Below are positions 1 through 64,000 of a DNA stretch of 64,000 nt, piece after piece; position 1 is the stretch's first letter; every line of letters begins with the position of its first letter. Below the pieces are notes generated by a model. It saw nothing but the letters and a program-made list of their open reading frames with translations, had not been told where the DNA came from and ran no database searches. The translations under genes were made by a program, and so were the position numbers. Source of the stretch: Squalus acanthias (taxonomy: Eukaryota); assembly GCA_030390025.1 (NCBI GenBank), contig CM059432.1, forward strand, positions 95,544,001 through 95,608,000. The letters run 5' to 3'.

Positions 1-1465
1 TGTCACATTTTTAGTTCCTGGTTTTAGTGATATGTACCTTGACTACTTTTTTAAATGACATTTTATCAGCTGATTTTTTAGAATGACACATCAGAATCAT
101 ATTATTTTCAGATTACGTATACATTCAATCTGAATAATCTGGTAAAATAATCTTAAATGTTCCATTCCAAAAATATTTTTCCTCTTCTCATTTTCCATCA
201 CCATTTTTGACAATATTTCAGGCAGGAGATTAATCTATTACATTGTTTAAAACATTTACCAAGAAAGATGACTGTGCTGTAAGGTAATTGAGAAATGAAG
301 GCTTTTGTGTGGGTGTTTTCTTTTTGATTTAGTAAGAACTAACATTTCAACTCAATTTTTCTGTTGGAGAGTACTCTGAGAGTATCCTAACTCTGGCCGA
401 GATCTTATCCAGTCATCTGTGGGAGTAATGCTGGGTCTGCCTGCTATTATTGTTCAGGGAATGTCTGTCTTTCAGGGACAATTTTGATTTTATGCTCATA
501 CTCATGTTTTACTTTACAGTATATTAAAACAGAAGAGTGCCAGAGCCGCAAGCTTCAAAACAGGGGTTAGTTTCTTGATACATCATTGCAATGTCCTTCG
601 TTTTTACAAGTACAACAAAGTAACTTGTTTCCATTCTGAACATTGACACTATTGACAAATTAATTTCTAACTTGGGCCTCAGATTCTGTTACTTGTCTGG
701 CCTTTTGTCTGGGTGTAGTCATGTACTTGTGTGGCTGGTAAATTCCTTGAGCTGGGAAATTGAGAGGCTCCAGACCAGGCAGTGATGTTTTCATAATGTA
801 AGTATCACATGTAGCAAGAATTCCAAACTAGTGCAAGTAATGCCATCAGGATTTAATACTAAATGTAGAAATATCCCACCAATTTTAACTTTTTTATGGG
901 ATCTTCAAGGAAAACACAACAGCAAACTTGTCATCTAGATTTCTGTAGTATTTATTCTGTAAAACCAGGTCCTTGACCTTTCTCCATTATCTCTCATCCG
1001 TACCTCAGACATCAAGTGTGAAGAACTCATGGATTTCTTCATGTTCAAAATTGAAACCATCTACTCTGATACCTCTGCCTCCTCTGACCACCCCTTTCCC
1101 TTACTGTCCCGCTCAATTACCTGCTCTCCCACCTGCCATTTTGTTGTTGGCAGCCTCTTGCTATGGCACATCTACACCTGAAAAACCAGAGTGAGTAGGC
1201 CTGACGCCTGCCCAGTTGGGTCTGAGTTTGGCGGTGGATGCTCCCATCCAAAGCAGGTGGAAATTTCATTAAATATATTTATCTTGGGTCGCAATTACAT
1301 CATTGGAAAATTGAAATGATTTTGTACTGTTTACATCTCATTGTGCCACTTCCTGATTCTGCCAACGAAATATGAGTGTCAGATCAGACCACGTGGAAGA
1401 TTTAAATGCTACAAATTTAAAGGTACTAATGGAAATAGTTTTTTTTTGGCTACAGATATTTACTC

Positions 1466-2133
1466 GGGACAATTAAGAGAGCAGGTGGGGCGGGGGGGGG
1501 GGGGGAAGGATTTTTGGACAGGAAACCCAAAAGTACAGGGTTTCCTGGATGTCCTGCTGAAATTAACTGCAGGACATCTTTTACAATTTCTCAACTGCTT
1601 TTCTGCCCGATAGCCAGCCAGATTAACAGGCTGGCTGCCTGTCAGGTGGGAAAGCAGCCAGGGAGTGGATGCTAGCTAAGTCAGAGGTCGCGAGGAGGTG
1701 AGCAGTCGGAGATTGCTGGGGGTGGGGGGATTCAGAGATCGTGGGGTCCAATCACGGGGTCTGTAAAGAGGTTAGTTTGGGCCGCTGGGGGAAACACTCC
1801 TACTCCTCCTGGCCCACAAGCAGCGCTGTGAATGCACTTACCTCATGGATGCGGCCCTTCTTGTCTCTCTTTACCTGCTAGGATTTCCAAGCCCTGGGAA
1901 ACCTGGCCTCCATGGGTTAGAAATAAAAACCCAGTTAAAATAAAGGCACGCAGCTTCCTTAAAAGATTTTACTGATCTACATGCCTCCTGAGAATGGATT
2001 GGTTGCTCGCCCTCCCTGACCCGCCTCCGTTAAAACCGGAAGTGTGCGGGTTGGAGTCGGGTTTCAGAATGTTTAAATTTTTACCTTCCACCAACCCCTA
2101 ACCCACCCGTCCTTGGGGGTAAAAATTCCCCCC
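1466..2133. mobile_element. Non-autonomous Harbinger-like element (left boundary approximate)
   Basis: Right end GGGGGTAAAAATTCCCCC resembles Harbinger TIRs in this window; internal blocks (GCCCTGGGAAACCTGGCC, AAACCGGAAGT) are shared with 41800-42408. Confidence 0.45.
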
Positions 2134-2228
2134 TATATTGCAGATAATCATCTGCATCTGTATGTGAAGCGAGTTTGCAACAGTGATTTTACTGAGCCCA
2201 TTGTTGGAAGCAGTCTATCTTTTGCTTT

Positions 2229-2970
2229 ATGGAGGTCCCTTTAGGAATTCCACTCTATTTAGTGTACTTGGAAGAAGTGGAGGAGGAGGAAGGGAGCAGG
2301 GACACTGCTCGAGGTACTGGATGTGGGAGAAGACTCCTTGCCTCGCCCTCATTCCCCAGCTGAGTGTACAGGCCACGCTAGACATTCCTTCACTTAACTG
2401 AGGAGCAGTCTTCAGAATGCGATACGTCTCCATACAGGTGATGCGACAGGGAACCGGAGTCATCTGCTGCAAGTTAACCTGCAACCAACTTCCAGGGTTA
2501 GCATGGCAGTGCCTATTGCAATAAAGCTGACTGCAGTCTTGAGCTTTCCTGCCTTTAGCTTCTTCCAGGCTGTCCCTGGGGATATCAGTAATATCAGTCA
2601 AACTGTAGTCCATCTAATCATCAAGTAGGTAACTGACACCTTCTTTGCAAGAGCTAATACCTTCAACATTTTCCCCATGGAGATTCAGAAACCGTAAGAA
2701 GCTTTTTGGCAGACTGCAGAATTCCCAAAGTCCAAGACATCTTAGAATGCACACATGTTGCCGTGTTTACCGCTTACTGTGACAAAGTAGACTTCATGAA
2801 TCCCAAGGGATTCCACTCCATCAATATGCAACTAATCTATGACCATCAATATCACTGCCCACTTTCATGGTAGCTGCATGTCTTCATCTTACGGGAGTCT
2901 TCCATTCCTCTATAATTTGACAATCAACAAGTGCAAGGTTGGCTTCTTGGAGATAAAGGTTACGCACTGT
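2229..2970 (+). pseudogene. Old HARBI1-type (PIF/Harbinger DDE) transposase relic, 5' part
   Basis: Manual translation: VYRPR*TFLHLTEEQ...[72 protein letters not shown]; many stops; continues at 8457. Confidence 0.85.
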
Positions 2971-2973
2971 AGG

Positions 2974-3613
2974 AATATAGAAACATAGGAACGTAGGAAC
3001 ATGAGTAGGCCATTCAGCCCCTTGAGCCTGTTCCCCCATTCAATGAGATCATGGCTGATCTGTATCTTAACTCTATCCACCTGCCTTCGCTCCATATCCT
3101 TTTATACCCTTGGCTAGCAAAATCTATCGATCTCAGATTTAAAATTATTAATTGACCTAGCATCTACTGCCTTTCAAGGGAGAGAGTTACACACTTCTAC
3201 CACCCAGTGCATGAAGAAATGTTTCCTAACTTCTCTCCTGAATGGCCTGGCTCTGATTTTAAGGTTATGTCCCCTTGTACTAGACTTCCCCACCAGCAGA
3301 AATATTTCTCTCTATCTACCCTTTCAATTCCTTTCACAATCCTAAAAACCTCAATCAAATCACCCCTTAATCTTCTATATTCCAGGAAATACAAGCCTAG
3401 TTTATGTAATCTCTCCTCATAATCTAACCCTTGGAGTCCTGGTAACATTCTGGCGAATCTGCGCTGCACTACTTCTAAGGACAATATATCCTTTCTAAGG
3501 TGCGGTGCTCAGAACTATGCACGCTACCCCAGATGTGGTCTAACTAGGGCTTTGTATAGCTGTAGCAAAACTTCCCCCCCTTTGTATTCTAGTCCTCTAG
3601 TTATACAGGCTAA
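2974..3613 (-). mobile_element. CR1-clade LINE, 3' part (inserted into the transposase relic)
   Basis: ORF 3197-3484 (LEVVQRRFARMLPGLQGLDYEERLHKLGL..RRLRGDLIEVF) is a CR1 ORF2 C-terminus; short-repeat 3' tail at 2974-3000. Confidence 0.9.
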
Positions 3614-3872
3614 GGGGGAGAAATTCATTATAGCCCAGGAATGGGCGGTAACTTTTGAAAAGTTTGAGAATTAGCGCCAGGCGCTAATGCTTCAGATTGC
3701 ACGCAACATTAAGTCGCATTGCACAAAGAAAGGATTGGAGCGCTAAATCAAGCACTAATGGCCAAGCTCAATGGCGCTAAACTCGAAGCGCTGAGTAATA
3801 TCAGGTACAGTCTAATCACAAGTCCTCATTGCCACAGACTCTTTCCAGTTCTTAAAGGGGAGGTTTGCCTGC

Positions 3873-5726
3873 AGATTCTGCGACCATGCATTGGAGGTGT
3901 TGTTGTTCGCAGTGGAAAGATGGAGGGCAGTGCTCTACCCAGCAAATGGCAGGAGGCCCTCGCCTCAAGTCTTCCATGCCATGTGGAGGGAGGTACCCAG
4001 CACGCTTCGGGCAGCACTGTGGTCCCCAGGACCCACACACGGTGCAGAAAGAAATTTAATGACCTCACTTGGGTGGTCAGGGTGAGTCAATGCTTCAACA
4101 AATGCTACATACCACCATCTGAACCACAGTCTGCACACACTGCCCAAAGCACCACACCCCCAGCACTCACCCATCAACAATCTCTAACTACCTACATTCA
4201 CACCCACATCTCACACCTTGCACACAATCACATCTATTCAACTATGGCAGGCACATCACCCAAATACATTGCTCCACACTCACTCACAAACTTTCCTTTC
4301 TCTTGCAGGCCAAGCTGGCTCACAACAGAGGGAGCAGGAGCGCACAGACGGGGGACAAGCCGACACCCAACCACTATCTAAGCTGGAGACTCGAGTGCTG
4401 CACATTATTGGGCGCCAGTTGGTAGGCACCGTGGCCACCAGCGACGTTAATCCCCTTGGGGACAACAATGGTATGTTCATCCCTACTCCTTCCTCTCACA
4501 TCCCACTTCCCCCCTCATCCCACAAGCCTTTCGCACTTTCCAGCTAATCATGCTGTATGCATGCATTTCTCCCTTCCTGCCCCCCTCCCCTCACCTTAAC
4601 CCGACTCTTGTGCCTTTATGCTTTCCGATAATGAGCAAGCACCTGAGCAGCCTGTCCCTGAGCGCACCGTTGAGAACGAGGCGGGAGAAGAGGAGGAGGA
4701 AGAAGAAACCGCATCACAGCATGTCTCACCCGCAGGCACCAGCTCAGATACTGGCACTACACGTTCTTTAGAGGCTAGTACAGTAGCGGGATCTGCACAG
4801 GGTGATGCACTGGGGTCGAGCGGGCTGCAGCAAGGCCAGGGGGAATGGGTAGCTCAGGAGTCAGCTCCCCGGAGGGTGAATTCGCGCACGAGTTCTGCTG
4901 CACAGGACTCAGATAAGGATCTCAATGGGGAGGCCATTAGAAGAAGGGAGATGGGCATGCACACGGAGATGATAGGTGCAATGGCAAGGGTGCCTGAGAG
5001 CCTGTCGGCAATGGTAAGGAGTCCGCCTCCAACATTTCACAAAGCTCTGCGCACACCATGGAACCCATCATTTCCAGTCTGCAAAGGATGGTAGACTCTC
5101 AGAGAGACCGTGGCGACCCAGACCTGATGCCGCGCGTGATGGGCGATCTGGCAGCTTCCATTGCAGCACAGGCGGAAGTGATGCAATGTCTCAGTGCTGT
5201 AATGCAGTCTATGTTTGGTGGCATTCAATCTCAGACTGCTCTCATGCAGTCTCAGCTTGATCCAACGCAAGCTCTGACTGCTACCGTCGTGGCTGGGTCT
5301 ACCACCGTCAACTGGGGCTTTCATGGTGTTGCAGCAGGCCAGCAATCTGTGCTCCAACAGATTGCTAGGGATGCTGAGGTGCTGCCCCGGGGCAGTGGCA
5401 GTGGGTCAGTGGAGCAGGAACCTGCTGACCTCTCTCAGGATGACAGCATTCCTGCTCCCACCACTGGCACTCCACCATTGCCCTTGTCGCTGCCTGTCAT
5501 CCAGCCAGCCTAGACTGCTGCCACCCCTGCTGAGGTGATGCAGTCTACAGCCGGGCCTTCCAGGCCCAGAGCTGGTTGAGGGCGTCCTGCAAGGCCATCT
5601 GAAGTCTCCCGCACGGACGCTTCCACCTGCCGTGCTGCAGCCACTGGGCCAACACTTCGTAGGAGCACTAGAGTAGGCAAAGGCACAGTAATGAGAGGCA
5701 CGAAGGGATTGCACAAGGGTGAATAG
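3873..5726 (+). pseudogene. Harbinger Myb/SANT-like DNA-binding helper gene, 3 exons (~3873-4081, 4309-4470, ~4628-5726), disrupted
   Basis: RFCDHALEVLL..V..R..LYP..GRRP...W....RT..CRKKFNDL motif; GTGAGT and GTATGT donors, TTGCAG acceptor; start codon deleted relative to element 3; frameshifts and stops. Confidence 0.8.
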
Positions 5727-5891
5727 GTAATAATGTTGCTGTAAATATGTGTTCATTGATTATTGATAAATTTATTAATTCAGTTTGGATTATTGTGTGG
5801 TGTCTCTCATTTCAGCTTTGTGCTGTGAAATGGCCTGCGACAGGGATGGAATGATGGGGATGTGGTGAGCAACAGGGTTCTGGGGTTTAAT

Positions 5892-7095
5892 TTATTGAAA
5901 CTGCAGTCTGATGAGGCGGTCACGGACCGCCCTTCCAGAAGGCCGATTGAGTGGCTGCCTCCTCCCTCGCTCCTGTTCCTCCTCCTCTTCCTCCTCCTTG
6001 TCTTTCTCTTCCTCCTCATTCTCCTCCTCCTCCTCCTCCTCCTCTCCCTCTTCCTCCTCCTGAGGTGGTCCCGCAATCCCTGGTGGCAAGGGCTGGGCCC
6101 TCATGATGGCCAAGTTGTGGAGCATGCAACAGATCACGACCAAATGGGACACCCGCTCAGCCGAGTACTGGAGGGCCCCTCCCGAGCGGTCAAGGCAGCG
6201 GAACCGTTGCTTGAGCACCCCGATGGTCTGCTCGATGACGTTCCTGGTGGCAGCATGGCTCTCATTATGAGTGCTGGGCAGGAGTTCTGGGGTTGTGGAG
6301 CGGAGTCATGAGCCAGGTGGATAGCGGATAGCCCTTGTCTCCGACCAGCCAGCCGTGAGCTTGACATGGTGGCTGGAAGAGTGCTGGCACACTGGTGTGG
6401 CGCAGATGAAGGCATCATGGCTGCTGCCAGGATAGCAGGTATTGACATTGAGAATTTGCTGTCTGTGGTCGCACACCAACTGCACGTTAAGTGAGTGGTA
6501 GCCTTTGCGGTTACGGAAGATCTCAGGATTGTTATGCGGTGCCCGCAAAGCCACTTGGGTGCAGTCAATGGCACCCTGCACCATGGGGAATCCCACTATC
6601 CTGGCAAAGCCACATGCACATTCATTATGCTTCTCTCTGGTGATGGGGAAGGAAATGTAATCCCTTCTCCTACTGTAGAGAGCCTCTGTGACCTCCCGGA
6701 TGCAGCGATGGACAGCGAACTACGAGATGTTACCTATATCTCCTGTTGCAGACTGGAATGATCCACTAGCGAAGCAATTGAGGGTGACGGTGACCTTGAC
6801 TGACACTGAGAGAGCCGTGGTCACCCTGATCTGAGGCTCAAGGTCTGGTTGCAGGAGATGGCAGAGTTCTGTGACCACCTCCTTGCTGAAGTGGAGCCTT
6901 CTAATACACTGCTCCTCGCTTAATTGGAGGTAGGAGAAGTGCTCTCGGAATACCCTCGGAGGGTAAGTCCTCCTGTTGAGAGCTCTCATTGGCCCTTCTC
7001 TTCCCTCTGGCCACATGTTCCAGTCTTTCTCGCTGCCTCTGCTCCCTCTGCCGTAGATCCTGGAGGGCGAGGTCGACTGCCAGTACAGTGCCCAT
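5892..7095 (-). pseudogene. Harbinger (HARBI1-like) DDE transposase, disrupted
   Basis: Consecutive ORFs: [98 protein letters not shown]; poly-E tail; stop at 6720-6722 plus frameshifts. Confidence 0.92.
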
Positions 7096-7599
7096 TAATG
7101 TAACCAAGTGTAGCAATTTGATATGTTGTGAGAATAAATGTAACTAATTGTAGTAGCCACATCACTCCTGATACTAAACAACCTTTAAATGACTGAATGA
7201 ATTGGTTTCACAATGTCAAACTGACAAGGAAGCAGTGAAACAGCACTAACTTGACAGCTGCGACTCATTACTGAGGATGCCTTTAAATACCGCCCCGGGA
7301 GCCGGCATCCACCTGCTTGACGCCTCCTCTCCCTGTCGCAGTCGGGGCGAGGCGCTAAGGCAGGGGGCGAAAAAGAATTTTGCAGATCGGGCGCCCAGTG
7401 AGCGTTCCACTGACGTCACGATCTGCCTGGCGTTGAGGTCCCCGGCAGTAACTTGTAGCAGTGGCGCTAAGGGCGGGGGGGGGGGGGCGGATTTGCCGTG
7501 CATCGCTGGATTTGCCTCGCCCAGCGCTACTGCATCAGCGCCCCGTTAGCAACCCCGCCAGGCACTAACAGGAGGCGCAAACAAACTGAATTTTCCCCC

Positions 7600-8456
7600 T
7601 AACATTCCATTAGTGTGTTTGATTATTTTTTGTACCTGACCATTACATTTTAGAGATCTGTGTACATGGATCCCTAAATCTCTTTGGACCTCCACTGTTC
7701 CTAGCATTTCACTATTTAAATAATACTTGGATCTATTCTTTTTTGGTCCAAAATGGATGACCCCACACTTACCTGCGATGAATGCCATCTTCCACAGTTT
7801 TGCTCATTCACTTAATCTATCAATGTCTCTTTGTAATTTTATGCTCCCGTCTACACTACTTACTATACTACTTTGTGTCATCGGCAAACTTGGATATATG
7901 GCTCTCTATTGTGTTATCTCAGTCATTAATAAATATAATGTATAGTTGAGGCCCCAGCACAGATCCTTGTGGGACACCACTAGTCACTTCCTTCCAATTC
8001 GAGTACTTACCCATTATTCCTACTCTCTGTCTTCTACTGCCTAACCAATCTCCTCATCGGGTCAATAATTTGCTTTCAATTCCATGAGCTTTAATTTTAG
8101 CTAACAGTCTCTTTTGTGGAACTTTATCAAATGCCTTCTGGAGGTCCATATAAACTACATCCATAAACATTCCCCTGCCTACTACTTTAGTTACTTCCTC
8201 AAAAAATTCAATTAGGTTTGTGAAAAATGACCTACCGTTTACAAATCCATGTTGGCTCTCTTTAATCAGTTCAAATTTCTCTAAGTGCTCAGTCACTCTG
8301 TCCTTAATTATCGATTCCAATGACTTCCTCACAACAGATGTAATACTAACAGGTCTATAATTTCTTGGTTCTCTCTCACCTTTCTTAAATAATAGAGTTA
8401 CAGTTGCAATTTTCCAATCTAAAGGGATAATTTCTGAATCAAGAGTGCTTTGGAAG
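7600..8456 (-). mobile_element. CR1-clade LINE, 5' part (RT domain), continuation of 2974-3613
   Basis: ORF 8054-8464: DWKIATVTLLFKKG..NYRPVSITS..SQHGF..DVVYMDLQKAFDKVP. Confidence 0.9.
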
Positions 8457-8810
8457 GCCTGCATTATGATTCACATGCAACATCTAAATGCACCTGCTGA
8501 ACAGAGGTATAATAGCCATGCTTCTATGAAAGCCATCATCAACTACAGCATTGAAAGCTTAAAACAACAGCTCCAGTGCCTCGACAGGTCTGGGAGCTTC
8601 TTCTGATGCAACCCAGCCGGCGTGTCACGCATCACTGTGGTTTGCTGAATGCTGCATAACTTTGCTGTGCAATGAGGACTATACATGGGGCATCCAGTGG
8701 AATAACGCATTCAGTCTACTGAGGGAAAAGACACACATAGTTGATGAGGAGGCTGCTGTGGAACAACTGACAAGCACCAGAGCCACATGGCTTCATCTGA
8801 TTATTGACTC
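8457..8810 (+). pseudogene. Old Harbinger transposase relic, 3' part
   Basis: AEQRYNSHASMKAIINYSIESLKQQLQCLDRSG..PAGVSRITVVC*MLHNFAV follows directly on GDKGYAL (2970) once the nested CR1 is removed. Confidence 0.8.
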
Positions 8811-8953
8811 TGTCACACAATGACTCCATAGCACTCCCTCCCCCTTGCATCAACAGTCCTCCCAAGCATCTTCTGCACTCCCTGCAAATATGCACCTTCC
8901 CCACCACAATCAGCAACTACCCCACAACTGCCAGACAACCCATTCATCTCATG

Positions 8954-11737
8954 CAGGGGGAACATGAGCGTAGATTCAGAAGGGAGAGAAACAAAGCTGG
9001 AAATGGAAGGCAGTAAATTAGTAAGTGAGTTTGGAAGGCAGAGGAAACAAAGGCTACAAAATAGACAACAAAGGGGTTTGGCAGTGCTTAATGGTATATA
9101 CTTCAATGCAAGGAGTCCAGTGAATAAGGCAGATGAGCTGAGGGCACAGATAGGCATGTGGAAGTATGATGTCATAGCTATTACTGAAACATGGCTGAAA
9201 GAAGGGCAGGAATAGCAGCTCAACATTCCTGCTTACAGGGTTTTCAGATGAGAGAGAGAGGGGGATAAAAAGGAGGGGGGGTCGCAATATTGGTTAAAGA
9301 AACAATTACAACTTTGAGGAGGGATGATATGTTAGAAGGATCATCAAATGAGGCCATATGGGTTGAACTGAAGAACAAAAAAGGGGCAATTAGACTGCTG
9401 GGAGTGTACTATAGACCCCCAAATAGTCAGAGGGTGATAGAAGAGCAAATATGTAGGCAAATTTCTGAGAAGTGCAAAAACAAAAGGGCAGTAATAGTAG
9501 GGGATTTCAACTACCCAAATATTAACTGGGTCGTTATGGAAAAGGAGAAAGATAGATCAGGAGTAAAAGTTCTCGATTGGGGAAAGGCCAATTTTGCTAA
9601 GCAGAGATGTGATTTAGCAAAAGTGGACTGGAAACAGCTACTTGAAGGTAAATCAGTGTCAGAGCAGTGGGAGGCATTCAGCGAGGAGATAGTGAGGGTT
9701 CAAATCAAATATGTTCCCACAAAGAAAAAGGGTGGGACTCCCAATTCTAGAGCCCCTGGATGTCAAGGGGCATACAGGGTAGAATAAGGGAAAAAGGGAA
9801 GCTTATGTCAGATACCGAGAACTAAATACTGCAGAAAGCCTAGAGGAGTATAGAAAGTGCAGGGGTGAAATTAAAAAGGAAATTAGGAAACCAAAGAGAG
9901 GGCATGAAAAAATATTGGCAAGTAAAATCAAGAAAACCCAAAGATGTTTTATAAATACATAAAGAGCAAGAGGATAACTAAAGAAAGAATAGGGCCTATT
10001 AGAGACCTAAAGGAAACTTGTGTGTGGAAGCAGAAGGCGTGGGTATGGTTCTTAATGAATACTTTGCGTCTGTCTTCACAAAAGAGAGGGACCATGCAGA
10101 CAGTGTAGTTAAGGAGGAGGAGTGTGAAATATTGGATGAGATAGGAGGTATTAAGGGGTTTAGCATCGTTGAAAGTAGATAAATCGCCAGGCCCAGATGA
10201 AATGTATTCCAGGCTGTTAAGAGCAGCAAGGGAGGCAATAACGGAGGTGCTGAACATCATTTTGCAACCCTCTCTGGCTACAGGTGTGGTGCCGGAGGAC
10301 TGGAGGACTGCTAACGTTGTATCGTTGTTTAAAAAGGGAGAAAGGGATCAACCGAGTAATTACAGGCCAGTCAGGTTTACCTCGGTGGTGGGCAAATTGT
10401 TGGAAAAAATTCTGAGCTACAGTATTAATCATCATTTAGAAAGGCACGGATTAATCAAGGACAGTCAGCATGGATTTGTTATGGGAAGGTCGTGTCTGAC
10501 TAACTTGATTGAATTTTTTGAGGAGGTAACAAGGAGGGTTGATCGTGGTAATGCATTTGATGTAGTCTACATGGATTTGAGCAAGGCTTTTGACAAGATC
10601 CCATATGGCAGACTGGTCAGAAAAGTAAAAGCCCATGGGATCCAAGGGAAAGTGGCAAGTTGGATGCAAAATTGGCTCAGTGGCAGGAAGCAAAGGGTAA
10701 TGGTCAGCGGGTGTTTTTGTGACTGGAAGGCTGCTTCCAGTGAGGTTCCGCAGGGCTCATTACAAGTTCCCTTGCTTTTTGTGATATACATCAATGATTG
10801 AGACTTCAATGTAGGGGGCATGATTAAGAAGTTTGCAGATGATACAAAAATTGGATAGTGAGGAAATAAAGTGTAGACTGCAGGAAGATATCAATGGACT
10901 GGTCAGGTGGGCAGAAAAGTGGCAAATGGAATTCAATCCAGAGAAGTGTGAGGTAATGCATTTGGGGAGGGCTAGCAAGGCAAGGGAATACACAATACAT
11001 GGTAGGATACTGAGAAGTGTAGAGGAACAGAGGGACCTTGGAGTGCATGTCCACAGATCCCTGAAGGTAGCAGGACAGGTGGTTAAGAAGGCACTGGATA
11101 CTTTCCTTTATTAGCCGAGGCATAGAATAGAATAGAAGAGCAGGGAGGTTATGCTTGAACTGTATATAACACTAGTTAGGCAACAGCTGGAGTACAGTGT
11201 ACAGTTCTGGTCACCACATTACAGGAAAGATGTGATTGCACTTAGAGAGGGTACAGAGGAGGTTTGCGAGGATGTTGCCAGGACTGGAGAATTTTAGCTA
11301 TGAGGCAAGATTGGATATGCTGGGGTGGTTTTCTTTGGAATAGAGAGGCTTAGCGGAGACTTGATTGTGGTGTATAAAATTATGAGGGGCCCAGATAGAG
11401 TGAATAGGAAGGACCTATTTTCCCTAGCAGAGAGGTCAATAACCAGGGGGCATAGATTTAAAGTAATTGGGAGAAGGACTAGAGGGGAGTTGAGGAGAAC
11501 TTTTTTCACCCAGAGGGTGGTGGTGGTCTGGAACTCACTGCCTGAAAGGGTGGTAGAGGCAGAAACGCTCATCACATTTAAAAAGTACTTCGATATGCAC
11601 CTGAAGTGCCGTAACCTACAGGGCTATGGACCAAGAGCAGGAAAGTGGGATTCAGCTGGATAGCTCTTTTTCGGCCGGCATAGACATGTTGGGTCGAATG
11701 GCCTATCTTCTGTGCTGTAAATTTCTATGATTCTATG
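8954..11737 (+). mobile_element. CR1-clade LINE, ORF2 region with internal deletion, degenerate
   Basis: APE endonuclease (YFNARS, DVIAITETWL, GVYYRPP, GDFNYP) and RT (KSPGPD, DWRTANV, SQHGF, KAFDK, VPQGS, FADDT); TTCTATGA tail; ATCTCATG TSD at 8946-8953 and 11738-11745. Confidence 0.93.
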
Positions 11738-12147
11738 ATCTCATGTCAGATTCTAATCTGCAAGGTTATTAAAGGAACAATCACTGTACACACTGCCAAT
11801 TGATTTTATTGTCCTACATTGCTACCTAGTTATTACTTTTCTGATGAAAGGTCGGCGACCTGAAACAATGGGCTGGATTTTGTCATTGGGGGGTGGGGGC
11901 AGGTCAGATGGTCGGCAGGTCCCGCCCCTGCCTCCGATGTGAGGCGGGACAATTTGGCGATTTTGCCCTAATTGGGCACTTGATTTCCAGCGTGTGGGAA
12001 GCCCTGGCCCAATGAGTCTTTTGGTCCTGAAACTCGCCTCTGATTACGTCATCTATGCAGTTGCATTTAAGGCCTGCAAGCAGCCTTGGTTCATTTTCTG
12101 CCTTACAACTTTTTTGCTGAGACTTCTGAGGGATTAGTGGTGCAAAC

Positions 12148-14155
12148 ATGGCAAGCTCAAGGCCCAAGTGCGCACCCCGCTTTGCTGAGGACTCCCTCCA
12201 AGCTCTGGTGGAGGGAGCAAGAGCTCAAAAGGAAGTGCTGTTTCCTTCATCTGGGAGGAAAAAACCTCCCCAACAGACCAAAGCTGTGTGGCTGCAAGTG
12301 GCACAGGAGGTCAGTGCCATCTCAATGTGCAGCAGAACCTGGCTGCAGTGCAGAAAGAGGTTTCATGACCTTCTCCGCACAGGAAAAGTGAGTATTACAT
12401 CACCATGGCCCTCAATCTGCCCTCCATCGCCTCTCATCACCAGCACTCTTCATTGTCAACCTCCTCCTCCACATCCCACTTGACCCTTACATCCCTGCAC
12501 CCTTAACCATTCCCTCTCTCTGTATGTTCACATTCACTTAACTATTCGACTATGCAGCCCTCACACTCCCTATCACTGTTATGCTATGACAATAACTTAC
12601 AACACACAGGGAGGACCCTTGGTCTTGGGACCTCACTCCATCTTTGTGTCCTTCTAAGCATCTATGCTATGGATTCTCTACACTCACTCCTTCATTCTCA
12701 CTCAAACTCCACTTGTGTCCCTCATTGCAGGAAAAAAGAGCCCACAATAAGAGGGAAAGGGCGAAGACAGGAGGAGGGCCACCCTCAATAGCCCAGCTCA
12801 CCAACGCAGAGGAGGCGGCCCTCGAGATCGTGGGAGTCGAGGAGGATGTGCAAGTGGGGGATGGACAGATGGGCGCATCAGAGCAAGCTGGTGACAGAAT
12901 AGCTTTTCATCTCTCTCATTGACATTGCATGAGTGACTGATATTGATTCTGATGCTCTAACAGACTGACTTATGATCATCTGCACAATTCAATGTGCATG
13001 CAACGTTTATCTCACATGTCTAACCCATGCCTTTACTTCCCCACAGGACCATCGACAGCCTCCCTCCCCACTGTCCAGGAGGAACAGCCTCAGCCACAAG
13101 ACTCCTCAGAGGAAGCTGCAACCTCTGAGGGCGCAGCGTCACCAGAATTCAGCGCACCCAGCACCAGCGCAGACACTCACACCTCGGTGGGACCTTCGGG
13201 ACATAGAGTAGTGTTGTCACCTGGTGTATCACAGCTCACAAGTGAGCATCAGCAGATGGTGGAGACAGGGACAGCAGTGGAGAGTCCTCGTCGGAGGGTG
13301 CAGGGCGCCCCCAGCTCGGCTCAGCTGCATGTCGACCCTGTGCCTCCGGGTTCATCCAGAAGGAGAGCAGTGCTGGAACTCCAGGAACAGGTGCAGGAGT
13401 CTCTGGCAGGTTTTGTCTCCAGGGTCACTGTGAGTGTGGAGCGGATGGAGGAATCCATCGCTAACATGAGCAGAGCCTTTGTGGAGGCATTGGCGCATGA
13501 ACGCATCACCACGGAAAGGATGGCAACCTCCGTGGAAAGGATGGCTACCTCCATAGTAAGGATGGCTACTGTAGAGGAGAGGATGGCTACGGTAGAGGAG
13601 AGGATGGCTACGGCCATGGAGGAGCTAAGTCGCCAGGGTCTTGAAAACATGGTCATTGTTCAGAATAGACTGACATCTCTGGAGGTGCGATGGTCAGCTA
13701 TTGAGCAGAGAAACCAGACCTTCATGGAAGTTCTCTGGAGTAGGACTACCAGTGCAGAAATGGGTCCTCATGGCCCCCCTGAAGTGCAGCAAGGTGCTGT
13801 CAAGCCACTTGCTAGCTCTGAAGTGGGGCTGACCCATGAGAGGGATGTTGGTGGCAGACAACAAGGAAGTGGGGGCTCCTCTCCAAGCGCTCACGTGACC
13901 ATGCCACTGCAAAGCCCTCGGTCAGAGCCCCACCAGAGTCCTCACCCAACTGAGATCGGCGTCTCAGCCCCTGCACAGCCGCAGGAACAGCAGACTGTTG
14001 GTGAGCCCTCACAGGCTCGCAACCCCAGAGGACACCCACCAAAGGTGTCGAGGCAGGAGCAGCATGAAAGTGAGCAAGGGGCCTCCACATCTGCTGAAGC
14101 CACAGGGGAAGCACCACATAGGAGCATGCGTAAGAGGAAGATAAAGCACAAGTAG
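12148..14155 (+). CDS. Harbinger Myb/SANT-like DNA-binding protein, intact spliced ORF (exons 12148-12387, 12731-12890, 13047-14155; 502 aa)
   Basis: Exon 1 APRFAEDSLQALVEG..VLFP..RK..KAVWLQVAQEVSA..RTWLQCRKRFHDL; GT-AG introns of phase 0 and 1 join into ORF 12992-14155 without stops (1509 nt); heptad repeat; basic C-terminus RKRKIKHK. Confidence 0.85.
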
Positions 14156-14413
14156 TCACAAGGGTAGTCACTTGGGTGTTCTGTTGTGTTTAATTGTGAA
14201 ATGCCATCCGTGAATTAATGTTATAAAATGACTTGATGGCAAACTGTTGAAGTTGTGGGCTGTGTCATTTCGCAAATGGGACTTCCACATTGAGGGCTCA
14301 GGGCGACTTGGAATTGTCAGTATGGTGGTCAGAATGATAGGAAGCCGCAGGTTCTTGTCCATTGTCGATGGTCTGGTAAGAAGGTGTGAGCCAAATGTGT
14401 TTGAGTGGGCAGC

Positions 14414-15617
14414 CTAAGCAAATCTGGCCAACATCAGTGCATCCCTTGCATCCCGGGCAGCAATGTGCTCGCGTGATGCTGCCACTGGTTGATGCACCTC
14501 CGCAAGCTGTTCGTTGTCGCTCTCCTCCTCCTCCTCTTCCTCCTCCTCCTCATCCTCATCCTCATCTGAGGAGGCTATGCGATGAGCCACTTGTACCTCA
14601 GGCAGCTGCAAGCCACGATGCTGTGCCATGTTGTGAAGTGCACGGCAGACCACGACGATTCTGGAGACCCTGGCTGCTGAGTACTGCAGGGCTCCACCTG
14701 ATCTATCAAGGCATCTGAATCGTATCTTCAGCAAGCCGATGGTTTGCTCGATTATGGATCTGGTGAAAATGTGGCTGGAGTTGTAGCGCTCCTCAGCTTC
14801 ATTGGATGGCCTCCTTAACGGCGTAATTAGCCACTTCTTCAGGGGATAGCCCTTGTCTCCAAGTAGCCATCCGCAAAGTTGGTCTGGCGGACTGAAGAGT
14901 GGAGGCACACTAGACTGGCGCAGGATGAAGGAGTCATGGCAACTGCCAGGGTACTTAGCGCAAACATGCAAAATTTCCTTATTGTGGTTACACACCAGCT
15001 GCACGTTGAGAGAGTGGAAGCCCTTGCGGTTGAAAAAAATACCTGGATTGTGATGGGGTGCCTTAAGGGCCACATGTGTGCAGTCTACGACGCCCTGCAC
15101 CCTTGGAAAGCCTGCCAGATTAGCAAATCCAACCACACGTGCGGTTACACTTGCTTGATCCTTGGAGAAGTTGATGTAATTGTGCACTTAGGCAAAGAGG
15201 GCATCGGTTACCTGCGTGATGCAAGTGTGTGCGGCCGCCTGGGAGATACTGCTGATGTCTGCTGTTGATCCCTGGAATGAGCCTGAAGCAAAAAAATTGA
15301 GTGCGGTGGTGACTTTGACAGCCACTGGTAAGGGATGTCCACCCGCTCCTCTGGGCTCCAGGTCTTGCTGCAGCATTGCGCAGATGTCACCCTACTACCT
15401 CTCGCGAAACCTTGTTTTGGGGGTATCGCCTGCGGCGACGTCCTTCCCTGCACTGGCGCCTTCTGGCCTGTGCAGCTTCAGGTGGGTGAGCAGCAGGTTG
15501 GCGCTCCTGTTGTTGCTCCTGCTGGTGGTGCTGCTGTTGTTCCGGGTTCTGCTGCTGCCGCGGCTGGTCTTCGTCTGAATCTGAGGTCCAGGAGGAAAGG
15601 AAATAAATGGTTCCCAT
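14414..15617 (-). pseudogene. Harbinger (HARBI1-like) DDE transposase, disrupted
   Basis: VDCTHV, GDKGYP and IIEQTIG catalytic motifs intact; about 20 codons missing after YPQNKV, frameshift near 15390, premature TAA at 15188-15190; poly-E tail. Confidence 0.93.
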
Positions 15618-16704
15618 GCTGCAGGTATATACCTCAGTTGAGGAAGCGCTCAGTCAAGGTAGGTGGGGAGAGGAGTTTCCCAGGAGGTCACAGTGGAGAC
15701 GGATCTCAGCTTCAAAACTTCCAAAATCAGTAAACCTGCAAAAAGTTCTCCCAGACCGGAGAAAAGAAAGTTCTGCCACCTGCAAATGATTGTGGAAAAC
15801 GCCTTTTTTATGGTGGAGCTGCAGCTGTTAGTAAGCCATCCACTTTTGAGCCCGCCAGGATTAACTGGCGTGTTCCAGGGGAGACATGCAGCACGGGGGA
15901 AATGTGTTAAACTCTGAAAGGCCTCTCAAAATGGCATTATAGAGGCACTTAAGTGGTTGTTAAGTGCCTTAAGGGCCTATCCCGCCTCTTGGACGCGGGA
16001 CCGAAATGGGGTCTGAACGCCCGCACTTGGCAAAGTTTCTCAGAGGTGGGTTGGAGGCGGGATCGGAGCCTGACGCCATTTTTGGTAACTTTCCCACCTG
16101 ACCCGCCTTCAAACCCGCCTCCTCGGGCCTGGCAAAATCCAGCCCATTAACTCCGTTTCTCTCTCCACAGATGCTGCCTGACCTGCTGATTATTTCCAGC
16201 ATTTTCTGTTTTTATTTCAGATTTCCAGCATCCGTAGTATTTTGCTTTTGTATTACTTTCCATCCCAGTTTAATGTGACATTGCTTCAAAGCACAAGGAA
16301 TAAATTCTAATTTTTCTTTTACTTCAGTGGAAGATCATCTGCTGTTCTCTTAAGTTATTGGTCATTCACATTTGTGAAGTAAATATTGCAGCTCACCTTC
16401 TTGTCAGCCATGGCTCAAATGTTAGCACTCACACCTCTGAGTTAGAAGGGGTGGGTTCAAGTCCCACTCCAGAGTCTTGAGCACAAAATCTAGGCTAATA
16501 TTCCAATGCAGTACCGAGGGAGTGTTGCACTGTCAGTAGTTGTGTCTTATGGATGAGCTGTTAAACTGAGCCCCTGTCTGCCATTTCATGTGGACATAAA
16601 AGATCCTACAACACTACTTTGATAGAAGAGCAGTGGTATTCTTCGGTGTCCTGTCCAACATTTATCCCTCAACCAACACCTAAAACGGATGATCTAGTCA
16701 TTTA

Positions 16705-17551
16705 ATATAAAATAAAAACAGAAAATGCTGGAGATACTCAGCAGGTCAGGCAGCATCTGTGAAGAGAGAAACAGAGTTAATGGCCCAGAAATTGATCTCG
16801 CTCTGTTCCCGCGGGGGTAAGCCTTTCCCGCGATGTCTCACCTCGCTTATGCTTTTTCTGATCCAGCTCGCACGAAATTGATGTTCCAGACATCAGCTGT
16901 GCTGGGCTTGCGTATCCCACAGGCGCAGTTAATTCGTGCGAGCTGTGGGAACACGTGACTCAGTTAGAGCCAATGGCAGCACACCATCTTTCATTCATAG
17001 CTTTCACAACAAGTGCTGTGAAAGCTATGAATCTATACCCCCCCAAAAGAACAGCTAAACCTCAATTAAATTTAAAAAAAAAAATCACATTAATAAAATA
17101 AGTATAGTTAAATAAATTAACCATTTTAAACAAAAAATTAAATTTTTGAAAAAATTTAAAATCTTTTAAAAAGTTATAAAAATAAACTTACCTTTCTTTA
17201 AAGTCTCTAAAAAAGATATACCTGTTGAAAAAAATTCAAAATAATACTTAATTAACTACTTACCTTGTTAAAAGAGGGTCTTACGCCTCCTTTCTTTATG
17301 TGCAAAATCTTCCATACTTACCTGCGCGTTCAAAGTACTAAGTGCACTGCGTGCGCGCAGCCTGTAGCGCGCACGCGGTTCACCTAGGAACCGCCCCCTT
17401 TTGAAATCACCAAGTGCCGGTTTTCAGCGCATGCGCAGGGCATGCAGAAAACCGGCAATTGGAGTGGGAATACGCGAGAGTATGCAGTGCGTACTCTCGC
17501 GTCCCAGGATCAATTTTCGGCCCATTGTTTCAGGTCGATGACCTTTCGTCT
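16705..17551 (-). mobile_element. Penelope-like 3' end (~100 bp, hammerhead-containing), split by a MITE
   Basis: Matches 40242-40335; TAGTCATTTA direct repeat at 16695-16704 and 17554-17563. Confidence 0.8.
16782..17523. mobile_element. Non-autonomous Harbinger-like MITE (742 bp)
   Basis: TIRs GGCCCAGAAATTGATC / GATCAATTTTCGGCCC; flanks AAT and ATT; AT-rich core shared with 43213-43968. Confidence 0.85.
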
Positions 17552-18494
17552 TTTAGTCATTTATTTGATTGCTGTTTGTGGGACCTTGCTGTGTGCAAAT
17601 TGGCTGCTGCGTTTACTACACTACAACAGTGATTACACTTCAAAATTACTTAATTGACTGTAAAGCACTTTGGAATGACCTGAGGTTGTGAAAGGCGCTG
17701 TACAATTGCAAGTATTTATTTTTCTTCTATTTCATTTGCTTAAATAAGTAGAAATTGGAATGGAGAATGTGGTTGCCTATCTGCCAAGCATTTTGTGTTT
17801 TGAAAAATAATATTGATTTTTTTGTTAGGGACATTTGTTGTAGAGGATTATTAGTCAGCTGTTATTCCTGTGGCTACATTCTAGTTAGAAAAGAAAGAGA
17901 AAACCAGTTGATGGCATGAAACAAAAGGTAGCGGGTGAGGTTATGACTGTTTCTACCAAGAGGTGGTGCTAATTCTACTTAACTTTGTTGATACAGAACT
18001 GCAAATTTCACTAAAAAGGGCTTGGCATTAATAGCTAAAAAATGACTATAACTTCAGTACAAATAAATCACTAAACATGACCAGAATAATAATGTGAAGA
18101 CAGTTTTTAAAAATGTAGGTGAATCCTATGCTGTATTGTGCTATATAATTTATGTTAGGGTATTGCTTGCACAGAATCTGGTCATTTTTGATAACATTGT
18201 TTATATGACATCGTTATGTAGTGTTAAAACTGCTGCTGACTAGCTTTATGTTGTAACAACTACTTGTCTACATTAGACGACGTGATGTCAGAGGAAGGGT
18301 TGACCATTAGTCATCAAGATCAAGGAATCTGTCAACAAATTCTGATATTGAAAAATTAAACTAATTATTGAGATTGGTCAGCAAAATGTGGTTATTTCTA
18401 TTTACAATGCAGCAACAATTCATGGAAATTATTCACTAAACTAATTTAGTTTGTGGCACACAGTAGTCATTAACAAAAAAATCAGGGATTTTTA

Positions 18495-19215
18495 ACAACA
18501 GCTTACATTTATATAGCACTTTTAATATAGAAAAACATCCCAAAGCACTTCACTGAGGTGTAATCAGAAACAAAATGGATGCCGAGCAAAAGAAGGAGAT
18601 ATTAGTAGGGGGTAACCAAGAGTTTGATCCGAAAGGTTGGTTTTAAGGAGGGTGTTAAAAGAGGAGAGGGAAGTGGAGAGGTGGAGGGCTTTAGTGAAGG
18701 AATTCCAGAACGTAGGGCCTACACGATTGAAGGTACGGCTGCCCTTGATTGGGTGAAGGGAAGGATTGGAGAAGAGGCCAAGGTCACAGGAACGGGGAGT
18801 TTGGGGGACTGTAGGGCTGGACGAGGTTAAGGATAGGAAGGAATTTAAACACAAGAATGAGAATTTTAAATTGGAAGCGTTGAGGGACTAGGAGCTAAGG
18901 TAGTCACCAAGGATAGGGGTGATGGGTGTGTGGCTCTAGGTGTGAGGTAGGATACTGGCAGCAGAGTTTTTGATGATTTGAAGTTTATGGAGGGGGGAGG
19001 ATGGGAGATCATCCAGGATATCATCCTTTAAACCTACCTCTTCGACCAAACTTTTGATCACTTGTCCTAATATCTCTTTATGTGGCGTAGTGTCAAATTT
19101 TGCCTGATAACACTCCTGCGAAGCAACGTTTTACTATGTTAAAGGCGCTATATAAATGCAAATTGTTGTCATTGTTGAATAACTAAGTCTGGAGGTGACA
19201 AAGGCATGAATGAAA
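18495..19215 (-). mobile_element. L2-clade LINE 3' fragment, with a nested opposite-strand L2 3' end at ~19023-19175
   Basis: Homologous to the L2 tails at 22768, 39022 and 63280 (AAAACCTACCTC..GACCAA, GCTATATAAATG). Confidence 0.7.
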
Positions 19216-19448
19216 TAAGCTGGCAAAATTGTAGTTAACAAGCAGTTAACAAGCATTTAACTATCTTAAATGCCTCCCCCGCCGCTTGGTGTTGGGTCTG
19301 TTCTGAAATTGCAGACCCGACACTTTGGAAACTTACATGGAGGCGGGTTCGGAGTGGGTTCTCAACCCGCTGTCAATCGCTGTCATTTTGATTTTGACAG
19401 TGGACCCGCCTCCAAACCCGCACTTTGAGTGCCGGCAAAATTCAGCCC
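19216..19448. mobile_element. Isolated right end of an element-2-like Harbinger
   Basis: Ends GGCAAAATTCAGCCC with subterminal GGAGGCGGGT / ACCCGCCTCC motifs as in 15950-16145. Confidence 0.65.
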
Positions 19449-20143
19449 TTGGATTCTAAATGGCATGCAGGAGCAAAGGGGTCTTGGGTACAGATTCACA
19501 AATCATGAAAAATAGCAACACAGGCTAACAAGGCCATAATAAAAGAAAACAAAAGACTGCAGTTAGTTTTTAGAGGAATAGAATTGAAAAGCAGAGAAGT
19601 TATGTTAAACTTGTATAGAATGTTGGTTAGACCACACTTAGCGTACTGTGCACAATTCCGGTTTCCATATTACAAGAAGGACATACAAGGATGATACCAG
19701 ATTAAGTTATACCTATCATTTAAGACTGAACAGGCTGGGGCTCTTTTCTCTAGAAAAGAGAAAGCTGAGGGGGTGACCTCAGGTATTTAAAATGATGAAA
19801 GGGTTTGATAGGTTAGACGTAGAGAAGATGGTCCACTTGTGGGAGAGTCCAAAACTAGTGGTGATAAATGTAAGATAGTTATTAATAAATCCAATAATGA
19901 ATTCAGGAGATAATTCTTTACCCAGAGAGTGTTAGAATGTGGAACTTTCTACCACATGGCGTAGTTGAAGCGAATAGCATAGATGCATTTAAAGGGAAGC
20001 TAGATAAGTGCACAAAGGAGAAAAGAATAGGATATGTTGGTAGGGTTAGATGAAGTAGGGTGGGAGGTGGCTCATGTGAAGCATAAACACCGGCACAGAT
20101 CTGTTGGACCAAATGGCCTGTTTCTGTGCAGTAAATTCTACGT
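19449..20143 (+). mobile_element. CR1-clade LINE 3' fragment, degenerate
   Basis: Similar to CR1 ORF2 C-terminus (GTTAGACCACAC, TTTACCCAGAGAGT) and CR1 3' UTR. Confidence 0.75.
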
Positions 20144-20144
20144 A

Positions 20145-20934
20145 ACTGCCAATGATGTACTTTTGAAATGCAGTCACTGTTGCAATGTAGGCAAACGCAA
20201 CAACCAATTGGCACATAAACAACAATGAGACAAATGATCAGATTTAGTAATGTTGGTTGAGGGATAAATGTTGGCCAAGACACAGGAGAAACTCTCCTGC
20301 TTTTCTTTAAATAGTGCCATGGGATCTTTTATATCTACTTGAAAGGGCAGACGAGTCCTCGGTTTAACACCTCCTCTAAAAGACCCTGTCAGCTGTGGCT
20401 CAGTGGGTAGAACTCTTGCCTCTGAGTCACGAAGGTTGTGGGTTCAAGTCCCACTCCCAGAAACTTGAGCACATAAAGCTAGGCTGATGCTGCAGTGCAG
20501 TACTGAGGGAGTGCTGCACTGTTGGAGGTGCTGTCTTTCGGATGAGATGTTAAACCGAGGCCCTGTCTGCTCTCTCAGGTGGACGTAAAAGATTCCATGG
20601 CACTATTTTGAAGAAGAGCAGGGGAGTTATCCCCGGTGTCCTGGCCAATATTTATCTCTCAATTCAACATAATAAAAACAAATTATCTGGTCATTATCAC
20701 ATTGCTGTTTGTGGGAGCTTGCTGTGCGCAAATTGGCTGCATCGTTTCCCACATTACAACAGTGACTACACTCCAAACAAAATACTTCATTGGCTGTAAA
20801 GCGCTTTGAGACATCCGGTGGTCAGTAAGGCACTGAAATAGCAGCCTAGATTTCGGAGTCAAGTCCTGGATTACGGCTTGAACCCACAACCTTCTAATTT
20901 GCAGGCAAGGGCACTACCACTGAGCCAAGGCTAA
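20145..20934 (-). mobile_element. Deu-domain SINE (minus), interrupted by an opposite-strand SINE
   Basis: tRNA-like head on minus at 20934-20830 (GGCTCAGTGGTAG..GGTTCAAG); core and tail at 20385-20145. Confidence 0.72.
20387..20824 (+). mobile_element. Deu-domain tRNA SINE, near full length
   Basis: A box TGGCTCAGTGG, B box GGTTCAAGTCC, Deu core, L2-like tail. Confidence 0.88.
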
Positions 20935-21062
20935 CACTGTGCTTCTACTCAAGGTTTAAAAAAAACTTGCATTAGATTATCCGTTTTTTTTTTAAGAAGA
21001 CTTGGGGTTATGGGGAAAGGTAACATACATTCTTGCGATAGGATCTTGTCTTTACCCCGACC

Positions 21063-21074
21063 ACTTTCACTTTC
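21063..21074 (-). promoter_or_regulatory. Candidate ISRE/IRF element GAAAGTGAAAGT
   Basis: Exact tandem GAAANN motif ~550 bp upstream of the CpG promoter; motif match only. Confidence 0.35.
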
Positions 21075-21527
21075 CCCCTTCATATCAGCTCTGCCCCAGG
21101 CTACACAGCTGACAAGAATGGGTTTGGCATTGCAAATTAGCAATTTGTTATGAATTAGTTGGAGGGTGAGATATCTTTAAAAATAAGCAAACTGAATTTG
21201 AATTATGCAGAGAAAAGACAGGTTAACATTTTAGCTAGAACCATCCAGCTCCTTCCCCGACCAGTGGGCACCGCAGGGACTGGAGAGCTTGGTTGGTATA
21301 GAAAATAATATGATGATTCAATTTGACCTTTTTCTTTTTGTATGTTTTGGGTGTTTATTGCTTGTGCCTCTTTTTAAAAAAGGGGCCCTTTAGTTGGATA
21401 ATATTTATTTGGGATGATGACACCCAGTGTGGTCCGAGCTCTTCAATGAAGAAGAGTGGAAGCCTCGAGCTGCCAATCACCCTCTTGACCTGCACCGACC
21501 CTCAACCCTCCTTTCAGAAGTCTGCCA

Positions 21528-21697
21528 CGGGGGGGCGGGACCGGGCTCCACGCCCCTTTTCTATTGGCTAAGGCTCCAGTCAATCACGGGGCCACGCCCC
21601 CTCTCGCGGCACAACTTCCGCGTGCGCTGCTTGCCGCCTCATTTTGAACTTTATCCCGGACTGAGCTCTCACCCCGCGGTCTCCGCCACAGAGAGAG
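21528..21697 (+). promoter_or_regulatory. CpG-rich housekeeping-type promoter and non-coding first exon of an unidentified host transcript
   Basis: GC boxes (GGGGCGGG, CCACGCCCC x2), ATTGG at 21563, ETS ACTTCCG at 21614, NRF1-like GCGTGCGC, YY1-like GCCGCCTCATTTTG, strong donor AG|GTAAGA at 21698. Confidence 0.7.
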
Positions 21698-22767
21698 GTA
21701 AGAAACCGGGGGGAGGATTGAAGAGGGCAAAAACAAGAGCATATGGACCAGAAAGATGGGGAGCCTGAAAGAGTGGGAGGAGGAAAGCGAGAGACAGCGA
21801 ACCAAAAGAGAGAGAGAGACACGGAGAACCAGGAAAAAGAGCAAGCGAACCACAGGAGCACAGAGTGACTCTGAAAAGGAGAGGGGAATAAGGAAATGGA
21901 TGTCGAGCGAGAACAAGAAGGGAATATAGGAGTGAGAGTGAGGGGTGGAAACAGACACAGAAGTGAATGAGCAAAGAGAGAGAGAAAGTACTTATTCAGA
22001 TGCGTGAGTTGGTGCAAAGAAATTTCACTTCACGCCGATTGTCCAGTTATGCTCGAAAGGCTGCCTGACTTGACACCAGTGCGGTGAGACTCTGGAAGAC
22101 AGTCTTGCTCCGCCTCGCCTTGGATTCAGATTAGGCCTTCACGCCTGATTTATACATCCAAGTTTAATCTTGCTGAAAAGCGGCTTCACTTTTCCATCAA
22201 TGCTCAATTTGTGAAGTATGAATACACCGTTAGAGTACGATTGGAGGCTGAGAGATTTTTGTGGGTGGAGCCAGTTGTAAGCATTGTGTGAACGACTGAA
22301 TTAAATTACTGTTGCTTATTTTTATTGTCAAGGATGTTATGTAAATAAGATGGTCAGAAATGTGGGCTTAAAAAAAAGATAAATATTTTTGGCTGCAGGA
22401 TTTTGCTCCATCAAAATTAGAAGCGCCAGGAGGAGATGCTATGCCTGCTGTGAATGCTACTGTTTGCACTCAATGTCCTGATGACTATCTCCATACCTGG
22501 CTTGTGCAGATATGCCAAACCCCCACACAAATAAATCACGAGACAAACTCCTAAAAATCAAGAGATTTGGTATAAAAATTACGAGTTGTTTTTTCCCGAC
22601 CTGACCCCTCATGCTCCCAGACCGGAAGAGCATTCGGCCGTCACTAACCGATTACTGATATAAGAACATAAGAAATAAACGCAGGATTAGGTGGATCGGT
22701 GACCCTGCTGTCGCATCACTCACAGGCCGGCCTCACTCTGCTTTTGACCGTTACTCTTTCCAGAACA

Positions 22768-23105
22768 TAACCTCCTCCAGCCCTACAACCCTCCGAGATC
22801 TCTGCACTTCTCCAATTCTGGCCTCTTGCGCATTCCCGATTTCAATCGCTCCACCATTGGTGGCCGTGCCTTCACCTGCCGAGGCCCTAAGCTCTGGGAT
22901 TCCCTCCCTCAACCTCTCAACCTCTCTACTGCTCTTTCCTCCTTTAAGACGCTCCTTAAAACCTACTTTTTTGACCAAGCTTTTGGTCACCTGTCCTGAT
23001 TTCTCCTTATGTGGTTCGGTGTCAAATTTTGTCTGATCACACTCCTGTGAAGTACCTTGGGATGTTTTACTATGTTAAAGGTGCTATATAAATGCAAGTA
23101 GTTGT
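22768..23105 (+). mobile_element. L2-clade LINE 3' fragment
   Basis: LQPYNPPRSL..SNSGLL..STIGGRAF..GPKLW.SLP C-terminus; tail GCTATATAAATGCAAGT shared with the SINEs. Confidence 0.8.
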
Positions 23106-23264
23106 TCCCTTTTCCTCTTCCCCCATGTTATGATCTGTTTTTCCATCAGATATGATTACACCGTGATTCCAGTTCGTGTACCCTCTGGTTTCCTGGCTAC
23201 TTAGTTGCCTACTTAGCTACGACTCCTATTTGTTTACCTCGCTAATCTGCCTTGCAAGTCTGAC

Positions 23265-23590
23265 CGTTTTTCGGATGAGACGTTAAACCAAGGGCCTGTC
23301 TGCTCTCCCAGGTGGACGTAAAAGATCCAACAGCACTATTTTGAAGAAGAGCAGAGGAATTATCCACGGTGTCCTGGCCAATATTTATCCCTCAATCAAC
23401 ATCACTAAAAACAGATTATCTGGTCATTATCACATTGCTGTTTGCAGGAGCTTGCCGTGTGCAAATTGGCTGCCATGTTTCCTACATTGCAACAGTGACT
23501 ACACTTCAAAAAGTACTTCATTGGCTGTAAAGCATTTTGGGACGTCCTGAGGTCGTGAAAGGTGCTAAATAAATGCAAGTTCTTTCAAGT
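23265..23590 (+). mobile_element. Deu-domain SINE, 5' truncated
   Basis: Colinear with 20535-20824. Confidence 0.82.
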
Positions 23591-24705
23591 CTTTCTTTGC
23601 ATAGCTGATGCACCTGCAGTATTCATTTGAATCCAATTGTCAATATGACAGTTCAGTAACTGAACAGCTCAAAAGGCCTATCTGCTCTCTTTCAATTTGC
23701 TTCTCATTATCCTTACCTGTTGATCTTGGTATTTGCAAAAATATTTTGAAAATGAAGAGTTAATAAAATCTCAGTAGTAGTCAGACTTGGACAGAATCCA
23801 GTATCCAATTGGATTCTTTTTGGACGTGTGTGTTTGAAAGTAATACATATTGCAAATATTGGCAACCTGCTCTCTCGACCTGAGTGTGCCTGGTCCTAAA
23901 GCCATTTCTTGGATTTGCTGTTTTGGTATAGTCCTGAGCACTCTGATCTCTCCTCCTGTGGGCTTCATGTAAAGGATACAGGGAATCTGCTGGATGCAGC
24001 AAGATGTAAAATAGCAAATAAAACTGTGCAGTGTTCTAAGCTACGACGGACCTTGGAGACACTGGATTCAAAGCTCCCTCTATCATGTCGCTCCTAGTTC
24101 CCTTGAAAGCACCAAATTGTGAGCAAACATCCTATCTAACTTTGAAGTTAAAATGCTAATGCCATGGCCTAGCTCTCTAACAGGCCTAGAACATTAGCTG
24201 CAGTGATTGAAGTCAGCAGACTGAGCTCAGAGCTTGACCCACCTCGTTAATGAGGTTTCCCACTGGAGATAATACAAAGGACACTTGGATTTATTTTTCT
24301 AGTGTATGACACACTGAATATTACTGTAAATCTTTGAGTTTAATACACCTCTATGCAATACATCATCCTCACACTTTGCACCACGAATCTTCAATAAATG
24401 TAGTACCTGTGTATAATATACTCCCAGACTTTTGGCTGTTGAAAACTGTTAAAATAAATTGGATTCATTCCGATCTTTCCGAATGCCTTTCATCAGTAAA
24501 GAAATAACAACAAATAGAATTCAGCCAGCGACAATTCACAACTCCGACCTTTCGGTGTATTTTTCACGCATGCACGAATTGGCGTCATCAGGTGAATCCA
24601 AAATAAATCCCGAGATTTAGGAGTTCCACTGTGAGTGATGCTTTATTTCACTTAAATCGCGTCTCTCACGATGCATTCGTGAGAGTTGGCAATACCTCTT
24701 CTTCA

Positions 24706-24915
24706 CCTGGCCAATATTTATCCCTCAAATCAACATAACAAAAACAGATTATCTGGTCATTATCACATTGCTGTTTGTGGGAGCTTGCTGTGCGCAGATT
24801 GGTTGCCGCGTTTCCCACATTACAGTGACTCCACTTCAAAAAGTACTTCATTGGCTGTAAAGCGCTTTGAGATGTCCGGTGGTCATGAAAGGAGCTAATA
24901 AATGCAAGTCTTTTC
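24706..24915 (+). mobile_element. Deu-domain SINE 3' half
   Basis: Colinear with 20640-20824. Confidence 0.8.
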
Positions 24916-25756
24916 TCTCTGCCTTCTCCCATTAAAGTGTCTCAATAGGAATTTAGCCTAGTGTAGGGGTCAATCTTGTGTTTACTACCATGTGGCACCA
25001 CACTGCCTTAATACCTAGAAATATATAGAAGTTACAACATGGGAACAGGCCACTTGGCCCAATCAACCAGTGTTGGCATATGCCCTCCCCATGAGCAAAT
25101 AGTCCTAATCATGTGTAACACAAGCAACCCCCATTTACCCTAACTCACTGTTTTCTCACGTCAACAAACTTTCTTTCTATGCTGCTATACTTCCTTTTCT
25201 ACGACACAACTAAATTTTTCCACCAAGTCTTTTGTGAGACACCTTATAGAATGCCTTTTGAAAATCCACATATGCTGCAACTTCTTCAAAAAAAGCTCTT
25301 AAACTTGACCCTTAATTAATTTGTAAATACTCACTAATTTTATCTTATTATATGGATTCGAAGAGTTTGCACACAATTGATTTAAATTTGCTGACTTTGC
25401 TAAATCCGGCTGCCAGGAAGATCCAGTTAAAGGAAAAAATGGTGTCTTCCCAATGTCTGGAATTTAGTGAGATTGGAAAGTTTGCATCACGCATGTCTGT
25501 GGCTGATGTGAACTGCGCTGCAGGAGGCAGCTGTGCAAACACAGCACTGACACTCATTTTAAAAGGACCATGCAAGATTCTTGAGTGGCCCAAGAGAACT
25601 GCTTTCCTAAATTTACCCTGCACTCTTACCACTGGTTTCTCTGAACTGGGCAGCCAAGTGCATTCCAGGTTTTGGCCATACTCTAAATGAAGCTGGGAGA
25701 GAGCAAAGAAGTCCTGGACTCAACGTTCTTTTAAAAAAAAATAAAAAAATTATATT

Positions 25757-25930
25757 TGTTTATGGGATGTGGGCATCGCTGGCAAGGCCAGCATTTATTG
25801 CCCATCCCTAATTGCCCTTGAAAAGGTGGTGGTGAGCTGCCGCCTTGAACCACTGCAGTCAGTGTGGTGAAGGTACTCCCATAGTGCTGTTAGGGAGGGA
25901 GTTCCAGGATTTTGACCCAGTGACGATGCA
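25757..25930 (-). mobile_element. Probable non-LTR retrotransposon 3' fragment
   Basis: Resembles a LINE 3' end recalled from shark DNA; no second copy in this window. Confidence 0.45.
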
Positions 25931-26710
25931 ATCAACAAAGCAATAGAATTTTACTCAATATAGCCGGAACAGGATACTCATCAAAGAAGGCTATACTCAA
26001 ACTATGCAATGTTCTGGTCAGACTGCACCTTGAGTTTGCATCTAGTTTTGATCACTGAGATACAAGGGAGACATTGAAGCATTTAAGGCACTGCAGAGTA
26101 AAGCTCATACCTAGTGTCTATAAGTTATGAGAAGATGCTGGAGAAATTTGTATTTTCCACCTTGAAAGGAGTTGTCTGTGAAGCGATCTGATTGAGGTTG
26201 TAAATGGTATGAAAAATTACTTTAAATTGTGAGAGTAGGGCGTTATCTTGTAAAATTGGTCAGTGCACAACGACCTACTGAATCCTTGAAGATTGTGCTG
26301 CGAATGCTGCAGTGTATTTAGTGGCCACAGTTAGACCTGTGGCACACACCAAGACAGAGCGGAAAAACTAGTTTTCCTGACTGCCAGTCAAACAAAATGT
26401 GATATATTTGCCTTCATCTGGATGCTCTGTTGGTGTCAGCAGCTGAGGGTCAAAGTGCAGGTAGCTGCAATTGGGTCTGTTAAATTGGAGTGAGACTAAC
26501 TTAGTTTGGTTTTAAAAGTAACCTATTTGGATTCACAGTATCTCAACCTGAAAAAGAAACATGGTTTCTTGTGTTTAAATGAGTGTGCAACTTACTTGAT
26601 CAAAAATTCTAGTCCTAACATTTGCCTGATGTCCAAAGTCTGAAGAAAAAAGTGTAACAAACTGATTGAAATGTAACAGCACTGTGCAGACCAAACCCAT
26701 TGAAAGTAAT

Positions 26711-26906
26711 GGGAGTAGATTTTACAATGTAACAGTCTGGGGTTGGGTTCCTGGCTTTATACAGCACTGCAGACATTAAATCTTTATCTTTGGGATGTTG
26801 GATTTTATCAGGAGTTCCAGGGGTTTGTGACCTCTGCTTCCGAATTTCAAATATGAACTTTCACGTGAATCCTAGTGCTAGACTGTTGCATTGTAAAATT
26901 TACCCC
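26711..26906. mobile_element. Harbinger-like MITE (196 bp)
   Basis: ~26-bp TIRs GGGAGTAGATTTTACAATGTAACAGTC / GACTGTTGCATTGTAAAATTTACCCC; flanks AAT and AAA. Confidence 0.7.
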
Positions 26907-27670
26907 AAAACAACTCTCCTCACTAGGGAATTGATGATTATGTGAGGCTTGAGACAAAGCCAATTAGAAATCTTACTTCTGGCATCAAGAGTAAAGGGAC
27001 ATCGGTTAATACTGGTGAAGGGAAAGTTTAAGACAGATGTCGGGAAGAATTCTTTCATGCGAAGAATGATCAAAACTTGGAATGGTCTTCGGGTTAAGAT
27101 GGTGCAGGCAAAAATATTGGACTCATTCAGGAGTTATTTAGTTAACAAGATGGTGCAGGCGGGCAAGTAAGTCTTCTAGATCGCTGAGCTAAGAGGCCAA
27201 AAGTTTTTGTTGAAGATATAGACTTATTTAATGCAAAAGAAAGTTGAACTAACCAGATATCCTTTGTATAGTTTACATAATAAGATGCAGCCATAGCAAA
27301 ATGGATTCAACATTGGTAGATAGATTTGATTGTGGATTTAATTTAATGTGGTCATTTACCCAAATGTGACATTTTGATCAGTTATCTTCCTAAGCTGTAG
27401 AAAGTTAATGTGCCTTTGGGCGTTCTTTTAGATTTAATCCAACCTAATACATTTAAAGGAAGAAAGATTTTACTGGTATAACGTTACATTGGTTGCAGTT
27501 TCTCTGGTGATTGCAAAATTATTGTAATAGTTATGCGAGGGGTGGGGGTGCTGGGGTAACAGCGCTAGTTGAAACCATTTTATGTTCTGCAATTGTGCCC
27601 ACTTTCAATACTATTTTGAAAGCAGTGAGCTGAATGCATGATTGTTTAATGTTTCATTGCCTCATTTCAG

Positions 27671-27730
27671 ATTTATTGCGATTCTGACAGACTGGCACTG
27701 TCTTGCTTCATGTTATAAAATAACTACCAG
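27671..27730 (+). other. Candidate internal exon (60 nt) of the host transcript
   Basis: Acceptor CCTCATTTCAG, donor CAG|GTAACT in non-repeat DNA. Confidence 0.45.
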
Positions 27731-28397
27731 GTAACTAGATATGTATCTTTAATATAAATTTTAGCTAGGCTAGGGCACTGGGAATTTTAAAATTGCAGCC
27801 ATGGCTGTTGCTCATAAGATTTCCTTTGTCCTTCCTGTTTTGAGAGTTTGTAGGTAGAGCAAATGCACAATTCTTTCTAGAGGTATTGCAACTTAATGGC
27901 AGAGAAATTCTCCAGTCTCTGACATTTGATGGCATATGATGACTGCAGATGCATAAAAGTCAGGTTGGCCAACCAGAAATAAGATTTCCAATTGGCTTTG
28001 TCTCGAGCCTCACAATCAGCAACTCCCCAGGCTGTTGAGAAGATTTTAAAGACATTTTCCTATTGTGTTCTATAAAAAGCAGCTTGGACCAGATAAATTT
28101 ACTGGAACTTTATGCCTTGTGTTTAGTTCACTGGTTTTGAGTGTACTTCTATATCATTACTATATCACTATCACTATAACTCAGTGAAGGATGAAGCTTG
28201 CTAGTAAAGAAACTCCGCTTAAGAGCTCTTAATATTCAAATACTAATCTTCTTTTGGTTTTGGGAAACAGTTTAAATTATTGCTGAAGGTTAAGCACTGT
28301 ATTGCTCTTCATCTGATTTAAAAAATATTTTTTACAATAAGTACAATTTGTAATGTTCCCTGAAAATTATGGTGGTCAGTGTGGTATTTATCTTTTT

Positions 28398-31042
28398 ATC
28401 AGTAAGGAAGGATATTAGCTCTGATGATGTGGAATCTGTATGGGTAGAGCTGAGAAATACCAAGGGGCAGAAAATGTTAGTGGGAGTTGTATACAGACCC
28501 CCAAACAGTAATGCTGAGGTTGGGGATGGCATTAAATGGGAAATTAGAGACGCGTGCAATAAGGGCACAGCAGTTATCATGGGTGACTTTAATCTATATA
28601 TAGATTGGGCTAACCAAATTATAACAATACTGTGGAGGAGGAATTCCTAGAGTGTATACGGGATGGTTTCCTGCACCAATATGTCGAGGAACCAACTAGA
28701 GATCAGGCCATCTTAGACTGGGTATTATGTAATGAGAAAGGATTAATTAGCAATCTTGTTGTGCGAGGCCCCTTGGGGAGGAGCAATCATAATATGATAG
28801 AATTCTTCATTAAGATGAAGAGTGAAGTAGTTGACTCAGAGACTAGGGTCCTGAATTTAAATAAAGGAAACTACGATGGTATGAGGTGCGAGTTGGCTAG
28901 GATGGATTGGGGAACGTTACTTAAAGGGTTGACGGTGGCTAGGCAATGGCAAACATTTAAAGATTGCATGGATGAACTACAGAATTTGTTCATCCCTGTT
29001 TGGCATAAAAATAAAACAAAAAAGGTGACTCAACCGTGGCTAACAAGGGAAATAAGATCCAAGGAGAGGACATATAAATTGGCCAGAAAAAGCAGCAAAC
29101 CTGAGGATTGGGAGCAGTTTAGGATTCAGCAAAGGAGGACAAAGGGTTTAATTAAGAGGGGGAAAATAGAGTATGAGAGTAAGCTTGCAGGGAACATAAA
29201 AACTGACTGTAAAAGCTTCTATAAATATGTGAAGAGAAAAAGATTGGTGAAGTCAAGCATAGGTCCCTTGCAGTCAGAATCAGGGGAATTTATAATGCGG
29301 AACAAAGAAATGGCAGACCAATTAAATACATACTTTGGTTCTGTCTTCACAAAGGAGGACACAAATAACCTCCCAGAGATGTCGGGGAACATCGGGTCTA
29401 ATGAGAGGGAGGAACTGAGTGAAATCAGTATTTGTAGGGAAATGGTGTTAGGGAAATTGACGGGATTGCAGGCCGATTAATCCCCAGGGCCTGATAATCT
29501 ACATCCTAGGGTACTTAAGGAAGTGGCCCTGGAAATAGTAGATGCATTGCTGGTCATCTTCCAAAATTCTATAGACTCTGGAACAGTTCCCATGGATTGG
29601 AGGGTAGCTAATGTAACCCCACTATTTAAAAGGTGGTAGAGAGAAAATGGGGAATTATAGCCTGACATCGGTAGTGGGGAAAATTATGGGGATGTAAGCC
29701 TGACATCGGTAGTGGGGAAAATGCTAGAGTCCATTATAAAAGATGTAATAGTAGAGCACTTGGAAAACAGTGACAGGATCGGACAAAGTCAACATGGATT
29801 TACAAAAGGTAAATCATGCTTGACTAATCTACTGGAATTTTTTGAGGATGTAACTGGTAGAATAGATAAGGGAGAACCAGTGGATGTGGTGTATTTGGAC
29901 TTTCAGAAGGCTTTCGATAAGGTCCCGCATAAGAGATTAGCGTGCAAAGTTAAAGCACACGGGATTGGGGGTAAGGTACTGACTTGGATAGAGAACTGGT
30001 TGGCAGACAGGAAGCAAAGAGTTGGAATAAAATGGGTCTTTTTCCGAGTGGCAGGCAGTGACTAGTGGGGTACCGCAGGGATCGGTGCTAGGACCCCAGT
30101 TATTCACAATATATAGTAATGATCTAGACGAGGGAACTAGATGTAATATCTCCAAGTTTGCAGATGACACAAAGCTGGGTGGGCGTGTGTGCTGTGAGGA
30201 GGATGCAGAGAAACTCCAGTATGATTTGGACAGGTTGGGTGATTGGGCAGATGCAGTATAATGTGGATAAATGGGAGGTTATCTACTTTGGTGGCAAAAA
30301 CAGGAAGGCAGATTATTATCTGAATGGCAATAGATTGGGAAAAGGGGAAGTGCAATGAGACCTGGGTGTCCTTGTGCACCAGTCACTGAAGGTAAGCATG
30401 CAGGTGCAGCAGGCGGTTAAGAAGGCAAATGGTATGTTGGCCTTCATAGCGAGAGGATTCGAGTACAGGAGCAAGGATATCTTGCTGCAGTTGTACAGGG
30501 CCTTGGTGAGACCACACCTTGAGTATTGTGTGCAGTTTTGGTCGCCTTATCTGAGGAAGGATGTTTTTGCCATGGAGGGAGTGCAGGGAAGATTTACCAG
30601 ACTGATACCTGGGATGGCAGTAATGACGTATGGAGAGAGATTGGGCTTGTATTCGCTAGAGTTTAGAAGAATGAGAGGGGATCTCATTGAAACTTATAAA
30701 TTTCTAACAGGACTAGCCAGACTAGATGCAGGAAGGATGTTCCCGATGGCGGGGGCGTCCAGAACCAGGGGTCACAGTCTAAGGATAAGGGGTAAGCCAT
30801 TTAGGACTGAGATGAGGAGGAATTTCTTCACCCAGAGAGTGGTGAACCTGTGGAATTCTCTACCACAGAAGGCAGTTGAGGCCAATTCATTAAATATATT
30901 CAAGAAGGAGTTAGATATATTTCTTAAAGCTAAAGGGATATGGGGAGAAAGCAGGGACAGGATACTGAATTTGGATGATCAGCCATGATCACCTTGAATG
31001 GCGGAACAGGCTCGAGGGGCCGAATGGCCTACTCCTGCTCCT
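28398..31042 (+). mobile_element. CR1-clade LINE ORF2 (5' truncated, frameshifted)
   Basis: [78 protein letters not shown] tail. Confidence 0.94.
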
Positions 31043-33499
31043 ATCTTCTATGTTTCTATGTTATGTCAATCATATAGGTGGGGTCTCATACTCTTCCTGG
31101 TGTGTGCACTAGTGGGTTGAGGGTAGACTGATAACCCTGAGACATGCCATTCAAGTCACTTCAAGCATAGGATTACATTTTGCTTCATTGGAGACATGGG
31201 CCTGCTTATGGAAATGGCCTTTCACGGTGGATGTGAATAAAGTTGGGAGGGAAGCTTTAATTGTAACATTGATTACAACAGAAATGAAGCTGGCCGACAG
31301 CTGCTTAGAACTGGACCCAGTTTGGGGGAAAACACAGCTGGGAGAAAGTTGGATTTAAAACTTGCTCATGATTGAAGATTTATTTCTGAACTATTGCATG
31401 AAGTCTGTAGTATGGCTGAGAAGCATCTTAAACTTCAGCCGATTTGAATCTTGTTTTGAAAGGAAGAATTGTTTTAATGGATGGCCTGTTATGTAAAGTT
31501 TGATGATTCAGTAATTTATGGTCTGGAGGAAATTGATGTGGGCTTGGAAAATACAATGGATTTTCTAAGAAACGTCGAGTTTCAAAAAGTTAAGATTTGG
31601 CTGGAAGGTATTTTGGAAATTTGGTTTTTAAATTTATTGTAATTGCGTGAAGGTATTGCTGGCCAATAGAGGGTGCTCTGCAGCCAGTTGTCAAATAACA
31701 TTAAGGAAATAGAAATGGAGTAGACAGAAAAAATGAAGGATTGAGAAAAGAAAAAAAAAAATAAAATGCACTGGTGGCTTGTCCTACCGAACATTCAATG
31801 TTATCTAAAGGCACAGCACATTAATGAGTCAAATCATTTTTTTTTAAATGTTACAATTTATTCTTTTTGCAGACATTTTGCAGTACTAAACTTGTATATT
31901 TAGGATTTGATAGCTGTTGTTCTCTTAGTGGCTAATAGCTTGTATCTAATGCTTTATCAAATGTTCATGATAGAATTAATAACTGAAGTGAGAAATTAAT
32001 CCTAGTCAGAAATTTCAGATATTTGGACAGTTCCATATTAAGGTAAACAGAGCATGGAACTGAATATTTTTGTTTACATGTAGGCATGATGATGGTGCTC
32101 TTAAGTAGGATCAGTATTTAACTTAATAGAAGCTTCTAAGTAATGCTGTTTACTGGTTTGCAAAATGTAAGGGATTTTCTTTGTGCCACTAAAGATCAGT
32201 AACTTTTTTTTTTAAGTCTGAAATAAAATGCACAACGGATTAAAATGTTAAGTTTTAATAATACAAAACATAAATAACACCTTTGGACAAAATCTTAGTG
32301 GCCATATACTCAAATGTTTCTGTAAACCGTTACATAGAATATACAGCGAATATACAGCACAGAAACATGTTGTTCGCCCAACTGGTCTATGCTGCTGTTT
32401 ATGCTCCACACAAGCCTCCTCCCACCCTACTTCATCTCACTCTATCAATGTATCCTATTCTATTCTCCCTCATGTACTTATCTAGCTTCCCCTTAAACCT
32501 TCTATTTAGAAAAGAAAATGCCAAGTTTTAAAACAAACCCTGCACTAGGTGGTTGGATTCCTGATTAGGACATTCACAATCTTTGCATCTCCAAAGACTT
32601 GGTACTAGAAGCTTGTCACGGTATTTGAAAGTTCCATCTTGACCATGGGAGCGTAGCAGAGATAATTGGGAGGTCAGCACTTTTTGTGAAGAGGTGTCTT
32701 TTTCACAAATACTCAACATTCAGCCCATGGTGCATCCTTATCCTGGACTTTTTCCTTTTACTTGTATTCTGGCAGTTCTAAAGAGTCAGTTTAATATCAA
32801 GTAAAAGAAATCTACTTCTTACCCCTGTTCAGTTGAAAATTGAGCTACCACCAATTGTAATTACTGAGGTGAACCTATTTTATTGTGTTGGAGTTGTTGA
32901 ACATTCAGGTTCTCCTGTCTCCCTCACCCGTAGTCAATTTGTCACCGGTGGTGGAGTCTGGGGTGGGGTGGAGGTCGAGGTTAGGAAAGCCATGACCCCC
33001 TCTCTTTCCCCGCCCTGCTCCCGGGCCACAGAATTACTTAGGTCGACCAACACTGCATTGGAAGACGACATCGTTGTGCGCGCAGCCACGAAGCATTAGC
33101 TCTTTGGTCCGCATCGGACCATTTCAGCTAGTGACTGGGCAATCTCTGTGAGGCATCCCCTTGGCTGCAATTTTACAAGTGGACAAGTGAATAATGGTTT
33201 AAACTCAGCAACTATCCGCCCACTCGGCCAAACCTGACTTTGTTCGACCCATCAATCCCTTGAACTTATCTCTGCACCTGCTTGTCACCATGTATTCATC
33301 TTGTTTGATGCTATTGTATAAAGATTCATTTTTTAATATAATTTCATAACTACCATGCCTCTGCCTAGGCTAAGCTTTCTTATTTTTGTTTGTTGACAGA
33401 CTGATTCATTTTCCTGCTTCGCCCCTAAGGCAGGGGCGGGCAATTTTTGGGCTGGAGGACCACTTAACAAGTTTTGGTGAGCTGTTGAGGGCTGCACAC

Positions 33500-33620
33500 C
33501 AATGTTCCCCCTAAGGTGTGCGGCCCCACTCAGGCTGCTCACCAGCTCCTGCCGCTGGAAGAGATACCGTGCAGCAAATTTAAAGGGACCGCGCACAAAA
33601 AAAAATTAGAGGGTACATTG
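33500..33620. mobile_element. hAT-type MITE (121 bp)
   Basis: TIRs CAATGTTCCCCCTAA / TTAGAGGGTACATTG; 8-bp TSD CTGCACAC / CCGCACAC; same family as 62130-62292. Confidence 0.8.
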
Positions 33621-34717
33621 CCGCACACATAAAATGAATTGTGTTAACAACAGCTACCATTAAAATTTTTATGGCATTTATTGTATAAAGAACCCTTCAT
33701 GTCGTTTCCACTTAATAAAAATAACAACACTTATTAACATGCTAATGAACATGATACAGGTTTATGAGTTGCATTGAAAGTGCACGGTCTGTTTATTCCA
33801 AATGGTCTAAATTCATTCTTATAGTGGAAAATGAGAGATCAATTCTGCTTTCACTGGCAATTGTAAACCAGGTATATGGCACAATCAAGGATAAAATCAT
33901 TTATACAATCTTTAAAAATTTCACATGAAAGTGCTACTTTGATGCTTTTGAAACCTTGCTAAGAAATAATTAGCTGACTTGGAAAATGATTTATATTGCA
34001 AATTGCGCCCCAGATCAGCCCTCAAATTGGGCTTGCTCATTGTCCCCGTGCTATCACTCCTGAGAAAAGCCAGGACGCCTATAGAGTTTGTGGACTTTCA
34101 CTTGAGAATGGGTGTAATGCACCATTATAATACATGTTTCTTTCCCGAGTGCTATTTATTACTGGGACTGGTCAACGACAAAAATCTCTACAACCCTCTT
34201 CCAGTCATGACAAACTTAAATTGTTCATGGTAAAAAGTGCTTAAATTAAAAACTGCAAATGCAATATTCAATTTACCCGGCTCCATTGAGTTATGCGTTC
34301 ACTATGCTAATTAAGTGGGATAATATTTAAACGGGTGAATAATTGTGCAAGAATTAATAACCCCACTAACAGTCATTGGTGAGAGCAAAGTATTAAATTG
34401 GTAAATTTGAAACAGACCAACTCAGTGTTGATCATCACTCCCACTTCGACCCTCCCAATAATTTATAAACATAAATGCAGATAGGAGTCAAATACTATCT
34501 TAAATACACAAAATGTATTGTAAAATAGTAAAATCTTCTGTTACTAAATGAACGAAATGATTGATCGATTATATGTTGTACTGAAAGTCTACGTGGCTGT
34601 TTGGCAGAGCAGCTCGAGTCTGTGAGGCTTCCGACGCGAGAGGTGTTCTCTTTTTAGTGTGCTGAGTACAGGAGCCCGAGGCTTCACAAGGCCTGAAATA
34701 TAATTGCGCGCCATTAC

Positions 34718-34862
34718 TTGGAGTCCTTGTGCTCCGGGATCCACTCCCGTGTCCAAGACGGTGATGAGAACCCCCCTCCCGTCATACTCTGGGTACGGGG
34801 AGAGGAAAGACGCAGCGCTGGTCTCTTTCTTCGGTAAAAGAGTCATCGAGATGAGCAGCCAT
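34718..34862 (-). pseudogene. TPP2: Orphan, frameshifted copy of tripeptidyl-peptidase II coding exon 1
   Basis: [49 protein letters not shown] matches the TPP2 N-terminus ([39 protein letters not shown]); GTAATG donor follows; the ATG is out of frame; exon 2 not seen. Confidence 0.85.
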
Positions 34863-36489
34863 GACTACCCTCAGACTAATGTGCAGCTCGAGCTCTGGCT
34901 CACGTTCTATTTCTGTCCCGTCCAGCGGGCCAGATAGAATGACTTGGCGGGCTGGATATGGCCCATGGGCCGTATTTTGCCCTCCGCTGCCCTAAGGTGA
35001 TTGAAGTTGAAATAATTAATTTGGGCCAAGCTACTGTTTTAACTTTGTCGTAAAGAAATTTTGTATGTGTATTGCTGGTTACAGATTCTGATTTAAAGGG
35101 GAGCAAATTGAAAGTAATCGGCCATAAATGCACTTTTTAATTAGAAAAAAGTTGAACATTTTCTACCTAGCATGTTCTCTGTACTGCTAGCCAAAAAATA
35201 GCCTCCTGGAACTTGTAAGGTCAGGTCTGCTGGTCAGAAAAGACACCCGAGTGGTGCATCTGCCTGACCGGAGATTGTATGAGTTGACCAAGGATGACAT
35301 TGTTCCTGGTCTTGGATGCCAATTCTGATGCTCAAATGTAATTTAAAAATTGCAGTATTGGATGACACTTGATGAAAAGTGGAAAGTACTGTCCATTGGG
35401 AGGGCAAGATGTGAATTAAGGATGGCTGTGACTGTCCCAACATGTAAAGTAGCCTTTCAAATTAAAAAGCACCAAAAATAGATTTACATTTGATTTAATT
35501 TCCATTTCAAAAGGGAAGGCTTCTGATTTGGTTTGAGATTTCTGTAAGAGATTATGACATCAGACTTGTTTTTGTATTTTCATCTCCTTCCCCCTTCCCC
35601 CCCCAACTTCCAACTTAAGATGGTTGAATTGGCCATTTGCCTTAAGTGCTTCTAACAGAGCTAAATTTGGATCCACTGGTGTTGGATTCCAATAAGGCTT
35701 ATGGTATTTCTCCTTCTCTCCTGTTGTCCTGGTATGTCTCTGTGAACCTACCCCTGCCCTATGCATTCTCTTCTGCCTTTCTCAGTCAGTCCACCTTTTC
35801 TTCTTGGAAATTTGTTTGTGTTCATCTTTTGTCTAGAAAATGTGATCCCTCTTGCACTTCCTGCCAGTACACTATTATTATCACATCTAAAGTTGTGGGA
35901 ACTGTTGTTACCTCTTATTCATCAACTTGAAAGTTATGGCCTAATTGATAGGTGTTTCACTTGATGTGATCTTGCCTGCGTTGTGCAGCCTCAGGACCCA
36001 GCTGTTGACCATTTTGGTGAGCGATTTGTCAACATCTTGGACGTCTCCAAAATCACTGTCAGGGTCTCGCACCAAGTACCTCTAAACAAATTGCCATCGT
36101 ATCGTCTTCCACTAAAGTTTATGTTCAAGGCTTTTTAGTTTCACCTCAAGTTGCTCTATCTATGCTGCAGTTGATTGCTTATTCTACAACTTTCTCAAAC
36201 TTCCCAGGGCTCCGTTCTCCCTCTCACCATATTCCTTCCTCCACGTCAATCATCTCCATTTATAATCCAACCCTATAATCTTTTTGATGATTTTATTTCA
36301 TATTCATCAACTTCCTTCAGATTCTTTACCTAACACTTTCAATTATAACAAATAAACCACCCATTTTAATCTCTTACCACGCATCCTCCTGACCAAGCAC
36401 AATTACTTTCACTGGATATGTAAGTTTCTCTGAGTTATGGTATTTAAACAGTAATGATCCCTGCAGATTTCTGAGCCCTGTGAATTTCT

Positions 36490-36800
36490 AAGGTGCTTCA
36501 CAGGCCTGATTATGAAACAAAATTTGGCGCCGAGCCACAAGGGAGATATTGGGACAGCTTAGCCAAAAAGGTAGGTTTTAAGGAGCTTCCTAAAGGAGGA
36601 GAGAGAGCGAGAGGCGGAGAGGTTTAGGGATGGAATTCCAGAGCTTGGGGCCTAGGCAGCTGAAGGCATGGCCACCAATGGGGCAGCAAAGAAAAGTGGG
36701 GATGTGCAAGAAGCCAGAATTTGAGGAGTGCAGAGATCTTGGAGGGTTGTAGGGCTGGAGGAGGTTAGAGATATGGAGGGATTTGAAAACAAGGATGAGG
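36490..36800 (-). mobile_element. L2-clade LINE 3' fragment
   Basis: ORF 36590-36922: ILVFKSLH..NLLQPYNPPRSL..GPKLWNS. Confidence 0.8.
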
Positions 36801-37044
36801 CCACCCTTGTGAAGACTCTGGGCAAAATGGCAGGGACAGGAATGGGGCAATAAGTGCAGCCATCTGATCTTCAAGGCCAGGTGGACCACGTTAGACTTGG
36901 CCTTGTGTATTGGCCATACCATTTCTCATGTCATACAGATATCATAATTGTTCAGCAACGAGAGATTACTCGCTGTGTAACTGTGGAGTTTCAGTTTAGT
37001 CAGCAGAATAAGGGTTCTACACCGTGAATGACCGTGGCCATTAT

Positions 37045-37807
37045 GGCCTAGAATTTGTGGTCAGCAGCGAAGCAAAGGCGTTCGCCGCTGGCCCAGAGGT
37101 ATGCTTCGTACAAAGATCTTGCAATCTGTGTCGAGAATTTCGGGTTTTCTGACGCGTAATTGAAATCAACGGAAGTTAATGGGCATTCCCAGCGAAGAGC
37201 TGCTGTGAAGTCAACAAGCTGTCTAAACAGCCAATCAAAACGCAGAATTCTCTCAGACCGCGAACCAGGAAGTGGGTAAGCTCCTAAAATTTGAACCTTT
37301 TAAAAATGTTGGAGAGAGCAAAACAAAGATTGGGGCTCTCGCATGGGAAAAAGGCAAACCTGAAATAAAGATGAACAAACTTTAAAAAAAAATTAAACTT
37401 TTTTTTTAAAGTTTCTTAAAATTTTGACACTGCGCAAAATTAAATTAGTTTTTCAGGGCCGTAACCTTTGTTTAGCAGTCAATACGCTGCTAAAACCCCA
37501 GTTACACCTAATCCAAAAGGGTCTAACTTTTAATGGAGTATTTAACAGGGTAATTACTGCGGAAGAGCCAAAGGTTTCGTCAGTTTCCATGATTTGAGAG
37601 ATTTCACTGATTGCCGGTTCTGTGGGGTGGGAGGGGGGCGGGGGTCACAGCGCTGCCTGTGGAGGAGCAGTGAATGACAGGCCGCAACTTCAGGATTTCC
37701 GTATTAGGCTGCGCATGCGCTAATTCCTGAAGTTGCGGTCAGTTTCAAAGGTGAAATGACTGTGAACGCTGCCAGTTCGCCGTCATCAGGACCGCAAATT
37801 CCGGGCC
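37045..37807. mobile_element. Non-autonomous Harbinger-like MITE (763 bp)
   Basis: TIRs GGCCTAGAATTTGTGGTC / GACCGCAAATTCCGGGCC; flanks TAT and TTA; AT-rich centre. Confidence 0.78.
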
Positions 37808-38530
37808 TTATCTTTCCCCCTACCCTGGTGTGGCAGTTGCACCAACAGGAGTCACACTCCAAATATCACTGAGTGTAAATATCGAGTTTAAATGAAACTT
37901 TTTAAATCAACTCCTATATTGAACGCTGTCTTTAAAAATTAGCACGTGGGCAATTTACCTCTTGCGTTTGATTACCAATCTAACCCTCTAAATGTGATTT
38001 GTCAAAAATACCCAACTGCTTGAAGAACCAACTATATGATGCGTAAATAGAAAAATATTATAGTATCTCCAAATGAATACAAACCTATATAAGTGCTACA
38101 TTTTTGAAGATTCAAATCTTGGTACTTAAAGCATTTTGAATGATCTCAATAACATCTTTTATCTATGAATAACTGACAAAAGGGATATTGGTGACATTTT
38201 AATTGATTATGAAAACTTGCATTTCTTGTAAATTTATGGGCAAAGTAACAATTTCTCTTTACTATCATTTTCATATATTTATTTTAAAAGAAAAGGAATA
38301 GATATTGCACTTGATCTTGAAGTCTCCAGAAATTCAACCCTGGAAGATGTTTGTGAACTTGTTTCCCTTATGGCAGGTGTTTCCTATTGTACCTTTTCCT
38401 TATGTGACATTTTTATACACTCCCAATACTTAGGAATTAATGGACACAAATTCCATAAGACTTTTGAGCAAGGAAGTGGTTGAAATCACTGGAAGTTGGT
38501 ACGATGGTAAAGGTCTTCCTTCAGGTGGGA

Positions 38531-40110
38531 ACATAGGAACAGGAGTAGGCCATTCAGCCCCTCGGGCCTGCTCCAGCATTCAATTAGATCATGGCTAATC
38601 TGCAGTTCAACTCCATTTTCCTGCCTTTGCTCCATATCCCTTGATACCCTTACCTAGCAAAAATGTATCTATCTCGGTTTTGAAAGCTCCAATTGTCCTA
38701 GTATCCACAACCTTTTGGGGGGAAGAGTTATAAATTTCTACCACCCTTTGTGTGGAAAAAGTGCTTCCTAATTTCACTCTTGAATTGCCTAGCTCCAATT
38801 TTAAGGTTATGTCCCTTGTTCTTGATTCCCTCATCAGAGGGAAATAGTTTCTCCGTATCTATTCTATAAAATCCTTCAAACACCTCAATCAGATCACCCC
38901 TCTATCTTCTATACTCAAGGGAATACAAGCCGAGTTTACGCAACCTGTCCTTGTAATTGAAACCTTTCAGCCTTGGTATCATTCTGGTGAATTTGTGCTG
39001 CACCCCCTCCAATGCCAAGATATCCGGTTAAGTTCCTGGTTAAGCAACGCCTCGATTTCAAAATCCTCATCCTTGTTTTCAAATCCCTCCATGGCCTCGC
39101 CCCTCCCTATCTCTGTAATCTCCTCCAGCCCGCCCCCCCCCCCCCCCCCCCCCCCGAGATATCTACGCTCCTCTAATTCTGCCCTCTTGAGCATCCCTGA
39201 ATATAATCGCTCAACCATTGGTGGCCGTGCCTTCTGTTGCCTAGGCCCTAAGCTCTGAATTCCCTCCCTAAACCTCTCAGCCTCTCTACCTCTCTTTCCG
39301 CCTTTAAGATGCTCCTTAAAACCTACCTCTTTGACGAAGCTTTTGGTCACCTGCCCTAATTTCTCCTTATGTGGCTCGGTGTCAAATTTTTTGTCTTATA
39401 ATACTCCTGTGAAGCGCCTTGGGACGTTTTATTATGTCAAAGGCGCTATATAAATACAAGTTGTTTTTATCCTTCCTGAGGTGCGGTGCCTAAAACTGAA
39501 TGCAGTGCTCCAGATGGACAACTGAAGCATAACTTCCTTCCCTTTGTATTCCAGCCCCCTTGAGATAAAGGCCAACATTCTATTAGCCTTTTTGATTACT
39601 TTTTGTATCTGTCTACTGGCTTTTAATAATTTTGTGTACTTGGACTCCCAAATTTCTGCTCCCCTACAGTCCATAGTTTCGCACCATTTTAAAAAATACT
39701 CCGATTTATCTTTCTTGGGTCCAAAGTGGATAACCTCACATTGCCCACATTGGGAAAAACTATGGAAAATGGAGTACAATCACTCAATCTGTCTGTGTCC
39801 CTTTGCACTACTTACTGTCTCTCATAACTTAGTGTCATTGCAAACTTCGATATACAACTCTCTATTCCTTCATCCAAGTCATTAATAAATATGGTGAAAA
39901 GTTGAGGCCTCAGAATATATTCCTGGGGAACACAACTTATCACATCCTGCCAATCAGAGTACCTGTCCTTTATCCCCATCTCTCTTATCTCCTACCTCCC
40001 AACCAATTTTCAACCCAAGTCAACAGGCCAATCCCCTGCGCTCTCGTTTTTGCTAGCAGTATCTTGTGTGGAACCTTATCAACTGTCTTCTGGAAGTCCA
40101 TATAGATAAC
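38531..40110 (-). mobile_element. CR1-clade LINE 3' portion, interrupted by L2 at 39022-39464
   Basis: CR1 3' UTR at 38531; KKANRMLAFISRGLEYK and CEVIHFG motifs. Confidence 0.85.
39022..39464 (+). mobile_element. L2-clade LINE 3' fragment (young subfamily)
   Basis: Near-identical to 63345-63770; ends GGCGCTATATAAATACAAGTTG. Confidence 0.85.
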
Positions 40111-40241
40111 ACGTTATCTTAGTGACCTTCTCAAAATTTTTTTAACTAGATTAGTTAGATAGTATCAAAAGGTGATCAAGATTAAATGTTAAAATGTAAA
40201 TCGTATGTGTGGGGGGAAGAGAGGGCAGAGTGCTTCATGTA

Positions 40242-40758
40242 CAACAAAAACAAAATGCTGGAAACACTCAGCAGGCCAGGCAGTATCCGTGGAGAGAGAA
40301 ACAGAGTTAACGTTTCAGGTCTGGGACCCTTCGTCAGAACTGGAAAAAGTTAGAGATGTAACTGATTTTAAGCAGGTGCAGAGGCAGGGAAAAGGGGGAG
40401 GGAGGAAAGAACAAAAGGGACGGTCTGTGATAGGGTGGAAGGCAGGAGTGGTTAAATGTTGCAAATAGGAATGGCAGAATCATCAACAGCTACCGCCTGG
40501 AAAAAATAGGAGCAGAGGTTATGGTCTGAAATTGTTGAACTCGATGTTGAGTCCAGAAGGCTGTAAAGTGCCTAATCGAAAGATGAGGTGCTGTTCCTCG
40601 AGCTTACATTGAGCTTCGTTGGAAAAGTGTAAGAGGCCGAGGACGGAGAGGTGGGAGTGGCGCGGGGAATTAAAGTGACAGGCGACTGAAAGCTCGGTGT
40701 CACCCTTACGGACTGAACGGAGGTGTTCCGCAAAGCAGTCACCCAACCACTTGGTGTC
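40242..40758 (-). mobile_element. Penelope-like retroelement 3' fragment (GIY-YIG endonuclease C-terminus plus 3' end)
   Basis: ORF 40519-40779: LGDCFAEHLRSVRK..VACHFNS..EEQHLIFRLGTLQPSGLNIEF. Confidence 0.88.
40305..40341 (-). ncRNA. Minimal type I hammerhead ribozyme motif
   Basis: AGTT-CTGACGA-AGGGTC(CCA)GACCT-GAAAC-GTT-AACT: core boxes CUGANGA and GAAA, stem II, stem I AGTT/AACT, palindromic ACGT stem III, GUU triplet; Penelope-like elements are known to carry such motifs. Confidence 0.72.
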
Positions 40759-41286
40759 CATAGCTTGAGATGTATGCAAATTAATAGGAACATTGATTTT
40801 TACTCACCGTGGGCAGCGAGACTTCTGCCATATATTATGTTTATTAAGGAAGAAACAAGTTTAAATTGTACATTCAAATATTTTGCACTCAAACAAAATC
40901 TTCATCCAACTGCTTAGAACCACATGTTCCTGTGTTGTGGAGAAATCTTATCTTAATACATTAATTATGAAGGAAACACCATTTCTTTGACATCTTTAGT
41001 CAACAAATTTGGAAAAAGCATTTACTGTAAGTCAGAATTAAGTCGTCAAAAATGTCCTGTGGAAAAATATTTTCTAATGGGTGTTCTTTCAATCTAAGAT
41101 CCAATTTAAACCTCTCTAAGTCTGTATTGCCTTCATTTTAGGTGTGCCATAATCAAATATATTTAGTTTTGTTCGGTTTTAATTTGCATGATTGCTTCTG
41201 GCCAGGCTTCAACCTGCAAAGTATGAAGTCAGCATTAGTTTTCTTTCCCTCCATTAATCTAATGTTTTTTTAACTTTCCTTTGTAG

Positions 41287-41438
41287 AGCACACAATTATT
41301 TTGACCTCACAACAACCTTGCACAAATATCTCGGAACATTGGAGTCTATGTCAAAGGTGATTTGTCAGTGGGGCCAAGATTACTTGCAGTCTGCTGCCTT
41401 GATTCAATATGGATGCAGTCTAGCTATCTGCAGAAGAG
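41287..41438 (+). other. Candidate internal exon (152 nt) of the host transcript
   Basis: Strong polypyrimidine acceptor TTTTAACTTTCCTTTGTAG and donor GAG|GTGAGT; one open frame with ATG at 41348. Confidence 0.55.
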
Positions 41439-41799
41439 GTGAGTAAATTGGAAGCTGATTAATCGGCTTGTGTTTTGCAGGGAACTTTCACACTGAAGAA
41501 AATGTTAATGTTGAATATAAAGTGGTTTTAACCCTTTCTGAGCCACATGTTTCCAACTGATTTATTTGGAATTTGCTGGGTGTTTGGGAATGGGAAAAGA
41601 CAATGCAAGTTTTTTTTTAAACTTTACTGATTTCCTGCAAGATTGTAGCACAGAAAAATTATTAAACTCGCAGATGTCCCATGGCATTGCTCATGGTGAG
41701 TCCTCTCCTTGTCTGATCTTTGTGCCTTTCTCAATCTGTCACCACAATCTGCATGCGTGATCTCTCTCCCTCTTTCCTTGTTCTCTCTCTCTGTCTCTT

Positions 41800-42408
41800 C
41801 AGCTCGGGCTCTGGCGCTTGCTCTGGCTGTCTCCGATTGACAGGCTGGCCGAGTGGGAAAGCCAGTGGTATGCAGCAAGGACGGAGGGAGAGATCATGAG
41901 TTTAGAGGGGGGGCTCGGAGCGCGGCAGTGAGAAGGAGGAAGAGATCGCGGGCTTGGAGGGGGGCTTGCAGTGAGGGGGAGGGAGAGATCGTGGGCTGGG
42001 AGGGAGAGATCGCGGGTTTGGAGGGGGGGCTCGGAGCGCGGCAGTGAGGAGGGAGGGAGAGATCGCGGGTTTGGAGGGGGGTCTCACAGTGAGGAGGGAG
42101 AGTGAGATTGTGCGTTTGGAGGGGGGCTCTCCTCCCTTTTGCTGCCAGATTTCCTGAGCCCTAGGAAACCTGGCCCGCAGGCGTTAAATTCAAATGGCTC
42201 CCAAAATCTGAGGAACTGAGCCTCATTTAAATATTATAATCATGGAGCCGCCTCTCCAGAATGGGTTACTCGGTCGTCCCCAAACCTGCCGCGGTTAAAC
42301 CAGAAGTAGGAGCGTTCATGATGGGTTAGGGTTGGGTTCCACATTTACCGATGTTTTTGTTTAAACCCGCCCCCTCCCGCCCGTCGTGGGGGGTTTACAA
42401 TTACCCCC
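41800..42408. mobile_element. Non-autonomous Harbinger-like element (left boundary approximate)
   Basis: Right end GGGGGTTTACAATTACCCCC; shares blocks with 1466-2133. Confidence 0.5.
41882..42125 (+). repeat. G-rich imperfect tandem repeat (~45-55 bp unit)
   Basis: Recurrent GGGAGAGATCGCGGGTTTGGAGGGGGG..GCAGTGAG, about 5 units. Confidence 0.75.
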
Positions 42409-42947
42409 ATGGTTTCCGATAAACTTTCAGACAATCGCAAGTTATGTTTGGTATATTACAGACATTTGCAGTGAATGTTTTGAAACAAATATTTCAATTC
42501 AATCTTCCCTAATATTTCTGTCTAGGATTTCCTATAGGGCTTCTCTTACAACCCTCAAAGCTTCATGCAGCTAAATATTAGAACAAATAGTATGCGTTGG
42601 ATGTTATTTATGCAAGACATATTTTGGACTTGATGTGCATCCATTAAATTTTTCTATTTATGATGTCAAGAGCCAGGCAAATACAGCTCTAAAACAAGCT
42701 GTTAGTCGCTGTGCAAAAATGTGGGATGACTCCCACCAATTTTTCTTTCCCCAAAGGAAGGCACATGGCCTTTGACCAGCATTTCTTACAACTGTGATTG
42801 AAGCTGTCCAGTTTGCATTCTACCACTTTGTGTGCTGCCTGTTGCCTACTTAGATCCTGCTGATAATTCCTATCGAAGAAATGTTGATCGCTAAGCTGTG
42901 TTACTGTTAATGGGTATTAACTTAAAACTGACTTGTACTGTTTACAG

Positions 42948-42985
42948 ATTCCACTGTGCATATGAAAGTTAATTACATGCTGAAG
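42948..42985 (+). other. Candidate small exon (38 nt)
   Basis: Acceptor TGTACTGTTTACAG, donor AAG|GTTTGG; its only open frame is phase-compatible with exon 41287-41438. Confidence 0.3.
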
Positions 42986-43212
42986 GTTTGGAATAGGCTG
43001 CTTAAATGTAAGATGCGATCAGCCATCTTGACATTGGCACTAAAGTGCTCCTTTGGGAGACTTGGTTTTCTGACTTTGCGAATTGCAAACCTTTGTCAGA
43101 AAGATGGTTAGTTGAATTCTTCAAGAAATTAAGTCCGATTACAATTTTTGACCAATAATGTTCAGTCCTGGCTTGTTTTTTTTAAAAAAAACTTTATATT
43201 CATGAATATAAT

Positions 43213-43968
43213 GGCCCAGATATTCCGATCGCAGGCCTCCCTCGGGCGGAGGGCTGCGATCTGGAAAAATCTGCGCCAATACCGGAGGGCTCCCGGAGGC
43301 GCAGAGTTCCGCTGCTGGGCCTCTCCAAACTGCCGGTGCGCAGGGCCCACGTATCCCAGAGGCGCAGGCGGTTCGCAGCGTCCCTGGGATCACGTGGGCC
43401 ATGGGGAGCCAATCAGAGAAGGGAATCTCCCTTCATACATTTGACAGGAAGACCGGTCAAATATATGAATAGAGATCACCCCCAAAACATAGTAAAACTT
43501 TAAATAAATTTTTAAAAAAACATCACATTTTTAAAATGACTTGAAATTACATAAATTAACTATTTTAAACAAAAATTTAAATTTTTGAAAAAAGTAATTA
43601 AAGTTTTTAACGGGGCTAAAAATAAACTTACCTTTCTTTAAAGTATTTTTAAATGATAAATCAGTGGAAATTAAAAAAAAACTTTTTTCAACTCTTATCC
43701 TGGTAAAAGCAAGCCTTACGCTGCCTTTTACCAGGCGCAAGAATTGTAAGTGTTTTCTGTGGGCGGAGGGTCTCCAAAAAGTGGAACTATCTGCCCGCAG
43801 AGGCCCTGCTCCCGGGCAGTCGGATAATCTGTCGAGAGCTTTCTTGACAGATCGGAAATGCCGGTTTCCAGCGCATGCGCAGTGCATGCCTAAAACCGGC
43901 ATTTCCTGATGTCCCTACGGGTGAGTACACAGCGCGTACACACCCGTAGGGATCGGAATTTCTGCACC
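43213..43968. mobile_element. Non-autonomous Harbinger-like MITE (756 bp)
   Basis: TIRs GGCCCAGATATTCCGATC / GATCGGAATTTCTGCACC; AAT TSD on both sides; related to 16782-17523. Confidence 0.85.
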
Positions 43969-44822
43969 AATATTTTTATCATGACAATAGCATTACCTGT
44001 GTCCACCTTTGTAACCCAAGCCATTGCACAAACACCATCTGTTCTTTCAAACGTAAGCATGGATTCACAGAAGTAACATTAACTATGTTTGCATACGTGT
44101 CCTACATCACACTGATCAAAACCTGGATTTAAAGGCCAGACTGATGCAACTTCCACTCAGCAACCATCACTCAGTTACAACATTGAAATTTCCAGCACTG
44201 ATCTGTTGCATTCTGACTACTTATTATATTTATATTTAATATATTTTTGACTTTTTTAAAACAACTTTTAATGTTTATTCATGGGTTTGAAATAACACAC
44301 TGGTTGTGGTGCTCAGACCTTTAGTGTAATTGACATCTGCGTATTGTGTGTGTACACCTGTGTGTGTCTTAAACATTTTAGCTGAAAATAAATCTAAACC
44401 TGTAAATGCTGAGGGTTTTAAGGAAACTAGTGCAAGATTATTGGTTCATGATAAAGGTTGAAGGAGCAAATAAATGGGAGCTCTTTAAGAATGATGAATA
44501 AAATATATACAAAGTCCATAAACATTATACACATGGTATTGCAGAGTTGCATCAAAATGTTTACAGAATTCCCACTATTTTGGTGGATATATAAGTTCTA
44601 TGTTGAAGAAAATTCTGGATGGTGATGGGAGTCCAGCAACTCTGTGATGTTCATTAAATCTGCTGTGGAAGGTATCCTTTTCTTTTTACTGCATTGCTGT
44701 TTTATAGTCATTAGATCCTTCTACATCAATGCTGGAGAAGCTAAGATTAGTCCAGTGGTAGCCAATAAGGTGCTAGTATATTTTACAGTTAGTCACATAG
44801 TGCCATTGCTTTTACATTTTTC

Positions 44823-47661
44823 AAGAACACGGAGCAGGTGTAGGCCATACGGCCCCACGAACCTGCTCCGCCATGCAATAAGATCATGGCTGATCTTCTA
44901 CCTCAACTCCACTTTCCCGCCCGATCTCCATATCCCTTTGATTCCCCATGAGTCCAAAAATCTATCTTAACTCAGCCTTGAATATACTCAATGATTCAGC
45001 ATCCACAGCCCTTTGGGGTAGAGAATTCCAAAGATTCACAACCCTCTGAGTGAAGAAATTCCTCCTCATCACAGTCTTAAAAGGCCGACCCCATATCCTG
45101 AGACTATGCCCCCTAGTGCTAGACTCTCCAGCCAAGGGAAACCACCTCTACGCATCTACATTATCAATCCCCCTCAGTATCTTATATTTTTTAATGAGAT
45201 CACTTCTCATTCTTCTAAACTCCGGAGAGTACAGGCCAAATCTACTCAATCTCTCCTCATAGGACAACCCTCTCAACCCAGGAATCAATCTAGTGAACCT
45301 TTGTTGCATCACCTCTAAGGCAAGTATATCCTTCCTCAGATAAGGAGACCAAAACTCTGCACAGTACTCCAGGTGTGGTCTCACTAAAGCTCTGTGCAAT
45401 TGTAGCAAGACTTCCTTACTCTTGTACTTGTCAGCCGTGGCTCAGTTAAGACATTAAACCGAGGCCCAGTCTGCTTGGGTGGACGTAAAAGATCCTGTGG
45501 CACTATTTCGAAGAAAAGCAGGGGAGTTATCCCTGGTATCCTAGCCAATATTTACCCCTCAATCCAAATCACTAATAAACAGATTATCTGGTCATTATTA
45601 TATTGCTTTTGCGGGAGCTTGCTGTGTGCAAAAGCGCTTTGAGACGTCCGGTGGTCATGAAAAGTGCTATATAAACGCAAGTCCTTTTCTCTCTCGCCCG
45701 CCTCCTCTCCTCCAACCCCCTTGCAATAAAGGCCAACATGCCATTTGCCTTCCTAATTGCTTACTGTACCTGCATGCTAAATCTCTATTTCCTCTGTGAA
45801 GGCACTTAAATCTCTCTCAACACCAACATTTAATAGTTCCTCACCATTTAAAAAATATTTTGTTTTTCTATTCTTCCTACCAAAGTGAATAACCTCACAT
45901 TTCCCCACATAATACTCCATCTGCCACCTTATTGCCCACTCACTTAACCTGTCTCTATCCCTTTGCAGGCTCCTTGTGTCCTCCCCACAACTTACTTTCC
46001 CACCTAACTTTGTATTGTCAGCAAACTTGGATACATTACAGTCGGTCCATTCATCTAAGTCATTTATATAAATTATAAATAGCTGAGGCCCAAGCACTGA
46101 TCCTTGCGGCACCCCACTAGTTACAGCCTGCCAACCTGAAAAGGACCCGTTTATCCCCACAGTCTGTTTTCTGTCCTTTAAACAATCCTCTGTCCATGCT
46201 AATATATTACGCTCAACCTCATGAGCCCTTATCTTGCGTAACAGTCTTTTTATGTGGCACCTTATTGAATGCGTTTTGGAAATCCAAATATATTACATCC
46301 ACTGGTTCCCCTTTATCTACCCCTGCTAGTTACATCCTCAAAAAACTCCAATAGATTTGTTAAATGCGATTTCCCTTTCATAAAAACCATGTTGACTCTG
46401 CCTAATTATATTATGATTTTCTAAGTGCCCTGTTGCCACTTCCTTAAAAATTGAGTCCCGCATTTTCCTGATGACTGATGTCAGGCTAACTGGCCTGTAG
46501 TTCCCTGTTTCCTCTCTCCCTCCTTTCTTGAATAGCGGGGTTACATTCGCTACCTTCCAATCTGCTAGGTCTGTTCTAAAATCTAGGGAATTTTGGAAGA
46601 TCACAAGCAATGCATCCACTATCTCTGCAGCCACCTCTTTTAGAACCATAGGATGTAGGCCATCAGGTCCAGGAGATTTGTTGGCTTTTAGTCCCATTAG
46701 TTTATCAAGTACCTTTCTCTACTGATCTTAATTACTTTAAGTTCTTCACTCTTAATAGCCCCTTGGTGCCCCACTATTTTTTGTATGCTTTTTGTATCTT
46801 CTACTGTGAAGGCAGATACAAAATATTTGTTTAAAGCCTGCCATTTCTTTATTCCCCATTTTAATTTCTCTTGTCGCAGCCTCTAAGGGACCAACGCTTA
46901 CTTTTGCAACTCTCTTCCTTTTTACGTACTTGTAGAAGCTCTTACAATCTTTTTATATTTCTTGCTAGTTTATTCTCATTCTATTTTCACTTTTTAATCA
47001 ATTTTTTGGTCATCCTTTGCTAGTTTGTAAAGCTCTCTCAGTCCTCAGGCTTACTACTATTCTTCACAACATTATAAGCCTCTGCTTTTAATCTAATACT
47101 ATCTTCTTGAGTTACCCACGGATGGATCACTTTTCCCGTGGAGTTTTTATTTCTCAATGGAATGCATATTCGTTGAAAATTTTGAAATATTTCTTTAAAT
47201 GTTTGCCACTGCTTATCTGCTGTCATACATTTTAATGTAATTTTCCAATCTACCTTCGGCAACTCGTCCCTCATACCTATGTAATTGGCTTTATTTAAGT
47301 TTAAGACTCTAGTTTCGGACTGAAGTATTTCACTCTCAAACTCAATGTGAAATTCTATCATATTATGATCACTATTCCCCAGAGGATCTTTTAATATGAG
47401 ATCACTAATTAACCCTGTCTCATTACACAATACAAAATCTAAAATAGCCTGTTCCCTGGTTGGTTCCACAACGTATTGTTATAGGAAACTGTTGCGAATG
47501 CATTTGATGAACTCGTCCTCTAGACTGTTTTTGGCAATTTGATTTGCCTAGTCTATGTGAAGATTAAAGTCCCCCACAATTATTGCATTACCTTTGTTAC
47601 AAGCTCATATTATTTGTTGACTAATATCCTATCCAACAGTATAGTTACTGTTAGGGGGCCT
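44823..47661 (-). mobile_element. CR1-clade LINE ORF2 (5' truncated), with nested SINE
   Basis: [61 protein letters not shown]. Confidence 0.93.
45429..45690 (+). mobile_element. Internally deleted Deu-domain SINE nested in CR1
   Basis: TGTCAGCCGTGGCTCAG head fused to the Deu core; CR1 resumes as CTTGTAC|TCCAACCCC. Confidence 0.8.
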
Positions 47662-48736
47662 AGTTTAAATTATGCTTAGCTCCTTTGTTCATAATATTTT
47701 TTGTTTCTTTGCTATGCAAACATCGATTGTAATATCCATAGGAAACTGGTACTTTCTGGGATTTTGATGTGTACTAAATTATCCCGTGAGCCATGAATAC
47801 CTGATATGCCTGAAATAACGTAAACAAAGTTTGCACTATCTTTGTGGTATGCTTTGTAAATACAGCATACCCTCTGTCATACTGACTTTGGGAGTAAAAA
47901 CTTGTTCTAGTAAGGTTTGAACATTAATAAATTGATAAAGTGTTTGTTTAGATCAGAAGTCATGTTGTATTATAAGCGTGCAATAAGAAGAAAATGCATT
48001 AGTTTTTTAAAACCTTTCCTGGTAAAAACAGTTAAGAGTCTCTTCCTACATCCTTTAATGTATGTGGAAAATAATGTACTGTTTCTTTAAATCCAAGATG
48101 GGACGTGGCCCTGGCTGATTCCAGGAAATCACCCTTGCTGCCAATGATAAGGTTATATAGCTGTTTTGATATAATAACGACTGCTTCCGTGTAAATAGCC
48201 GTATATTTTTTTTTACTAAGCCAAACACTGGGTCACGCATGGTTATCAGCTAGCATCGTGGGAATTCTATCAAAGCTGCAGACCAGAATATGTATCAGTT
48301 TCCATAGGAGATTGTGTTCGAGATATTTTAATAGAAAACTGTTGGTATATGATCAAATATTGTTAATTGTTGATTGGAAGTAACCTTGTCATGTTTTGGG
48401 TGATCACCTAACCTCATGTTTGTAGGTGTTGATCTTGTCAAAACGTGGCTGGAATTCTAACACCAAAGGATAGATATATTGATTAAAAAAGTTGGTCTGG
48501 CTACTGGAGAGAGAGCTCATCTCCGAGAAACTGTGCTGGAGTGATTAAGAAAGGAAAACAGGCTTTTTTCTTAAATCAAGAGGCTACGCTGACGAGCAGT
48601 TTAGGTATAATTCGGCAATCTCTTGTTTCCAGTGGGGAATCCAGGCTTGAAAGGAATGTGGTTTGGCGATGGGGCTACAATGTTGCGACCCTGATTCTCC
48701 GATCCATATGCCCAGAGTTTGATTATCCACTAGGAG

Positions 48737-49771
48737 CATAGGAACAGGAGTAGGCCATTTAGCCCCTCGAGCCTGTTCCGCCATTCAATAACATCATGGC
48801 TAAACTGTGACATAACTCCATCCATATACCTGCCTTTGCCCCATATCCCTTAATACCTTTGGTTAACAAAAATTTATCATCTTGGATTTAAAATTAATAA
48901 TTAACCTAGTATCAAATGCAGTTTGCGGCAGAGAGTTCCAAACTTCTACCACCCTTTGTGTCTAGAAGTGTTTCCTAACTTCACTCCTGAAAGGCCTGGC
49001 TCTGATTTTTAAACTATGCCCCCTATTCCTAGAATCCCCAACCAGCGGAAATAGTTTCTCTCTATCTTCCCTATCTGTTCTCCTTTAATACAGTAAACTC
49101 TTTCTTATCCGGCACCTATGAGACCAGGATGGTGCCGGTTGATGAAAAATTCTGGATAACAGAGGTATACCTACCAAGGCAATTTTTAACACAAACAAAA
49201 ATAAAAACCACTGACTAACTTGGCCACCGTGGGAGACTCGGACTCGGCAAAACGAGTGCTGGATGGATTCGGCAAGATTACCGGTTATCTATTTTGCCGG
49301 TTATTAAAGTATTCCGGATGATTAAGTGCCGTTTAAACAAGAGTTTACTGTATCTTGAAAACTTTGATCAAATCACCACTTAACCGTCTAAATTTCAGGC
49401 AATACAACCCTAGTTCATGTAATCTCTCGTAATTTAACCCTTGGAATCCAGGTATCATTCTGGTAAATCTACACTGCACTCCCTCCAAGGCTAATATATC
49501 CTTCCTAAGGTGTGGTGCCCAGAACTGCTCTCAGTACTCCAGGTATGGTCTAACCAGGATTTTGTATAGCTGCAGCATTGTATTCTAGTCCTCTAGACAT
49601 AAAGGCCAGCATTCCATTAGCCTTTTTGATTGATTATTTTCTGTACCTGATATATTGATCTTCTGTACCTGGACTCCCAAGTCTCTTTGGACCTCCACTG
49701 TTTCTAGCTTTTCACCATTTAGAAAGTACTCTGTTCTATCCTTTTTAGGTCCAAAGTGGATGACCTCACAT
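48737..49771 (-). mobile_element. CR1-clade LINE 3' fragment (same family as 2974-3613)
   Basis: Colinear with 2985-3613 and 7600-7770. Confidence 0.85.
49091..49350. mobile_element. Tc1/mariner-pogo (Tigger-like) MITE
   Basis: TIR CAGTAAACTCT / AGAGTTTACTG, TA TSD, inserted in CR1. Confidence 0.85.
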
Positions 49772-49831
49772 TTGGAATTTCAGACTTGACTCTTTTTCTT
49801 CATTCCATTATTGGATTCAAAAATGCAAATA

Positions 49832-50194
49832 CAGGAAACTCTTTATTAACCGGCACCGACGGGACCGGCGTGGTGCCGGTTAATCAAAAAGTCCGGATAA
49901 TGGAGAGTTATATCTCCCAACGTACGAGAGCCCCGTACACATTGACATGCGCCTGCATTCGGAGCTCCGTCTCCCCGGGGACCGCCAGCTGACCATCTGT
50001 CGTGTCCGCTGCCTACCCGGGCTGCACATTCCCCTCCCAATCTACACGCTCCGATACAAGGCAAACGCCTCGGGGTTTTTTTAAAGTTAATTTTAAACGA
50101 GAGATGAAGGAAAACCCCGGTTACCTACTCAAGAATTTTGCCGGTTAAGAGAGATTTCCAGATATTTGGGTGCCGGTTAATAAAGAGTTTCCTG
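49832..50194. mobile_element. Tc1/mariner-pogo (Tigger-like) MITE, related subfamily
   Basis: Long TIR CAGGAAACTCTTTATTAACCGGCACC, TA TSD. Confidence 0.88.
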
Positions 50195-51680
50195 TAATCT
50201 GTTCATGTTGCTAAGGACGATTATAATTAATTATTATACTATTCTAGTATGTCTATTTCTGATGCTTTGTGTTCAAATTGTAAATAAGTACTTAAGTTAT
50301 TGTATCTTACAAAAGCTCAATTCTGTGCTTTAGCTGGTTATACTGATTTAATTACTACAAGTACACGGAACAGAATGTGTGCCATTCAACCTTTATAGGA
50401 GACAGATTTAAAAATACAGTATCTGGATTGTAGGGGTATGATTTGTTTAACAATTGAAAACTGTATTTTAAAAACAGTACTTTAATAATCTGAAATTGTA
50501 ACAATTATACAAAAAGGAGTTTTCTTTACAGTTTCAAAGTTCCCAAGTCTTTTCACCATTGCTATTTTGAGTCTGGGCTGATTCTGCTCAACTTCAGCTC
50601 AGCCACTGGCTGATGATGGGCCCCAGTTTTGACATCATTATCGAATGCAAAGGGTCCTTTTGAGTGATCAGGCCACATTTCATCTCTGTTCCATAACACT
50701 TTAGAAATGTGAAGCCTGCTTAAAAGTCAGGCCACGGGTTTGGGAAACTCACTAAATTATCAGAAGGTACTGTAGCTACAACATTCTTGGAATTTGATTC
50801 CTATGTGCGAGTCTGGTTTAGTACAGAAGGATTTCTTCACCGAATGGTCAGTTAGAGAATTGAATGTTACCAGGAAATATTCCCCAGCAAAATTGACATA
50901 AAGATAGATCAACGGAGGCATGAGGCTGGGGAGAAGGCATTGGGGTCCCACAAATCACCTCCAGCAATGATCATCACTCAGTCTCGCCTAAAGTTAAGGT
51001 CCTGCACTATCCAATACCAATTCTGGTTGACTGATCAAATGGCCCAGTTGACTAATTGGCACAGAAAATTTAATTGCGCCCACTGGGGATGAGCCAGATA
51101 TCTGACATGTTTTGAGAGTCTCCAACCAAACTACTGAGAAATCGCAAGATATAGGCCTCAATTTTAATAGCCCTGAGGGAGGCGGGTCTGTAGCGAAAAT
51201 TGGAAAAAATGGCTTCAGACACCCAACCCGCCTCCATCCCGCCCCCACCCAATTTTCGTGAGTGTCTGTTCAGCCGCTCCCAAACTGACCCGTCTGGAAC
51301 CGGTGGGACAGGTAGTTAAGGCAGTTAAGAGCCTGTTAGCTGCCTTGCTAATCCTATTTTGATAGTGGTTTCCTATTTTCGTGCTTCTGGCTCCTGTTTC
51401 CCATCTTGTCAGAAACAGGCCAGCTTCAGGGAGACGAGTTGCTGGAGGACATGATTTGTAGTCATTGGTGGAGCACTTTAAAAGCGCCCCTGAAACATGG
51501 CTGACATTCAAATACAACAACTTTGCTGTTGTAGGTATGGGATAAGATTTTGCACATCTACTGACCTTGACTGTTCAAACTGACCAGCCATCTGCTATGT
51601 GACCTGAATGGAATAATTTCAGGCCACTTCGACTGTGCGCTTGCAAACTTGTTGCCTCAAATGTAATTTATAGCAATGAG

Positions 51681-51876
51681 ATGGGAAAAATTTATGTCCT
51701 CTCATCCTGATCCTCATAATCAGAGGACCAGCAGCCGCGTGACTCAGCGCATATCTTCCTGGGAAGAGGAGGATGAGGGGCGCCTTGCGTGCCCTGTTGT
51801 GACCAATGTAGCATCCTTCCAGTTCATTGTTGCCTGTCAAGCAGGGTATGCACACAGCCATGCCACATTTGCATAA
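51681..51876 (+). pseudogene. Transposase stub: N-terminal ~20 codons joined to C-terminal ~45 codons
   Basis: MGKIYVLSS*SS*SEDQQPR aligns to MGTIYFLSSWTSDSDEDQPR; VTQRISSWEEEDE..FIVACQAGYA..ATFA* aligns to [26 protein letters not shown] of element 2. Confidence 0.75.
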
Positions 51877-52156
51877 GCTTACTCTTCAACCATAGGTGGC
51901 GATCATATGGCTCTGTAATTGTAGGCGACATTAGTCCACCGTCATACATCTTCTCTGCCATACCTGGTTATTTCCTATAACTTTCAGCATTACAAAAACA
52001 AGTCGTCCTGAGCCCTTAATGCGCATTTGCCATTTCCCAGAACACAAAGGCCACACAATCAACTGTTTGCCATCATTTTTCTTTACCACATGACAAAAGC
52101 ATCACAAACCAATAACCGTCAGACAAAAAAAAACACCCACGTGAGTCCCCTTGCGA

Positions 52157-54020
52157 CTACATATGCTTAATCTTTCTCTTATGTGTGCTTCTACGTGGTG
52201 CTACCCCTGTGGCTTCAGCAGATGTAGAGGCACCTTGCTGACTAGGATGCTGCGCCTGCTTACACGCCTTTGACGGGCGTCCTCTGGGTTTGGGAGCCTG
52301 GGAGGGCTCTCAACAGTCTGCTCTTCCTGCGACTGTGCAGGGGCTGAAACGGCCATCTCAGTTGGCTCTGCAAAGTGGGTCTCTGACCAAGGGCTCCACA
52401 GTGGCATGGTCGTGTGAGCGCTTGGAGAGGAGCCCACACTTCCTTGTGTCCTGCCAGCAACATCCCTCTCATAGGTCAGCCGCACCTCAGTGCTGGCAAG
52501 TGGCTGGAGAGCACCTTGCTGCACTTCAGGGGGACCATGAGGACCTGTATCTGGCAGTCCTCATCACAAGGATGTCCATGAAGCTCTGGTCCCCCTGCTT
52601 AATAGCTGCCCATCTCTCCTCCAGAGATGACAATCTATTTTGAACATTCGCCATGTTTTCCTGACTCTGGCGATTTATTTCCTCCATGGTGGTAGCCAGC
52701 CTTTCCACTGAGGTAGCCAGCCTTTCCACGGAGGTTGCCATCCTATCCATGGTGGTGCGTTCATGCACCATTGCCTCCACCACGGCAGTGCTGATGTTAG
52801 AGATGGACTCCTCCATTCTCTCCACACTCGCACTAACCCTGGTGGCAAACCCTTCGGAGACTCTTGCACTTGTTCCTGTATTTCCTGAACAGCTCTTTTT
52901 CTGGATGGCCCCAGAGGCACAGCGTCTGCATGCAGCTCAGCAGAGCTGGGAGAGCCCTGCGACCTCCGCCGAGGACTCTCCACTGCTGTCTCTGTCTCCA
53001 CCATCTGCTGATGCTCACTTGTGCGCTGTGATAGACCAGGTGGCAACACTACTCTAACTCGCGATGGCACCACCTGCGTGTGCGTTGCTGCGCTGGTGCT
53101 GGGTGCGCTGAGTCCTGGTGATGCTGCTCCCTCAGAGGCTTCAGGTTCCTCTGAGGAGTTGTCTGGCTCTTTGTCCTGGATCGTGGGGAGGGTGGCGCTC
53201 GATGGTCCTGTGGGAGAGTAAAGGCATTTTTAGACATCTGATATTGATGCAGCAGACACAGCCTTTTGTGCAGATGATACATCGAGATTCTCTATGAACA
53301 TCATATGCCATTGCAGTCAATCACTAAATGTCAATGAGAGGGATAAAACTCTATTATGTCACCAGCTTCCTCTAGTGTGCCCGTCTCTCCATCGCCCACT
53401 TCCAGGTCCTCGCCACCTCCAACAATTTAGTGTGCAGCCTCCTCAGCCCTTGTCAACGTTGATAGGGTAGGTGTTCCTCCTCCAGTCAGTGCGATCTCCC
53501 TCTTATTTTGGGCTATCTTTTCCTGCAAGGATGGACACAAGCGGAGTTTCAACCACCGAGATGGAGTGAGTGTGAAGAATCCCTACCATAGAACCTTTGA
53601 GGGAGACGAAGATGGGGTGAGGTGCCAAGAGGAAGCTAGCTCCCTGTGGGTTGTTAGTTGTTGTCACTGCATAACAGTGAGAGCGAGTGTAAGGGGTGCA
53701 TAGGCAGGATGCTGAAGTGATTCAGTACAGAGACAGAGCTGGATAGGTAAGGATGCAAGGGAAGTAAGGGTAAGGTGGTATGTGGAGGAGCAGACTTACA
53801 ACGCAGAGTGCTGGTGAAGAGAAGAGAAGGGAAGCAGATTTGAAGGTAAGTGAGATGGGATACTCACTTTTGATGTTCGCACAAGATCATTAAACCGTTT
53901 CCTGCACTGGATCCAGGAGCGTGAACAAATGGACCTTGCACTGACCTCCTGAGCAATGCCTTGGTCTGCTGAGGAGGTTTCCTCTGGCCATCAGGAGGGA
54001 AGAGAATCTCCCAGCGCCCT
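52157..54020 (-). pseudogene. Harbinger Myb/SANT-like gene, disrupted (exons 54020-53868 partial, 53522-53363, 53207-52157)
   Basis: ILFPPDGQRKPPQQTKA..AQEVSARSICSRSWIQCRKRFNDL; same 160-nt exon 2 and intron phases as element 2; frameshifts and stops. Confidence 0.85.
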
Positions 54021-54115
54021 CAAAGAAGGTGTTAAATGCTTAGAGGCACAGGGCAAGGCTAGAATACTCAATGAGTACTTTGTATCGGTGTTTACTAAGG
54101 AGGTGGATGCTGACA

Positions 54116-54177
54116 CTATTTTGCCGGTTATTAAAGAATTCCGGTTGATTAGGTGCCATTTAAACGAGAGTTTACTG
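54116..54177. mobile_element. Isolated 62-bp end of the Tigger-like MITE
   Basis: Inverted near-identical copy (2 mismatches) of 54355-54416, followed by TA. Confidence 0.8.
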
Positions 54178-54354
54178 TAGTATTAACTAGGCACTGCCTG
54201 GCTGGAAGCAATGTTGCAAATACTGGTCTCCGCTGCGATATAAAAGTACTATAAGTATGTGGCCCAGAAATGAGGCTGGATACAGAGCAGAGTGGACGAA
54301 GATCATCTACTGATTATGTCCTTTAAGTTACCAATTAAATTGTATAACTAAATA

Positions 54355-54605
54355 CAGTAAACTCTCATTTAAACGGCACCTAATCAACCGGAATTCTTTA
54401 ATAACCGGCAAAATAGATAGCCGGTAATATTGCCGAATCCGTCCATTTTTCGTTTTTCCAAGTCCGAGTTTCCCGCGGTGGCTGAGTTAGTCACTGCTTT
54501 TTATTTTTTTTGTGTTAAAAATTACATACCTCGCTGTTATCCGGAATTTTTAATCAACCGGCACCATCCCGGTCCTGTCGTTGCCGGATACGAAAGAGTT
54601 TACTG
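54355..54605. mobile_element. Tigger-like MITE (same family as 49091-49350, opposite orientation)
   Basis: TIR CAGTAAACTCT, TA TSD. Confidence 0.87.
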
Positions 54606-54980
54606 TACACAGTAAAGCATCACCCCAGCTCAGTTACAAATTTGATTAAAAAAAGTTATTTCATACAATTTAAAAACCTCATGGCACTTTAATACTTGTG
54701 TTGTGGGAATGCAAGGCTATAACTATACAAGCCTATACATTTTTAGTGCAGTACTTGCCTGCTGACCAGCTGCTACTCCATTTTTCAATTCAGTTTGGTT
54801 ACTTCCACTGTCTCCAGACTTGGATGGGGTCTCACTGTTGCTTGTCTGGCAGGCTATCTGTTCCCTCTCTTTATCACAAGATAATTACAAGCGGGGAAAG
54901 CCATTTCGCACATCTTAATTCATCCATCCAGAGAAATCCTAACATCATCCCTATTGTAGCATCGGAGTTGTTTCTTAAGT

Positions 54981-55705
54981 AATTGTTGTCCAATAGACAT
55001 CGCTGACTAGCCACAGGCATGGTTACAGCAACACTGTTTCAGTGAGATGCACTAATTTTAGTAGAAAATGCCGTATGCACAATACAGGTAAATGTACTTC
55101 ACGTGTATATGTACTTAACAAACATCAAGCACCATTCAGTGTGAAACTGCAGTCTTTCTCTTTCACCAATTTTAGAATTCAGACACAGCACATCTTGCGC
55201 AGTTTCTAAGTTTTTGCCCAGCAGCAGCAAGTCGTACTTTGTCTTCACAACGAGACGTGCCAGACCCGCCCCTGCTCTCTATCTATAATACAGTGGGATG
55301 CTGTTTGCCTTTGCCATGACGTGCCCTGTTGGAGCTGCTTGATATTGGTTGGGCTTGCTTTCTTCTGCTGGCCTAGGGCGGTTATTCCGATTGGTTGAGT
55401 TGACCACGATGGCAGCTCCCCTCTCCATACAGTGTTGCGGGTGCTTTTCATGGTACTGATGTCTGGCGTTTTCACCCATTTTACACACCATTTTAACAGA
55501 TAACCAATAAGCAGTAACCAAGAAAGTAAAGCACACAGTGATCAGAAAACACTCTCACATTCTGCTTTTCATCTTGCCATTTTACCAACAAATGTACAGA
55601 AAGGGTAAAGTATACACGCTGTGCCAGTTTGATTAATCAAAACTGCAATTAGCTATATTTGGATTCCTAATTAGCCCACTGTGGCTAATGCATTGGACAA
55701 CACTG
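54981..55705. mobile_element. Non-autonomous hAT-type element (725 bp)
   Basis: TIRs AATTGTTGTCCAAT / ATTGGACAACACTG; 8-bp TSD TCTTAAGT / TCTTAAAT. Confidence 0.72.
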
Positions 55706-55713
55706 TCTTAAAT

Positions 55714-56860
55714 GATCCCAGGGTTTTTACATTCACTACTCTATTTAGAAATTTATTCCACATTGAAGATTCCCTTTGATGAAGAATTTCCTGATATCGA
55801 TCCTAAAATGATCTTTTATTAGATTAAACTAGTGTCCTCCTCGTTCCACTTCACTGTTTAATTTAAAGTAATATTTTGGGTTAACTTTTTCTAGACCCTT
55901 AAAAATCTTATACCTCTACAAGGTCACCTTTCAGACACCTCCTTTCCAGCCTCTGAAAAGCCCAAATCTATCCAGTCTTTCCTCATAACTCAGGCCCTTG
56001 AATCAGCCCCATGGCTATTCTCTGCTCTGCCTCCAGCATTTGAATATATATCTTTTGTTTCTTAGCAACCAGAACTGGATGCAGTATTCAGGGTGTAGTC
56101 TGACCAAAGCGCTCTACAATTGGATCGTTACCTCCTCTGACTTGTATTCTACTGTTTTGGTTATGTAGTTCAACATAGACTTTGTTGATCGCCCTGCAAT
56201 GGTTGGACATGTTTAGCTTTGAGTCTACTAAGAATCCTATGCGTCTCAACTTCATCCTTGGCTAATTCAGCATCATTCTATGGTACTTTACATTAAGTTG
56301 CATTAACTTTCATCTGTCGTCGTTCTGGCCCCTCGCATATTTTGTCCAACTCATTGTTATTTCTGAACTGCGTCTCCTAGTTTGGTATCATCAAATTTAA
56401 CTAGTCTGCATTCAGTTTTTGAATCTTCACCTTCTGAATCCATATGGTCTGCTGAACTAGTTATTGTTGTACAGATGTTCCTGACGTTTATCCTGATTGA
56501 TTTTGTTATTATACGTGGAATGAAAGGATGACGATTGGATCTGTAGTTGCCTATGTCTTTTTTTCCTGTTTTTTGAATTATGAGCACTACATTTGCCTGT
56601 TTCCAGTCTACTAATACATCCCCAGTGTCCATTGACTGGCTCGTAATAATTCAGTGCTTCACAGATCGCCTCCCTAGTCTCTCTCAGCACTTTGGGATAA
56701 ATACCACCTATCCCTGGGGATTTATTTGTTTTGAGTCCATTTAGCCTGTCTAGGACTAAAACTCATTTATAGTAAAGTAATTGATTATTTTTGGGATATC
56801 TTTGTTTGGAGATGGGATGTTGCTCATATCTTTCCCTGTGATTACTTGGAGGAAGTTAGT
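55714..56860 (-). mobile_element. Old degenerate CR1-clade LINE fragment
   Basis: DWKQANVV..K.GKKDIGNYR, KFDDTKLG and KSPG-like remnants. Confidence 0.7.
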
Positions 56861-58639
56861 CATTGAGAATATTTACTATTTGGTGCTCATTCTCTGTTTT
56901 AATACAGTTTATAATTTTCACATCTTCTGACTGCCCTCTTGCTGTTGCTGGGTGATTTCTTGCAGTGTGACTTTTCTATTTGTCAGTTTCAATTTCTTGA
57001 CTCAGTTTTGCATGTTTACATTCCATATGCAACTAGCCTATTTGAATTTTACAGGCCTGGAGGTTTGCTGAGGGTTGCTCCTTAATTGGATGGAAATCCA
57101 GTGAGAATCAAACCGGCCAAACCAGCAACTGAACATGTAAAAACCGAGTCACCTGGGCTGCAGTCTGGACATGCTAGTCTTGAAAGGGCGTTGCTGCAGC
57201 TGTTTTTCCCCAGTGAAATGATAGCAATGTGGCACTTTTCTGGTGGAGGTTGGACCTTATTCAAAGAAAAAGGATAATCTTGCCTCTGTCAGGCAATGAA
57301 ACATTTTGTAACTTGCTTTAATGGGCAAAAACTGTTTTCTCTTATACTCTGATACTGAGAAGATTATTAATTGATTACCATGATTATTAACTCCAAGTAT
57401 TAGTCCTCAGAAACCTGTCGGGAAGAGAATTGAATTTGAATTAGTTTCTTTCAGTGTTGGTAATCAAAATTCTTGAATGTGATTACCACTGATTAGCTTA
57501 AGAGGTATTTGACAGCACTAAGTTTGGGAAAACACACTCCTGAATATTTTTTTAATTTGTAAAGCATTAATTTTTGTAGTTAAGATTCAACTTATTGTAA
57601 CTATTAAAGTAATCCTTTTCCCATATTTCCTTCCTATCTCTGCTTTGTCAGCTTTTAGCAAGGGAGAAGTGTGGTGGTCCAGATTATGAAGTTCTGTATG
57701 GCTGACACCCATGCCTAATCCCTAGCTCTTGATTTGGGCCATATTTTGTGGGAGCTGCGATTTGCTATATCTTTTTCTGTTAATATCACTGATTAATTTC
57801 CCTGTTACTTAAGTGATTTTATATTGTGCAAGACCCACGCCACTAGATCCCAAAATGGGAGCTACACCGTGATAACCGCTATTTCTGGCCAGAATGGCAA
57901 TGATTGGGTAATTCCCCCTTCAATCATGCCTGGTGCACAGCCGTAAGTGACTGGGATTGATTTTACGCACATAATTTGTATTATTTAACTATCCTCTACT
58001 CACTGCATTTTGCTGGAGAAATCACCACGCGTTTATCGGGAGAAGTTGCTGCAGTTTTGGTCACGAGTTCTGTTTGCTGCAGTTTGTAGAGATTCTATTT
58101 AAATAGACTGTAAATTGACATTGTTTGCTGCAAAATACACTGTTTGCTCAGAGTCCTGCCGTAAGCCCCGCCCTGCCTCCATCTCATTGGCTGACACGGT
58201 GGTGTCAATAGACACTCTGCAAAGTGTGCATCTTGTGCAAACAGCTGGAAACAAAATGTAAAACTACGTGGACTCATAGACTGACCGCTGGGAAGACCTG
58301 TTTTCAACAGCTCTCCAGGCCCTGGTGAAAGTCCCAACATTTTACATTTGGCCTGCAGCTGTCTGGGCAAGACCTGTGCTTTGGCAAAGCAGCAACAGTA
58401 GCATAATATGAAGACAGTTTAAATCAGTGATTTGTTACTTCAGTAAATGGTGAACCAGCAACAATTTTTTTTAATAGAAAGTTTTAGCCGAAAACTTCAC
58501 TTTTAAAGCTGTTCTGCCCGCTAATCTTTGTTAACTGGAAACTGTTTAAACTGTACTAACAAAGCAATGCAGACCTAGTTTGAAAATGTGTTTTTATGTT
58601 TCATTTGAATCCAGCGTTTTTTCTGTAGATTTTTTAACC

Positions 58640-59770
58640 ACTTGCATTTATATAGCCCCTTTAATGTAGCAAAATGTCCCAAGGCGCTTCACAGGAGCGT
58701 TATCAAACAAAATTTGACAAGAAGCCACATGAGGTATTAGCACAGATGACCAAAAGCTTTGTCAAAATGGTAGGTTTTAAGGAGCTTCTTAAAAGAGGAG
58801 AGGTGCAGAGGAAGAGAAGTTAAGGGGGGAATTCTAGAGCTTGGGGCCAAGGCAACTGAAGACATGGCCGGCAATAATGGTGCGATGAAAATTGGGCTGC
58901 GAAGAGGCCAGAATTGGAGGAGCGCAGCTATCTCAGAGGGTTATAGGGCTGGAGCAGGTTACAGAGATAGGGAAGGATGAGACCATGGAGTGATTTGAAT
59001 TCGGGAATGAGAATTTTAAAACGAGGCGTTACCAAACCAGAAGCCAATGTAGGTCAGTGAGCACGGGCGATGGGTGAACGAGACTTGGTTACGGAGGTGG
59101 AAATAGGTGGTCTTGGTGATGGAGAGGATGTGGTTGGAAGCTCATCTCCAGGTCAGAGAGGACGCCGAGGTTACGAATGGTCTGGTTCAGCCTCACAGTG
59201 CCCAGGAAGAGTGATGGAGTCTGTGGCTACGGAACGGAGTTTGTGGCGGGGACCGAAGACAGTGGCTTCGGCCTTCCCAATATTTAATTGGAGGAAATTT
59301 TTGCTCATTCAGTACTGGATGTTGGACAACCAGTCTGACAAATCAGAGGCTGTGGAGGAGTCGCGAGAGGTGGTGGTGTGGTCGAGCTTGGTGTCGTCGG
59401 TGTACTTGTGGAACCTGACGTTTTTGGATGACGACGCTGAGGGGAGTAGGTTGATGAGAAATTGGAGGGGGCCAAGGATAGATCCTTGGGGAACTCCAGA
59501 GATAACTGTGTGGGAGCGGGAAAAGAAGCCATTGCAGATAGGCTGAGATAGATAGATTTTTGGACTCTCGGGGAATCAAGGGATATGGAGATCGGGCGGG
59601 AAAGTGGAGTTGAGGTCGATGATCAGCCAGGATCTTATTGAATGGTGGAACATTCTCGAGAGGCTGCATGGCCGACTCCTGCTCCTAATTCTTATGTTAT
59701 GTTCTTGTGATTCTCTGGCTACGACTGGATAGATAAGAATAGAACCAGGCAAGAGCCGTCCCACCCAGAT
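58640..59770 (-). mobile_element. L2-clade LINE fragment with a nested CR1 3' end (+, ~59540-59705)
   Basis: Minus-strand SGVPQGSILGP and Y.DDT RT motifs, L2 tail at 58640; CR1 3' UTR interrupts it. Confidence 0.78.
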
Positions 59771-60104
59771 AAAATAAAGTCCATCCAGTCTTTCCAGCCC
59801 ATCACTGCACACCGAGGTTCTTGTACCTGTTGTCAGGACCTACTGAGGTCTTGGGCTATGAATTAGTGAGCCACTGAAAATGGGTGTGGGGATTGTGATG
59901 CGTTTCTCACTTAAATGATTGCTGTTTGCAGCCAGCACTCCCAGCGCTGTTCATTGGCTGCATGCATCAGCAGGGGGCCCAATATTGTTAGTACCTTGTA
60001 CCACTTGAAGCTAGCCTGCACCTCTTAAAGGGGAGGTGCATTGTGGCTGCAGCAGGTACTGGGAGTTGTTCTGCAACTGAATCTGACCTGAGAAAGAGAG
60101 AAGA

Positions 60105-61957
60105 ATGGTTGACCATGGGAGAGGGCGGCCTCCCAGGTTTTTGGACGCTGCACTGGAGATCTTGGTGGAGGAGGTAGAAAGGAAGATAGTTGTTCTGTAT
60201 CCTCGGGTGGGGGGGCGGGGGCACGGGCACGGGGCAGATACAGGAGGCCCTCTAGACACACGATGAGAAGGCAGTGGGAACTGATAGCCGGGGTGGTTAA
60301 TGCCAGGCGTGTAGCCCCAAGGGCCTGTATGCAGTACCGGAAGAATTTTAATGACCTCACACGAGTGGTTAAGGTCAGTGAATGCATCTTCAAATGCCAC
60401 ATCCTACCAACTGCATCACTAGCCTCAGCCATTGTTGAATTCACCACACCCCCATCACTCCCCTACCAACAATCGTTATCAATCAGGACTCGTATCTACG
60501 TTATATGCTTCACCTCATCCTCACGCACTTCGCTCTGTTTCAAGCCTCACACCCACATCTCACAACTTGCACACGCTACCAGCTGTTCAACCGTGACGGC
60601 CACATCACCCAAACAAATTGCATGACACTCAGACTCATTTCCCTCTCTCTTGCAGGAGAAGGTGGGAGCAATCTGAGGCAGAAGGAACTAACTGGAGGGG
60701 GGAGAGGCGCGCCTGCATGTTCTGACCCCCATCGAGGAGATGGTGCTGGCCATTGTGGGAAGGGCCTTTGCTGAGGCCGTGGCCACCCATGGGGCTGAAT
60801 CCATTGAAGATGCCTGTATCCTCATATCTAATCCTCCTTCTCACATCCCACTTCTCCCTCATTCCTAACTTTCTTGTGACTTGCAAGCTGCACTACTTAC
60901 TTTCTCCCCTCACCACAACTCAACCCATGTCGCTTTTTCATTTCAGATACTCATGAACTGCAATCTGCCCAGGCAGTGGTGGAAGAGCAGGAAGACAGTG
61001 AAGATGAAGACAGACCATCACTTGATATCACAGTCACGGCCACCAGCTAAGAGACTGACACTGCACATATTTTAGAGGATAGCATCGAGGCGGGATCTGC
61101 ATGTGGTGGGACACAAGGCACAAGTGCACTGCAGCCAGGGCAAGGAGAGAAGGAGAGCGCACGTGGTGGAGGGCGAGGTTGCAGACTAACTCAGATGAGG
61201 ACTTTGATGGGCCAGGCTACAGAAAAAGGCTGATTGGTATCCATTCAAAATGCTTGGTGCATTGGGAAGCCTGCCAGAAAGCCTGTGTGCAATGTTGAGC
61301 ATAGAGGAGTCCGGCATCAACTTGGTACAGCGTGTTGCGCAGAGCTTAGAGCCCATTCTTTCCAGCATGGAACGGGTGACTAACTCCAACACACTTGTGG
61401 AACCAACCATCATGCAGCGTCTGATGGCCGATGTTTCCGCTTCCATTGCAGCAAAAGCAGCAGCCACCCAACGTTTGAGTGCTACAGTGGAAGCTCAGAC
61501 TGCTGCCATCATGGCTCTGGATACCAGTGTTCAGAGGGGATTCGAGGGTGTCACAGCAGTCCAACAATCTGTTCTCCAACAGATTACTAGGATTGCTGAA
61601 GCGCTGCCCTGGGTGAGTGGCAATGGCTCAATGGAGCACGAACCTGCTGTCCTCTCTCTGGATGACAGCATTTGTGCTTGCACCCCTGCTACTCCGCCAG
61701 TGCCTTTGCTATTGCCTCTCAGCCAGCCAGCCCAGACTGCTGCCGCCCATGCCGAGATGGTGCCGTCTGAAGCCAGGCCTTCTAGGCCTAGAGCTGCTCA
61801 AGGTCTTCCTTCAAAACTATCGGCAGTCTCCTCAACTGAAGGTCAGCTGCCTTCCACCAGCCATGTTGCAGCCACTGGGGTAACACCTTGTAGGAGCACG
61901 AGGACAGCCAAAGGTGCACGGAAGACAGGCACTAAGGGAAAGCACAAGGGTGATTAG
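60105..61957 (+). pseudogene. Harbinger Myb/SANT-like gene, 3 exons (60105-60373, 60656-~60815, 60947-61957), disrupted
   Basis: MVDHGRGRPPRFLDAALEILVEEV..VLYP..RRQWELIAGVVNA..QYRKNFNDL; ORF 61250-61957 homologous to 5058-5726. Confidence 0.82.
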
Positions 61958-62129
61958 TTTATTTTTGTATGCAATATGGCATGGTTTAATTCATAAATTT
62001 GCATTAGAATGTGTATTTTGTGTTGGATTTTATTTTTACATTGTGGCTAAGAGGACAATGTGATGGTCAGTGACAGAGGGACGGTAAGGAGTATGGGATT
62101 GTTGGTGAATGGGGAATTGGGGTTGAGGT

Positions 62130-62292
62130 CAACGTTCCCTTTAAGCTGTGTGGCCGCGCAGTGCTCTGTAGGTCACACGCAGCCGATGAGCTGGCTTTTA
62201 AATAGAAAAAACGCACATGTGCTGAATCTTGAATGGCCCACGCAGCCCATTAAAGGGGCCACGCAGGCCAAAATTAATTAGAGGGAACATCG
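62130..62292. mobile_element. hAT-type MITE (163 bp)
   Basis: TIRs CAACGTTCCCTTTAA / TTAGAGGGAACATCG; perfect 8-bp TSD GTTGAGGT. Confidence 0.88.
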
Positions 62293-62299
62293 GTTGAGG

Positions 62300-63909
62300 T
62301 TACTGGTATCGCTGTTGAATTAGTTGTTCACATACAGCCTGGGCAGAAAGGGGCTGTCTAAGTTGCAGCCTCCCTTCCTCTTCCTCCTCTTTTGCCTCCT
62401 CCTCCTCATGCTCCTGCTCCTCAGCTTCTCGCCTTATAGGTGGTGGCAAGTGCTGTTCCGTCATGATGGCAAGGTTGTGCAGCATGTAGCATACCACCAC
62501 AAATCTTGAGACTGCAGGGCTCCTCCAGAGTGGTCCAGGCAGCGGAATCGTTGCTTCAGGATGCCAATGGTTTGCTCTATCAGATTACTTGTGGCAGCAT
62601 GGCTCTCATTGTATGCCTGCTGCGTACGTGTGTGGGTTGCGAACAGGACTCATGAGCCATGCCGTCAGCGGATAGCCCTTGTTGCCCAGAAGCCGCCATT
62701 TGGTTTGTTGTGGTAGCTGAAATACAGCAGGCCCAGAGGACGCCGCAGAATGAAGGCATCATGACTGCTACCAGGATACCGGGCATTGACCTGTATGATG
62801 CACTGCCTATGGTCACACACCAGCTGCACGTTGAGGGAGTGGAATCTCTTTTGGTTCAGGTACATGACAGAGTTGACATGAGGCAGACGCAAAGCAATGT
62901 GTGTGCGGTCAATGGCACCCTGGGGAAGCATGCAATCCTTGTGCTCACTCTGCCTGCTTCTCTAGCAACAGGGAATGAAATGAACTTATCGCTCTTTGAA
63001 TAGAGAGCCCCAGTAACCTCCCTTGTGCAACAGTGCACTGCAAACTGCGAGATGTTGCTAATATCTCCAGCAGCAGCCTGGAAGGAGCCAGACACACACG
63101 TTCATCGTCATGGTCACCTTCACAGCCACTGGCAATGCGATTCTTGCCCTGCTCTGAGGTTGGAATTGTGGCTGCAGCAGGTGGCAGATTTCAGTGACAG
63201 CCTCCTTAGTGAAGCACAGACGTCGCAGACATTGGTTGTCACTCAGGTTCAGGTAGGCGAATTGAGCCCTGAACACCCTCGTGTCCTAACTTGCACCAAG
63301 TCCCGTTCGCCCATCACCCCTATGCTCGCTGACCTACATTGGCTCCCGGTTAAGCAGCGCCTCGATTTCAAAATTCTCATCCTTGTTTTCAAATCCCTCC
63401 ATGGCCTCGCCCTTTCCTATCTCTCTAATCTCCTTCAGCCACACAACCCCCCCCCAAGATATCTGCGCTCCTCTAATTTTGCCCTCTTGAGCATCCCTGA
63501 TTATAATCGCTCAACCTTTGGTGGCCGTGCCTTCTGTTGCCTAAGCCCTAAGGTCTGGAATTCCCTGCCTAAACCTATCCGCCTCGCTACCTCTCTTTCC
63601 TCCTTTAAGACGCTCCTTAAAACCTACCTCTTTGACCAAGCCTTTGGTCACATGCCCTAATTTATCCTTATGTGGATCGGTGTCAAATTTTTTGTCTTAA
63701 AATACTCCTGTGCAGCGCCTTGGGACGTTTTACTACGTTAAAGGCGCTATATAAATACAAGTTGTTGTTGTGGGCGGATGTGGCCTCCTGCTGAGACCCC
63801 TTCTCCCCCTCCTCCTCCCTCTTCTAGCAGTTTGTCCTGCTCTGCGTGGCCTCTGCTCATTCTCCCAGTCATGTTCAATTCCAAGAGGAAGGCTTACCAG
63901 TGCACCCAT
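62300..63909 (-). pseudogene. Harbinger DDE transposase, disrupted and split by L2
   Basis: MGALVSLPL..; [74 protein letters not shown]. Confidence 0.9.
63280..63771 (+). mobile_element. L2-clade LINE 3' fragment inserted in the transposase
   Basis: RVLTCTKSRSPITPMLADLHWLPVKQRLDFKIL..; tail ATAAATACAAGTTGTTGTTG. Confidence 0.9.
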
Positions 63910-64000
63910 GTCTGGAAACAACTGGTTTGTGCACAAGTTAAGTTAGCAAAAAAAGTACTTCAGCACCAGCCAGACCACTCCCTGTAGACGATTGAAACTT

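Follow-up and report, generated by a model that had tools for sequence, protein, structure and literature searches.

Recurrent insertion of Harbinger-type elements at a hammerhead-like motif of Penelope-type retroelements in Squalus acanthias, and possible carry-over of donor triplets into their flanks

Introduction

In a 64,000-nucleotide stretch of the Squalus acanthias genome (contig CM059432.1; hereafter the window), two Harbinger-type inserts interrupt separate copies of a Penelope-type retroelement at the same triplet of a predicted hammerhead ribozyme. This arrangement raises the question of whether the triplet is a preferred target, what would make it one, and how the elements came to be joined to their flanks. 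Extended target preferences are known in this superfamily, covering 9 bp for mPing and 15 bp for vertebrate Harbinger elements (PMC2836001), and a staggered cleavage of the target site duplication (TSD) leaving 5′ overhangs has been proposed for mPing (PMC4561436).

Results

Two unrelated inserts at one triplet

The window loci and their parts are as follows.

11831-11839, plus strand: left direct repeat TATTACTTT of host insert 1 (right copy at 16251-16259)
11840-11866, plus strand: host 1, 5′ half of a truncated Penelope-type hammerhead motif (CTGATGA, stem II, GAAAC)
11867-11869, plus strand: left flanking triplet AAT of element 2, foreign to the host consensus GTT/ATT and putatively of donor origin
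11870-16145, no strand assigned: element 2, Harbinger-type, 4,276 bp, terminal inverted repeat (TIR) GGGCTGGATTTTG
12130-12483, plus strand: Myb/SANT-like exon of element 2 (PF13873, E 1.5e-10)
12953-14155, plus strand: open frame of element 2, 400 codons, probably the terminal exon of its Myb-like gene
14414-15187, minus strand: DDE nuclease frame of element 2 (PF13359, E 2e-35), open for 257 codons only
16146-16148, plus strand: right flanking triplet ATT of element 2, the CpG-decayed form of host GTT
16149-16250, plus strand: host 1, 3′ part, with AACT as the stem I 3′ strand, then the 3′ end of the host retroelement
16695-16704, plus strand: direct repeat TAGTCATTTA of host insert 2 (other copy at 17554-17563)
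16705-16778, minus strand: host 2, 3′ part
16779-16781, minus strand: right flanking triplet ATT of the MITE (host orientation)
16782-17523, no strand assigned: MITE, 742 bp, TIRs GGCCCAGAAATTGATC / GGGCCGAAAATTGATC, of an AWT-preferring family
17524-17526, minus strand: left flanking triplet AAT of the MITE (host orientation), putatively of donor origin
17527-17553, minus strand: host 2, 5′ half, truncated inside the CUGA core
40305-40341, minus strand: intact motif AGTT-CTGACGA-A-GGGTC CCA GACCT-GAAAC-GTT-AACT, resembling a minimal type I hammerhead
40311-40309, minus strand: predicted cleavage triplet GTT of the intact motif
40522-40770, minus strand: C-terminal coding piece of the host retroelement

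Element 2 encodes a Harbinger-type DDE transposase (DDE_Tnp_4, PF13359, E 2e-35; PF04827, E 8e-11), its second gene being of Myb/SANT type (Myb_DNA-bind_5, PF13873, E 1.5e-10). TIRs agree at 15 of 16 positions in element 2 and 13 of 16 in the MITE, and both inserts keep a 3-nt TSD spacing, with imperfect copies (AAT/ATT) in the window and identical 3-bp TSDs in 33/51 and 29/41 cases family-wide. At unselected sites, TSD copies were AWT in 75/98 for family A (GGSCCRRAAATT) versus 11/76 for family B (GGGCTGGATTTT), which uses mixed NWN. The triplets are thus AWT or mixed NWN rather than the TWA of the PIF/Harbinger group sensu Han et al. 2015, and by triplet lie nearer the ANT and C(TNA)G groups (PMC4482050). 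Each TIR type has ~60,000 ends in the genome, and relatives of element 2 (~90% identical) occupy other hammerhead sites in opposite orientation (L441, L442).

The coordinates, together with the absence of BLAST homology between element 2 and the 742-bp MITE, bear out the proposal of an initial sequence-only reading that two different Harbinger-family inserts occupy the identical hammerhead triplet. Both are flanked by AAT on the left and ATT on the right, i.e., at neither locus do these triplets form a direct repeat. This mismatch had been overlooked in that reading. Public contigs aligned in search of an empty allele yielded no legible triplet, but one of them, from another organism, bridges the left junction of element 2, and this insertion is therefore shared and old.

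A predicted hammerhead in a decayed host

As read from the sequence, CUGANGA and GAAA boxes, stems I and II, and an NUH triplet are all present in the motif at 40341-40305, which we consider a predicted minimal type I hammerhead. It lies 185 nt downstream of the host coding end, and the features compared agree with those of minimal hammerheads in the terminal repeats of Penelope-like elements (PMC4209133), except that pair 10.1-11.1, usually G-C, is A-U or G-U in the copies read. The same paper reports a tested example with no activity as a monomer and low activity as a dimer. Rfam returned no hammerhead match, either at the gathering threshold across the window or by E-value locally, and the minimum free energy fold retained stem II and not the hammerhead (z -1.3). 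Pfam searches of the decayed host coding pieces likewise gave no match, while homologues of the coding piece in the window carry RVT_1 or PF26215. Upstream in L234 and L440 lie YIGET and CxxxxCxxC motifs, which we take to be features of Penelope-like elements. These elements encode an RT followed by a GIY-YIG endonuclease in a single frame, and no full open reading frame was recovered from the host.

A hot spot of independent insertions

Genome-wide, junctions at this triplet numbered 1,924 on the left and 2,313 on the right, alongside 69,319 intact 17-mers, while reversed-pattern controls yielded 0-3. The observation made on two loci hence extends to ~1,900-2,300 Harbinger-type elements and MITEs that split the GTT triplet of the Penelope-type motif. 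With ~70,000 host site copies in the genome, ~2.7-3.2% of the copies are filled, an enrichment of ~500-600x over the genome average (~610x for family B, ~490x for family A), and the triplet is a genuine hot spot for insertion, as the earlier notion of a preferred landing pad had anticipated. By comparison, 146 insertions were spread across 23 positions next to the triplet, and 37 across 31 positions further downstream, where two ATT triplets had none among the insertions listed. Because the inserts form 28 sequence clusters among 71 paired loci, in both orientations, the insertion events are independent. The hosts in the window also differ in their direct repeats and truncation points, which, with the unrelated inserts, speaks against a duplicated ancestral insertion as the origin of the two loci. 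All pair counts here and below derive from stricter pairings, as a loose TIR-pair scan and a fuzzy right-junction match gave false pairs; junctions left unpaired were 28/99 on the left in the cluster set and 8/30, 7/30, and 3/17 (AAT-left) in the mismatch sets.

Target preference as the likely cause

We built target matrices from 44 and 26 de-duplicated unselected insertions, with recurrent sites collapsed and L359, L127, L150, and L252 omitted for bad pairing or location inside the host. With the triplet in parentheses, the GGGCTGGATTTT family prefers roughly R-A-S-W-C (NWN) G-W-S-T-Y and the GGSCCRRAAATT family roughly A-N-A-Y (AWT) R-T-N-T, and the host site TGAAAC(GTT)AACTC matches the element preference, and does so better once CpG decay has turned GTT into ATT. 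Among the positions of the host 3′ end, the matrix ranks the triplet first for family B and second for family A, and for family B it predicts an enrichment of 42-111x for GTT and 417-1112x for ATT. Weighted for 90% GTT hosts, the predictions are ~180x (B) and ~36x (A), against the ~610x and ~490x observed. Since the matrix under-predicts, and since a TGT site 8 nt downstream of the triplet scores nearly as high (6.2 vs 6.6 bits) yet holds just 4/30 sampled downstream insertions, something besides an independent-position matrix contributes to occupancy.

Filled sites were enriched in the CpG-decayed ATT form (38/81 vs 10/100, odds ratio 8). Age-related decay as a source of this excess was ruled out by a control CpG, at which decay was not greater in filled copies (4/57 vs 6/38). 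The motif was complete in 54/146 filled and 36/79 intact copies (p=0.25), i.e., truncated motifs were entered as often. A CR1-type LINE RT site was filled in 30/100 copies listed, ~ten times the occupancy of the hammerhead, and <2% of family ends were located at the hammerhead site (0/100 listed for GGGCTGGATTTT; 2/100 listed for GGSCCRRAAATT, both from one element). Taken together, the hot spot likely reflects the fit of the DNA to an extended target preference, not the ribozyme nature of the site, and is in itself a clear but ordinary outcome of such a preference. It is very unlikely that RNA, an R-loop, or structure steers the elements to the hammerhead and inactivates Penelope copies, along the lines of the ribozyme-aimed targeting system first suggested: the triplet does exceed the matrix prediction 3-14 fold and 23 downstream positions combined ~13 fold, but the fuller CR1 site, the preference for decayed ATT copies, the equal entry into truncated motifs, and the small share of family ends at the hammerhead all count against it. 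As for ribozyme destruction, an insert does come to lie between stem I and the core, but both window hosts were incomplete beforehand, host 1 lacking most of the stem I 5′ strand and host 2 the CU of the CUGA core.

Putative donor triplets at one flank

We then considered the mismatched flanks across the genome. AAT accounted for 5.0% of the triplets at left junctions and 1.9% of those at right junctions, an asymmetry with p=4e-8, and RAT at 108/1,924 left and 51/2,313 right junctions vs 170/69,319 intact copies. The corresponding ~100-fold excess of AAT over intact copies overstates the effect, because ATT is enriched at filled sites, and the AAT:GAT ratio is the fair control: it was 89:11 and 45:6 at junctions and 18:82 in intact copies, for a mutation expectation of ~38:43 and 34:49 (~10-fold; odds ratios 9 and 11, p<1e-7). 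In 52/54 resolved loci, a number combining AAT-left and AAT-right sets between which no overlap was seen, AAT was restricted to one side. Opposite it, the 33 AAT-left loci carried ATT (21), GTT (10), TAT (1), or AAT (1), and the 21 AAT-right loci ATT (16), GTT (3), ACT (1), or AAT (1). The frequency of AAT on the left differed about tenfold between families (~16% for AWT-family elements, 1.5% for GGGCTGGATTTT), and the alteration ended at the triplet, with the adjoining flank base changed in 0/22 and 1/30 cases.

Away from the hot spot, AWT-family elements at unselected sites had mismatched TSDs in 17/49 cases, including 8 AAT/ATT swaps. Two other sites did not cleanly reproduce the signal: the resolved pairs at the CR1 site, 7/7, were perfect duplications, and at a host TCT site the left triplet deviated in 9/23 vs 4/50 intact copies, with poor pairing that included TTT/TTT and apparent AAT/AAT.

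These counts suggest, on statistical grounds, that donor TSD bases are present at one flank of new insertions. Our overall interpretation, which we consider probable, is that ~2,000 elements entered the triplet by target preference and that the mismatched flanks stem from a retained 3-nt donor overhang. The transposase would cut the donor with a stagger inside the old duplication, leaving on each end the old triplet single-stranded, probably protruding 5′ like the piggyBac overhang. Once the strands are transferred, this overhang would face the target triplet, and would usually be trimmed or corrected into a clean duplication. For roughly 1/4 to 2/5 of insertions, it may instead be ligated as a heteroduplex and fixed, producing flanks with the donor triplet on one side and the target triplet on the other, as both window loci (AAT/ATT) may exemplify. 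The 5′ polarity is suggested by GTT/GTT pairs being frequent (22/71) and AAT/AAT rare (2/54). Heteroduplex replication in its simple form, however, does not predict the left/right asymmetry.

Other origins of the mismatches can be weighed against the same counts. Donor triplets could have arrived after insertion, either by gene conversion or because a transposase-cut end was repaired from a different copy of the family. Such events would likewise give one-sided, family-specific triplets, and the very high copy numbers (~60,000 ends per TIR type) would favor them, but they must copy precisely 3 bases without homology and then switch back to the original flank, found to be intact, while a 3-nt donor overhang is independently documented in the superfamily (PMC4561436, PMC11254759). 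We regard this origin as unlikely. Distinctly unlikely is a quasi-palindrome correction, in which the template switches from one inverted end to the other, or a re-ligation in flipped orientation at the same site, either of which would turn ATT/ATT into AAT/ATT or ATT/AAT and leave the hot spot unchanged. These perfect palindromes are indeed the commonest mismatch classes (37/54 resolved rows), but the process cannot yield AAT/GTT (10), GTT/AAT (3), CAT/GTT, GTT/CAT, or TTT/GTT, and AAC, expected beside GTT/GTT pairs, is found at 0/200 listed junctions (p ~1e-4 under an assumed rate), so that it is already largely contradicted. Finally, ordinary mutation, pre-mutated targets, assembly error, or a copying of one event into both window loci is extremely unlikely and already contradicted by the AAT:GAT ratio and one-sidedness counts: flanks diverge by 3.9% per site (T>A 7/610), and the 5.7 kb separating two of ~96 AAT-left loci is unusual, but AAT exceeds GAT ~8:1, AAT/AAT pairs are just 2/54, the rate varies tenfold by family, and unrelated inserts lie in hosts with different truncation points and direct repeats.

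Discussion

The elements described here resemble PIF/Harbinger transposons (PMC2836001) in combining a DDE nuclease with a Myb/SANT gene, TIRs, a 3-bp duplication, and a palindromic preference extending past the triplet, and differ in using fixed positions within abundant retroelements as recurrent hot spots (~3% and ~30% occupancy). The proposed retention of a donor overhang has a parallel in mPing/Pong (PMC4561436; TATSI, PMC11254759), where the excised element bears 3-nt donor overhangs and carries donor TTA/TAA into Cas9 cuts (PMC11254759). In that system, it is at Cas9 breaks sealed by NHEJ that the donor triplet appears, and duplications left by free transposition are reported to be intact; in yeast, TCA-flanked mPing gave 45/46 insertions with TTA/TAA at the sequenced flank, i.e., carry-over is rare there (PMC4561436). 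Here, one-sided donor-type triplets occur at natural, consensus-matching sites of a vertebrate genome, and a literature search for donor-triplet carry-over in natural Harbinger insertions found no report.

Another mechanistic parallel is piggyBac, whose TTAA overhang is the old TSD, placed to pair with the new target (PMC7351741), as likewise proposed here. That transposon belongs to another superfamily, with a fixed 4-nt TTAA and a hairpin intermediate, whereas with the degenerate triplet of the present elements mismatches would be common. Li et al. (2013) reportedly described mutation at non-canonical piggyBac sites. We lean towards the view that vertebrate Harbinger elements integrate in a piggyBac-like manner, with the old triplet traveling as a 5′ overhang and becoming fixed on one side in at least 1/4 of natural insertions. 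If so, the TSD would be partly inherited from the donor, each insertion could alter single bases of the host, and abundant repeats whose ancestral triplet is known, such as this hammerhead, would represent a fossil record of strand-transfer chemistry and germline mismatch repair.

The end-joining chemistry of Harbinger elements has so far been deduced mainly from mPing excision footprints, and a site whose ancestral sequence is known, entered independently ~2,000 times, makes the joining question countable. Should donor triplets be carried over, up to 1/3 of these elements would be overlooked or misdated by annotation that requires duplications to be identical, target logos would be skewed toward the donor consensus, and engineering tools based on Pong/Harbinger could write base changes at free insertions.

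Hammerhead loci in the window

One copy of the Penelope-type host in the window retains an uninterrupted hammerhead, read from sequence:

40341-40305, minus strand, intact hammerhead motif AGTT-CTGACGA-A-stem II-GAAAC-GTT-AACT

A coding end lies 185 nt upstream of this motif. Its homologues bear RVT_1 or PF26215, and the top one comes from a skate, which makes a cartilaginous-fish genome likely. In two short copies of the host, the motif is split at the triplet (GTT, or its CpG-decayed form ATT), in one by a 4,276-bp Harbinger-type insert with DDE_Tnp_4 and Myb domains (element 2), in the other by a 742-bp MITE at 16782-17523 without BLAST homology to it. Since the two hosts differ in truncation points and direct repeats, these were separate insertion events. 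The sequence-only reading had therefore described correctly the layout, the distinctness of the inserts and their independence, and one duplicated ancestral insertion, the case that it had named as refuting, is contradicted by the same differences. Both hosts had lost part of the ribozyme before the insertions. Each insert has unequal flanking triplets (AAT at the left, 5' junction in host orientation, and ATT at the right); that two AAT-left loci lie 5.7 kb apart in one window may be chance.

A further MITE (37045-37807) likewise has unequal triplets (TAT/TTA), and more Harbinger-related elements and one MITE lie at ~5250-6900, 43213-43950, 51154-54300 and 61480-63000, with 66-76% identity to element 2 or to the 742-bp MITE. 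Summed contig depth of the 742-bp MITE family was ~100-fold lower in two other organisms' runs than in organism A, which hints weakly that the family expanded in a lineage-specific burst.

A genome-wide insertion hot spot

Exact-pattern searches of the 3.71-Gb genome returned 69,319 intact hammerhead sites, 1,924 left junctions and 2,313 right junctions, against 0-3 matches for reversed control patterns. The preferred landing site proposed from the sequence is thus a real insertion hot spot, with approximately 2.7-3.2% of triplets occupied (the patterns being unequal in stringency). Pairing succeeded for 71 of the 99 left junctions within the first 181 Mb of contig C1, and the inserts formed 28 clusters in both orientations; relatives of element 2 occupied two other hammerhead sites in opposite orientation. 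Beyond the triplet, 146 insertions were spread across the next 23 host positions, and farther on 37 across 31 positions (anchor count at least ~16,000), none of those listed falling at the two ATT triplets included there. Relative to the ~60,000 ends counted genome-wide for each of two TIR types, the hammerhead site was enriched ~490x and ~610x, using family shares hand-counted from the left-junction listing.

Just two TIR types thus account for ~120,000 ends; PMC9179366 reports no Harbinger in elephant shark and proposes that other species be checked. Among 100 listed GGGCTGGATTTT ends, 14 share one identical 13-nt flank (L121, L123-L126, L134, L135, L142, L143) and yielded no partner end when pairing was attempted; they probably represent a composite or tandem repeat carrying the TIR. 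Some host copies (L199, L201, L396) were hit twice, with an element in the GTT triplet and another just a few bases farther downstream. Many host copies (L009, L014, L016, L019) start at the hammerhead, and in front of it lies a fragment of that same end in inverted orientation, which suggests recurrent 5' inversion or truncation there.

Probable target preference rather than ribozyme targeting

At unselected insertions, a palindromic preference reached past the triplet, as already known for the superfamily (PMC2836001). Preference matrices, trained on 26 and 44 sites with wide bootstrap ranges, ranked the triplet site along the host 3' end first for family B (mixed NWN triplets) and second for family A (AWT-preferring). 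Predicted enrichment was 42-111x at GTT and 417-1112x at ATT for family B, and 11-18x and 262-429x for family A. The matrices leave a 3-14 fold excess unaccounted for, part of which is probably explained by the CpG-depleted background and small training sets.

This excess, together with a neighbouring TGT site that the matrix scored too high, counts against general preference as the whole explanation. We nevertheless regard it as very unlikely that the elements are steered to the hammerhead as a ribozyme, the targeting system earlier proposed. Against such targeting, the host site fits the elements' general palindromic preference, and ATT copies, in which CpG decay breaks the 15.2-16.2 pair, are over-represented among filled sites (38 of 81 listed left RTT junctions vs 10 of 100 intact). 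Age was rejected as the cause of this ATT excess. Nor were filled copies more often complete, full core and stem I being kept in 54/146 filled vs 36/79 intact copies. A far stronger hot spot lies in the RT coding region, as read by translation, of a LINE that we take to be CR1-type, where 30 of the first 100 listed of 7,674 matches (L420-L439) held Harbinger-type inserts. The hammerhead hot spot is genuine but an ordinary result of target preference, and is not special to the ribozyme.

Mismatched triplets and probable donor-triplet carry-over

The 71 pairs (left/right) included 22 GTT/GTT, 22 ATT/ATT, 7 ATT/GTT and 5 GTT/ATT, while 15 contained a host-foreign triplet, on one side only in 14. 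Genome-wide, RAT occurred at 108/1,924 left junctions (AAT in 89 of 100 listed), 51/2,313 right junctions (45 AAT) and 170 intact sites (AAT in 18 of 100 listed). Ordinary point mutation, in proportion to ATT:GTT, should give AAT:GAT ratios of 38:43 (left) and 34:49 (right); the actual counts, 89:11 on the left and 45:6 on the right, depart from this 9- and 11-fold. In 52 of the 54 rows that could be resolved, AAT stood on one side only, and in 13 of these its partner was GTT. The AAT-left rate was ~16% in the AWT family (duplication AWT in 75/98 copies) and 1.5% where AWT is not the normal duplication (11/76), and the flank base adjoining the foreign triplet was unaltered (changes in 0/22 and 1/30). 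Foreign triplets are therefore in one-sided, family-specific excess. Palindrome correction or flipped re-ligation should yield AAC beside GTT, which appeared at 0 of 200 listed junctions. At unselected sites, triplets were unequal in 17/49 AWT-family elements, of which 8 showed AAT/ATT swaps, and in 10/38 other elements.

Other foreign triplets in the junction listings were ATG (5/100) and GTG (2/100) at the right and TTT (5/99) at the left; left ones almost always had T adjoining the element, a hint that element-proximal base pairing matters.

We consider donor-triplet carry-over during Harbinger integration the probable source of the mismatches, with some reservation. The old triplet would stay on the excised element as an overhang; once strand transfer had brought it opposite the triplet of the new target, it would be either replaced or fixed there. 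A 5' overhang, from a nick on the donor strand, would fit the frequent clean GTT/GTT and rare AAT/AAT pairs. Of the 41 pairs in which at least one triplet was GTT, 19 were unequal; allowing for CpG decay, our own estimate suggests donor-triplet retention of roughly 25-40%. Against carry-over stand the 2.6-fold left-over-right excess of AAT, the presumed CR1 site (7/7 resolved pairs perfect) and a host TCT site with mixed pairs, including TTT/TTT and apparent AAT/AAT. A search for an empty allele gave no readable triplet. Carry-over also looked rare for mPing in yeast, where TTA/TAA was read at 45 of 46 insertions that came from a donor flanked by TCA (PMC4561436); insertion flanks listed in the supplements of PMC4561436 and PMC2836001 may bear on the question.

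In literature searches, with most subscription journals and Repbase notes outside their coverage, neither the insertion of Harbinger elements into Penelope hammerheads nor donor triplets on one side of natural Harbinger insertions turned up as previously reported, an absence that is weak evidence. Carry-over is anticipated by the mPing model and would be a variant of known piggyBac behaviour, here in Harbinger. The value of the hot spot is as a natural reporter pointing to donor-triplet carry-over in Harbinger integration.
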